Assembly: GCA_043806975.1 (NCBI GenBank)
Contig: JAZDGL010000018.1
Span: 1-37,747 of the forward strand
Direction: 5' to 3'
DNA length: 37,747 nt
From: a bacterium
GTDB lineage: Bacteria; Patescibacteriota; Minisyncoccia; CAYZDR01
Shown here: one piece after another, positions 1-37,747 of the stretch
Position numbering within the stretch: the stretch's first letter is position 1
How the letters are laid out: each line of letters starts with the position of its first letter
Notes under the pieces: model-generated
What the model was told of the DNA's origin: nothing
Database searches by the model: none
The model's input: only the letters and a program-made list of their open reading frames with translations
Made by a program: the position numbers and the translations under genes

Positions 1-211
1 TTCTGAAACTTTTGAGATCTTGTTCTAGAATTTCATTGTTGTCGCAGAGGACAAGCCCTCTGCCGTTTTTGATTTGCTCCTTCGCCCAAAATGCGGCGAT
101 AATCGTTTTTCCCAGACCCGTTGCGATTGCCGCTAAAACCCGGGCTGACTTTGCAAAAGCCGCATTGATTAAACTCAAAAATTCTTTTTCGTAATCATAG
201 AGCTTTATCAT
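1..211 (-). CDS. SF2 (DEAD/DEAH, ResIII-like) helicase, N-terminal fragment; gene continues past the window start
   Basis: Reverse-strand ATG at 211-209, with AAGGAG (224-219) 7 nt upstream. Translation MIKLYDYEKEFLSLINAAFAKSARVLAAIATGLGKTIIAAFWAKEQ... carries a helicase motif I (ATGLGKT). Absent from the ORF track because it runs off the window. Confidence 0.55.
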   Translation of the reverse strand, partial: MIKLYDYEKEFLSLINAAFAKSARVLAAIATGLGKTIIAAFWAKEQIKNGRGLVLCDNNEILEQDLKSFR

Positions 212-313
212 TTAATAACTCCTTTTCGCTATTTTTTTGCCAAAAAAAGCGATAGCTAACTGTTTTTAGGAAAAAATCTGTCATATTATTCGGTTTTTAA
301 TGTTCTAATAAAA

Positions 314-342
314 AATATAGCATAGCAAACTATATTTGTCAA
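314..342 (-). promoter_or_regulatory. sigma70-type promoter for the helicase gene
   Basis: Reverse strand reads TTGACA (342-337), 17 nt spacer, TGc-TATATT (322-314). It lies about 100 nt upstream of the ATG at 211. Confidence 0.5.
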
Positions 343-374
343 TGGCAAGTGACATAACTGCTCACCATCTCTTT

Positions 375-440
375 CTCATTGTCACTCCGACCGAAGTAAT
401 TTCTGCTGGCAAAACAGAAATTACGAGCGGAGGAGTCTCT
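375..440. repeat. Family-B REP-like imperfect hairpin
   Basis: GTCACTCCGACCGAAGTAATTTCTG ... CAGAAATTACGAGCGGAGGAGTCTC. The same sequence class (GTCAyyCCGA...GGAgGAnTC) recurs at 636-706, 1477-1569, 13622-13654, 30326-30392 and 36074-36198. Confidence 0.55.
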
Positions 441-474
441 TCAATGTTTTTTTGCAGAAAACCTAAAGTATATA

Positions 475-635
475 TATAGCTCCCGCAAATAAATTTATTT
501 TAAAAACCCCCTTCATCCCCCCTTTCCAAGGGGGGAAATATCGGAATCCCTTTTCCGCCCAAGGCAGACCGCCTTGGGCGGTAATCTCCCTTTTCAAAGG
601 GAGAAAATATCGGAATTTGCTTTGCGGAAGCTATA
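475..635. repeat. Family-A modular palindromic element, copy 1 (complete, 161 bp)
   Basis: Terminal inverted repeats TATAGCTCCCGCAAATAAATT ... AATTTGCTTTGCGGAAGCTATA. The interior is made of short hairpin cassettes (CCCCCCTTTCCAAGGGGGG, CCGCCCAAGGCAGACCGCCTTGGGCGG, TCTCCCTTTTCAAAGGGAGA). Confidence 0.85.
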
Positions 636-706
636 TTATTTAAGGGATCCCTCCACTCGCCTCCGCCTGAATACAGGCGGAGCTCGGTCGGGATGACAAA
701 TAAGGC
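636..706. repeat. Family-B REP-like unit abutting copy 1
   Basis: GGGATCCCTCCACTCGCCTCCGCCTGAATACAGGCGGAGCTCGGTCGGGATGAC with a perfect 9-bp hairpin CTCCGCCTG-AATA-CAGGCGGAG. Together with 596-635 it is the reverse complement of 30324-30436. Confidence 0.8.
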
Positions 707-730
707 AATGAACAGCCACCTTCCCACCTA

Positions 731-759
731 TTGACAATTTTTATAAAGAGTGCTATAAT
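731..759 (+). promoter_or_regulatory. consensus sigma70-type promoter
   Basis: TTGACA (731-736), exactly 17 nt, TATAAT (754-759). It lies upstream of the ORF starting at 895. Confidence 0.6.
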
Positions 760-894
760 TAGAATTAGATTAAATTTGGAGGAAAATCTTCGGAGGCGCT
801 TTTTTAAAATTTGTTGTTCAAAATTTTATTGTTGTTCTATTTGAAATTGGTATTCTTCTAAACTTATTTTTCAATATCTTTTGGGAGGGGAAAA

Positions 895-1383
895 ATGAAG
901 CAGAAACTGGAATTTGCAACTTTTTGGCAGAACGAAGAGCACTGGGATGCCTTTCGAAGTTGGTTTTCTCTTGAAAAATTTGATGTTATCCAAGCTATTT
1001 TTCAAGAATCGAACGATGCCAGCGATTTTTTAGTTGTTCTTCCTAAAAAAATTGCGGAAATTGCTTGGAACGAAGAGAACACGCGTTTTCCGAAAATAAT
1101 TTATAAGCTTCCTAATCCGGAAGAAATTTTTGCGGAGGTGGGCGAAGATAAGATTTTGCCTAATCTTCCTGGGAGGATTAGCAGGGATGTTTTTGGAAAT
1201 TGGATTTGCGAGCTGCATGAGCAAATCCTTCTCACGAAGTGGATTTTAGTGAATCATGAGAACAACATAAAAATTCCTCAAGGGAAAAGCTTGCGAAAGG
1301 CGGGTGATAAAAGTTTTGATCCATTGAGTGAATTAGTGGTTTTTGATAATGGGACAATCCATCGTCCTATTATTAGTTTTTAA
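895..1383 (+). CDS. hypothetical protein (162 aa), no recognisable motif
   Basis: Intact ORF with a GGGAGGGG Shine-Dalgarno 4 nt before the ATG, its own promoter, and a strong terminator immediately downstream. Confidence 0.7.
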   Translation: MKQKLEFATFWQNEEHWDAFRSWFSLEKFDVIQAIFQESNDASDFLVVLPKKIAEIAWNEENTRFPKIIYKLPNPEEIFAEVGEDKILPNLPGRISRDVFGNWICELHEQILLTKWILVNHENNIKIPQGKSLRKAGDKSFDPLSELVVFDNGTIHRPIISF

Positions 1384-1390
1384 AAAAAAT

Positions 1391-1429
1391 AAAAATGGGA
1401 ACGCAATTTTTTTGGCGTTCCCATTTTTT
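1391..1429 (+). terminator. rho-independent terminator
   Basis: Stem ATGGGAACGC (1395-1404) / GCGTTCCCAT (1415-1424), extended by A/T pairs and followed by a T-run. Confidence 0.8.
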
Positions 1430-1476
1430 AATTTAAAACTTGCTCTAGCTCTTGAGCATATTACTGAAAAGCCAAA

Positions 1477-1569
1477 GCGTCATCCTGAACGAAGTGGAGC
1501 GAAGTGAAGGATCCCGCATTTAAACTAAAAAAACGGGATTCTTCGCTCCTTTGTCGCTCAGAATGACGC
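1477..1569. repeat. Family-B REP-like inverted pair (long imperfect palindrome)
   Basis: GCGTCATCCTGAACGAAGTGGAGCGAAGTGAAGGATCCCG ... CGGGATTCTTCGCTCCTTTGTCGCTCAGAATGACGC. The arms are imperfect reverse complements. Confidence 0.75.
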
Positions 1570-1629
1570 AAAAACACTATTAGGCAATACGCTCCTTATG
1601 TGGAAAACTCTTTATTTTGGCTTTAATAA

Positions 1630-1695
1630 AGTGGTTGACCATAACATTTTAGTGGGATATAATGTAAGTAAGTGGATGCAAGTGGGGAATAGTGG
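1630..1695 (+). promoter_or_regulatory. dcw promoter (TTGACC-17-TATAAT) overlapped by phased AGTGG direct repeats, candidate MraZ operator
   Basis: -35 TTGACC at 1635-1640 and -10 TATAAT at 1658-1663. AGTGG begins at 1630, 1651, 1671, 1681 and 1691, giving spacings of 21, 20, 10 and 10 nt. Confidence 0.6.
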
Positions 1696-1775
1696 GCGGA
1701 TGATCTTAAAAAGAGAGAAATTTTGAGAATTTTTGGAAACTAAAATTTTAAACCTGAATTTTTGAGTTTATTTCT

Positions 1776-2204
1776 ATGTTTATAGGAGAATATCAGCACA
1801 CAATTGACGAAAAAGGAAGGCTTGCAGTTCCTGCAAAATTCAGGAAATTTTTAAGCAAAGGCGCGGTAGTTACGAGAGGGCTGGATAATTGTTTGTTTTT
1901 GTATCCGATTGATGAATGGAAAAATTTGGCAGGAAAAATCAGCAGTTTACCGTTAGGGCAGGCGAACACGAGAGCTTTTTCCCGATTGATGTTAGCGGGA
2001 GCTATGGATGCGGAGCTGGATAAACAGGGCAGAATAATCATTCCAGACTATTTGAGAAAATTTGGGAAAATTTCTAAAAAGGTTGTTTTGGCAGGTCTCT
2101 ATAATAGAATTGAAATTTGGGATGAGGCAGAATGGGAGAAATTCAAAGCAAATACAGAAAAAGAAAGTGTTGATATCGCTGAAAAGCTAGGAGAAATAGT
2201 ATAA
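1776..2204 (+). CDS. mraZ: transcriptional regulator MraZ
   Basis: MFIGEYQHTIDEKGRLAVPAKFR... with a second DKQGRIIIP repeat, the typical duplicated SpoVT/AbrB fold. It is the first gene of the dcw cluster. Confidence 0.95.
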   Translation: MFIGEYQHTIDEKGRLAVPAKFRKFLSKGAVVTRGLDNCLFLYPIDEWKNLAGKISSLPLGQANTRAFSRLMLAGAMDAELDKQGRIIIPDYLRKFGKISKKVVLAGLYNRIEIWDEAEWEKFKANTEKESVDIAEKLGEIV

Positions 2205-2244
2205 AGCTTTAAACTGAAAGAATTTGTAATCCATAATTTATTTG

Positions 2245-3108
2245 ATGACACATATTCCGGTTTTACTAAGTGAAATTTTGGCATTTTTAAACCCTCAGCC
2301 CGGTCAAATTTTTATTGATTGCACAGTTGGAGGCGGCGGTCATTTCAAGGAAATTTACAAAAAAATTCAGCCGAATGGGAGAATTTTAGGAATTGATTTT
2401 AACGCGCAGGCAGTAGGGAATTTAAAGGCGGAAAATTTAAAAGGAGCGGCGCTGGTTCAGGATAACTTTAAAAATTTAAGAAAAATTGCCGAAAAGGAGA
2501 ATTTTTTAGAAGCAGATGGGATTTTGATGGATTTAGGCTTTTCAAGCATAGAATTAGAAAGCGGCATTGGATTATCTTTTTTAAAAGATGAGCCGCTGGA
2601 TATGCGAATTGACAGCCGATCGGAAATTTCCGCTAAAGATATTGTGAATAGCTGGCAAGAAGATGATTTAATAAAAATTTTCTCTGAATATGGCGAAGAA
2701 AGATTTTCAAAAAGAATTGCGAAGGAAATTGTAAATTCAAGAAAAACAAAAAAAATACAGACTACTTTTGAGCTCGTTGATACAATCAAAAAAGCGATTC
2801 CTCCAAAATTTCGTTATGGGAAAATTCATTTTTCCACAAAAGTTTTTCAGGCATTGAGGATTGCAGTAAATAATGAATTGGAAAATTTGGAAGAAGCGCT
2901 AAAATTGGCAGAAGAAAGCTTGGTTTTAGGCGGAAAAATAGCTGTAATATCTTTTCATTCAGGGGAAGACAGGATAGTGAAAAATTTTTTCAGATCGTCG
3001 GAAAAATTAAAAATTTTGACAAAAAAACCGATTATTCCAAAGGAAGATGAGGTTAAAGAGAACCCAAGAAGCAGAAGCGCCAAATTGAGAGTAGCGGAAA
3101 GAATTTAA
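2245..3108 (+). CDS. rsmH: 16S rRNA (cytosine1402-N4)-methyltransferase RsmH
   Basis: HIPVLL...DCTVGGGGH and MDLGFSS motifs, in the position after mraZ. ATG at 2245 is preferred over the adjacent TTG at 2242. Confidence 0.93.
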   Translation: MTHIPVLLSEILAFLNPQPGQIFIDCTVGGGGHFKEIYKKIQPNGRILGIDFNAQAVGNLKAENLKGAALVQDNFKNLRKIAEKENFLEADGILMDLGFSSIELESGIGLSFLKDEPLDMRIDSRSEISAKDIVNSWQEDDLIKIFSEYGEERFSKRIAKEIVNSRKTKKIQTTFELVDTIKKAIPPKFRYGKIHFSTKVFQALRIAVNNELENLEEALKLAEESLVLGGKIAVISFHSGEDRIVKNFFRSSEKLKILTKKPIIPKEDEVKENPRSRSAKLRVAERI

Positions 3109-3189
3109 AAAGATGGTTGCAAGGGTATTGGATGATTAGGGCGGTTATAAAAACGAAAAAAATCAAAAATAATAGAAAGCAAAACAATT

Positions 3190-3501
3190 ATGAATATCAA
3201 AAAGAAAAAACAAAATAATTATACGGGAAAATTTATTTTAGCATTTTTAGTTTTGGGACTTTTAGCATCTGCTTGTTTTTATATGTTTCAAGTTAACAGC
3301 ATTGCTTCGGGAGGATTTAAAATTTCTGAAATTGATAAAAAAATTATAAAAACTGAAAAAGATATTGAAGGCTTGAAATTAGAATCTTCAAAACTTCAAT
3401 CTATAACTATTTTAAAGGCGGCTTCTGAAAAATTTGGAATGGCGCGAACGGCGCATCCAGAATTTCTTAGGCTGGAAGGAGGAGTGGCTTTAAATAAGTA
3501 A
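3190..3501 (+). CDS. ftsL: FtsL-like cell-division protein (single TM helix plus coiled coil)
   Basis: 103 aa with a basic N-terminus, one TM helix (FILAFLVLGLLASACFYMF) and a short coiled coil. It occupies the conserved slot between rsmH and ftsI. The call rests on architecture and synteny only. Confidence 0.55.
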   Translation: MNIKKKKQNNYTGKFILAFLVLGLLASACFYMFQVNSIASGGFKISEIDKKIIKTEKDIEGLKLESSKLQSITILKAASEKFGMARTAHPEFLRLEGGVALNK

Positions 3502-3518
3502 TGGACGCGGATAAATAA

Positions 3519-5402
3519 ATGAGAAAGGAATCGGCAAAATCTTGGCAAGCGAGTTTTATTTTTTTTATTGAAATTTTGGGGCTGATTGCGCTAGTCTCCC
3601 GTTTAGCTTATTTGCAGGTTTTCAAATTCCCTCAATTTAAGACTGCTGCGGAGGATCAGCGCAAACTTTTTCGCGAAATTAGCCCAAAAAGGGGCAAGAT
3701 ATTTGTTTCTGATATAAATAATGATTTTTTTTCGGTTGCAGTGAATAAAAAAAGTTTTCTTTTTTATATTGTCCCCAAAGAGATTAAGGAAAAAGATGAT
3801 TTTATAGAGAAAATAGCGCCTATTTTAGCTGTGGAGGAGCGGAGGGCAGATCAGGAATTGCAAATGGCGATGAGCAGGGTTGAGGCGCAAGAAAAAGATG
3901 ATGAAAAAGAAAAGCTGGTGAGGCTAGGGAATGAAAATTTAGAAAATATAGCGGGTTTGAAAGATGAAGGCGGCGGGGGCGAGAAAGATGAGAATTTTTT
4001 TCTTGAAGAAGCTAAAAAAATGCTTAAAAGGCGGCTTGAAAATATGAATGATCCGTATGAAGCGGTGTCGGATAATATCAGCGAGGAGGCGGTTGAAGAA
4101 ATTCGCGGTTTGAAGCTGGCAGGTGTTTATTTTACATCTTTTTATAAAAGATATTATCCTGAGCAGGAATTTGCGGCGGAAATACTAGGTTTTATGGGGT
4201 ATAAAGATGATAAAATTACGGGTAGGTATGGCGTTGAGGAGTCTTTAAATGAAGAATTGGAAGGGCGATCGGGATCAATTTTGGGGGAAAAGGATTCGCA
4301 GGGGAGGCTGGTCGCGATAGGGGAAAAGAAGCTTAACCCTGTTCAAGATGGATGCGATATCTATCTTACTATTGATAGAAATGTTCAGTATAAGGCGCAG
4401 GAAATTTTAAAAGAAGCCGCGGAAGAATATAAAATTAAATCTGGATCTGTGATTGTGATGGATCCAAAAACAGGAAGAATTTTGGCTATGGCTGATTGGC
4501 CGACATTCAATCCGAATTATTATGGTAGGTTTGATTTAGAAGGTCTGCAAAACGGAGCAATCCAAAAACTTTATGAGCCGGGTTCAATTTTGAAAATTAT
4601 AACTGTTGCGGCGGCGATGAATGAAAATAAAATCAGTCCGAATAGTATTTTTGAAGATAAGGGTTTCGTGGAGATCGGGGGGAAAATTATAAAAAATTCC
4701 GATCCAAAGCCGCAGGGAGTTGTTTCTATTGTGGAAGTTTTGGAAAAATCTTTAAATACGGGAGCTATTTTTGCGCAACAGCAAATTGCAGAAGAAATAT
4801 TTCTTGACTATATCCGCAAATTTAATTTAGACAAAAAAACTGGCGTGGAGTTGTTGGGCGAGGCCGTTGGGAATATTCGTTCATTGGAAGAAAGACCTTA
4901 CAATGCAGTAAATTATGCGTCTGCTTCGTTTGGACAAGGGGTTGCATTAACTTCTTTAGAAATTTCTTCGGCAGTTTGCGCGATTGCGAACAAAGGAATG
5001 ATGATGAAGCCGTATATTATTGAAAAGATTGAAAAAAATGGGCAAAAAATAATTACGGATCCTAAAGAAACTGGACAGGCGGTCTCGCCTGCGACAGCGC
5101 TAAAAATTGGAGCGATGATGGTGAATGTGGTAAAAAATGGGTCTGGTTCGGGCGCCATGGTGGATGGATATAATGTTGCGGGGAAAACAGGGACTGCTCA
5201 AATCGCAGAAGATGGAAAATATACGGATCGTTCCATCCATTCTTTTGTGGGTTTTGCGCCGCTGGAAGATCCTGTTTTTTCTGTGTTTGTAAGGCTTGAT
5301 GATCCGGAGGGTTTTCGTTTTTCTTCGGCAACTGCTGCTCCAACATTTGGCAAAATAGCCAAATTTCTGTTAGAGTATTATGCGATACCGCCAAATAATT
5401 AA
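3519..5402 (+). CDS. ftsI: class B penicillin-binding protein / peptidoglycan D,D-transpeptidase
   Basis: N-terminal TM anchor plus SxxK (SILK), SxN (SLN) and KTG (AGKTGTA) motifs, in a dcw context. Confidence 0.9.
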   Translation: MRKESAKSWQASFIFFIEILGLIALVSRLAYLQVFKFPQFKTAAEDQRKLFREISPKRGKIFVSDINNDFFSVAVNKKSFLFYIVPKEIKEKDDFIEKIAPILAVEERRADQELQMAMSRVEAQEKDDEKEKLVRLGNENLENIAGLKDEGGGGEKDENFFLEEAKKMLKRRLENMNDPYEAVSDNISEEAVEEIRGLKLAGVYFTSFYKRYYPEQEFAAEILGFMGYKDDKITGRYGVEESLNEELEGRSGSILGEKDSQGRLVAIGEKKLNPVQDGCDIYLTIDRNVQYKAQEILKEAAEEYKIKSGSVIVMDPKTGRILAMADWPTFNPNYYGRFDLEGLQNGAIQKLYEPGSILKIITVAAAMNENKISPNSIFEDKGFVEIGGKIIKNSDPKPQGVVSIVEVLEKSLNTGAIFAQQQIAEEIFLDYIRKFNLDKKTGVELLGEAVGNIRSLEERPYNAVNYASASFGQGVALTSLEISSAVCAIANKGMMMKPYIIEKIEKNGQKIITDPKETGQAVSPATALKIGAMMVNVVKNGSGSGAMVDGYNVAGKTGTAQIAEDGKYTDRSIHSFVGFAPLEDPVFSVFVRLDDPEGFRFSSATAAPTFGKIAKFLLEYYAIPPNN

Positions 5403-5411
5403 ATTCAATAT

Positions 5412-6695
5412 ATGAAATCGTTTATTGCAAAAATTCTTAAATTTTTTGCCAAAAGAGCAATTAAAAAAAATAACCCGATTGTGATCGGAATTACTGGAAG
5501 CGTAGGGAAAACAGGCGCAAAACACACTGTTTCTTATATTTTAGATAAGTTCTTTTTTACGGGCGGAAGTATAAAAAATTATAATAATGAAATAGGTTAT
5601 CCACTGTCTATTTTAGGGATAGATTCTGCTTCAAAAAGTGTTTTGGCTTGGGCAAAGATACTTTTTTTGGCATTTAAAAAAGCATATTTTAATTCTGATT
5701 TTCCGGAAGTGCTGGTTTTAGAGCTGGCGGCAAGGAAACCTGGCGATATTGATTATTTAGGCGAGATTGCTGAATTTGATGCGGTAATCATAACAGCAAT
5801 TGGACCTTCTCATATTGAAAAGTTTGGTTCAATTAAGCAAATTGCCAAAGAGAAATTTAGTATTGCCAAGCATTTAAAGAAAAATGGCAAGCTGATTTAT
5901 AATTTTGACGATGAGATAGTCCGCGAAGCGGCGAAAACCGTGAAAGCGGATTGTATTTCGTATGGATTTAATAAAGGCGCGGATTTTCAAGCAGTTTCGG
6001 GCAAGGATATAAATTTAAATTTTGATGAAAATGGAAATTTTATTGGAAGCGGTTTTAAAGTTGAAAGGGCGGGTTCTTTTATGCCAATTCGCCTTGTAAA
6101 TGTTATTAGCAAGGCGCAGGCTTATTCTGTTTTAGCGGGATTAGTTGTGAGCGATGTTTTTAATATCAATTTAGTTGAAGCCGTTGAAAGGTTAAAAGAT
6201 TTGCCGGCTTTCCCCGGCAGAATGAGTTTAATTTCTGGTATTGAAGAAACTTTAATTATTGATGATTCGTATAATGCGTCGCCCGCCTCAATGGAAATGG
6301 CGCTGGAATCATTGGGAGAATTTAAAAATAGAAGGCGGATTGCCGCGCTGGGAGATATGTTGGAACTAGGCAGTTTTTCTGAAAAATATCATAGGCAGGT
6401 TGGGAAGGCGGCGGCAAAAACGGCTAATTTACTTTTTCTTGTTGGGGGAGAGGTTTTATTTCTTAAAAAAGAAGCGCTGGCAGCAGGGATGAAAGAAAAT
6501 CGCATCAAACATTTTTCTTCTTCTGCGGAAGCAGCGAAGGCAATAAAAGACGAAATTAAGAAAGGGGATGTAGTTTTGGTTAAAGGTTCCCAATCAATGA
6601 GGATGGAGAAAATTGTTGAAGCGATTATGGCAGATTCTGAAAAGGCGGAGGAATTGCTGGTGAGGCAGGAGAAGGAGTGGAAAAAATCCAATTAG
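5412..6695 (+). CDS. murF: UDP-N-acetylmuramoyl-tripeptide--D-alanyl-D-alanine ligase
   Basis: GITGSVGKTG P-loop and the DDSYNASPASM motif typical of MurF rather than MurE. Confidence 0.85.
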   Translation: MKSFIAKILKFFAKRAIKKNNPIVIGITGSVGKTGAKHTVSYILDKFFFTGGSIKNYNNEIGYPLSILGIDSASKSVLAWAKILFLAFKKAYFNSDFPEVLVLELAARKPGDIDYLGEIAEFDAVIITAIGPSHIEKFGSIKQIAKEKFSIAKHLKKNGKLIYNFDDEIVREAAKTVKADCISYGFNKGADFQAVSGKDINLNFDENGNFIGSGFKVERAGSFMPIRLVNVISKAQAYSVLAGLVVSDVFNINLVEAVERLKDLPAFPGRMSLISGIEETLIIDDSYNASPASMEMALESLGEFKNRRRIAALGDMLELGSFSEKYHRQVGKAAAKTANLLFLVGGEVLFLKKEALAAGMKENRIKHFSSSAEAAKAIKDEIKKGDVVLVKGSQSMRMEKIVEAIMADSEKAEELLVRQEKEWKKSN

Positions 6696-6732
6696 CAAGG
6701 AGCAATGATCAATGAGCAATAAAAAACTAAAA

Positions 6733-6757
6733 AATCAGGTTAAATTCCTGATTTTAA
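6733..6757 (+). terminator. weak hairpin terminator after murF
   Basis: AATCAGG-TTAAATT-CCTGATT followed by TTAAAAT. The stem is short and AT-rich. Confidence 0.35.
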
Positions 6758-6817
6758 AATTAATTATTGCAAATTGAAAATTGTTTTTTCTTCGGCTGTA
6801 GCTTATAAGAGTGAAGG

Positions 6818-6980
6818 TATAGCTCCCGCAAAATAAATTCTGATATTTTCCCCTTTAATAAGGGGGGATTGAAGGGGGGTTTTAATATTTTCTCCCTTTT
6901 AGAAGGGAGATTACCGCCCAAGGCGGTCTGCCTTGGGTAGAAGAGGGATTTTAAAATAAATTTGTTTTGCGGGAGCTATA
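6818..6980. repeat. Family-A modular palindromic element, copy 2 (complete, 163 bp)
   Basis: TATAGCTCCCGCAAAATAAATT ... AATTTGTTTTGCGGGAGCTATA. The cassettes are the same types as in copy 1 but in a different order. It ends 2 nt from the 3' end of tRNA-Glu. Confidence 0.9.
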
Positions 6981-6982
6981 AG

Positions 6983-7054
6983 TACCGCTACGGGGAGTTG
7001 AACCCCGGTTTTCAGGATGAGAACCTGATGTCCTAACCACTAGACGATAGCGGC
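6983..7054 (-). tRNA. tRNA-Glu (anticodon CUC)
   Basis: Reverse complement is GCCGCTATCGTCTAGTGGTTAGGACATCAGGTTCTCATCCTGAAAACCGGGGTTCAACTCCCCGTAGCGGTA. It folds as a cloverleaf with a 7-bp acceptor stem (G1-U72), a GG D-loop, anticodon loop TTCTCAT and a canonical TTCAACT T-loop. CCA is not encoded. Confidence 0.9.
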
Positions 7055-7078
7055 GCTGGGTAAACTAGCATTATTTAA

Positions 7079-7107
7079 TTTATATCACAAAAAAAGCGGT
7101 TTGTCTA
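7079..7107 (-). promoter_or_regulatory. promoter for tRNA-Glu
   Basis: Reverse strand reads TAGACA (7107-7102), 17 nt, TGa-TATAAA (-10 at 7084-7079). It ends about 25 nt upstream of the mature tRNA 5' end. Confidence 0.5.
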
Positions 7108-7143
7108 TTAAGAAAAGGAAAGCCGCCCGAGATAGGGGGCGGC
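7108..7143 (-). terminator. rho-independent terminator for the small reverse-strand ORF
   Basis: GCCGCCC (7122-7128) / GGGCGGC (7137-7143) stem. On the reverse strand it is followed by TTTCCTTTTCTTA. Confidence 0.65.
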
Positions 7144-7162
7144 CATGAAAAGGTTGCTGTTG

Positions 7163-7321
7163 CTATTGTTTGTTAAAAAATGGTTGTCGGTAAATCGGAG
7201 CTGCATTTGGTCGCGGAGATTTATAATTTGGTTCGTGAGTTTGCTTTCCAGCTCCTCCAAGCCCAACAAACGGGCGGACTGGAACTTTCATAATTTCGTT
7301 TTTTTTAACTTCTTTTTTCAT
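7163..7321 (-). CDS. candidate small protein (52 aa), unknown function
   Basis: MKKEVKKNEIMKVPVRPFVGLGGAGKQTHEPNYKSPRPNAAPIYRQPFFNKQ. AGGGGGG lies 5 nt before the ATG and a terminator follows directly. It is below the ORF-track cutoff. It competes with the low-complexity + strand ORF at 7145-7375. Confidence 0.35.
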   Translation of the reverse strand: MKKEVKKNEIMKVPVRPFVGLGGAGKQTHEPNYKSPRPNAAPIYRQPFFNKQ

Positions 7322-7459
7322 AAATTCCCCCCTGCATCAAAAAAAGGAGCCAAGCCCCTCCTGTTTGATGCATAAAAAAGTTAAAAACCAAAAAACTCGT
7401 GAATTAACTAAAAATATGATACAATATAGAAAATTATTTGTCAAATTTTTTGTTAGAAA

Positions 7460-8224
7460 ATGTTTAACTATAATCCAATTACGGAAATTTCATTTTTAAG
7501 CTTGCGCGTAAATGTTTGGGGGCTTTTTTTGACCGCTGGATTTTTAGCAGGGCTTTTTTTGGCTTTTTCTCTTGCGAAAAAGAACGGCCAAGACGGCGCG
7601 GAGAAAGGACACCTTTTAAATTTATCCATTATTATTTTGATTTTAGGAATTGCTGGAGCAAGAATGCTTTACGCGCTGGAAAATTTTTCTTATTTTTCCC
7701 ATAATTTTTGGGAAATTTTTGACTTATCCACAGGCGGACTATCTTTTTTTGGCGGGTTTTTGCTAAGCCTTGCAGGCGCATTTTTATATCTGAAAAAAAA
7801 TAAACAAAATTTTTGGAAATTTGTGGATATTCTTTCTTTGTCTGCTCTTTTGGGAATGACATTTGGCAGAATAGGATGTTTTTTGGCGCACGATCACTTG
7901 GGGGAAATTATGAAAAACTCGTTTTTTTTGGGAGTAAAATTGAACGGAGCGGTTTATCACGATCCCGCCTTGTATCTTCTAACAACAAACGCAATTCTTT
8001 TTTTGATTTCTTTTTATTTGTATGTTAAAATAAAACAAAGAGGGTGGATTTTTTTAATTTTTTTGGCAGGGTTAGGATTTTCAAGGCTTTTTTGGGATTT
8101 TTTCAGAGTTGATCCAATTTTCTGGGGGTTAACTGTTGCGCAGTGGATAACTTTGCCGATTCTTGTATTTTCAGCCTGTCTATTGATAAGTTTAATTAAA
8201 CAAAAAAATAAATTAAAATTATGA
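7460..8224 (+). CDS. lgt: prolipoprotein diacylglyceryl transferase
   Basis: Polytopic membrane protein with GGLSFFGG and FGRIGCFL (Lgt GRxGN/CF) motifs. Confidence 0.85.
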   Translation: MFNYNPITEISFLSLRVNVWGLFLTAGFLAGLFLAFSLAKKNGQDGAEKGHLLNLSIIILILGIAGARMLYALENFSYFSHNFWEIFDLSTGGLSFFGGFLLSLAGAFLYLKKNKQNFWKFVDILSLSALLGMTFGRIGCFLAHDHLGEIMKNSFFLGVKLNGAVYHDPALYLLTTNAILFLISFYLYVKIKQRGWIFLIFLAGLGFSRLFWDFFRVDPIFWGLTVAQWITLPILVFSACLLISLIKQKNKLKL

Positions 8225-8346
8225 AATTAAAAATTTTTCTTTGCGCGATATTTTTTATTGCAGGGCTGTTTTTAGGCGCTGTTATTAAGAAAACGGCTAA
8301 TCCGCTTGCAAGCGTTGGGAATGAAGAATTGACAGTAAAAAAATAA
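8221..8346 (+). CDS. candidate 41-aa membrane peptide, start overlapping the lgt stop (ATGA)
   Basis: MKLKIFLCAIFFIAGLFLGAVIKKTANPLASVGNEELTVKKK. Its TM segment resembles the signal anchor of the next gene (LC..F...GLF.GA pattern). Confidence 0.3.
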   Translation: MKLKIFLCAIFFIAGLFLGAVIKKTANPLASVGNEELTVKK

Positions 8347-8373
8347 AATTATTTTTAAAATTTAAAGCAAAAT

Positions 8374-9366
8374 ATGTTAAAAAAATTTTTTTCAATAATT
8401 TCAAACAATAAGCTTTTGTGCTTTTGTTTTCTTTTTCTAGGTTTGTTTATCGGGGCGCTTGCGGTGGATTTTTCAGGGGTAGGAAAGGGAACGGTTTCCT
8501 TGGATTATTTGCAAAGCAATTCCGCGAAAATGTTTCAGACTGGCGATAAAACTTGGATTTCTTACGATAACCCTATTGTAGAGGTAATCGCGCTTAATGA
8601 TTTTAAATGTTCCTATTGCGATGATTCGGAATATAAGGAATTTATAGAGCAAAACATTACGCCTACTGTTGAAATTAAGGATTTAGATGTGAATTCTCAG
8701 GAGGGGAAAACTTTTATCAAAACATTCAACATAAAAGCGATTCCGGCGTATATTTTTTCTGAAGAGATTAAAAATATAAAAGATTTTTCTAAAATTAGCG
8801 ATATTTTTAAGCAGGAGGGGGAATTTTTGATTTTAGAATCTTATAAAACTGGAGCGCTTACTCCTTTAAAAGTTTTAGATAATCCTTTAAAATCAAGCGA
8901 CGCTAAAATTACCATTGTAGAAATAAGCGACTATGAATGTCCATATTGCAAAAAGGCTGCGGGGGCGTTAAAAGATGCCTTAAAGGATTATCCCGAAAGT
9001 GAAGTAAAGTTAATTCATAAACATTTGCCTTTGGATTTCCATAATTTTGCGCTTGACGCGTCGGTGGCGGCAGAATGCGCTCGCAGGCAAGAAAAATTTA
9101 GCCAAATGAATGATATTTTGTTTGGATCCCAGTTTGATTCAGAAGATGACATAAAAAATTTCGCCAAAAACATTCCTGGTTTAAATTATTTGCAATTTGA
9201 GGAGTGTTTTGACTATCGGGCGACGGAAGCAATTGTGGAATTTGACAAAAATTGGGCTATGGACTTTAATATCTATGCAACCCCTACATTTTTAGTGAAC
9301 GAAAGGTATATAGGCGGAGCGATTAGCGCGGAAGAATTTAAAAAAATAATAGAGGAAGAGCTGTAA
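8374..9366 (+). CDS. membrane-anchored DsbA-like thiol:disulfide oxidoreductase with two thioredoxin-fold domains
   Basis: N-terminal TM anchor and two CxxC motifs (CSYC, CPYC), each in a DsbA-like context (ISDYECPYCKK). Confidence 0.75.
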   Translation: MLKKFFSIISNNKLLCFCFLFLGLFIGALAVDFSGVGKGTVSLDYLQSNSAKMFQTGDKTWISYDNPIVEVIALNDFKCSYCDDSEYKEFIEQNITPTVEIKDLDVNSQEGKTFIKTFNIKAIPAYIFSEEIKNIKDFSKISDIFKQEGEFLILESYKTGALTPLKVLDNPLKSSDAKITIVEISDYECPYCKKAAGALKDALKDYPESEVKLIHKHLPLDFHNFALDASVAAECARRQEKFSQMNDILFGSQFDSEDDIKNFAKNIPGLNYLQFEECFDYRATEAIVEFDKNWAMDFNIYATPTFLVNERYIGGAISAEEFKKIIEEEL

Positions 9367-9390
9367 AAAGTCTGTTAGCTATTTTTTATA

Positions 9391-9510
9391 TATAGCTCCC
9401 GCAAAACAAATTCTAATAATTTCTCCCTTTAAAAAGGGAGATTACTGCCCAAGGCGGTCTGCCTTGGGCAGAAGAGGGATTTTAAAATAAATTTGTTTTG
9501 CGGAAGCTAT
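9391..9510. repeat. Family-A modular palindromic element, copy 3 (complete, 120 bp)
   Basis: TATAGCTCCCGCAAAACAAATT ... AATTTGTTTTGCGGAAGCTAT. It starts 25 nt after the DsbA-like stop and ends 28 nt before tRNA-CAU. Confidence 0.9.
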
Positions 9511-9538
9511 GTGCGATAGAAATTGTTATTGATTTTTT

Positions 9539-9610
9539 GGGCCCATAGCTCAGTGGTAGAGCGCCCGGCTCATAACCGGTTGGTCGTAGGTCCGACCCCT
9601 ACTGGGCCCA
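9539..9610 (+). tRNA. tRNA with CAU anticodon (elongator Met or lysidine-dependent Ile2; not an initiator)
   Basis: GGGCCCA-TA-GCTC-AGTGGTA-GAGC-G-CCCGG-CTCATAA-CCGGT-TGGTC-GTAGG-TCCGACC-CCTAC-TGGGCCC-A. The G1-C72 pair argues against initiator identity. The T-loop reads TCCGACC rather than TTCRAnn. CCA is not encoded. Confidence 0.8.
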
Positions 9611-9686
9611 CAGAATTTTGCAAAAATAAAAAATAAAATCGCCTTAATTTTATAAATTTAAATTGCGGCGGGATAAGGATAAAAAA

Positions 9687-10835
9687 ATGAAAAATAAAAA
9701 ACAAATTAAAATAGTATTTTTTTCTTTTTTAGTGGTTTTAACCGCGCTTTTTTTTAGCGTTTTTTCTTTTTGCGCCAAGTCTGCTAGCGCAGAAGAAAAA
9801 GAAAAGGCAAGCGCGCTGTTTTTTTATGGGACAGGCTGTCCTGCGTGCGAAAATGTAAAGCCGTTTTTGGAAGATTTTCAAGAAAAAAATGCAGATTCTA
9901 TTGATATAAAATCTTTTGACCTTTATTCAGGCGATAAACAGGTTTTGGATTTATTTAAAATTTATGCTACAAGGTATTTTCTTCAATCGGAAAGTGTGCC
10001 GACACTGTTTATCTCGGATAAAGTATTTCAAGGGGCGGATAATATCAAAAACGGACTGCAAAAGGCGCTGGTTTCCTGCAATAATCCGTGCAGATTAAAA
10101 GTGAGCCTCATTGAAGCAGTTGAGGATTTGCAAAAAAAGCAAGAAGAAGAGGACTTTCTAAAAAAATCCAGTGAAGAAAGCGCGAGCGATTTGGTGATAA
10201 TTGAAAATTTCAACCTTTTTCAAGTCGTAAATTCTGCCTTAGCTGATTCTGTCAGTTTGTTTATTTTGGCGGCAATAATAATTTTATTGGCGATTTTATT
10301 TAGAACAAATTTTGATTTTAAAGAAAAAGATAAAAAGGCATTATTAAAAATAGGAGCGGAGTTTATCTTAGGATTTTTTCTTGTTTTTTTTCTTGTTTCG
10401 CTGGGAATATTTCAATCTTTATATAAATTTTCTTGGCCGAAATATATCTCAATAATTTTTGCGATTTTGATTTTAATTTTTGCGATTTTTGAAACGAGGC
10501 TTATTTTGACGGGGAAAAACTTAAAAAATAATCAATGGGTGAAGAAGGCGGCGACTTGGGCTGTCCCTGTCGCGGGAATTTTAGCGGGGCTTTATCAGGT
10601 TTCTAATTTTTCTGCGCAATATGAAAAAATTTTAGAAGGAACTGCTGGTTATGGTATCGGCATTATTAGCGCATTTTTGTTTGTTTATACATTGGTTTTA
10701 TTGTTGCCGCTGGTGATTGTTTTGATTATTTTTACTTTTGGTTTTGATTTAGAAAGGCATCCTAAACTTGAAAAAACTTTTAGAATTATTATGGAGGCGG
10801 CACTGGTCGGATTGGCAGCAGTTTTAATTTTGTAA
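9687..10835 (+). CDS. fusion of an exported thioredoxin-like domain (CPAC) with a polytopic CcdA/DsbD-like membrane domain
   Basis: Signal anchor, FFYGTGCPACENVKPFLE, then about six TM helices. ATG at 9687 (AAGGA upstream) is preferred over the track's TTG at 9663. The membrane-domain family is assigned by pattern only. Confidence 0.6.
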   Translation: MKNKKQIKIVFFSFLVVLTALFFSVFSFCAKSASAEEKEKASALFFYGTGCPACENVKPFLEDFQEKNADSIDIKSFDLYSGDKQVLDLFKIYATRYFLQSESVPTLFISDKVFQGADNIKNGLQKALVSCNNPCRLKVSLIEAVEDLQKKQEEEDFLKKSSEESASDLVIIENFNLFQVVNSALADSVSLFILAAIIILLAILFRTNFDFKEKDKKALLKIGAEFILGFFLVFFLVSLGIFQSLYKFSWPKYISIIFAILILIFAIFETRLILTGKNLKNNQWVKKAATWAVPVAGILAGLYQVSNFSAQYEKILEGTAGYGIGIISAFLFVYTLVLLLPLVIVLIIFTFGFDLERHPKLEKTFRIIMEAALVGLAAVLIL

Positions 10836-10847
10836 AGTTGGATTTTT

Positions 10848-11831
10848 ATGAATTTAATCCAAAAACTTAAAAAATCAGGGTTAAGAGGACGCGGCGGGGC
10901 AAGTTTTCCTGCTTGGCAAAAGTGGGAGGCAGTTAAAAGCGCTTCTAGCGAAACTAAATATGTGGTTTGCAATTTATCCGAAGGCGAGCCTGGCGTTTTT
11001 AAAGATAAATATATTTTAGAAAATTATTTGAAGATTTTGGTTGAAGGGATTGAGCTTGCGGTTAAAACGGTTGGCGCGGAACGGGCGTTTATTGCAATAA
11101 AAGATAGTTATTATGATAAATTTTTTTCTCAAATAATCAATCATATCGGCGGGCAGCCAATTGAAATTTTTAGGAAAGCAGGCGGGTATATTTCAGGAGA
11201 AGAAACGGCTTTGTTGGAAGCTATTGAGAATCGCAGAGTTGAGCCAAGGATAAAACCTCCTTATCCTGTTGACGAGGGGCTTTGGCGGTGTCCGACATTA
11301 GTAAATAACGCGGAAACCTTATTTGATGCGGCGTTGATTGCTCACGGAAAGTATAAGAATGAACGGCTGGTGTCAATTAGCGGAGATTGCAAAAATCCGG
11401 GCTGTTTTAGTTTTTCTGAAAATATAACAATTAAAAAAGCGCTGGAAAATTCGAGGAATTTGCTGGAAGATGATTTTTTTGTGCAAGCTGGCGGGGGAGC
11501 AAGTGGAATTGTATTAAATCGTGAACAGCTAGAATGTCCTTTGGTTGGAATGGGGGCGATTGTGGTTTATGACCGCAAAAAAACTAGGTTAGGCGATTTA
11601 GCCTTAAAGTGGGCGAGATTTTTTAGAGATGAAAGCTGCGGGAAATGCGTTCCGTGCAGAGAGGGAACATTCAGAATTTGTGAAATTTTTGAATCAAAAA
11701 ATCCTCGCTGGGATTTATTATTGGATATTTTTGAAAATTTGAAAAATTCATCTTTTTGCGCGATGGGAAATTTTGTCCCCGTTCCGTTTGAAAGTTTAAT
11801 AAAAAATGTTTTAAATAAAAAACAAGGTTAA
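10848..11831 (+). CDS. NuoF/HydB-like NAD(P)H-binding flavoprotein (FMN plus one 4Fe-4S), minimal 327-aa form
   Basis: GLRGRGGASFP, SGEETALLEAIE and ESCGKCVPCREG...SFCAMG motifs of the 51-kDa subunit family. Confidence 0.85.
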   Translation: MNLIQKLKKSGLRGRGGASFPAWQKWEAVKSASSETKYVVCNLSEGEPGVFKDKYILENYLKILVEGIELAVKTVGAERAFIAIKDSYYDKFFSQIINHIGGQPIEIFRKAGGYISGEETALLEAIENRRVEPRIKPPYPVDEGLWRCPTLVNNAETLFDAALIAHGKYKNERLVSISGDCKNPGCFSFSENITIKKALENSRNLLEDDFFVQAGGGASGIVLNREQLECPLVGMGAIVVYDRKKTRLGDLALKWARFFRDESCGKCVPCREGTFRICEIFESKNPRWDLLLDIFENLKNSSFCAMGNFVPVPFESLIKNVLNKKQG

Positions 11832-11847
11832 AGATTAGATTCGTAGG

Positions 11848-11867
11848 GGCGAACCTGTGTGTTCGCC
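11848..11867. repeat. short GC-rich hairpin in the nuoF-like/hydA spacer
   Basis: GGCGAAC-CTGTGT-GTTCGCC. The GTG start used by the ORF track (11857) lies inside it. Confidence 0.5.
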
Positions 11868-11907
11868 TGAAACTGCAAAAAAAACAATAAAAAAACCGTT
11901 AAAATAT

Positions 11908-13608
11908 ATGGAAATAACCATCAACAATAAAAAAATTAAATGCGAACAAGGCGAAACTATTTTAGATGTTGCAAAACGGGAGGGCATAATTATTCCTTCG
12001 CTGTGCCATCACCCAGACTTGCCCGTAAAAGCGAATTGCAGAATTTGCGTTGTTGAAATTGATGGTATGGAAAAATTGCAAACATCTTGTTCAACAAAAG
12101 TTAAAGATAAAATGATTATAAAAACAGATACAGATAAAGCTTTGAAGGCTAGAAAAATGAATTTAGAGCTGATTTTTGCGGAGCACATAGAAAAATGCCC
12201 CGATTGCATTTATAATGGGCGATGTAAAATTCAGGATTTGGCAGAACAGTATAAAATTAAAATTGACAGCCGTTTTCAAGACCGTAAAAGAGATCGCGCG
12301 ACATATAATTTTGGGAATGCTGTAAATTTAGATTTATCTAAATGTATTGATTGTCAAAATTGTGTTTCTGCCTGTGAAATGCAGCAAGCGAGATTTCTAG
12401 AAATGTCGGGAAAGGGGTATAAATCGCAGATTTCTCCTACGCAAGATAAAGAAAGAGATTGTATTTATTGCGGGCAGTGCGCCGCGCATTGTCCTGTTGG
12501 GGCGGCGCATGAAAATATGGAAGTAGAAAAAGTGGAGAAAGAAATTCGGGAGCTAGATCGGATTGTAATTGCTCAAATAGCGCCCGCTATTCGCGTTAGC
12601 ATAGGAGAGGAATTTGGGTTGGGCAATTTAGGGATTTCCACCGAACAACTTGCTTCTGCGATGAGAATTATTGGTTTTGATATTGTTTTTGACACCTCGG
12701 TTGCCGCTGATTTAACAACCATAGAAGAGGCTGACGAATTGATTGAACGGCTAGAAACGGGAGAAAACTTGCCAATGTTTACTTCGTGCTGTCCTGCGTG
12801 GGTTAAATATGTTGAATTTTATCATCCCGAGCTGATACCAAATTTAACCACAGTGAGGTCGCCGCAGATGATTTTAGGCGGTCTGGCAAAAACATATTTT
12901 GCTAAAATGAAAAAAATTGAGAGCGATGAGATATGCGTAGTTTCAATTATGCCTTGCACTGCCAAGAAATTTGAAGCTAAAAGGGAAGATTTGAAAATTG
13001 AAAATAAAATGTTTCCTGTGGATAATGTTCTGACCACGAGAGAATTGGGGTTTTTGCTGAAAAAATACGGGATAAATCCTAAAAAAGTTTCTCCCGAGCC
13101 GTTGGATAGTCCGTTAGGAGAGCCTAGCGGAGCGGGGATAATTTACGGCGCTGGCGGGGGAGTAATGCTTTCTGTCTTGAGAACGGCGTATTTTAAGCTT
13201 ACAGGGAAAGATTTTCCACTGGATCAGGGGTCTATTTTAAGAGGCGATAAGGGCTTGAAAACGGGGGAAATAAGAATAAATGGGCGAGACATAAAGTTCG
13301 CGGCGGCAAATGGAATGAGAAATGCAGCAATAATTTTAAACCAGCTGGAAACGAACCCGCGTAGTTATGACTATGTGGAAATTATGGCTTGCCCGGGAGG
13401 GTGCATCGGCGGAGGAGGACAGCCTGTTCCGACAAGCGAAGAAATTCGCGCGCGCCGCGCAGAGGCTTTGTTCCAGCTGGATCGCGCAAAGCCAATCCGT
13501 TTTGCGCATAAAAATCCACAAGTTTTACGAATTTATGAGGAATTTTTAATAGAAGAAGACGCAAAACACGATTTGATGTATACTAAATACAGGAGGAGGA
13601 AAAAGTAA
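11908..13608 (+). CDS. hydA: [FeFe]-hydrogenase catalytic subunit (M3-type: 2Fe-2S, His-ligated 4Fe-4S, 2x4Fe-4S, H-cluster)
   Basis: H-cluster signatures TSCCPAW, MPCTAKKFE and EIMACPGGCIGGGGQP, plus N-terminal ferredoxin-like Cys motifs. The ATG at 11908 gives MEITINNKKI... Confidence 0.93.
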   Translation: MEITINNKKIKCEQGETILDVAKREGIIIPSLCHHPDLPVKANCRICVVEIDGMEKLQTSCSTKVKDKMIIKTDTDKALKARKMNLELIFAEHIEKCPDCIYNGRCKIQDLAEQYKIKIDSRFQDRKRDRATYNFGNAVNLDLSKCIDCQNCVSACEMQQARFLEMSGKGYKSQISPTQDKERDCIYCGQCAAHCPVGAAHENMEVEKVEKEIRELDRIVIAQIAPAIRVSIGEEFGLGNLGISTEQLASAMRIIGFDIVFDTSVAADLTTIEEADELIERLETGENLPMFTSCCPAWVKYVEFYHPELIPNLTTVRSPQMILGGLAKTYFAKMKKIESDEICVVSIMPCTAKKFEAKREDLKIENKMFPVDNVLTTRELGFLLKKYGINPKKVSPEPLDSPLGEPSGAGIIYGAGGGVMLSVLRTAYFKLTGKDFPLDQGSILRGDKGLKTGEIRINGRDIKFAAANGMRNAAIILNQLETNPRSYDYVEIMACPGGCIGGGGQPVPTSEEIRARRAEALFQLDRAKPIRFAHKNPQVLRIYEEFLIEEDAKHDLMYTKYRRRKK

Positions 13609-13687
13609 ATAATGCTTTAGCATCATCCTGAACGAGCAGAGCGGGTGAAGGATCTTGTTAAAGTAAAAAAAATTGAAATTATAATTT

Positions 13688-13717
13688 TCCCCCTTTTTAA
13701 AGGGGGATGAAAGGGGG
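13688..13717 (+). promoter_or_regulatory. hairpin cassette supplying or sequestering the Shine-Dalgarno of the downstream gene
   Basis: TCCCCCTTT (13688-13696), AAAGGGGGA (13699-13707), AAAGGGGG (13710-13717), then ATG at 13723. Confidence 0.4.
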
Positions 13718-13722
13718 TTTTT

Positions 13723-14259
13723 ATGCAAATACAACAAAACATTTTTACAAAAATAAATTCAAAACCGTTAATTGTGGAAATTCAGAAAATTTTATTTTTT
13801 GTGATTTTGGCTTCGGTTGTTCCAGCGGTTTTCCATACACAGTGGATAACTGGTCCAATAGTGAATGCGATTTTATTTTTATCTGTAATTTATTGCGGGC
13901 TTTCGGGCGCGCTTGTTGTTTCAATAATTCCAAGCGTGGTCGCGCTTTCTGTCGGGCTTCTTCCGGCTCCGCTTGCTCCGGCTATCCCATATATAATTTT
14001 AGGAAATGCGATAATGGTTTTGGTTTTTTCTGTATTTAGGAATAAAAATTTTTGGCTGGGGATAGGATTAGCTGCTTTGTTAAAATTCGCTTTTTTGTTT
14101 GGAGCCGCGTCGATTGTTATAAAATTATTGTCTGCCTCAAAAATTGCTCCAAAAATAATTGCGATGCTTTCCTGGCCGCAGCTAGCGACGGCGCTGGCTG
14201 GAGGGATCATTGCGTTTGGAATTTATAAATGTTTAGTTTTTTTGCGCGCTCCCAAATAG
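13723..14259 (+). CDS. polytopic membrane protein (about 5 TM helices), possibly ECF-transporter S-component-like
   Basis: 178-aa hydrophobic ORF containing a WITGPIVNAILF segment. The function assignment is weak. Confidence 0.6.
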   Translation: MQIQQNIFTKINSKPLIVEIQKILFFVILASVVPAVFHTQWITGPIVNAILFLSVIYCGLSGALVVSIIPSVVALSVGLLPAPLAPAIPYIILGNAIMVLVFSVFRNKNFWLGIGLAALLKFAFLFGAASIVIKLLSASKIAPKIIAMLSWPQLATALAGGIIAFGIYKCLVFLRAPK

Positions 14260-14308
14260 TATGGATTTATTGGTATTGACATTATCGTATAATAAGTAAA
14301 TAAACATT

Positions 14309-15142
14309 ATGGAAAAAGAAAAATATTTTGATGAAGAAAAAAATATTGAAAGTGAAAATATCGCAGATCAAGGATCGGTGGAAAAGAAGAAAATAAAATC
14401 GCGCCTGTCCTTGGGGTGGGGAAAACTAAAAGAAAAATTTAAGCAACCGCTTCAAAAAAACGTAAGAAAAGCCGTAGTTTTGTCTTCTGTCGCCTTTACG
14501 ATGTTGAGCGCGTCCGAAGGGATGGCCTTATCGCATAAGGAGCTTGTGGATACATTTAGAAAAGATGAAAATAAATATGAGTTGGTTTTAGGAGAAAAGC
14601 AATTGCAACAGTTAGAGGTAAAAGAATATAAAGATTTATTTAGCCATACTGAAGAGGTTGATCAAAAAATAAATCCTGAAAAAATTACTACGGAATTTAG
14701 TTTGATGAATGAAATTTCAGAAAGTTTAAATAAACAATATAAAGAAAGGAATGGTTCGGCTGGTAGCTTTGACTTGTCTCAAAGAGCTTATGATAAAATT
14801 GAAGAAGCGAATGAAATATTTGAAAGAATTAACAAACTTCCCGAAGAAGAAAAAAATAAATTTAGGGCAAAAGTTTTTGAAGAAGGGAATTTGAATTGGA
14901 TTAACGCATTTAAAATATTTTTTGTAAAACGCGCATTGGAAAATATAGCTTTAATCCCTCACGAATTAGGTCATCAATCGGAAGCATCAGTGCAAGGGGT
15001 TGAAACAAAAGGGGTAAATTTTAATTTTGGAATTTACCCCGCAGGGTTTTGCGGTCTTAGGGGATTGAAGAAAGCTAAAAACCCTGAATTAATTGATTCT
15101 GCGGGGATTAATTCGTCTAACAATATGTCAGAGTTTATATAA
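14309..15142 (+). CDS. hypothetical membrane-anchored protein with an HExxH motif (possible zinc metallopeptidase), probably truncated
   Basis: Charged N-terminus, one TM helix (AVVLSSVAFTMLSA), a coiled region and IPHELGHQ. It ends 8 nt before a start-less ORF in another frame. Confidence 0.6.
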   Translation: MEKEKYFDEEKNIESENIADQGSVEKKKIKSRLSLGWGKLKEKFKQPLQKNVRKAVVLSSVAFTMLSASEGMALSHKELVDTFRKDENKYELVLGEKQLQQLEVKEYKDLFSHTEEVDQKINPEKITTEFSLMNEISESLNKQYKERNGSAGSFDLSQRAYDKIEEANEIFERINKLPEEEKNKFRAKVFEEGNLNWINAFKIFFVKRALENIALIPHELGHQSEASVQGVETKGVNFNFGIYPAGFCGLRGLKKAKNPELIDSAGINSSNNMSEFI

Positions 15143-15150
15143 TTAAGGGG

Positions 15151-15492
15151 TTGAAGGAAGGAGGTCAAAATAATCAAATTTTGGCCTTGTTGGCGTTAAT
15201 AGGCGGAACAGATGGTTTTCGGTATGCGTTTCGCACCAAATTTGGGTTGATTGATCCAAATAGGAACGAATATAACGATATTTTAAGTTATGGCAAAGAC
15301 GCAGGAGTTCATGTCAATGAACTGTTTTTAGGGCTTGCAGGGGATTTTATTATTGATTCAGACAGTTGGGCATTGCTTAAAATGGCGTTGGGAGATGAAA
15401 AAATAAAACTTTCTGATGACTTTTGGAAATTTTATTATAAGCTCGGAGAGAATTCTCCAGAAATGGGGATAAAAGCAGGGTTTAAATTTTAA
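15151..15492 (+). pseudogene. probable continuation of 14309-15142 in the -1 frame (split or frameshifted gene)
   Basis: This frame is open from 15121 and overlaps the end of the upstream ORF. It has no ATG and no correctly spaced SD; the track start is a TTG. Confidence 0.4.
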
Positions 15493-15508
15493 AAGGAGAA
15501 ATAAAAAA

Positions 15509-15742
15509 ATGGAAAAAATAAAACAAGAAATAAAAAGGCAAATAAAATCATCTCAATTAGCAGAGAGTGATAAAATTTTTTTAGATAATTATCTAGATGC
15601 TTTAAATGATGATCAGTTAAAATTTTTAGCTGAAGAAATAAATAAAAATCCGAAGGTGTGGGTAGAGTTAATTGGCAATATCCAAAAGCAAAAACAGATA
15701 TTATTTTCCGGGACAGATAAACAATGGGAAGAAATTTTTTAG
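15509..15742 (+). CDS. hypothetical small protein (77 aa)
   Basis: AAGGAG lies upstream of the ATG. The product is helical and charged, with no recognisable motif. Confidence 0.6.
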   Translation: MEKIKQEIKRQIKSSQLAESDKIFLDNYLDALNDDQLKFLAEEINKNPKVWVELIGNIQKQKQILFSGTDKQWEEIF

Positions 15743-15808
15743 CTGATTGGCGCCATTTGATGAGTAAAAATAGGTAAAAAGGTGCTATGTTTAAGAATTG
15801 AGTATTTA

Positions 15809-15817
15809 TGCTATAAT
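15809..15817 (+). promoter_or_regulatory. extended -10 element (TGcTATAAT) 8 nt upstream of an ATG
   Basis: TGC at 15809-15811, TATAAT at 15812-15817, ATG at 15826, and no SD in between. Confidence 0.45.
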
Positions 15818-15825
15818 ATACTAGT

Positions 15826-16527
15826 ATGATTAAAGATTTTGATGAAATTGTAAAAAAGTATTATCCTGAGTTTAAGGATGTTGGATATTTTTTTAAGAAA
15901 TATCTAGAAAAATATATCAATTCCGATTCGGAAATTCTTGATATTGGCTGCGGAAGGCAAGCTTTTGGCGCAGAATTTTATAAAAAGGCGAAAAAACGAG
16001 TGGGGGTTGATCCCGACCAAGAGGCGCTGAATGATAACAAATTGATGGACGAGAAGTATTGTTGTGATGAGAGAAATATCCCGAATTCAATCGGGCAGTT
16101 TGATGTAATTATCGCGCAATGGGTCTTGGAACATATGGAAAATCCCGATAAAAGCTTTGAAGAGATAGAGAGGCTGGCAAAACCAGGTGGATATTTTATT
16201 TTTATGACGCCGAATATTTATTCCCCGCTTATTTTATTTAGTAAAATTTGCCCGATTTTTCTAAAAAAACGATTTCGCGGAAAATTAGGGATAAAAGAAG
16301 AAGATACTTATCCGACTTGCTACAGAGCAAATTCAGCAGCAAAAATAAATCAGATTTTAATTCGGAATAATTTTGAAAAAGTTGAGTTAAAAAAAGCTGG
16401 AGTATTGACATATTTTGGATTTAATAAAATCGCGCTCTTAAAAAAGATATTTTTTGATCGGACGGTCGGAAGATTATTCGGAGATTTATTCAAAACGCAT
16501 TTAACGGGGGTATATAGGAAAAAATAA
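15826..16527 (+). CDS. class I SAM-dependent methyltransferase
   Basis: ILDIGCGRQAFG (motif I) and the acidic/aromatic motifs of the Methyltransf_11 type. Confidence 0.8.
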   Translation: MIKDFDEIVKKYYPEFKDVGYFFKKYLEKYINSDSEILDIGCGRQAFGAEFYKKAKKRVGVDPDQEALNDNKLMDEKYCCDERNIPNSIGQFDVIIAQWVLEHMENPDKSFEEIERLAKPGGYFIFMTPNIYSPLILFSKICPIFLKKRFRGKLGIKEEDTYPTCYRANSAAKINQILIRNNFEKVELKKAGVLTYFGFNKIALLKKIFFDRTVGRLFGDLFKTHLTGVYRKK

Positions 16528-16536
16528 ATTTTCAAT

Positions 16537-16705
16537 TATAGTTTCCGTAAAACAAATTTATTTTAAAATCCCTCTTAGTCTCCCTTTTCAAAGGGAGAAA
16601 ATATCGGAATCCCTCTCAATCTTCCTTGCTGCGTCCCGCCAAAGTCCATGATGCGAAGGAGAATTAAGGGGGGAAAATATCGGAATTTGTTTTGCGGGAG
16701 CTATA
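16537..16705. repeat. Family-A modular palindromic element, copy 4 (complete, 169 bp)
   Basis: TATAGTTTCCGTAAAACAAATT ... AATTTGTTTTGCGGGAGCTATA. It contains the ~55-nt cassette (CTTGCTGCGTCCCGCCAAAGTCCATGATGCGAAGG) also present inverted at 30440-30500. It starts 10 nt after the stop codon. Confidence 0.9.
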
Positions 16706-16753
16706 TCGGTCCTCAAGTTCCCCTCTAAAAAGGAGCCAAGGGAGTTAATTGTT

Positions 16754-17929
16754 ATGCAATATTTTATTAAACGCCGTTATTTGCCGGCGGTAAGATTTAT
16801 TGATTTTCTAGGCGGAGCTTATGTAAAAACCAAGCGGATTTTTTTTAAGCCAAAAGAGTTTAAAAAAAGCGAGGTAAAAAAGATTTTAGTTTTAGTTTTA
16901 GATTTAATCGGTGATGGAATTTTAGCAACCCCGGCGCTAAAAGTTTTGCGGAATAATTTTCCTGATGCGAAAATCACAGCGGTTGTAGGAAAATGGAATA
17001 AGGAAATTTTTGAAAATAATTCGGATGTGGATAAAGTGGAGGTTTTGGACGCGCCGTGGGTCAAGAGGGATGTAAAATGGAGTATTGTAAAATGCTGGAA
17101 AATTGTCCGAAAATTAAGGCGCGAAAAATTTGATCTTGGTTTTGATTTTAGAGGAGATTTTTTTAATATCTTATTGATGAAAATGGCTGGGATAAAATAT
17201 ACGGTTGGATATGGGATAACCTGCGGGGGCTGGATGCTTAATAAATGCGCGCCTTACGAGGGCGATAGATTTTACAAGCATATTGTTGAAAGGAATTTGG
17301 ATTTATTAAGAGCTTTAGAATTAGATTTTAGCAAAAATGGTTTAGATTTAAAAGTTTATCCGAGTGAAAAAAATAAACGGGCAATTGATCAATTTTTTCT
17401 TGAAAATGGAATAGACAGGCAAGATAATTTAATTCTCATCCATCCAGGCAGCAATGATCAAACGCGTTGCTGGGACGATGAAAGATGGGCAGAAGTTGTG
17501 GCGGATATTGTTGAAAAGAGGTATAAAGTTATATTAAGCGGGGGACCGAAAGAAAAATATCAAATATCAAATATGAAAAATCAAAAACAGATATTTAATA
17601 TAGAAGATCAAATTTTTGAATTTGTGGGTTATAGTATATTGGATTTAGCGGAATTGATGAAACGGGTCAACATTGTTTTATGCGTCAATTCTGCCGCTTT
17701 GCATATTGCGGCGGCGCAGAAAACTCCGACAGTTTGTTTGTTTGCGGGATCTTATCCCCGCACATTCGGTCCGTGGCAAAATCTCAAATCTGTGGTATTA
17801 TTTAAAGATGATGCGAAATGTTTTCCCTGTGGAAAAGTGATTTGCGAAAATAATGTTTGTATGAAGGAAATAAGCGTAGAGGAAGTGATAGAGGCAGTAG
17901 AAAAGGTCGGCGATTTTAGGAAGCTTTAA
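16754..17929 (+). CDS. glycosyltransferase family 9 (heptosyltransferase-like)
   Basis: ILVLVLDLIGDGILATPALKVLRNNFP N-terminus and C-terminal NSAALHIAAAQKTPTVCLFAG, both typical of GT9. Confidence 0.8.
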   Translation: MQYFIKRRYLPAVRFIDFLGGAYVKTKRIFFKPKEFKKSEVKKILVLVLDLIGDGILATPALKVLRNNFPDAKITAVVGKWNKEIFENNSDVDKVEVLDAPWVKRDVKWSIVKCWKIVRKLRREKFDLGFDFRGDFFNILLMKMAGIKYTVGYGITCGGWMLNKCAPYEGDRFYKHIVERNLDLLRALELDFSKNGLDLKVYPSEKNKRAIDQFFLENGIDRQDNLILIHPGSNDQTRCWDDERWAEVVADIVEKRYKVILSGGPKEKYQISNMKNQKQIFNIEDQIFEFVGYSILDLAELMKRVNIVLCVNSAALHIAAAQKTPTVCLFAGSYPRTFGPWQNLKSVVLFKDDAKCFPCGKVICENNVCMKEISVEEVIEAVEKVGDFRKL

Positions 17930-17952
17930 AAAGATTCGCAAAGAAAAATTTT

Positions 17953-19530
17953 ATGCCTAAACAAACAAGAAATACAATTTATTTTTTTCAGTTAATTTTG
18001 GCGGCGCTTATTGCTGTCGGGATATTGCCGAGATATTATAGTTTTTTTATTGCGCTGGCGGCGGGAATTTATATTTATTTTGCCGATAAAACAGACGCGC
18101 TTTGGTTCCTAATCGCTTCAATTCCGCTTTATATTGCCCTCCCTTTTTCTAAAAGCTTTGATACATCTGCGTATTGGAGAATTTTATTTATTGAATATTT
18201 TATAATTTTAGCTTTAAAAAATAAAGAAAAAATCGTAAAAAAAGCCAAAGAAATCAAAAAAGATTTAATCGCGCGAAATTTTACGAAAATTTTTAAAGAG
18301 TATAAAATAGAAATTTTAATGACAGTTTTGTTTTTGTTGAGCATATTTTCTTTGGTAGGAGCGGAGAATAAAGCGCTTGGAATAAAAAGGATAGCATATT
18401 TTGGCAATTTTTTTATTTTTTATCTTATTCTTGTATATGGAATAAACTCTTTGAGCGAATTGAAGAATGCTTTGCGCGGATTGGCTGCCTCTGCGGGAAT
18501 TTTCGTTTTTGTTGGTTTTTTGCAGTTATTTTCTATGTATTTTACAAGCTATCAAAATTTTTGGTCGTTTTGGGCTGGAAAAGTTATTCCAGTTTTTTAT
18601 GGTCAAAAGCTTGCTGAATTTGTAAGTTTTAATAATGCTTGGTTCGCATTTTCTTTGTCTGGGCAGGTTTCATTAAGAATGTTTTCGCTTTTTTCTGATG
18701 CGGCATCAATTGCTTTTGCGATGGCGATGATCTGTTTTACCGTAATTCCTCTCTCGTTTTACTTTTTTTCGGAAGGAGACTTATTTAAGAAAAAGTTTTT
18801 TACGGTAATTTCGCTTGCGCTGGTAATTTTAGGGATAATCCTTTCGGGAAGCCGCGGGGCGTGGGTCAGTATAATTTTTGCCGCTGGGTTTGCTTTATTT
18901 GTTGCGGTTTTAAAAAAAACAACTGCGCAAGACAGGGCGATTTATGTAAAAAATATAATTTTGATGTGCGTTCTTTTTTTGCTGCTTTTTCCAATGTCTC
19001 CGCTTCTATTAGGGGCAAAAGATATTTCTACGACATCTTTGGGAAGAATTAGAACAATTCAGGATGAAAGCGATGTGTCTAATAAAAATCGTATTGAGGT
19101 GTGGAAAACTTCTTTGAAAACCTTGAAAGAGCATCCATTTTTTGGGGTTGGCGTAGCGAATTTTTCTGCTGAACCGGAAAAATTCGGTGAAAACTTTAAA
19201 ACTGCAAGCCACAATATGTATTTGTATATTGCCTGTGAAATGGGAATTCCCGCCCTTTTAGTCGTTTTAGTCCTGATATTTTATTTATTTAAGGATTTAA
19301 TTGCGGAGTTTCACACGGCGGAGGACAAATTTTTAAAAATGTTTTATTTAAGTCTTGGCGCGGCGGCGGCGTGGGTGTTTGGGTTGAGTTTAAGTATAGA
19401 TTGCCTTTTGAATGTGGATAAAATGACTTTAATTTTTTTAAGTTTTATAGGAATTTTTTATGCATCAAAAAGAATTGTTGGGCGAACAAGCGATTTCGCT
19501 GGTATCGTTGGCGGTAATGTCGTTCAATAG
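17953..19530 (+). CDS. O-antigen ligase/polymerase-like (Wzy_C domain) polytopic membrane protein
   Basis: More than 10 TM helices, with SGSRGAWVS and a periplasmic loop followed by the HNMYL motif. Confidence 0.7.
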   Translation: MPKQTRNTIYFFQLILAALIAVGILPRYYSFFIALAAGIYIYFADKTDALWFLIASIPLYIALPFSKSFDTSAYWRILFIEYFIILALKNKEKIVKKAKEIKKDLIARNFTKIFKEYKIEILMTVLFLLSIFSLVGAENKALGIKRIAYFGNFFIFYLILVYGINSLSELKNALRGLAASAGIFVFVGFLQLFSMYFTSYQNFWSFWAGKVIPVFYGQKLAEFVSFNNAWFAFSLSGQVSLRMFSLFSDAASIAFAMAMICFTVIPLSFYFFSEGDLFKKKFFTVISLALVILGIILSGSRGAWVSIIFAAGFALFVAVLKKTTAQDRAIYVKNIILMCVLFLLLFPMSPLLLGAKDISTTSLGRIRTIQDESDVSNKNRIEVWKTSLKTLKEHPFFGVGVANFSAEPEKFGENFKTASHNMYLYIACEMGIPALLVVLVLIFYLFKDLIAEFHTAEDKFLKMFYLSLGAAAAWVFGLSLSIDCLLNVDKMTLIFLSFIGIFYASKRIVGRTSDFAGIVGGNVVQ

Positions 19531-20578
19531 CAAAAAGTATTATAAAGAAAAATACGAGCAAAATAAAAGTTATCTCAAACATCTTTTGATTTCTATTAAA
19601 AATCAAACTTATCCAAATTTGGAAATAATTATAATAGACGATTGTTCCGATGAAAACCCTTTTGAATTAGTTAAAACAATTTTACCGCAAGCTAAAATGA
19701 TAAGAAATGAAAAAAATTTGGGACTTTTGAAATCAGAAAATAAGGCGATAGAAATGTTTGGCGGAAAATACGCGGGCTTATTAAATCAGGATCTTTATTT
19801 AGAGGGAGATTATATAGAAAAATTGGTGGAAGTTTTAGAAAAAGATGAAAAAATTGGGGTTTGCGGAGGTAAAACTAGAACTTTTTTGTTAAACGAAAAG
19901 GGTGAACCGGAGTTTTCGCAATTGATAGATAGCGCAGGAATGTTGTTTTTTAAAGATCGCAATATAATTGAAGCGGGGAGAATGGAAGAGGATAATGGGC
20001 AGTATAATAAACAAAAGACAGTTTTTGGAATTACAGGGGCGGCTCCGCTTTTTAGGAAAGAAGCCCTTGAAGATATTAAAATTTTTGGAGAATATTTTGA
20101 TGAAGATTTTCAGATGTATAAAGATGATGTGGATTTGTGTTGGCGGATGAATTTACGAGGTTGGAAGTGCGAATATGCTCCGCAGGCGCTGGCGCATCAT
20201 GCTAGGACTTCTGCGGGAATTCCTAAAAAATACAGGAAAAATTTTTTATTGCGCCGTTTCGGATATATTATCCACAGGGTTGTTAAAAAGCAGTCGGGAG
20301 GCTCTGCAACGCGCCGCAGGGATGTAAGAAACCACTATTGGATGCTTGTAAAAAACGATACATGGCAAAGCTTGTTGAAATCTGCGCCTTTTTTTCTTTG
20401 GCGCGAGTTGCAAAAGCTGGTTTTTGGCATATTTTTTGAGCCTAATGTTTATTTTCCCGGCTGGGTGGACTTTTTCGGAAAATTAGGTAAAATGAAAGGG
20501 AAGAGAAAGATTATTCAGTCAAGACGGAAAATTATCTGGCAAGAGATGGAAAAGAGATTTGAAAAAGGGATATGGTAG
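19460..20578 (+). CDS. glycosyltransferase family 2
   Basis: ISLVSLAVMSFNS beta-1 strand and IIIIDDCSDE. It overlaps the upstream gene by 71 nt if the ATG at 19460 is used; the in-frame ATG at 19517 is an alternative start. Confidence 0.8.
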   Translation: MHQKELLGEQAISLVSLAVMSFNSKKYYKEKYEQNKSYLKHLLISIKNQTYPNLEIIIIDDCSDENPFELVKTILPQAKMIRNEKNLGLLKSENKAIEMFGGKYAGLLNQDLYLEGDYIEKLVEVLEKDEKIGVCGGKTRTFLLNEKGEPEFSQLIDSAGMLFFKDRNIIEAGRMEEDNGQYNKQKTVFGITGAAPLFRKEALEDIKIFGEYFDEDFQMYKDDVDLCWRMNLRGWKCEYAPQALAHHARTSAGIPKKYRKNFLLRRFGYIIHRVVKKQSGGSATRRRDVRNHYWMLVKNDTWQSLLKSAPFFLWRELQKLVFGIFFEPNVYFPGWVDFFGKLGKMKGKRKIIQSRRKIIWQEMEKRFEKGIW

Positions 20579-20669
20579 CTAATTAACAAAACAAATTCCG
20601 ATGTTTTCCCCCTTGGCAAGGGGGAATTGAAAGGGGTTTTGTGAATAAATTTGTTTTGCGGGAGCTATA
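20576..20669. repeat. Family-A element, copy 5 (left end degenerate, overlaps the stop codon)
   Basis: TAGCTAATTAACAAAACAAATTCC ... one CCCCCTTGGCAAGGGGG cassette ... AATTTGTTTTGCGGGAGCTATA. Confidence 0.75.
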
Positions 20670-20709
20670 ATCTTTCTAATTAAAATAATGTTTTTTAGGA
20701 TATATAGAA

Positions 20710-21750
20710 ATGTCTTCCGATTCTAACCATAAAAAATCTATTTTTAAAAAAATCATACTCTGCTTGGGAATAGCGCTGTTTTTAATTTGCGCCCTTGCTG
20801 GTGCGGCAATTTACAAAACGGGGTCAGTTTATGTCAAAATGTCGGATGGAAAAAATTCTCTTTGGAGAAACATTTTAAGCCTGCTTCCTTTGGAAAAAAA
20901 TTCTTTTGCAAATAAAATTTTATCAGAAGATTCGGTTTTAAATAGCGAGACAGAGAGGGTGAACATAGCCATCTTGGGAATTAGAGGAGAAGATGACCCG
21001 AATGGCGGGCTTTTGGCAGATACGATTATGATTGCGAGTATTTTAAGAAAAGAAAATCAGCTTGCGTTAATTTCAATTCCGCGGGATTTGTATGTTAAGG
21101 TTCCCCGTTCTAAATCTGCGATGCAAAAAATTAATTCTGTTTATGCTTTTGGGCAAAAAAATGATAAGCAGGGTTTGGAATTTATGAAAGAGATACTTCA
21201 AACCGTGTCTGGGTTAGAAATTCATTATGCTGTTAGCGTTGATTTTGAAGCATTTGAGCAAACGGTGGATTTACTTGACGGGATTACGGTGCATGTGCCT
21301 AGGGATCTTACAGAAACACAACAATGGCAGGGGCAGCCTTTTCACATATCGGCGGGAGACCAAAAAATGAACGGAGAAACCGCGCTTTTATACGCAAGGG
21401 CGCGATATAGCACGAGCGATTTTGATCGCGCTAGGCGGCAGCAGGAAATTTTGATTGCGATAAGAAATAAGGCATTAAGCGCGGGGATTTTGATGAATCC
21501 TTTAAAAATTAATTCTTTGATGGATATAATAGGGGATAATGTAAAAATGGATTTTACCGCGTGGGAAGTAAAGGAAGTAATAAAAATTGCGCGCGATTTG
21601 GATTTAACTAATACAAAAAGAAGGGTTTTTGATTCTTCCGAAGCGGGCTTACTTGAAGCGAAGACTACCGATGCGGGAGAGTTTATTTTGGTTCCGCGCG
21701 GAAGCACTTATGAAAAAATACAGGAAGAATGCGAAGGAATTTTCAATTAG
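20710..21750 (+). CDS. LytR-CpsA-Psr (LCP) family glycopolymer phosphotransferase
   Basis: TM anchor, ILGIRGEDDPNGGLLADTIMIASI, and ALLYARARYSTSDFDRARRQQE. Confidence 0.88.
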   Translation: MSSDSNHKKSIFKKIILCLGIALFLICALAGAAIYKTGSVYVKMSDGKNSLWRNILSLLPLEKNSFANKILSEDSVLNSETERVNIAILGIRGEDDPNGGLLADTIMIASILRKENQLALISIPRDLYVKVPRSKSAMQKINSVYAFGQKNDKQGLEFMKEILQTVSGLEIHYAVSVDFEAFEQTVDLLDGITVHVPRDLTETQQWQGQPFHISAGDQKMNGETALLYARARYSTSDFDRARRQQEILIAIRNKALSAGILMNPLKINSLMDIIGDNVKMDFTAWEVKEVIKIARDLDLTNTKRRVFDSSEAGLLEAKTTDAGEFILVPRGSTYEKIQEECEGIFN

Positions 21751-21771
21751 CTTTTTATTGTGATCTAAAAC

Positions 21772-21822
21772 AGGGCTTATTCGTTTGATGAAAAAATGCG
21801 CTAAGCGCATAAGCCTTATAAA
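21772..21822. repeat. Family-D leader element, short copy
   Basis: AGGGCTTATTCGTTTG ... AAGCGCATAAGCCT-TATAAA. It is homologous to both ends of 24510-24637 and ends 10 nt before the GT2 ATG. Confidence 0.6.
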
Positions 21823-21832
21823 ATTTATTTTT

Positions 21833-22660
21833 ATGGACACCAAGGAATTGTCTATTATCGTTACATCCTATAAATCTTCGGCTATTCTTAAAATTTGTCT
21901 TAATTCTATAATTGAATCCTTGGAAGACAAAGACATAAATTATGAATTGATTGTTTTGGATAGCGCGACAGAAGAGGAAACATCTGATATGATAGAAGAA
22001 AGTTTTCCTGATATAAAATTTTTCCCGCACAAGAAGAATATGGGGACATCAAAACTTTGGAACGAGGGTTTTAAGATGGCGAAAGGCAAATTTATCGGGG
22101 TTTTTAACGCTGATTTGATTTTTGAAAAAGATGCGATTGAAAAAATACTGAATTTTATGAAAAAAAATGCGGCTGTGGGATTTTTGGGACCGGCGCTATT
22201 GGATTTAAATGGAAAGATTCAATTTTCTTGCTACGGGTGTTTTTATACGCCATGGGTTATTCTTTGCAGAAGAACTTTTTTGGGAAAAACTTTTTTCGGA
22301 AAAAGAACATTGGAAAAATTTTTGATGAAAAAATGGGATCACAAGCAAACTAAAAGCGTGCATTGGATTATGGGTTCTGCTATGGTGATTTCAAGGGAGG
22401 CATTGGAAAAAGTAGGGCCAATGGATGAAAGATTTTTTTTGTATTTTGAAGATACGGACTGGTGCCGCAGAGCATGGGAAGCTGGTTTTAAGGTTGTATA
22501 TTTTCCTGAGGCAAAATTGCATCATTATCATGGGCGCGCTAGCGCTAAAAGAAAGTGGTATCTTGCTCCTTTCATAAATAAATACGCGCGGATTCATATA
22601 AAAAGCGCCCTTATCTATTTTTGGAAAAATAAATTTAAAAAAGCGCCGATAATTGAATAA
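21833..22660 (+). CDS. glycosyltransferase family 2
   Basis: MDTKELSIIVTSYKS...LIVLDSATEE, and FFLYFEDTDWCRR. The upstream TTG extension is repeat-derived. Confidence 0.85.
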   Translation: MDTKELSIIVTSYKSSAILKICLNSIIESLEDKDINYELIVLDSATEEETSDMIEESFPDIKFFPHKKNMGTSKLWNEGFKMAKGKFIGVFNADLIFEKDAIEKILNFMKKNAAVGFLGPALLDLNGKIQFSCYGCFYTPWVILCRRTFLGKTFFGKRTLEKFLMKKWDHKQTKSVHWIMGSAMVISREALEKVGPMDERFFLYFEDTDWCRRAWEAGFKVVYFPEAKLHHYHGRASAKRKWYLAPFINKYARIHIKSALIYFWKNKFKKAPIIE

Positions 22661-22723
22661 AATTTGTTAAAAAGGTTTTTCGCCGTTATTTTTAGAGGCG
22701 AAAACGGTTGTTTATTAAAAAAT

Positions 22724-23935
22724 ATGTTAAAAAATAAAATAAAAAAAATAGTTTTAGCGTTAATAATTTTTCTTGCGGTTTTTGCGTTTGGATTTTGGGC
22801 TGGCAGGGCTCAATTATATTTTTTCCCTAATGGCGGACAAGTTATTGTCAATAAAGAAGAGGGGAAATTGCAGGAAGTTGATTTTAGTCTTTTTTGGAAT
22901 GTTTGGAAAGAGCTGGAAAAGAATTTTCCCGATAAACAAAAGCTAGACAGGCAAAAAATGGTTTATGGAGCAATTTCTGGGATGGTGAATTCCTTGGGCG
23001 ATCCTTATACTATTTTTATGAACCCCGAAGAAACAGCTGAATTTGAAGAAGATGTGGCTGGAAGTTTTGAGGGGGTGGGAATGGAAGTGGGTTTTAAGGA
23101 CGAAATTCCCACTGTTATTGCTCCGCTTCCAGGAACTCCCGCGGAAAAAGCGGGGATAAAATCGGGAGATAGAATTTTTAAAGTTGGCGATGCGCTTACG
23201 ACAAATTTGTCGTTGGACGAGATTATTAGTTTAATAAGAGGTCCAAAGGGGACGAGCGTTCAGCTTACGATCGTAAGAGAGGAATCCAGCGAACCGATAA
23301 TTATTGATATTGTGAGAGATGAAATTAAAGTTCCTACTTTGGATTTAAAAATTAGCGAGGATAAAATTGCAACAATAACTCTTTACCAATTTTCCGAAGA
23401 GTCGGGAGAGGATTTCAAGAAGGCTTTAAATGAATGTTTTAAGGAAGATGTTAAGGGATTGATTTTTGATTTAAGAAATAATCCAGGGGGGTATTTGCAT
23501 ATCGCTATTGAAATTTCGGAAGAATTTATTGGACGGGGCAAAACATTGGTTTCGGAAGAATACGCGAATGGAACAAAAAAAGAGTATGAATCATCTAATT
23601 GGAACCCAACTAAATTGCCGATGGTTATTTTAACGAATGAGGGGAGCGCGAGCGCTTCAGAAATAGTCGCAGGAGCGCTTAGAGATAATAATGGGGTTAA
23701 GCTGATCGGAAAACAGACATTCGGCAAGGGGTTGGTGCAAGAAGTAAAAGAGCTCAAAGATAATTCAAGCCTAAAAATGACAGTCGCTAGGTGGCTTACC
23801 CCTTCGGGAGTGTGTATAAATGAAAAAGGGCTTTCCCCCGATATAGAAGTTGACTACACGAAAGAAGATTTTGAGGCGGGGATAGATCCGCAAATGGAAA
23901 AAGCGAAAGAAGAAATAATGAAAATAAAAAGGTAA
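22724..23935 (+). CDS. ctpA: carboxy-terminal processing peptidase (S41) with PDZ domain
   Basis: TM anchor, PDZ region (AGIKSGDRIFKVGD), NEGSASASEIVAGAL and TFGKGLVQ catalytic motifs. Confidence 0.88.
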   Translation: MLKNKIKKIVLALIIFLAVFAFGFWAGRAQLYFFPNGGQVIVNKEEGKLQEVDFSLFWNVWKELEKNFPDKQKLDRQKMVYGAISGMVNSLGDPYTIFMNPEETAEFEEDVAGSFEGVGMEVGFKDEIPTVIAPLPGTPAEKAGIKSGDRIFKVGDALTTNLSLDEIISLIRGPKGTSVQLTIVREESSEPIIIDIVRDEIKVPTLDLKISEDKIATITLYQFSEESGEDFKKALNECFKEDVKGLIFDLRNNPGGYLHIAIEISEEFIGRGKTLVSEEYANGTKKEYESSNWNPTKLPMVILTNEGSASASEIVAGALRDNNGVKLIGKQTFGKGLVQEVKELKDNSSLKMTVARWLTPSGVCINEKGLSPDIEVDYTKEDFEAGIDPQMEKAKEEIMKIKR

Positions 23936-23969
23936 TTTATTGCGCTAAAATTAAGGCAGGGAGCCAAAC

Positions 23970-23999
23970 TTGAAAAAACTAGCCGAGAAATGTTATAAT
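23970..23999 (+). promoter_or_regulatory. promoter for rplI
   Basis: TTGAAA (23970-23975), 18 nt, TGt-TATAAT (-10 at 23994-23999). Confidence 0.5.
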
Positions 24000-24057
24000 G
24001 GGATTAAAGGGGGATTTATTTTAAAATAAAAGTCCTATATAAGTTAAATTGCAAAAT

Positions 24058-24504
24058 ATGAAAGTCATTTTAGTTAAAAATGTTCCAAAATTAGGCAAAG
24101 CGGGAGAAATAAAAGAAATTTCTGATGGCTTTGCAAGAAATATGCTTTTTCCCAAAGAAATGGCTGTTGCGGCAACACAAGAAGCTATTAAAGCGCTGGA
24201 ATTTCAGAAAAGTTTAAAAAGAAGAAAAACAGAGAAAGAGCTGGAAACGGTTGAATCCATAGCGGAAGAGCTAGATGGGAAAGAATTTATTATTTTTCAG
24301 AAAGCTCAAGAAGACGGGAAGCTTTTTGGGTCTGTGACGGAAAAAGTTATTTCTGAAAGGATGAGACAGGAAGGATTCGTTGTGGATAAAAAGCAAATTA
24401 AGCTTTTAGAAAATATCAAAAATGTAGGCGAGCATGATATTACGATAAATTTTGATCATAATTTAGAAGCGAAGATAAAAATAATCGTTGAGGCGGAGGA
24501 ATAA
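24058..24504 (+). CDS. rplI: 50S ribosomal protein L9
   Basis: MKVILVKNVPKLGKAGEIKEISDGFARNMLFPK... matches the conserved L9 N-terminus. Confidence 0.92.
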   Translation: MKVILVKNVPKLGKAGEIKEISDGFARNMLFPKEMAVAATQEAIKALEFQKSLKRRKTEKELETVESIAEELDGKEFIIFQKAQEDGKLFGSVTEKVISERMRQEGFVVDKKQIKLLENIKNVGEHDITINFDHNLEAKIKIIVEAEE

Positions 24505-24509
24505 TAAAT

Positions 24510-24637
24510 TAGGACTTACGCGTTTGAGTGCAGTTCAAGGAAAATGCGAGGAGCGGAGCGAGGCGCACTTAATGGTGCGGCGAGCAAGCACCGCAGTATT
24601 TGACGAAGAAATGTGCCAAACGCGCAAGTCCTATAAA
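24510..24637. repeat. Family-D leader element, long copy (about 125 nt) with 17-bp terminal inverted repeat
   Basis: TAGGACTTACGCGTTTG (24510-24526) pairs with CAAACGCGCAAGTCCTA (24617-24633), with one mismatch. Internal GC-rich sub-hairpins are present. It ends in TATAAA, 16 nt before the pyrG ATG. Confidence 0.65.
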
Positions 24638-24653
24638 TGAAGAGTATAAATTT

Positions 24654-26378
24654 ATGAAATTTATTTTTGTTGCAGGCGGAGTGATGTCAGGAGTAGGGAA
24701 AGGCGTTGCGGCCGCATCTATTGCTAAAATTTTGCAAAGCAAAGGGTATAGCATAACATCTATTAAAATTGATCCTTATGTGAATGTGGATGCGGGGACA
24801 ATGAACCCTGTGGAGCATGGGGAGGTTTTTGTGACCCACGATGGAATGGAATGCGATATGGATATGGGAAATTATGAAAGGTTTTTAAACAAAAACATTT
24901 TGGCAACGAATTATATGACCACGGGGTCGGTTTATAAGGCTATCATAGATAAAGAAAGAAATTTGGAATATAAAGGAAAGTGCGTTTCGGTGGTGCCGAT
25001 GATCCCAGAAGAAGTTATCGCAAGAATAAAGCGGGCGGGAAAATTAGCGAAAGCGGATATGGTGGTTGTGGAAATTGGCGGGACGGTGGGTGAATATGAA
25101 AATATCTTGTTTTTGGAGGCAGCGCGGATGATGCGGCTGCGCGAACCGAAGGGGGTCGTTTTTATTTTAGTTAGTTTTTTGCCTATTCCAAGCAAAATTG
25201 GAGAGATGAAGACAAAGCCTACTCAGCATGCGGTTCGGACGCTAAATTCAGCTGGAATTCAGCCCGATTTTATTTTATGCCGCTCAACTAATCCGCTTGA
25301 TGAAAGAAGAAAAGAAAAAATTTCCATATTTTGTAATATGCTTAAAGATGATGTGATTTCTGCTCCTGATGTTGAATCTATTTACGATGTTCCTGTGAAT
25401 TTTGAAAAAGATGAGCTTGGAAAGAAAATTTTGAAAAAATTTGGAATGAAAGCGAAAAAAACAAATATGCAAAATTGGCGCGAAATGGCTGAAATAATGA
25501 AAAGCAGCAAAAAAGAAGTAAAAATTGGAATTGTTGGGAAGTATTTTAAGTCAGGAGATTTTGTTTTAAAAGATGCGTATGTTTCTGTGATTGAAGCAAT
25601 TAAGCACGCGGCATGGGTAAATAAGCGTAAGCCTATAATTGAGTGGGTGGACGCAGGAGAGTTTGAAGAAACACCTCTTTCTCCCCCTTTCGGAGGGGGA
25701 GGTAGGAGGAGTGGAAATTCTCTCCTCCTTGATAAGGGGGAGGTTAGGAGGGGGTCTTCTATAAATTGTCTAAAAAATTTTGATGCGATTATTGTTCCTG
25801 GCGGTTTTGGCGAAAGAGGGGTTGAGGGGAAAATTGCCGCGATAAAATATGCGCGAGAAAACAAAATTCCGTTTTTGGGGCTTTGTTTGGGAATGCAAAT
25901 GGCAGTGATAGAATTTGCTCGCAATGTCTGCGGATTATCTGGCGCGAATTCCACCGAAATTAATTCAAAAACAAAATATCCCGTGATAGATATTATTGAA
26001 GAGCAAAAAGAAAAAATGAAAAATAAAAATTATGGCGGGAGTATGCGCTTGGGGGCGTATAAATGCAGTTTAAAGTCGAATACAGAGGCGCTGAAAGCGT
26101 ATAAAATGACGGGGAGAATAATTAATGGTGAAAATGGTGAGAATTTGGTTGAAGAGCGCCATCGCCATAGATATGAGTTTAATAATGGTTTCAGACAGAA
26201 ACTGGAAGAAAAAGGGTTGATAATCTCGGGCATAAACCCGGAGCAGAATTTAGTGGAAATTATTGAGTTAAAGGATCACCCATTTTTTGTCGGGGTTCAA
26301 TTTCATCCAGAATTTTTGTCTCGTCCGTTAGATCCGCACCCGCTATTTAAAGAATTGATAAAAGCGGCGATAAAGTAA
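24654..26378 (+). CDS. pyrG: CTP synthase
   Basis: MKFIFVAGGVMSGVGKG start, and the GATase motifs PGGFGERG, GLCLGMQ and HRHRYE. The upstream TTG extension in the track is repeat-derived. Confidence 0.95.
   Translation: MKFIFVAGGVMSGVGKGVAAASIAKILQSKGYSITSIKIDPYVNVDAGTMNPVEHGEVFVTHDGMECDMDMGNYERFLNKNILATNYMTTGSVYKAIIDKERNLEYKGKCVSVVPMIPEEVIARIKRAGKLAKADMVVVEIGGTVGEYENILFLEAARMMRLREPKGVVFILVSFLPIPSKIGEMKTKPTQHAVRTLNSAGIQPDFILCRSTNPLDERRKEKISIFCNMLKDDVISAPDVESIYDVPVNFEKDELGKKILKKFGMKAKKTNMQNWREMAEIMKSSKKEVKIGIVGKYFKSGDFVLKDAYVSVIEAIKHAAWVNKRKPIIEWVDAGEFEETPLSPPFGGGGRRSGNSLLLDKGEVRRGSSINCLKNFDAIIVPGGFGERGVEGKIAAIKYARENKIPFLGLCLGMQMAVIEFARNVCGLSGANSTEINSKTKYPVIDIIEEQKEKMKNKNYGGSMRLGAYKCSLKSNTEALKAYKMTGRIINGENGENLVEERHRHRYEFNNGFRQKLEEKGLIISGINPEQNLVEIIELKDHPFFVGVQFHPEFLSRPLDPHPLFKELIKAAIK
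25674..25760 (+). repeat. two hairpin cassettes of the intergenic repeat system inserted in frame (87 nt, 29 codons) in pyrG
   Basis: 25719-25755 matches intergenic 27523-27559 at 35 of 37 positions. It encodes PLSPPFGGGGRRSGNSLLLDKGEVRRGSS, between the EFEE strand and LKNFDAIIVPGGFG. Confidence 0.85.
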
Positions 26379-26399
26379 AATTTTTATTTCTAACCAAAT

Positions 26400-26534
26400 T
26401 ATAGCTTCCGTAAAACAAATTCCGTTATTTTCTCCCTTTAAAAAGGGAGATTAAGAGGGATTTTGATGTTTTCCCCCTTAATAAGGGGGAATTGAAGGGG
26501 GTTTTGTAAATAAATTTGTTTTGCAAAAGCTATA
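26400..26534. repeat. Family-A modular palindromic element, copy 6 (complete, 135 bp)
   Basis: TATAGCTTCCGTAAAACAAATT ... AATTTGTTTTGCAAAAGCTATA, starting 22 nt after the pyrG stop. Confidence 0.9.
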
Positions 26535-26536
26535 AT

Positions 26537-26582
26537 TTGTCGTTGCGAGAAGCTCGAAAGGCGACGCGGCAATCTTGGAAGT
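26537..26582. repeat. Family-C REP-like unit (short copy)
   Basis: TTGTCGTTGCGAGAAGCTCGAAAGGCGACGCGGCAATCTTGG. The same class occurs at 31033-31094 and 31139-31203. Confidence 0.6.
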
Positions 26583-26645
26583 TTCTGCTTAACTAAAAAA
26601 CCAGAGCTTCCTCTAGTTTTTAAAATAAATCTATTTTTGCTGTAT

Positions 26646-26918
26646 TTACATCACATTCACAAACTTTTTCACAAGCTTTTTCCCCGTAAAACTAGTAACT
26701 TTTTTTGTGGAAAATTGAACTTTCCCGGATTTTACCGCATATAGAGTGTCGTCTTTCCCTTGCCTTACATTTAATCCTGGTTCAAATTTATTTCCTCTTT
26801 GGCGAATTAAAATACTACCGATATTTGCTATCTGACCGTCAAAAAGTTTTACACCGAGGTATTTCGGCTGTGAATCTCGTCCGTTTTTGCTTGAACCCTG
26901 TCCTAGTTTATGCGCCAT
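26646..26918 (-). CDS. rpmA: 50S ribosomal protein L27
   Basis: [24 protein letters not shown]... matches the conserved L27 N-terminus. Confidence 0.93.
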
Positions 26919-26928
26919 AACTTCTTTC

Positions 26929-26970
26929 TTCCCCCTTTGAAAAGGGGGATTGAGGGGGTTTTATCCCCCG
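26929..26970. repeat. hairpin cassette directly upstream of the rpmA start
   Basis: TTCCCCCTTTGAAAAGGGGGATTGAGGGGGTTTTATCCCCCG. On the rpmA strand the AAAGGGGGAAGAAAGAAG tract before the ATG can pair with TCCCCCTTTT. Confidence 0.7.
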
Positions 26971-27018
26971 CCATTTATTTTTTAAATCAACAACTTTATT
27001 ATACCAAAATATAAAAAT

Positions 27019-27399
27019 ATGTCAATAAAAGACTTTTGGGAGAAATTTGGGGAGAATATAGCGATTTTTGGAATAGTTTTAACTGCGGTAGGCATTGCTT
27101 TTTTAGTCGGAAGAATTAGTGTTTTAGAAAGCAATGAACTGCCAATCCAAATCAGATCATCTTTGAGCGAAAACACAGATTTATCCGATTCCGTAGGGGC
27201 GGAGAATCTTCCGCCCCTACAAGAAACAGAAAAACCTCGCTATGGAATGTATTGCGCTAGCAAAAACAGCGACATTTATCATCTTTGGAATTGTCCCAGT
27301 GTCGCGCGCATCAAGGACGAAAACAAAATTTGGTTTGATTTGGAAGAAGAGGCAAAAGAAACTGGCCGCAAACCCGCCAGCGATTGTTTGGGAGAATGA
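27019..27399 (+). CDS. membrane-anchored protein with a C-terminal Ada-like metal-binding (Cys/His) domain
   Basis: One TM helix, then YCASKNSDIYHLWNCPSVARIKDENKIWFDLEEEAKETGRKPASDC, following the YxxSxxSxxYHxxxC...C pattern. Confidence 0.6.
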   Translation: MSIKDFWEKFGENIAIFGIVLTAVGIAFLVGRISVLESNELPIQIRSSLSENTDLSDSVGAENLPPLQETEKPRYGMYCASKNSDIYHLWNCPSVARIKDENKIWFDLEEEAKETGRKPASDCLGE

Positions 27400-27570
27400 T
27401 TTTTTTCCTCTCCCCCTTACTATGTTCTGCCGAAACACAATAGAGCAAAGGAGAATCAATAGAACGAAGGAGAATCAAGGGGTAGGGGGGGATTTTTTCC
27501 CTTTTCTGAGGGGGATTTTTTTTCTCTCCCCCTTGGTAAGGGGGAGGTTAGGAGGGGGTGCATTGGGGAA
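27400..27570. repeat. cluster of hairpin cassettes between convergent genes
   Basis: CCTCTCCCCCTTAC..., GGGGTAGGGGGGG, TCCCTTTTCTGAGGGGGA and TCTCTCCCCCTTGGTAAGGGGGAGGTTAGGAGGGGGT. Confidence 0.8.
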
Positions 27571-27624
27571 TACTAAAAAAAGATAAAAACAGCAATCCGT
27601 TAAAAAAGTTTCCAAAAAAGGATT

Positions 27625-28758
27625 TTATCCTTTCTCAATTCTTAAAACTTTCCATTCTTTCCCGATTTTTTTTGTTTTTTCTATTTCCATAAAATCAGAA
27701 GGAGAAAGGGCGGGTAAAATTTCCTCCAATTTAGATTTATCCGGGGCAAAAACTTCTTCCCATTTTCCAGCTTTTTTAAGAATTTCAGAGACGGTGTTCC
27801 AATTGTAATCAAATCTTTTTTGGGTAGATCGCACAATAGAGCCCCCATCATCTCCAAAAATTCGCTCTATTTTTTGCGCATCGCAATACTGGTTGATTTT
27901 TTCTTTCATTTCAGCTGTTTCTTTCGCTAATTCCGATTCCTGTTCTTTCAATTCAAAAAAACGGCGCAGAATTTTTTGAATGTCTATTTCTTCTTGCGCG
28001 GCAGATTTTTCTTTGAATTTATGCGAAAACATCGGGCAATTTTTTTGAAATCCGCACCAATCGCAAAGCGGTCCCACAATCGGCTCAAACTTATTGTTTT
28101 TTTCTGCTTCTTCTATTTTTTCAATAATATGCAGAACTTTTTGTTTTGTTGTTTCTAAATTTTCTGATGTTTTAACGCTGGAAAGTTTAATCCCGTGCTG
28201 CAAAAAATAAAGGCTTGTTTTTATCGGATTTTTGTCAAAATCAGGCCATTGGCTTAAAAATCCGATTTGATAAATAGCAAGCTGTAAATCATTCTCAATA
28301 TTCTCTTGGGAAGGCAGTCTTCGGCTTGTTTTGTAGTCAATAATTTCAAAACTGCCGTCTTCAAGCTTATCAATGCGGTCTATTTTTCCAGAAAGAGAGT
28401 GGTTTTCGTTCATAGGCGCCTGAAAATACAATTCAAGCGCGATAGGGCTGATTTTGGAAGAATCGTTTTGCTTAGCATATTTTTCTAGAATTTGTTTCCC
28501 TTGGCTAAAAAGAGTTTGCTCGGCAAATTCATCTTCAAAAAGCTCTTTTTTCCAGTTGGAGACAAAAAAATTCAAGACCTCTTTTTCTGAAACAGGGGAT
28601 AATCGTCCCGGTTGATGATAAAATTTCAACGCGCTGTGAATTGCGGTTCCAAAAATCGCATCCTTGCCCTTCGGCGCGCGGATTTTATCTATTTCTTGAA
28701 ATTTGTATTTTAGCGGGCACTGTAAAAAGGTATCTAGCGCCGAATAAGATGTTTTCAT
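27625..28758 (-). CDS. PD-(D/E)XK nuclease of the RecB/AddB/Cas4 type with a 4-Cys (Fe-S) signature and an uncharacterised C-terminal extension of about 130 aa
   Basis: QCP near the N-terminus, GKIDRIDKLEDGSFEIIDYKTS, QLAIYQ and CDWCGFQKNC. The ATG at 28758 is preferred over the track's TTG at 28776. Confidence 0.8.
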   Translation of the reverse strand: MKTSYSALDTFLQCPLKYKFQEIDKIRAPKGKDAIFGTAIHSALKFYHQPGRLSPVSEKEVLNFFVSNWKKELFEDEFAEQTLFSQGKQILEKYAKQNDSSKISPIALELYFQAPMNENHSLSGKIDRIDKLEDGSFEIIDYKTSRRLPSQENIENDLQLAIYQIGFLSQWPDFDKNPIKTSLYFLQHGIKLSSVKTSENLETTKQKVLHIIEKIEEAEKNNKFEPIVGPLCDWCGFQKNCPMFSHKFKEKSAAQEEIDIQKILRRFFELKEQESELAKETAEMKEKINQYCDAQKIERIFGDDGGSIVRSTQKRFDYNWNTVSEILKKAGKWEEVFAPDKSKLEEILPALSPSDFMEIEKTKKIGKEWKVLRIEKG

Positions 28759-28764
28759 AAGGAT

Positions 28765-28792
28765 ATTATACAGCAAATTCTTGAAATTTCAA
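28765..28792 (-). promoter_or_regulatory. promoter for the nuclease gene, -10 only 6 nt from the ATG
   Basis: Reverse strand reads TTGAAA (28792-28787), 16 nt, TATAAT (28770-28765), ATCCTT, then ATG (28758). The -35 lies in the palindrome TTGAAATTTCAA (28781-28792). Confidence 0.5.
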
Positions 28793-28857
28793 AACTTTTT
28801 TATATGGAGGAAATTTGAGATTTTGTTAAACGGGATGTTTTTATTTTTCCTAAACTA

Positions 28858-28866
28858 TGCTAAAAT
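28858..28866 (+). promoter_or_regulatory. extended -10 element (TGcTAAAAT) 7 nt upstream of the NTase ATG
   Basis: TGCTAAAAT at 28858-28866, ATG at 28874, no SD. Confidence 0.4.
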
Positions 28867-28873
28867 AAAACTA

Positions 28874-29185
28874 ATGAGATTAGAAAAATACAGCGAAGAA
28901 AAATTAAAAAAGCAGATTTTGGAAATAGCGAGTAAACATTTAGATTTAAGCCAATACAAGGTGTTCTTTTTTGGTTCAAGGGTCTTCGGAGGAGGAAGCG
29001 ACCGTTCTGACATTGATCTTGGAATAGAAGGGAAGAATCCTGTTCCAATCAGAGAATTTGAAAATATTAAGGAGGAAATTGAGGAAATTCCGATTTTGTA
29101 TAAAGTTGAACTGGTGGATTTTAAAAAAGTTTCTCCGGAATTTTATAATTTTGCAAAAAAATCTATTGAAATAATTAATCCGTAA
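28874..29185 (+). CDS. mntA: minimal nucleotidyltransferase (MNT), antitoxin of a HEPN/MNT type VII toxin-antitoxin pair
   Basis: FFFGSRVFGGGSDRSDIDLGIEG (GSx10-12DxD motif); 103 aa from the ATG at 28874. Confidence 0.85.
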   Translation: MRLEKYSEEKLKKQILEIASKHLDLSQYKVFFFGSRVFGGGSDRSDIDLGIEGKNPVPIREFENIKEEIEEIPILYKVELVDFKKVSPEFYNFAKKSIEIINP

Positions 29186-29196
29186 AACATAAAAAA

Positions 29197-29586
29197 ATGG
29201 GAAAAAGCAAATTTTCATTATTATTATCGCAATTTAAAAAAGCCGTTTTGCGGCTGGATGAAGTCTTGAAGCAAGAAAAAAATGATTTTATGAGAGATTC
29301 TGCCATTCAAAGGTTTGAATTTACTTTTGATTTGGCATGGAAAGCGGTTAAGGCTTATTTGGAAGAAGAAAGAGGTGTTATTTGCAATTCTCCCAAAGGT
29401 TGTTTTCGCGATGCTTATCAGCAAAAAATTATTGAAAACGATGAATTTTGGCTGGAAATTACGGATGCTCGCGATAGAACCTCGCATACTTATGAAGAAA
29501 TAACAGCAGAAGAAGTTTATCAAACCTTGCCTAAGTCGTTGGAATATTTCAAAAAACTATTAGAAAAATTACAAGATAATTCATAG
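29197..29586 (+). CDS. hepT: HEPN-domain protein, HI0074-family nucleotidyltransferase substrate-binding protein (toxin)
   Basis: RDSAIQRFEFTFDLAWKAVKAYL and the Rx4H motif RDRTSHTY. It starts 11 nt after the MNT gene. Confidence 0.85.
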   Translation: MGKSKFSLLLSQFKKAVLRLDEVLKQEKNDFMRDSAIQRFEFTFDLAWKAVKAYLEEERGVICNSPKGCFRDAYQQKIIENDEFWLEITDARDRTSHTYEEITAEEVYQTLPKSLEYFKKLLEKLQDNS

Positions 29587-29608
29587 AATCAAATTTATTT
29601 TGAAAATT

Positions 29609-30235
29609 ATGCAAAAATTGCTGTCGCGAGAGCAGATAAATAATATCCAAATTGAAGAAAACGGAGAGAGGCTGGTTTTAGTAAAAGGAACGGATAGATT
29701 AAAGATTTCGGATAAATTTGCGGATGTTTTTCTTGTTCGGGAAAAAGTTCTTGAGATGTTAAATGAGGCGGCAGATAGCTTACCGATTGGTTTTACGCTT
29801 ATTTTTCTAGAAGGGTTTAGAAGCAGGCAAAAGCAGCAGCAAATTTGGGATAGCGCTATTTTAAAAGTAGAGAAAGGAAACCCGAATTTTAGTAAAGAAG
29901 AAATTGGAAGAAAGGTCAGGCTTAGTGTTGCTGCGCCGACGGGAAAAGGAGGGCACCAAACTGGTGGAGCTGTGGATGTCGCGCTAGGCGACGAAAAGGG
30001 GAATGAATTATTTTTAGGGACTGAAGCATGGGGGTTTAGCGAAAAGACATTTACTTTCAATGAATTGATTTCTTCTGAGGAGCAGGAATTAAGAAAGGTT
30101 TTATTTGATGCTATGATAAAAGCTGGATTTCAAAATTATCCTGCCGAATGGTGGCATTATAGTTATGGCGATCAGCTTTGGGCAGCTTACGGGGGGCATC
30201 CGAAAGCGATTTACTCGCATTTGGATATAGAATAG
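29609..30235 (+). CDS. D-alanyl-D-alanine dipeptidase (VanX/DdpX-like, peptidase M15D)
   Basis: GGHQTGGAVDV (SxHxxGxAxD-type) and AEWWHYSYGD motifs. ATG at 29609 is preferred over the TTG at 29600. Confidence 0.8.
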   Translation: MQKLLSREQINNIQIEENGERLVLVKGTDRLKISDKFADVFLVREKVLEMLNEAADSLPIGFTLIFLEGFRSRQKQQQIWDSAILKVEKGNPNFSKEEIGRKVRLSVAAPTGKGGHQTGGAVDVALGDEKGNELFLGTEAWGFSEKTFTFNELISSEEQELRKVLFDAMIKAGFQNYPAEWWHYSYGDQLWAAYGGHPKAIYSHLDIE

Positions 30236-30246
30236 TCTTTCTCTGC

Positions 30247-30277
30247 AGTTCCTTTTTAAAGGGAACTATTTTTGTTT
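30247..30277 (+). terminator. rho-independent terminator
   Basis: AGTTCCTTT-TTA-AAGGGAACT followed by ATTTTTGTTT. Confidence 0.7.
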
Positions 30278-30323
30278 AACAGCGACATAAGCAAAGTGTT
30301 AACTTTATCTTGGTAACTGCTTG

Positions 30324-30545
30324 CTGCCCTTATTTGTCATTCCGACCGAGCTCTGCCTGTATTCAGGCGGAGGCGAGTGGAGGGATCCCTTAAATAATAT
30401 AGTTGCCGCAAAAAAAATTCCGATGTTTTCTCCCTTTGGCCATCCTTCGTCCTATGGGCTTTGGCGGGACGCGGCAAGAAAGACTGAGAGGGATTCCGAT
30501 GTTTTCTCCCTTTTTAAAGGGAGATTAAGAGGGATTTTAAAATAT
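30324..30545. repeat. composite of a Family-B unit plus a Family-A element (copy 7, right terminus missing)
   Basis: 30324-30436 is the reverse complement of 596-706, at roughly 105 of 113 positions by eye. The left TIR is TATAGTTGCCGCAAAAAAAATT at 30398. Confidence 0.85.
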
Positions 30546-30576
30546 AAAAAAGCGCCTCGATGCAATGCATCGAGGC
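30544..30576 (-). terminator. rho-independent terminator for the 68-aa gene
   Basis: GCCTCGATGCA / TGCATCGAGGC palindrome (30554-30576). On the reverse strand it is followed by GCTTTTTTATATT. Confidence 0.7.
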
Positions 30577-30592
30577 CTGGTATAAAATAAAA

Positions 30593-30799
30593 CTAGAGTA
30601 ATTTTCGAACTGCCCAGTAATAAATTCCCGATTCATTTTTTTCCCTGGTAATCTCGCAATTGAGAATTGCCAATTCTTCCTTAATTCTATCTTGAGAGTC
30701 ACCACATAGAAATAAATCATAAACAGGTAACCATTCTTTTGTCGCTTGTTCTGAAAGCTCTTTTGCTTTTTCTTTTAATGCTTTTTTTGAATTTTCCAT
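30593..30799 (-). CDS. hypothetical small protein (68 aa)
   Basis: MENSKKALKEKAKELSEQATKEWLPVYDLFLCGDSQDRIKEELAILNCEITREKNESGIYYWAVRKLL. AAGGAAA lies upstream of the ATG at 30799. It has its own promoter and terminator. Confidence 0.6.
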   Translation of the reverse strand: MENSKKALKEKAKELSEQATKEWLPVYDLFLCGDSQDRIKEELAILNCEITREKNESGIYYWAVRKLL

Positions 30800-30835
30800 C
30801 AAATTTTTCCTTTCTTTCTTTTTAAGGTTATTGAC

Positions 30836-30897
30836 TTCTTCTGGCTGCAATCGCAATGACTATTATCAGATAATCACTGTGATTGTAGCCAGAAGAA
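30836..30897 (-). promoter_or_regulatory. long hairpin with a central palindrome in the 5' leader of the 68-aa gene
   Basis: 17-nt arms TTCTTCTGGCTGCAATC (30836-30852) and GATTGTAGCCAGAAGAA (30881-30897) with one mismatch. A central TTATCAGATAA palindrome lies at 30863-30873. Confidence 0.55.
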
Positions 30898-30970
30898 TAA
30901 GCCGAAAATAGAGAAGAAAACAGCTTTTCAAGGAACTACCGCACATTCGCATTTGAAGCCGAACACTTAT

Positions 30971-30999
30971 ATTATAGCACCAATTTTACATTTTGTCAA
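30971..30999 (-). promoter_or_regulatory. consensus sigma70-type promoter
   Basis: Reverse strand reads TTGACA (30999-30994), exactly 17 nt, TATAAT (30976-30971). It lies about 165 nt upstream of the ATG at 30799. Confidence 0.6.
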
Positions 31000-31032
31000 T
31001 CTAAATTGGCAGAACTACTTACTGCCTCAAAA

Positions 31033-31203
31033 TTGTCATTGCGAGAAGCCCGCAGTTTCGTAAGAAACAAGGGCGACGAAGCAATCTCGTGACGACGCGG
31101 AAAATAGCGTTAAGTTAAAAATAAATCGTAAATCCTGCTTTGTCGCGAGATTGCCGCGTCGCTATCCGCCTTCGGCGGATGAACGCTCCTCGCAATGACA
31201 GGA
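31033..31203. repeat. inverted pair of Family-C REP-like units
   Basis: TTGTCATTGCGAGAAGC...GGCGACGAAGCAATCTCGTGACG (31033-31094), with its inverted homologue TTGTCGCGAGATTGCCGCGTCGC...GCTCCTCGCAATGACAGG (31139-31203). Confidence 0.75.
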
Positions 31204-31237
31204 TTAAAATACGGTGAATAATCATATACAAAAAAAT

Positions 31238-31266
31238 TTGACAAAAAACATCTCGTGTGATATAAA
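31238..31266 (+). promoter_or_regulatory. near-consensus sigma70-type promoter of an orphan transcription unit
   Basis: TTGACA (31238-31243), 17 nt, TGa-TATAAA (-10 at 31261-31266). Confidence 0.6.
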
Positions 31267-31275
31267 TAAATCGCA

Positions 31276-31446
31276 ATGAGTAATATAAATTATCACCAGT
31301 TAAATAGAAACAACCGAGTCGGAATGATTTCCGGGAATTTTTGCTTTGTTTTTGGCATTTTTATGCCAAAAACAGCCAATATCTCAACAAATCTTCCAAT
31401 GTTTTCGTTTAGTCGGGATAATTATTTTAAGCATCGTATTATGTAA
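31276..31446 (+). other. orphan unit body: either a leaderless 56-aa ORF or a non-coding RNA of about 240 nt
   Basis: ATG lies 9 nt after the -10 with no SD. The ORF is MSNINYHQLNRNNRVGMISGNFCFVFGIFMPKTANISTNLPMFSFSRDNYFKHRIM. An internal 12-bp hairpin TGTTTTTGGCAT-TTTT-ATGCCAAAAACA is present. Confidence 0.3.
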
Positions 31447-31476
31447 ATAATCGATAAAAATCACTTAAAACAACCC

Positions 31477-31510
31477 AATCTCGGCTAAACGCCGAGATTT
31501 TTGATTTTTT
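31477..31510 (+). terminator. rho-independent terminator
   Basis: AATCTCGGC-TAAAC-GCCGAGATT followed by TTTGATTTTTT. Confidence 0.8.
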
Positions 31511-31547
31511 GGAAAGTTTTTTAACAATCAACCAAAGGAGTTGCAAA

Positions 31548-32087
31548 ATGCTTAAAGGAGAAAAAGTTCTTTTGAGGCCAATTAAAAAGTCTGACATTTA
31601 TAATCTTGCTACTTGGGTAAATGATCAAGAAGTAAATCAATTTACTTCGCATGATCTTCCAATGGCTGAGGTAATGGAAGAACAATGGTTTGAGAAAAAA
31701 GTAGCAAGAACTGATAGCGTTATTTTAGTTGTTGAAGCAATTGATTGCGAAGAGCCAAAACCCATAGGTTCTTGTGGGATTCATGGGATACATATGATTT
31801 ACAGAAATGCTGGCTTTGGGATTATGATAGGGGAAAAAGACTATTGGGAAAAAGGATATGGATCGGAAGCCGCTCAGCTTATCATCAATTTCGCTTTTTA
31901 TCGACTTAACTTAAATCGTATTTCTTCTGCAGTTCTGGATTTTAATCCGCGGAGCCTAGCTTTGCATAAAAAGCTGGGTTTTAAGGAAGAGGGGAGAAAA
32001 AGAGAATCTTTTTACAAAAATGGCAGATATTGCGACGAGATAATTTTTGGTCTTTTGCGAAAAGAATGGGAGGAGATGAAAAAATAA
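31548..32087 (+). CDS. GNAT family N-acetyltransferase (RimJ/RimL-like)
   Basis: MLKGEKVLLRPIKKSDIYNLATW... and WEKGYGSEA. AAGGAG lies 7 nt before the ATG at 31548. The track's TTG at 31509 lies inside the upstream terminator T-tract. Confidence 0.85.
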   Translation: MLKGEKVLLRPIKKSDIYNLATWVNDQEVNQFTSHDLPMAEVMEEQWFEKKVARTDSVILVVEAIDCEEPKPIGSCGIHGIHMIYRNAGFGIMIGEKDYWEKGYGSEAAQLIINFAFYRLNLNRISSAVLDFNPRSLALHKKLGFKEEGRKRESFYKNGRYCDEIIFGLLRKEWEEMKK

Positions 32088-32105
32088 TTTTAGGCATAAG
32101 ACAAA

Positions 32106-32137
32106 ATACAGCGAATAAAAATTCGCTGTATTTTTTT
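32106..32137 (+). terminator. rho-independent terminator
   Basis: ATACAGCGAAT-AAAA-ATTCGCTGTAT followed by a 7-T run. Confidence 0.85.
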
Positions 32138-32138
32138 A

Positions 32139-32245
32139 CCCCCTCTTAATCTCCCCCTTGTAAAAGGGGAGAGGATTAGAAAATAATCCCGAACTATTTT
32201 AAAAAGAGGGAAAATTTGATGACTTGTTTTGCGGCAAAAGTGTAT
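32139..32245. repeat. degenerate Family-A remnant
   Basis: CCCTCTTAATCTCCCCCTTGTAAAAGGGGAGAGGATTAG cassette plus a right-TIR-like TTGTTTTGCGGCAAAAG. No left TIR is present. Confidence 0.55.
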
Positions 32246-32443
32246 TATAAAAATAGGGAAGCGCCATAAAAATAAGCGCTGTTGCGGCGCTTGAAATTCC
32301 GTCGTTCGCCACAGGTGCAAGCAAGCTTGCGCCTGTGGGCTCGCTAGGAATTATAAAAAATCCACCCTGTGGATAACTTTTAGGCTATGTCGCACAATGT
32401 ATCTTGTGCGACATAAAAACAGGATATTTGGAGAAGTGCTTAA

Positions 32444-33163
32444 TTATAGATTTTTTCCTGGTCTTTCTCTTCTTATAACGGCAATCGGAGTTTGCTCGTT
32501 GGATTGCCCTAACGGGTTATCTTGAAATATCTTTTTGATAATTTCTTTACTTATCTCATCTGATGCCCCTAAAACATCAACTCCCATATCGCAAGCGTCA
32601 ATTATAACCGTTTGGCATCCTAACAGTCGTGACAGCTCTTGCGCCGTAATTTTAGGATCAGCAGGACATTTAAAATAGTAGTTATTGTATGGCGATATCG
32701 TATAGTTTGCCGGTCCGCTTACAGAAAGCGCTTTTTGCCCAGCTACGCGATAAAAGATACCTTTGAGCCTAAAAGGCTTGGTAAGGGCGCTTAAAACGGC
32801 TGCCAGGACTATCCTAAACCTTCCAGACTCATCAATGGCAAGCTGCATAGCCTCAGGCGTTCCTAGAACGGTTCCAATTTTGGGGCTTTTTTTAACGAAT
32901 TTAGAAAAAACTTTTGCTAGGCGAGTCGGCGTAATTTCTTCTGGCAAATATGCTCTTTTTTGGGTAATGGAAACAATTTTTTTAGAAAAAACCGCCAAGT
33001 CATCGTGTCGCACAATATCTTTTAGATATTTCTTCGCTATCGCCAAAAGGTTGTCGTCCTTGCCAATGAGGTGCGTTTTAATTGGATAGCGGTAAAAATA
33101 CTCCCCTGCAATTTCAATTATTAACTTCTTATTTTGGTTTGGTTTAATGTTCTTTATATCCAT
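32444..33163 (-). CDS. possible CofE-like (F420-0:gamma-glutamyl ligase family) protein
   Basis: 239 aa. The DDLAVFSKKIVSITQKRAY and VIIDACDMGVDVLGAS segments resemble the family pattern. This is assigned from memory of the motifs only. Confidence 0.4.
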   Translation of the reverse strand: MDIKNIKPNQNKKLIIEIAGEYFYRYPIKTHLIGKDDNLLAIAKKYLKDIVRHDDLAVFSKKIVSITQKRAYLPEEITPTRLAKVFSKFVKKSPKIGTVLGTPEAMQLAIDESGRFRIVLAAVLSALTKPFRLKGIFYRVAGQKALSVSGPANYTISPYNNYYFKCPADPKITAQELSRLLGCQTVIIDACDMGVDVLGASDEISKEIIKKIFQDNPLGQSNEQTPIAVIRRERPGKNL

Positions 33164-33226
33164 ATTTTTAGCTTTTATCTAGCTCCCCTTCTGCATTAAA
33201 AACGCGCCTTTCTAATTTTTCAGACT

Positions 33227-34534
33227 TTATTTTTTGTGATAAATAATTAACTGATCAACTTGCGTTCCGCATCCTCCGTAAAGAATTGAGATATTTTCTC
33301 GTGAAGAATCCAAGTAGATATTTGGTCCAAAATATGGGTCGTGCACAACATATTTCCCATTTGATTTGTCTTTTCCCGCAACAACCACATAATGCCCGCC
33401 TGTTCCGTTGGTTCTTTTAATGAAGACAATCACAGGGTATCCCAAAGAAAGCTCTTCGTCCACCCTATTCCAGTCCACCAAAGAACGGGATTTGTTGTAT
33501 ATTAGTTCAATAGTCCCTAATTCCTGTGGCCATTTGATTAAATCTTTGTAGAATATAGGCTGTTTTGCCAAAATTCCCGGATTTGTATCAACTCCATTGT
33601 ATTTTGCTATCATCGCCACAGAAGAAACGGCGCATCCATATCTTCCTAGCGTTGATCGCGAATGCCCGATTGTGGTATTTTTCCACCTTGCGTCATTTTG
33701 GCGAAAATACCAGCTGGTGGAAGCAACCCCCGAAGTTGGGCTTAATTGCCTGCTTTTCGCCTTTGCCAATTCTTCCGATTTCTGTTTTTCCAGTTCTTCT
33801 AAATCTCCTAGTATTTCCGATTTCTGCTTATCAACCTCTGTTAGTAGGTTTTTGTATTCTTTCTCTTGCCCTTTTGTAATAAAAAGCAGTCCGTCTTTAC
33901 TTCTTTTTTGTTCATTTAATACGCTTTTTTGATATTCTTGCTGCTGTTTTAAAACAACCGTCGCCGATTTTTTGTCTTCAACTGTTTGTTTTGAAGTTTG
34001 AAGCTCCTGTCTTTTGTCTTTTAATTTTTCTATGGATGATTTTAGGTCGCCCTGCAAATTTTTTAAATACTCAACTTGGTTTAAAAAGTCGGAGAGAGTG
34101 TTATTATTCAGTAAAGTTGAAAACATTTCCGTATTGTCGTATTCATATATTTTTTTAAGCGATTGGGAAAGATATTTTTTGTTTTCTGATATTTCTGCCT
34201 CTTTAACTCCAATTTCGGCGCTTAAATCGTTTGTCTCAATTGTTAAAATTTCAATTTGGTTTGTGGTTAAATCAATGTTGGCTTCCATTTCGGAAATTTC
34301 CGCTTCCATAATTTCAATTTGGTTGGTCAGGCTTTCAACCTCTTTTTTCTTTTGGCTAATTAAAGTATTGTATTTTTTTGCTCTTGCTTCAAGTTCTTTT
34401 GAAAGCTGTTGTTTTTTTGAAATTTCCGAATTGATCCGATCGAGCGTGTCGGAATAAACAGGCTTAAATGGAATAAATAAAACAATAATTATAATGGTTA
34501 GAATTTTTATTTTTGATATTTTCCTAAAATTCAT
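33227..34534 (-). CDS. PcsB/EnvC-like secreted coiled-coil protein with a C-terminal papain-like (C39-like/CHAP-like) cysteine peptidase domain
   Basis: Signal anchor, about 250 aa of heptad-rich coiled coil, then RYGCAVSSVAMIA ... GGHYVVVAG ... HDPYFG. The start overlaps the gltX stop (ATGA). Confidence 0.65.
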   Translation of the reverse strand: MNFRKISKIKILTIIIIVLFIPFKPVYSDTLDRINSEISKKQQLSKELEARAKKYNTLISQKKKEVESLTNQIEIMEAEISEMEANIDLTTNQIEILTIETNDLSAEIGVKEAEISENKKYLSQSLKKIYEYDNTEMFSTLLNNNTLSDFLNQVEYLKNLQGDLKSSIEKLKDKRQELQTSKQTVEDKKSATVVLKQQQEYQKSVLNEQKRSKDGLLFITKGQEKEYKNLLTEVDKQKSEILGDLEELEKQKSEELAKAKSRQLSPTSGVASTSWYFRQNDARWKNTTIGHSRSTLGRYGCAVSSVAMIAKYNGVDTNPGILAKQPIFYKDLIKWPQELGTIELIYNKSRSLVDWNRVDEELSLGYPVIVFIKRTNGTGGHYVVVAGKDKSNGKYVVHDPYFGPNIYLDSSRENISILYGGCGTQVDQLIIYHKK

Positions 34535-36078
34535 AATAAAATTTTTAATTTTTGTATCCCCTCCCCAATTCTTTCAATCGATTTATCTTTTCCTAATACC
34601 CATGCAACCTCAAAGGGAGTTGGCGACTTATCTGCTCCTGTGAGGGCATAGCGCATTGGCCAAAGCATATTTCCCTTGCCTGCTTTTTCTGCTTTCGGAG
34701 TAATTTTTGCTTCTAAATTTTCTTTCGTCCAATCGTTTTCGGGGATTTCGGATAAAATATCTTGGATTGTTTCTAGATTTTTTATGGTCTCTTCTTTGTT
34801 AGATTTTTTCCAAATAAGTTTTTCCGCCGAATAATCAATTTTATCAAATAAAAAGAAATCAATATTTTCCGTAATATCTGAAAGTTTTTTAATCCGTTCC
34901 CGTTCTATGGAAACGATTTTTTTGATATATTCTTTATCTGAAATTTTTTCAATAAATTTTTGACATTGCCTACCGGCAGGCAGGTTTTTGATCCCTCGGA
35001 TTAACTCGGGACAAGCTTTTGTTTTTTGATTTTCTATAAATGGCGCGCATCTTTCTGCTAGTTCTTCTAAATCCATTTTCTTAATATACTGCCCATTAAA
35101 CCAATCTAGTTTTTCGTAGCTGAAAATTGGCGCGGCTTTATTCACCTTGGATAAATCAAAATTTTCAATTAGTTCTTCTTTTGAAAATATCTCTTGTTCG
35201 GTTTTTGGGTTCCATCCCAAAAAAGCGATATAATTTATAATCGCTTCTGGCAAATACCCTTGTTCTTGAAAATCGGAAACTTTTGTGCTGCCGTGCCGCT
35301 TGGATAGTTTTTTCTTATCCGAACCCAAAATAACTGGCAGATGCGCGTATTGAGGCGCTTCCCAGCCAAACGCTTCAAATAAAGCGAGATGCTTTGGCGC
35401 GCTAGCAATCCATTCTTCTCCGCGAACAATATGGGTAGTTTTCATTAAATAATCGTCAACTATATGAGCAAAGTGATATGTTGGATAGCCATCAGATTTC
35501 AGTAAAACGGGATCGTCAATCAATTTTCCGTCAAATTCTATTTTGCCATAAACAATGTCTTCCAAAATATATTTTTTATCAGGCATTTTAAATCGGATTA
35601 CAAAAGGCTGCCCGTCTTCAATTTTCTTTTTGGCTTCTTCCGAAGATAATTTTAAGCAGGCGCGATCATACATTGGCGCTTGTTTGTTTTTTTCTTGCTC
35701 TTTTCGCAAATCTTCAAGCCGTTCAGGCGAGCAAAAACAATAATAAGCTATTCCCTTTTCAATAAGTTCATTTGTGTATTTTTTGTAAATATCTAGCCGT
35801 TTGCTTTGGATATATGGGCCAAAATCCCCTTTTTCTTTTCCATTTTTATCAATTACGCCTTCATCCCAATTTATTCCAATCCATTTTAAACTTTCAATTA
35901 TTGCTTCTAGCCCTTCTGGATCAAATCTTTGTTGGTCGGTGTCTTCAATTCTTAGAAAAAATTCCCCCTTATTTTTATGCGCAAAAAGCCACGCAAAAAG
36001 CGCGGTGCGAACGCCGCCGATATGCATTTTTCCTGTTGGCGATGGAGCGAAACGAGTTCTGACCATATTTTTTGTCAT
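34531..36078 (-). CDS. gltX: glutamate--tRNA ligase
   Basis: RFAPSPTGKMHIGGVRTALF (HIGH motif) and KLSKRHG (KMSKS motif). The first ATG (36078) lies inside a REP unit; the ATG at 36066 is an alternative start. Confidence 0.93.
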   Translation of the reverse strand: MTKNMVRTRFAPSPTGKMHIGGVRTALFAWLFAHKNKGEFFLRIEDTDQQRFDPEGLEAIIESLKWIGINWDEGVIDKNGKEKGDFGPYIQSKRLDIYKKYTNELIEKGIAYYCFCSPERLEDLRKEQEKNKQAPMYDRACLKLSSEEAKKKIEDGQPFVIRFKMPDKKYILEDIVYGKIEFDGKLIDDPVLLKSDGYPTYHFAHIVDDYLMKTTHIVRGEEWIASAPKHLALFEAFGWEAPQYAHLPVILGSDKKKLSKRHGSTKVSDFQEQGYLPEAIINYIAFLGWNPKTEQEIFSKEELIENFDLSKVNKAAPIFSYEKLDWFNGQYIKKMDLEELAERCAPFIENQKTKACPELIRGIKNLPAGRQCQKFIEKISDKEYIKKIVSIERERIKKLSDITENIDFFLFDKIDYSAEKLIWKKSNKEETIKNLETIQDILSEIPENDWTKENLEAKITPKAEKAGKGNMLWPMRYALTGADKSPTPFEVAWVLGKDKSIERIGEGIQKLKILL

Positions 36079-36198
36079 TCCGAACGGAACGGAGTGGAGT
36101 GAGGAATCTCTTCAAAAATATTAGCAATGATCAAATATAAATTTTGAAAATACTATTAAAGAGATCCCCCTCTCCCCTTCGGGTCGTTCGGGATGACA
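36074..36198. repeat. Family-B REP-like inverted pair spanning the WecG-like/gltX junction
   Basis: GTCATTCCGAACGGAACGGAGTGGAGTGAGGAATCTCTTC (36074-36113) and AAGAGATCCCCCTCTCCCCTTCGGGTCGTTCGGGATGACAG (36158-36198). Confidence 0.75.
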
Positions 36199-37034
36199 GA
36201 AGTGTTGTTTTTTATTTTTAACTTTAAAATTTGCCAGCTAAACACTCCCGCTGCATTCCATATTCTTTTTATCCTTCTCGGCTGCCTAAATAGTCGCCAC
36301 AACCATTCTATCCCTCTTTTTTGCATCCATTTTGGCGCGCGCTTTATGCTTCCAGATAAAAAATCAAAACTTCCACCTACCCCCATTGCAAATTTTACTG
36401 ATGGTAAATATGGTAAATTTCGACTTATCCATTTTTCCTGTTTTGAGCCGGGATTTCCATAGGCGACAAATAATATATTCGGCTGCGCTTGGTTTATGAT
36501 TTCCCGCGTTTTTTTGTCGTTTTGGATGTCCGGAGAGCCTTCATAAGTTTCGACTACGGTATTTGGATATTTTTCTTTTATTTTTTTTGCAGCGCCATTA
36601 TATCCGCCTATCAAAAAAATTCTAATAGGACAATTTGTAATTCGCAGTTCGCAGTTCGTAATTTTTTTAACTATATTAACTCCGCTCACCTTTTCTTTGA
36701 TGACTGATCTGCAATAAGATGGTAAAAATATCAAGCTTGCTCCCGTATAAATATATTGTATCACGATTTGAAGATTTCGTAAAATCTTAAAACGGCTTGT
36801 TTGGAGTGATAAAAATTTTGCCGCCCATAGAATGCCGATTCCGTCTGCAACGACTAAATCGGCATTGTTGATTATATTTTTAAACTGCTCGTCTTTTTGC
36901 GCTTCAAGGACATATTCAGGGTTTAGCGTAATAATGCGGTGTTGCGCGGGTGAATTTAAAAATTCAGATATTTTTTTAAAAATTTGATTGTAATCTAAAT
37001 TTGAAATTTTTATCTCTAAAATTTTGCTATCCAT
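36156..37034 (-). CDS. WecG/TagA/CpsF family glycosyltransferase
   Basis: ITLNPEYVLEAQKD, VVADGIGILWAAKF and FLIGG motifs. The ATG at 37034 (MDSKIL...) is preferred over the TTG at 37043. The last ~14 codons are read from a REP unit. Confidence 0.82.
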   Translation of the reverse strand: MDSKILEIKISNLDYNQIFKKISEFLNSPAQHRIITLNPEYVLEAQKDEQFKNIINNADLVVADGIGILWAAKFLSLQTSRFKILRNLQIVIQYIYTGASLIFLPSYCRSVIKEKVSGVNIVKKITNCELRITNCPIRIFLIGGYNGAAKKIKEKYPNTVVETYEGSPDIQNDKKTREIINQAQPNILFVAYGNPGSKQEKWISRNLPYLPSVKFAMGVGGSFDFLSGSIKRAPKWMQKRGIEWLWRLFRQPRRIKRIWNAAGVFSWQILKLKIKNNTSVIPNDPKGRGGSL

Positions 37035-37132
37035 AAAATACAATATAAATTAGATTTCTTTTCATTTTTATGGTAGCATAATTTAGAATTATTTTGCATC
37101 TTGACAATTAAATTATTTTGGGGAGGGAAGAG

Positions 37133-37354
37133 ATGAAGTATGGAGTAAAGGGGATTGAAAGAGATAATTTTTGTCGTAAAAGTCAAGGAAAATTTATTTG
37201 TTTTGCAGATGGAAATTTTGCTATTTGCAAATTTTGTTTTATGTCCTTAATACAGGGACAAAAAGAAAGGTGTTTTTATTTTGAAAATGAGAGATGCACA
37301 AATTCTAGTGCTAAAATTTCTGCATCATCTGTATCACAGGAAGAAAAAATTTAA
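37133..37354 (+). CDS. hypothetical small cysteine-rich protein (73 aa)
   Basis: GGGAGGG lies 5 nt before the ATG. There are seven Cys residues (FCRK, ICFADGNFAICKFC, RCFYFENERC). Confidence 0.5.
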   Translation: MKYGVKGIERDNFCRKSQGKFICFADGNFAICKFCFMSLIQGQKERCFYFENERCTNSSAKISASSVSQEEKI

Positions 37355-37365
37355 GTCAATTACTA

Positions 37366-37394
37366 TTGACTTAGTAGTTTTTTTGGTGTAGAAT
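37366..37394 (+). promoter_or_regulatory. sigma70-type promoter
   Basis: TTGACT (37366-37371), 17 nt, TAGAAT (37389-37394). Confidence 0.5.
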
Positions 37395-37452
37395 GATTAT
37401 TGATAATGAGATGATGTTTTTTGACAAAAATTTTACTGAAAGAGGTCGCGAT

Positions 37453-37518
37453 ATGCAAAAGATGAAAGATTTTTTTCTAAGAATTTATTTATTCGTTTTA
37501 TCACTAGTGTCCGCTTAA
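37453..37518 (+). CDS. candidate 21-aa hydrophobic peptide (leader peptide or small membrane peptide)
   Basis: AAAGAGG lies 7 nt before the ATG. The peptide is MQKMKDFFLRIYLFVLSLVSA, about 60 nt downstream of the promoter. Confidence 0.2.
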   Translation: MQKMKDFFLRIYLFVLSLVSA

Positions 37519-37619
37519 AAATTTAGAGATCCTTTAAAATCATATAAATTAAGACAAATACTAAAGATACACCTATTTTAGCAAAGACAAGCTTGCCTAA
37601 AATCTAATATTGGAGTATT

Positions 37620-37747
37620 ATGAAGAATAAGCCACTTATTTCTGTCATTATTCCCGCCAGAAATGAATTCCCTAACATAGTCCATACCCTTTACTCAATA
37701 GTCCATTGCTTAGAAGCAGATGGATTTTCGTATAAGGACTTTGAAAT
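37620..37747 (+). CDS. glycosyltransferase family 2, N-terminal fragment running off the window
   Basis: MKNKPLISVIIPARNEFPNIVHTLYSIVHCLEADGF... with TGGAG upstream of the ATG. Confidence 0.7.
   Translation, partial: MKNKPLISVIIPARNEFPNIVHTLYSIVHCLEADGFSYKDFE

Follow-up and report, generated by a model that had tools for sequence, protein, structure and literature searches.

The stretch of DNA analysed here (herein referred to as the window) is an entire contig of 37,747 bp with a GC content of about 36%. Its open reading frames include mraZ, rsmH, ftsL, ftsI, murF, lgt, pyrG and gltX, along with genes for a DsbA-like protein, a hydrogenase, glycosyltransferases, L9, L27 and others, and the best matches to its PyrG and MurF proteins belong to Patescibacteria/Parcubacteria-type MAGs. 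A preliminary description of the window, made from its letters alone, had noted that no transposase is present in the 37.7 kb, and we likewise recognised none: ten proteins of the window and locus that were scanned against Pfam contain no transposase-like or Y1 domain, and the remaining ORFs read as housekeeping genes by eye. The scanned proteins include a PD-(D/E)XK nuclease and an MNT/HEPN pair. When MurF and MraZ of the window were looked up by exact sequence, neither gave a further record.

Dispersed among these genes is a dense family of short repeats bounded by terminal inverted repeats (TIRs). The 22-nt sequence TATAGCTCCCGCAAAACAAATT matches the window 12 times at up to three mismatches, compared with 0 matches in 100 dinucleotide-preserving shuffles, and the matches form five convergent pairs (475/635, 6818/6980, 9391/9511, 16537/16705 and 26400/26534) and two unpaired ends (20648-20669 and 30398-30419); the pairs coincide with the complete copies listed in the preliminary description. 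The 20-nt arms of the five complete copies, herein M1 to M5, differ between left and right at 1-4 of 20 positions, bearing out the earlier claim that these copies have short inverted repeats in common, and the element consensus is TAGCTCCCGCAAAACAAATT...AATTTGTTTTGCGGGAGCTA with TA on either side, such that the complete copies read TA-TAGCT...AGCTA-TA. The two ends are slightly asymmetric, the A end running on as ...AAATTCCGAT and the B end as ...AAATTTATTTTAAAA (AAATTCC vs AAATTT).

TA borders 11 of the 13 element ends, against a background in which TA makes up 6.6% of dinucleotides; a flanking target-site duplication, one of the checks proposed at the outset, thus appears to be present. An inverted repeat of ~20 nt within a TA duplication is a hallmark of IS630/Tc1-mariner elements and has been summarised as such for bacterial MITEs (PMC2229807), so that TAGCTCCCGCAAAACAAATT...AATTTGTTTTGCGGGAGCTA between two TAs carries the signature of IS630/Tc1-mariner transposition. 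The outer TA is best read as the target-site duplication, with the element proper beginning at TAGCT, rather than as terminal bases of the repeat itself, given the rule for this family and the identical TA flanks around the full-length IS copies described below.

With each copy written in A-to-B polarity, the interior resolves into one or two tandem three-arm hairpin units of ~42 nt, a decomposition of our own that is supported by a unit model and by a repeat finder, which detects these families and their internal hairpins independently. The unit reads (C)CGATRTTTT - CYCCCTT(T) - 4-nt loop - (A)AAGGGRG - ATTR - (A)AGRGGG - (A)TTTT and comes in two flavours, U (arms CTCCCTTT / AGGGAG / AGAGGG) and C (arms CCCCCTT / AGGGGG / AAGGGGG). 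Some units carry an addition. A GC hairpin, CCGCCCAAGGC-GGTCT-GCCTTGGGCGG, which is among the hairpin cassettes already described correctly at the outset, is invariably placed, in one orientation, between the ATTA of a U unit and its third arm, whereas an insert of ~45-55 nt takes the place of the loop and second arm in the first unit of M4 and M7. As read from the aligned copies, the nested GC hairpin and the ~45-55-nt insert each define a subfamily at a fixed position. The preliminary description had the cassettes appearing in different orders and orientations; their order and number do vary, but their orientation relative to element polarity is constant, and this fixed orientation, together with the fixed positions of the insertions, argues for descent with gain and loss of tandem units and not for free shuffling. 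Tandem Repeats Finder detected no array in the window. A CRISPR/TIGR-type guide array was considered and rejected, as there are no tandem repeat-spacer arrays and at most two units stand in a row.

The five complete elements are 121-169 bp long and, together with two damaged ones (M6 and M7), all seven fall within 96-169 bp. M1 (475-635, 161 bp including the TA flanks) has its A-to-B polarity on the minus strand and contains a U unit with the nested GC hairpin and then a C unit; both of its TIRs are matched, with TA on both sides and four arm mismatches, and the end models return E-values of 1e-12 and 5e-10. M2 (6818-6980, plus strand, 163 bp) reads TA, TIR, C unit, U unit with GC hairpin, TIR, TA, and its right edge lies 1 nt from the 3' end of tRNA-Glu (6982-7054, minus strand). 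M3 (9391-9511, plus strand, 121 bp) has a single U unit with GC hairpin and a right flank of TG in place of TA; it sits between the dsbA-like gene and tRNA-Met (9539-9611, plus strand), 27 nt before the latter, and is 93% identical to positions 6880-6979 within M2. M4 (16537-16705, 169 bp) again has its polarity on the minus strand and consists of a C unit, the one interrupted by the insert, and a U unit; it gives an 84% inverted match to 30397-30544, the region of M7. M5 (26400-26534, plus strand, 135 bp), with a U unit followed by a C unit, lies between the convergent genes pyrG and L27, 21 nt past the pyrG stop codon.

The earlier statements that the elements are non-coding and intergenic hold for every complete copy, and the statement that they lie by stop codons or tRNA genes holds for M2 to M5. 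No ORF of at least 80 aa lies inside any complete copy; the sole ORF overlap is in the truncated copy M7, which is traversed by a mechanically called 89-aa ORF with a TTG start (30321-30590). The copies at 9391, 16537 and 26400 lie 9-24 nt past a stop codon.

The copies previously listed as partial are of unequal standing. M6 (20576-20669, plus strand) proved to be nearly complete: it contains a single C unit, its B end is intact and has TA, and only its A end is degenerate (TAGCTAATTAAC...), the first three bases of that end doubling as the stop codon, TAG, of the glycosyltransferase gene at 19460-20578. M7 (30398-30545, plus strand) is partial in the stricter sense: it retains an A end with TA, a U unit with the ~45-55-nt insert and a second U unit, and it stops exactly where the TIR of the B end would begin. 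The third, at 32139-32245 (minus strand), is just a weak relic consisting of one unit and an end remnant (TTGTTTTGCGG), for which the unit model gives an E-value of 1.7e-5 but the end model one of only about 1.

Folded as RNA, the complete copies form a long outer stem around separate hairpins, with z-scores of -6 to -11 relative to shuffled controls. For M2, the predicted structure is a long stem enclosing three hairpins, at -74.8 kcal/mol (z -7.4), and the z-scores obtained for M3 and M5 are -9.6 and -11.3, and -6.2 and -7.1, respectively. A search of the window against Rfam at gathering thresholds matched only the two tRNAs and no family covering the elements.

The preliminary description suggested a search for transposases whose element ends match the TIR, and such elements do exist in other genomes and metagenomes (sequences compared with the window are denoted here by L numbers). 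Scanning a genome collection with the TIR returned 14 matches, where ~9 are expected by chance (our own arithmetic, from 8/4^20 per position and 1.2e12 positions); the real ones are an IS630 copy (L002/L008) and two MITEs (L005 and L014). Metagenomic sequences gave 21 matches, of which L026, L030 and L035 are IS630 copies, and viral contigs gave 0 matches. The closest full-length element, on metagenome contig L030, is a complete 1111-bp IS (positions 172-1282) bordered by TA at either end; its 342-aa ORF is intact and scores 191 bits against the NCBIfam model for IS630 family transposases (NF033545; cutoff 100). Its ends, TAGCCCCCGCAAAACAAATT and TAGCTCCCGCAAAACAAATT, match the MITE ends at 19/20 and 20/20 positions. 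The contig is only 1.4 kb long and does not reveal the host of the IS, and a sequence search of the PDB with the transposase found no match.

Comparable elements extend this correspondence. On a Latescibacterota chromosome (L008), the TIR match falls exactly at the end of an element that has TA-TAGCTTCCGCAAAACAAATT as one boundary and the imperfect inverse of this sequence as the other; HTH_33/HTH_29 and DDE_3 domains are encoded within the element, and a further insertion interrupts it. L035 and L026 are damaged copies of an IS of the L030 kind. In a Patescibacteria genome (L039), a transposase annotated by NCBI as IS630 family lies within TA-TAGTCCCCGCAAAACAAATT ... AATTTAATTTGCGGGGGCTA-TA, and L042-44 show the same bounded arrangement. 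The transposase family comprises 832 proteins at E<=1e-20, nearly all of 342 aa and mostly on contigs of ~1.1-2 kb, as is typical of repeats that break assemblies. When MITE and IS ends are aligned, TA and about 20-22 nt are common to both and nothing beyond; the A/B asymmetry of the MITE ends mirrors the right and left ends of L030, which may be taken as a small hint of descent from an L030-like IS. The unit model finds no match within the full-length IS copies L030 and L039-44, indicating that the MITE interior is not derived from the IS.

The family is not confined to this contig. Two further MAGs, L014 (2614-2765) and L005 (one end, at 4117-4155), harbour related MITEs that agree with those of the window in their ends, TA flanks and type of unit, and contigs of two aquatic metagenome runs (X1 and X2) carry further copies with unrelated flanks, where matches break exactly at 6818, 6980 and 9391. 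The DNA runs X1-X3 hold the organism, as contigs, at only about 2x depth; no excision joints were seen in these contigs at that depth, and an IS of the L030 type was not detected in two such low-depth (about 2x) runs holding the organism.

Nor are identical elements found at all orthologous loci. The syntenic relatives available for comparison are L036 (PyrG 76% identical), L037/38 with L045/46 (PyrG 72%, MurF 56%), L047/48 (MurF 60%), L050/51 (PyrG 73%) and L052 (PyrG 72%). Across ~85 kb of their syntenic DNA (L036, L037/38, L045/46, L047/48 and L050-52) no TIR is found at up to five mismatches or by the end models, and the four comparable orthologous spacers (murF-tRNA-Glu, dsbA-tRNA-Met, GT2-LytR and pyrG-L27) are therefore without an element. 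The dsbA-tRNA-Met spacer, for example, measures 172 nt in the window and 0-83 nt in the relatives, with M3 absent from L045 and L047. The site of M6 is occupied in the relatives by a bare hairpin unit (L036) or is a 12-nt spacer (L037); at the site of M5, L036 has a 50-nt spacer with a bare unit, and L037 and L050 have no such element. These comparisons are between diverged relatives and not between strains (PyrG 72-76% and MurF 54-62% identity), a distance too great for base-level alignment of filled and empty sites, and an empty site with just one TA was not found among them.

The anatomy of the elements, their TA flanks, the identity of their ends with those of complete IS630 elements and their absence at the orthologous sites of relatives are direct observations. 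The TA flanks and the shared ends point to an IS630 transposase acting in trans, and we hypothesize, with a probability of roughly 85%, that the TIR-bounded repeats are MITEs that descend from an IS630-family element and are moved in trans by a transposase of that family (Tc1/mariner-type DDE). This agrees with the earlier characterisation of the repeats as a MITE-like dispersed mobile family with a modular interior. The N-terminal helix-turn-helix domains of a DDE-type transposase of the 342-aa family, supplied in trans, would recognise the 20-nt ends TAGCTCCCGCAAAACAAATT; the element would be excised and pasted into a TA dinucleotide, and duplication of that TA would yield TA|element|TA. What is carried between the ends would come from elsewhere than the IS, namely the one or two tandem ~42-nt units, with subfamilies bearing the nested GC hairpin or the ~45-55-nt insert. 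In a compact genome almost only intergenic insertions would survive, which would explain why copies lie just after stop codons or beside tRNA genes. At such places their strong hairpins, with T runs behind them, probably serve as transcription terminators and RNA-end structures or take the place of these. Mobilisation itself and a working transposase in this genome are, like the terminator role, what we infer from these features; the family may no longer be active, considering that copies diverge from one another by roughly 7-20% and that several ends carry 2-4 mismatches.

The best of the competing explanations, although in our judgement a highly improbable one, is that the repeats are immobile structures encoded by the host, either terminators or RNA elements, whose number has grown through local duplication and gene conversion, and that their likeness to IS630 ends is incidental. 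It would account for the position of most copies directly after stop codons, for the terminator-like character of the units, for the one solo unit that occupies an orthologous site in L036, and for the presence of bare units in L036 in spacers that hold MITEs in the window. However, it leaves the equality of the ends with IS630 termini at 19-20/20 positions, exactly at the IS boundaries and with the same TA flanks, to coincidence; moreover, with respect to the upstream gene the elements face either way (M1 and M4 being reversed), and they are absent from the relatives' DNA (about 85 kb) and recur with unrelated flanks in other contigs and MAGs.

The preliminary description had itself likened the mosaic build to REP/BIME palindromes, which would be moved as single-stranded hairpins by a RAYT (IS200/IS605-type Y1) transposase, and to this we now give very little credence. 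REP/BIME elements are imperfect palindromes of ~20-40 nt with a conserved 5' tetranucleotide of the GTAG type and a Y1 enzyme and, to our knowledge, they have no long TIRs and no target duplication. The resemblance is genuine insofar as the interior here is a mosaic of short GC-rich hairpins that also occur singly in intergenic regions, but the defining features are lacking: the elements have 20-nt TIRs and TA on 11/13 ends, their ends are identical to those of full-length DDE-type IS630 elements, and what stands before the units is (C)CGATRTTTT or an A/T run and not a conserved GTAG-type tetranucleotide. No Y1 transposase domain was found in the ten scanned proteins, and the other ORFs appear by eye to be housekeeping genes. 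Just as implausible is the idea that the copies arose independently, each through internal deletion of a full-length IS once present at its site, and not by transposition of a MITE; it fits the IS-type ends and their asymmetry (AAATTCC vs AAATTT, as at the right and left ends of L030), but all copies have the same non-IS interior, absent from L030 and L039-44, and independent deletions would not make the same foreign interior seven times.

As IS630-type MITEs, the elements have well-studied counterparts. RUP is a 107-bp pneumococcal MITE attributed to IS630-Spn1, with IS630-like TIRs, insertion at TA and proposed mobilisation in trans (PMC2229807, PMC3049150). Both families are small and non-coding with IS630-like TIRs and a TA target; however, they are unrelated in sequence, the RUP interior is simple and uniform where that of the present elements consists of variable tandem units, the TIRs are ~9 nt in RUP and 20 nt here, and the host here belongs to the Patescibacteria. 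The Correia elements (NEMIS, CREE) of Neisseria are 100-155 bp long, with TIRs of ~24-26 bp, TA termini with duplication and subtypes that are distinguished by an internal block of ~50 bp, and as transcripts they adopt long hairpin structures with effects on the processing of mRNA and on expression (PMC2229807, PMC10969869). Both families have TA termini, long TIRs and subtypes set apart by an internal block, but Correia elements are another sequence family and, for the elements described here, a partner transposase family is identifiable. In sequence, probably only the terminal TATAG is alike. With regard to interior organisation, the nearest parallel is the BOX element of Streptococcus (boxA-(boxB)n-boxC), in which the ends are fixed and variable tandem modules fold independently, such that their copy number changes without disturbing the outer stem (PMC3049150). 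The gain and loss of units in our elements resembles the variation in boxB copy number, but the ends of BOX resemble ISSpn2 weakly and its modules are unrelated, whereas the elements of the window have clear IS630 TIRs and TA flanks.

Patescibacteria (CPR) have tiny, gene-dense genomes that are usually described as poor in mobile DNA. In this context, seven copies in 37.7 kb, about 2.6% of the contig and roughly one per 5 kb, represent a high density, and a limited literature search found no description of MITEs in Patescibacteria. MITEs as a class are already well known, and the IS630 type, TA target and hairpin interior are all well precedented; it is the host group and the copy density that are less usual. 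The family adjoins tRNA genes and provides the stop codon of one gene. Additionally, the MITE/IS family probably breaks metagenome assemblies, as judged from the occurrence of matching IS copies on contigs of ~1.1-2 kb. The 20-nt end with its TA is a simple marker for annotation and helps to avoid spurious ORF calls. We know of almost no genetic tools for Patescibacteria at present, and a defined DNA end paired with a defined transposase family is a candidate for one.

The hairpin unit is not restricted to the MITEs. The loose cassettes listed in the preliminary description at 13688-13717, 26929-26970 and 27400-27570 are real, but they are solo copies of the MITE unit that lack ends, and two more units lie within pyrG. 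The first solo unit (13684-13721, plus strand) follows the hydrogenase gene, has no TIRs, and is recognised by the unit model with an E-value of 1e-9 and by a terminator-like score. The second (26929-26970, plus strand) lies where L27 and the next ORF diverge, in the spacer that separates them and some 10 nt ahead of the start codon of L27, and is conserved at the orthologous place in L036 (11968-12001), with an E-value of 8e-9 in both. At 27400-27570 (plus strand) there is a cluster of degenerate units, CTCTCCCCCTT...AAGGGGGAGGTTAGGAGGGGGT, with a 19-nt tandem repeat. Within pyrG, two tandem units (25677-25755, plus strand, PLSPPFGGGGRRSGNSLLLDKGEVRRG) are inserted in frame as about 27 codons in a variable loop, and the insert is absent from the PyrG of the five relatives compared. 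It is this spread of the hairpin unit without TIRs, reaching even an essential gene, that stands out.

Solo units also occur outside the window. Bare units stand in four spacers of L036, among them the two that follow pyrG and the GT2 gene and hold MITEs in the window, and L036 has no MITE ends in 21.6 kb; the unit model found no units in the relatives L037, L045, L047, L050 and L052. In L014, the unit likewise occurs without ends, and a GC hairpin other than that of the window is nested at the corresponding point within it. Some units resemble intrinsic terminators in that their first arm pairs with the third and a T run follows, and the L036 unit between the convergent genes pyrG and L27, having an A run on one side and a T run on the other, looks to us like a bidirectional terminator.

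The existence of solo units means that IS ends alone do not explain the spread of all the repeated sequence. A tentative possibility, which we regard as doubtful, is that the ~42-nt unit is itself the dispersing element, a 'mobile terminator' of this lineage comparable to REP, SPRITE or RPE that spreads without TIRs or TA, and that IS630 ends captured an array of such units to give a terminator-carrying MITE. Alternatively, the solo units may be native hairpins with a terminator function that came to furnish the interior of the MITE, and we favour neither over the other. We also considered that the bare units of L036 could be relics of MITEs that have lost their ends; the AT-rich flanks have only a vague similarity, and the good preservation of the TIRs in the window speaks for MITE insertions that postdate the divergence from L036.

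Two further systems offer parallels to the solo units. SPRITEs, in pneumococci, are dispersed hairpins with a T-rich tract that are enriched just 3' of genes and are possibly co-opted as terminators (PMC3049150). The solo units are comparable in this respect; however, a SPRITE is a single long duplex, whereas the present unit has one C-rich and two G-rich arms in ~42 nt and is found in MITEs and in a gene as well. The RPEs of Rickettsia are palindromic repeats lying in frame within coding genes of a reduced genome (PMC10969869), and the two in-frame units of pyrG, missing from its orthologues, recall them. RPEs are about 100-150 bp long and specific to Rickettsia, and the window provides only one in-frame case; having no sequence relation to RPEs, the pyrG insert is an analogous case rather than a member of that family.

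Besides the MITEs (IS630-type non-coding elements with 20-nt TIRs and TA flanks), the window holds a second family of small repeats, each built as GTCATTCCGA-(variable hairpin)-GAGGAATCTC and present in 8-9 copies (381-437, 641-697(-), about 1500-1567(-), 26540-26576, 30336-30392, 31035-31089, about 31143-31200(-), 36074-36110 and about 36150-36197(-)). Two of these copies adjoin the A end of a MITE at an identical 8-nt offset, and second-family copy and A end thus form a 111-nt inverted repeat of 94% (595-705 versus 30328-30438).

The WecG-like gene takes its final ~12 codons and its stop from the second-family copy at 36197(-), and this extension is missing in relatives. Two in-frame hairpin units (the ~42-nt three-arm module of the MITE interior) lie within pyrG at 25677-25755 and add ~27 residues (PLSPPFGGGGRRSGNSLLLDKGEVRRG), and downstream of them, at about 26106-26140, pyrG carries a second insert of 11 residues (MTGRIINGENG); neither insert is present in the five closest PyrG relatives. 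The glycosyltransferase gene at 19460-20578 ends in a TAG stop (20576-20578) whose three bases open the degenerate left end of the MITE M6, and relatives use TAA at the same codon. A mechanical 89-aa TTG ORF (30321-30590) that spans the truncated MITE M7 is probably spurious, a false gene call of a type to which repeats like these give rise.

M7 and second-family copies lie at the borders of a variable island (28781-32400) that differs from the syntenic loci L036 and L037 and encodes an MNT/HEPN pair (a nucleotidyltransferase and an NTase_sub_bind/HepT-like protein), together with a putative D-Ala-D-Ala dipeptidase-like ORF, a GNAT-like ORF and small ORFs. The tRNA-Glu(CTC) gene at 6982-7054 is on the minus strand, versus the plus strand, in the same direction as murF, in three syntenic relatives (L045, L047 and L048); since its 3' end lies 1 nt from the end of the MITE M2 (6818-6980), the inversion may be linked to this repeat. 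A solo hairpin unit (without MITE ends) and a GGGGG-TTTTAT-CCCCC hairpin precede the L27 gene (26929-26970), ~10 nt before its start codon, and the conservation of both in the relative L036 (11968-12001) hints at a leader or RBS structure.

Distinct small-repeat families seem to occupy the same intergenic positions in different lineages. Beyond the syntenic loci, an IS630-family copy with MITE-identical ends (L008, 4343-6339; Latescibacterota OZ247580.1) is interrupted by a nested insertion bearing other transposase-like ORFs, and a second copy of this end lies in L002, also from the genome-collection scan. The spacers of the relatives L047, L050, L037 and L045 contain no window-type MITEs or units and carry their own AT-rich repeats, such as AAAGTTCATAAAGT... 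and ATTACGAATTACGAATTA motifs on either side of hairpins.

Follow-up and report, generated by a model that had tools for sequence, protein, structure and literature searches.

An apparent in-frame insertion of tandem triplex-motif repeats in the CTP synthase gene of a Patescibacteria genome

Two groups of described repeats come closest to the sequences reported here. The first is the class of bacterial intrastrand triplex motifs (BoxC/PIT/TM) described by Holder et al. 2015 (NAR 43:10126, PMC4666352), who cite Bachellier and Hoyne/Maher; published work on this class deals with intergenic locations only (PMC4666352). Triplex folding has been shown in vitro for an oligonucleotide of the E. coli element TMECO and was undetected in duplex DNA or in vivo, published tests of PIT elements found neither terminator nor promoter activity, and the E. 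coli relatives have no link to known mobile elements (PMC4666352). The second group comprises repeats located in frame within genes, including RPE (Ogata 2000 and others), and is reviewed in Delihas 2011 (PMC3184786); Delihas 2007 (PMC2759123) treats RU/ERIC-type elements, not BoxC. The Coxiella MITEs also include repeats fused in frame into genes (PMC5896051).

We analyzed a 37,747 nt stretch of Patescibacteria DNA (the window, taken at its full length) in which the CTP synthase gene pyrG has an in-frame insert (Table 1). The explanation we favor, and consider very probable, is that a tandem pair of ~40-nt interspersed repeats was copied into the pyrG frame and is translated as a disordered loop of 26–29 residues. 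What is new is the translated, in-frame copy of a triplex motif; in-frame repeat insertion as a phenomenon is already known. We found no description of in-frame copies of the triplex-motif class in the searchable literature, and literature searches with the unit and peptide sequences as strings returned nothing relevant.

Table 1. Features of pyrG, its insert and the repeat family, in window coordinates. Y, pyrimidine; R, purine.
Feature	Position	Strand	Details
pyrG (CTP synthase), 574 aa	24654..26378	+	start ATG 24654
Codons for G335-E338 (GEFE)	25656..25667	+	insert starts directly afterwards
In-frame insert, 29 codons, residues 341-369	25674..25760	+	PLSPPFGGGGRRSGNSLLLDKGEVRRGSS; 87 nt, stop-free
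Cassette 1, decayed class II triplex-motif unit	25677..25714	+	finder: 7-nt blocks, ≤1 mismatch
Cassette 1 Y block	25681-25688		CTCCCCCT
Cassette 1 loop	25689-25693		TTCGG
Cassette 1 R block	25694-25701		AGGGGGAG
Cassette 1 spacer	25702-25704		GTA
Cassette 1 mirror block	25705-25712		GGAGGAGT; 2 mismatches to perfect mirror over 8 nt
Cassette 2, well-preserved class II triplex-motif unit	25718..25755	+	
Cassette 2 Y block	25722-25730		CTCCTCCTT; one T opposite G
Cassette 2 loop	25731-25733		GAT
Cassette 2 R block	25734-25743		AAGGGGGAG(G)
Cassette 2 spacer	25744-25746		TTA
Cassette 2 mirror block	25747-25754		GGAGGGGG
GLCLGMQ motif, glutaminase nucleophile Cys411	25878..25898	+	intact, downstream of insert
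HRHRYE motif, residues 503-508	26160..26177	+	intact
HPE motif	26304..26312		intact
MITE-like composite element just past pyrG stop	26400..26535	+	terminal inverted repeats TATAGCTTCCGTAAAACAAATT, AATTTGTTTTGCAAAAGCTATA
Tandem triplex-motif unit in composite element	26431-26460		
Tandem triplex-motif unit in composite element	26471-26501		
Triplex-motif unit upstream of rpmA (L27)	26930..26959	+	
Intergenic twin of cassette 2	27522..27559	+	TTCTCTCCCCCTTGGTAAGGGGGAGGTTAGGAGGGGGT
Intergenic family member	13688..13718	+	
Other formal member	507-536	-	
Other formal member	16569-16598	-	
Other formal member	20606-20636	+	
Other formal member	30505-30534	+	
Other formal member	32139-32171	-	
Looser or nested-hairpin members	near 545-604 (-), 6849-6880 (+), 6891-6948 (+), 9422-9479 (+)		

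Cassette 2 has a stem (CTCCTCCTT/AAGGGGGAG) with 8/9 pairs plus one T opposite G, and a mirror (GGGGGAGG-TTA-GGAGGGGG) that matches at 8/8 positions. It is identical to its intergenic twin at 36 of 38 positions, with a chance expectation of 0 (100 dinucleotide-preserving shuffles); the match of 35/37 positions (25719-25755) reported in a first-pass annotation is this same match with one base trimmed. Cassette 1 has a perfect 8 bp stem (CTCCCCCT/AGGGGGAG) and, although its mirror holds at only 6/8 positions over 8 nt, it still passes the rule of 7 nt with no more than one mismatch. Its decay takes the form of indels in both loops and two mismatches in the third block, and its loop resembles those of two copies in the nearest relative (locus L001), one at 19556 and one in PriA (TTTCGG vs TTTACGG). 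Neither cassette is identical to another copy in the window, cassette 2 differing at 2 positions and cassette 1 being unique. The first-pass annotation had described positions 25674-25760 as a stop-free, 29-codon insert within the CTP synthase reading frame, made of two cassettes of a repeat system and placing a strong hairpin in the mRNA, and this description stands: both cassettes pass a formal triplex-motif finder, and RNA of the segment 25660-25775 folds at -51.6 kcal/mol (z = -3.06), with 0 of 200 shuffles folding as well. A canonical G-quadruplex in the insert was rejected because there are only three runs of G3 or longer.

On their sequence, both cassettes have the anatomy of class II purine-motif intrastrand triplex motifs (BoxC/PIT/TM; PMC4666352). 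The class is defined by a Watson-Crick hairpin (stem 6–15 nt, loop 1–6 nt, no more than one mismatch) in which a pyrimidine block pairs with a purine block, and by a further purine block, the mirror of that one, beyond a short second loop (TTA in 'type A'); both cassettes conform to this definition. The units share with the described class the block order, the 3–6 nt loop, the 3-nt TTA second loop, G/C-rich 7–9 nt stems that tolerate one mismatch, a large number of nearly identical copies in a genome, tandem or inverted pairs in some cases, and the absence of any transposase association. There are three departures from TMECO. First, the window stem is CTCCCCC / GGGGGAG / GAGGGGG whereas that of TMECO is CCCTCNCCC / GGGNGAGGG, and the pattern CCCTCNCCC-N3-6-GGGNGAGGG-N3-GGGNGAGGG has no match on either strand of the window; read in this way, the window units are a sequence subfamily distinct from TMECO. 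Second, there are 12 formal copies in 38 kb of low-GC Patescibacteria DNA, compared with 23 in the E. coli MG1655 chromosome (PMC4666352). Third, TMECO is 'always located intergenically' in E. coli (PMC4666352), whereas the pyrG copy lies in the coding frame of a conserved enzyme.

The insert also resembles an RPE, in that a member of a multi-copy, interspersed palindromic family lies in frame in an intact, conserved gene whose orthologues do not have it, its placement on the protein surface is compatible with function, and other family members are intergenic. However, RPEs are ~105–146 bp and restricted to Rickettsia, whereas the window units measure 38–41 nt, have the three-block design of triplex motifs and have relatives across many phyla; no sequence relationship is expected, the comparison being one of architecture and size. 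As the units are this short and the host is not Rickettsia, they are RPE-like in behavior but are not RPEs. A third comparison is with MITEs and BIME mosaics, because the intergenic copies sit inside mosaic elements of ~120–170 nt with 22-nt terminal inverted repeats. The pyrG insert itself does not have the TATAGCTCCCGCAAAACAAATT-type ends that bound these mosaics, nor a recognizable flanking target duplication, and was rejected as a MITE on these grounds. No REP-type GTAG/CGTC tag was noticed on reading the units, and there is no transposase or RAYT-type protein among the 30 ORFs of the window.

Each unit consists, in order, of a pyrimidine block, a short loop, a reverse-complement purine block, a TTA or GTA spacer, and a mirror purine block. 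The finder identifies 12 such units in the window compared with none in each of 30 shuffles, and they fall into three subtypes that co-vary so as to keep the mirror (AGGGAGA-TTA-AGAGGGA, GGGGGAGG-TTA-GGAGGGGG and GGGGGAGA-TTA-AGAGGGGG). The two tandem units in the composite element next to pyrG are spaced ~41 nt apart, the same as in the pyrG insert. The unit upstream of rpmA is retained at the orthologous L001 site (11969-11998) with differences confined to the hairpin loop, at a PyrG identity between the two genomes of only 81%. Unlike the intergenic copies, the pyrG cassettes have no T-rich flanks. Only one of the 12 repeat-bearing sites is coding, in a window that is ~81% coding (binomial P about 1e-7), a sign of selection against coding insertions of the units. 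At gathering thresholds Rfam matches only two tRNAs in the window, and only tRNAs at 16 motif-carrying loci from other phyla, so the unit is not a described RNA family. Two other readings of the units were rejected. One is an intrinsic terminator, as a terminator scan calls none of the units and returns just two loose matches beside units, at 26954 and 27496. The other is a hairpin between the first and third blocks, which fits the CCCCC subtype only; the TCTCCC and CTCCCCC subtypes have a mirror, not a reverse complement. The outer stem of proteobacterial versions (CCCCAT...ATGGGG, formed by the third block and a distant C-rich block) has no counterpart in the window.

By alignment, the pyrG segment is an insertion that the orthologues lack. 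The repeat-derived core is 25677-25755 (79 nt), although the exact boundaries of the insert cannot be fixed, and the net excess in length of the window PyrG is 26 codons relative to most relatives and 21 relative to the nearest. None of 61 distinct homologues (62–81% identity) has residues in the insert columns in two alignments, and there is no counterpart in solved CTP synthase structures. In the alignment with Thermus thermophilus CTPS there is a jump from query 346 / chain 353 to query 374 / chain 354, and in that with the E. coli enzyme (1s1m) E338 corresponds to E334 and I370 to V338, so that 31 window residues stand for E. coli T335-R336-G337. The nine closest homologues are 530–544 aa, compared with 574 aa for the window protein. 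The syntenic L001 orthologue does not have the insert in a DNA alignment, which also reveals no precursor sequence at the site; its protein has five extra residues in the same connection, and two other homologues (P0109 and P0114) have insertions there that are unrelated to the window insert. The 90% identity cluster of the window PyrG has one member, from one contig, and an exact protein look-up in public assemblies returned no record. A metagenome scan for sister contigs using the mosaic terminal inverted repeat gave only three short, unrelated hits.

Related units are nonetheless found in other genomes, and some of these are also in frame. A HMMER search of 1.84 billion representative proteins with the 33-residue insert peptide gave no hits; as this query is too short and low in complexity, recurrence is seen at the DNA level. 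At least 120 stretches, from a wide spread of phyla, contain the 21-mer core of the pyrG unit, and the motif as such is present also in isolate assemblies. Among units in low-GC loci, about 8% fall within long ORFs, and at least ten conserved proteins have them in frame. One example is PriA of the nearest relative, with the in-frame unit YPLLTSPSVKGRN. Others are an IleS-like protein (Falkowbacteria) and a ThrC-like ORF (Patescibacteria), with identities judged from sequence, AtpG (Saccharibacteria), and UvrA, [FeFe]-hydrogenase (HydA), PepN, HsdM and HrpA, with identities confirmed by Pfam. In UvrA and HydA the unit-encoded peptides fall in gaps against solved structures. Only the four stop-free reading frames of the unit are used.

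In the AF2 model the insert is a low-confidence loop (pLDDT < 50) between strand 326-333 / helix 334-337 and helix 370-375 / strand 378-381. It is rich in Gly, Arg, Pro and Ser, and is predicted to be disordered and on the enzyme surface, with a native fold elsewhere. Residues 334-337 form a short GATase helix in the model, and as E338 aligns with E. coli E334, the insert falls exactly where the counterpart of E. coli helix 330-336 ends; this E. coli helix is one of two filament contacts of E. coli CTP synthase (PMC4126345). The published tetramer contacts are in the amido-ligase domain (PMC8641951). The first-pass annotation had placed the insert in a surface loop, with a position away from the tetramer and filament interfaces as something to be confirmed; the surface position and the distance from tetramer contacts, and also from the active sites, are borne out, whereas separation from the filament interfaces is not, given the equivalence to E. 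coli 330-336. The helical insert of the eukaryotic glutaminase domain, which has the filament histidine H355 (human) or H360 (yeast) (PMC8641951), is likewise specific to its lineage and occupies the beta2-beta3 connection of CTP synthase too, and window L373 aligns with human residue 361. That insert illustrates that the site accepts extra residues and faces neighboring tetramers (PMC8641951). However, it is a folded, conserved helix for filament assembly, whereas the window insert is repeat-derived, predicted to be disordered, and seen in one contig. As the insert prolongs the end of the helix that E. coli uses for filament contacts, we infer that polymerization through this contact is probably changed or abolished, if the window enzyme polymerizes at all.

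This location raises the question of whether the loop has gained a function. It could block or re-tune filament assembly, provide a new interaction surface, or act through the mRNA, with the hairpin and Shine-Dalgarno-like GGAGG runs slowing translation or stabilizing the message. In favor are the coincidence of the site with the E. coli filament-contact helix and with the connection of the eukaryotic filament insert, the strong RNA structure, and the retention of the rpmA-upstream unit between these diverged genomes, from which it follows that some family members, and perhaps also the pyrG copy, may have functions. However, the insert is a singleton that none of the 61 aligned relatives shares, disorder is predicted for it, and cassette 1 is already decaying. 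Moreover, the units enter many unrelated proteins in any open frame, which resembles neutral sampling. We therefore regard exaptation of the loop as unlikely. The first-pass annotation had left open whether the insertion is tolerated or exapted, and the first is the better supported, the insert being a singleton that shows no conservation. That annotation's description of pyrG as essential is an assumption for this organism.

An assembly artefact, in which a repeat was mis-joined into pyrG at shared k-mers, could be suspected given that the contig contains many copies of the unit and is the sole record of the window PyrG. However, both flanks are the same gene in the same frame, the insert is stop-free with a length that is a multiple of three, no other window copy is identical to either cassette, and the T-rich flanks that accompany intergenic copies are not present. 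Independent assemblies of other organisms show the same type of in-frame event, and isolates carry the motif as such. We consider a mis-join very unlikely.

It is more improbable still that the insertion has killed pyrG and that the ORF is intact in appearance only. The addition of ~27 residues might disrupt a conserved domain, and CPR bacteria often depend on salvage, but the gene looks functional and under purifying selection by comparison with its homologues and by structural modeling. The ORF, for which a mechanical call starts earlier at TTG 24600, has no stops or frameshifts across 574 codons, and dN/dS is 0.053 relative to the nearest, syntenic orthologue. Its product matches T. thermophilus CTPS (E = 1.5e-151) and has the two domains of a CTP synthase, an N-terminal synthase domain (Pfam CTP_synth_N, residues 2-264, E = 1e-104) and a class I glutamine amidotransferase domain (GATase, residues 305-570, E = 3e-39) with a Cys-His-Glu triad, of which C411, H551 and E553 are invariant in the homologue alignments. 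All family-invariant columns are retained in two such alignments. The AF2 model has a mean pLDDT of 85.6, falling below 50 only at residues 341-366 and 47-49, and Foldseek superposes it on solved CTP synthases with target-normalized TM-scores of 0.90–0.94; the insert is in a length-variable connection and loops out of an otherwise native fold. Thus the first-pass view that this is not a pseudogene, and that the GLCLGMQ and HRHRYE motifs on both sides of the insert are intact, agrees with our data, and the HPE motif is also present. An antisense ORF at 25382-25954 (190 aa) arises mechanically from the stop-poor repeat and pyrG codon bias, and is unsupported as a gene.

There is little to commend the idea that the segment is absent from the mature product, through removal from RNA or protein or ribosomal bypass: a very stable hairpin in a coding sequence recalls the bypass element of phage T4 gene 60, but there is no in-frame stop or pair of take-off and landing codons, 87 nt is far below intron or intein size, intein motifs are absent, Rfam identifies only two tRNAs in the window, and a segment destined for removal would have no need of the open frame that is seen here. 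Equally negligible is a local origin by slippage or duplication of pyrG's own sequence, with a chance or compositional likeness to the repeats; the insert is low-complexity and G- and C-rich and its peptide has no significant protein match, but the match to 27522-27559 is not expected by chance, the three-block architecture and TTA spacer are common to 10 other window units and the L001 copies, and the relatives have neither a precursor nor a graded series of shorter forms at the site.

Returning to copying of a tandem repeat pair into the pyrG frame, a plausible course of events is as follows. The single-stranded DNA hairpin of a unit would take its third block into the major groove, with an in vitro precedent in the E. 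coli relative, whereas as RNA the unit would form hairpins only. The family has expanded in this Patescibacteria lineage, and nearly always in intergenic DNA, most likely by structure-dependent, templated copy-and-paste during replication or repair with no dedicated transposase. Since triplex folding is known only in vitro for TMECO, a role for it in unit movement is conjecture, and we note that the pyrG insert has no target-site duplication and that the relatives compared provide no close-range pair of empty and filled sites. Three circumstances may have enabled the pyrG copy to survive: it landed in the variable beta2-beta3 connection of the glutaminase domain, its length is a multiple of three, and it is read in one of the 4/6 frames of the unit that are stop-free (...KGEVRRG...). 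With the enzyme core unchanged and pyrG under purifying selection, we see the insert most probably as a passenger that is tolerated, not as an adaptation. A bolder and more doubtful proposal, which we offer only tentatively, is that triplex units of ~40 nt are a very small pan-bacterial class of mobile DNA, copied via their single-stranded fold (e.g. by template switching or gap repair at stalled forks) and regularly seeding new disordered loops in essential, conserved proteins; the pyrG insert would then be one visible survivor, remodeling the surface for filament regulation.

Copying of the repeat pair into pyrG would represent a natural experiment in insertion tolerance, in which a conserved enzyme takes ~27 extra residues at a defined surface site, the very one where the E. 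coli and eukaryotic enzymes make filament contacts, and in a highly reduced CPR genome with a very dense load of triplex-motif repeats. It joins two literatures, that of intrastrand triplex repeats, reported as intergenic, and that of in-frame insertions such as RPE. If also true across phyla (PriA, IleS, AtpG, UvrA, HydA and others), units of ~40 nt would be a general source of new protein loops, and they would be an annotation hazard in metagenome-assembled genomes, giving rise to spurious 'low-complexity' inserts or small ORFs (...KGEVRRG..., ...PLLTSPL...).

The CTP synthase gene pyrG lies in a contig of 36.5% G+C whose predicted proteins have their nearest matches among Patescibacteria (CPR) proteins, and it carries a segment made of units that are otherwise all intergenic in the window. 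The second cassette (25718–25755) matches intergenic positions 27522–27559 with two mismatches in 38, in keeping with the first-pass annotation, and dinucleotide-preserving shuffles gave no comparable match. Also as described there, the reading frame is preserved through the insert, and the GLCLGMQ and HRHRYE motifs around it are intact, as is the His-Pro-Glu of the triad.

When aligned, the units in the window follow one constant plan of five parts, in the order of a pyrimidine block (TCTCCCTT, TCCCCCTT or CTCCCCCTT), a loop of 3–5 nt, the reverse-complement purine block, a TTA or TTG spacer, and a second purine block. This last block mirrors the first purine block rather than repeating it in direct or inverted orientation, and the relation co-varies across the subtypes (AGGGAGA-TTA-AGAGGGA, GGGGGAGG-TTA-GGAGGGGG and GGGGGAGA-TTA-AGAGGGGG). 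Judged by its sequence, the architecture is that of the published class II purine-motif intrastrand triplex motif, known first from the BoxC repeats of E. coli, later redescribed as PIT elements and covered under the name 'TM' in the survey of Holder et al. (2015; PMC4666352). A finder built on the published rules (7-nt blocks, at most one mismatch per pairing, loops of 3–7 and 2–6 nt) returns 12 units in the window and none in 30 shuffles. Both pyrG cassettes are among the 12, as expected if the insert consists of two cassettes of the window repeat system; cassette 2 is nearly perfect, and cassette 1 is decayed, with a GTA spacer, two mismatches in the third block, and a hairpin loop like that of the copies in L001, the contig of the nearest relative. 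The E. coli TM consensus (CCCTCNCCC-N3-6-GGGNGAGGG-N3-GGGNGAGGG, with TTA ('type A') or CCG as second loop; PMC4666352) has no match in the window, and since the class architecture is present, these units form a new sequence subfamily, distinct from that of E. coli, within the structural class. There are 23 copies of the motif in E. coli MG1655, 'always located intergenically', tied to local genomic instability and with no link to known mobile elements; the E. coli oligonucleotide folds in vitro into a stable triplex, and neither duplex DNA nor in vivo footprinting revealed one (PMC4666352). The purine motif is impossible in RNA, and PIT elements showed neither promoter nor terminator activity (PMC4666352).

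The pyrG segment originates from this repeat family and was inserted in frame into an otherwise conserved gene. The closest PyrG homologues in a search among 5.8 billion proteins are 530–544 aa long, and none of 61 distinct homologues in two alignments (62–81% identity) has residues in the insert columns; the 29-aa loop that had been read as an insertion is thus absent from all of them. Nearest among them is P0002, 81% identical across the aligned positions and encoded on L001, a syntenic 122-kb contig with the gene order L9, pyrG, L27, a small ORF, a PD-(D/E)XK nuclease and onwards, and in the DNA alignment with its pyrG the flanks are identical and the repeat is absent from the insert site. 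The alignment to the Thermus thermophilus enzyme stops at query residue 346 (chain 353) and restarts at query 374 (chain 354). Against E. coli, E338 aligns with E334 and I370 with V338, and therefore 31 window residues stand in place of T335-R336-G337. The beta2-beta3 connection has 12–17 residues in relatives versus 38 in the window protein, an excess of 21–26 codons, and the boundaries of the insert are only approximate.

The gene is alive, in line with the earlier proposal that it is no pseudogene. Compared with L001 pyrG, dN/dS is 0.053 over 542 aligned codons (with dS saturated, at ~2.3), the frame is free of stops and frameshifts, and every family-invariant column is kept. An AlphaFold2 model built from 62 sequences has a mean pLDDT of 85.6, with values below 50 only at residues 47–49 and 341–366, and gives target-normalised TM-scores of 0.90–0.94 with solved CTP synthases in Foldseek. 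The modelled fold is intact, and the insert is predicted to be a disordered loop, looped out between strand 326–333/helix 334–337 and helix 370–375/strand 378–381.

The position of the insert may also bear on filament formation. Helix 334–337 of the model, which the insert directly follows, covers residues aligned to E. coli 332–334, and the E. coli helix 330–336 makes one of that enzyme's two filament contacts (PMC4126345). The filament histidine of eukaryotes (H355 in human, H360 in yeast) sits on a helical insert in this region that is specific to their lineage (PMC8641951), and since L373 aligns with human residue 361, H355 lies within the same beta2-beta3 connection. The homologues P0109 and P0114 have unrelated insertions in this connection, and in L001 pyrG it is five residues longer than in other relatives and includes a small perfect palindrome (GCGCAAAATCTTGCGC, 11034–11049), which may be a further hairpin-type insertion into this connection. 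The site is surface-exposed and permissive. The suggestion of a surface loop away from the filament interfaces thus stands for its exposure and fails for its distance from them; if the enzyme polymerises, the insert would probably perturb E. coli-type filament contacts.

A strong hairpin in the pyrG mRNA, also put forward in the first-pass annotation, agrees with the predicted fold. Sense RNA of 25660–25775 has a predicted folding energy of −51.6 kcal/mol (z = −3.06; 0 of 200 shuffles as stable), both cassettes pairing to form one long nested stem, and a DNA fold of the antisense strand stands out less (−17.8 kcal/mol, z = −2.12). An antisense ORF of 190 aa (25382–25954, −) crosses the insert (…LLTSPLSRRREFPLLLPPPPKGGERG…) because the repeat is free of stops on that strand also, and antisense ORFs through stop-free repeats are a likely origin of spurious 'hypothetical proteins'.

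Features of pyrG and its insert, of repeats in the window, and of in-frame units in other genomes (mosaics hold one or two units each)
Feature	Location	Strand	Remarks
pyrG ORF, CTP synthase	24600–26378	+	574 aa if the start is ATG 24654
Insert	25674–25760		87 nt, 29 codons; open in frame; reads PLSPPFGGGGRRSGNSLLLDKGEVRRGSS
Repeat-derived DNA within pyrG	25677–25755
MITE-like mosaic	475–640	−
MITE-like mosaic	6818–6980
MITE-like mosaic	9391–9512
MITE-like mosaic	16537–16705	−
MITE-like mosaic	20576–20669
MITE-like mosaic	26400–26535
MITE-like mosaic	30398–30544
Third repeat family	595–705	−	~110 nt; 94% alike to next
Third repeat family	30328–30438	+	~110 nt
Third repeat family, shorter copy	36074–36112	+	this and next overlap ends of GltX-like and WecG-like genes
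Third repeat family, shorter copy	36160–36197	−
Unit in PriA ORF (20475→), in frame	L001 20702–20734	−	same subtype as in pyrG; VVFDIT[YPLLTSPSVKGRN]LRSIKK
Inverted pair in ThrC-like ORF, in frame	L069 (Patescibacteria SO_2017_GW1_125) 111–199		TTA and CCA second loops; identified from sequence
Unit in IleS-like protein, in frame	Falkowbacteria genome		identified from sequence motifs
Unit in AtpG, in frame	Saccharibacteria genome

Only one of the 12 unit-bearing sites is coding, in a window that is ~81% coding (P ~1e-7 under random placement), and coding insertions are therefore strongly selected against, or avoided. Units often occur as tandem pairs ~41 nt apart, a spacing equal to that in pyrG, and most intergenic ones are inside mosaics of ~120–170 nt with 22-nt inverted-repeat ends (TATAGCTCCCGCAAAACAAATT ... 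AATTTGTTTTGCGGGAGCTATA), which had only three matches in a public metagenome scan. Three units (552–581, 6911–6940 and 9442–9471) have a perfect GC hairpin of 27 nt (CCGCCCAAGGCGGTCTGCCTTGGGCGG) nested precisely within their second loop, between the purine blocks, so that repeats have inserted into repeats. Units are sparser in L001 (4 in 21.6 kb). The window unit at 26930–26959 is orthologous to L001 11969–11998, upstream of rpmA (L27), with only the hairpin loop differing, which hints that some copies are maintained, and a unit is 3′ of the pyrG stop in both; the family is therefore older than the split of lineages with 81%-identical PyrG. Another L001 unit (19556–19588) overlaps the 3′ end of a WecG-like gene. 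Nine of the formal units are on the + strand and three on the − strand, too few (n = 12) to read a replication or transcription bias from them; the purine-rich strand of most units is the + strand, the G-rich strand and the coding strand of most genes, and GC skew is positive up to ~33 kb. The third repeat family, framed as TGTCATYCCGA...(hairpin)...GGRATC, apparently encodes the WecG-like C-terminus ...PNDPKGRGGSL. Elsewhere in the window, a nucleotidyltransferase (Polbeta/NTP_transf_2) gene adjoins a HepT-like/NTase_sub_bind gene (28781–29586) in what looks like an MNT-HepT toxin-antitoxin module.

A 21-mer of the unit (AAGGGGGAGRTTARGAGGGGG) is in at least 120 stretches, at 127 or more sites, among genomes representing each GTDB species. 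Hosts among the matches listed include Cellvibrio, Geobacter and relatives, Betaproteobacteria, Prevotella, Chthonomonadaceae, Planctomycetes, Dehalococcoidia, Acidimicrobiia and several CPR groups, cultured isolates included; nearly all sites listed have a matching pyrimidine block before the 21-mer, and at gathering thresholds no Rfam family covers the unit in 16 of these loci. These loci were picked by motif, and frequencies in this biased sample are indicative only. At least 15 of the sites listed are within long open frames, and in loci below 50% G+C long ORFs hold 9 of 107 units (motif-selected matches, indicative), the nine including those tabulated for PriA and for the ThrC-like, IleS-like and AtpG proteins. 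Pfam-confirmed proteins with a unit in frame are UvrA, [FeFe]-hydrogenase, ATP synthase gamma, HrpA, aminopeptidase N and HsdM, and for UvrA and the hydrogenase the repeat-encoded peptides are exactly at alignment gaps with solved structures. The window's own [FeFe]-hydrogenase large subunit (Fe_hyd_lg_C, E = 1e-87), which adjoins a Nuo51-like flavoprotein (10848–13608), has no repeat insert, whereas that of locus L076 has one. The inverted pair of L069 recalls the type A and type B inverted pairs of E. coli BoxC. Only four stop-free frames were seen among the matches listed, KGEVRRG and RGRLGGG in sense and PPPNLPL and PLLTSPL in antisense, one frame per strand being blocked by TAG or TAA; this is the usage expected from neutral sampling and subsequent selection. 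Proteobacterial units (e.g. L035, L052, L064, L081, L082 and L089) have ATGGGG... after them and often ...CCCCATCCCC and a second hairpin (CCCTCCCCTTGAAGGGGAGGGA) before them, an arrangement that points to a larger composite closed by an outer stem; peptides that it encodes in frame include PLKGRE...SSPFKGEVRRGMG. In-frame insertion of the unit is recurrent, coding sequence of the window is depleted of it, and it carries the potential for an mRNA hairpin.

The pyrG insert is probably translated, and tolerated rather than useful, as it is a singleton on one contig, cassette 1 is decaying and frame usage looks neutral. The units may spread by structure-dependent templated copying in replication or repair, without a transposase, since the window encodes no transposase or RAYT-like protein, there is no published link to mobile elements, hairpins are nested in loops, and the pyrG copy is without terminal repeats. 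The pyrG element is neither an RPE nor a MITE, and probably no REP either, its units as read showing no GTAG or CGTC tag. The event works like the RPE insertions of Rickettsia and other in-frame fusions of repeats and genes (PMC3184786). In the searchable literature, itself incomplete, we found no published description of triplex-motif units in coding sequence, or of interspersed repeats in CPR genomes. The insert is of interest because it falls on the filament interface, and because it is one case of what looks like widespread, undescribed behaviour of very small repeats.
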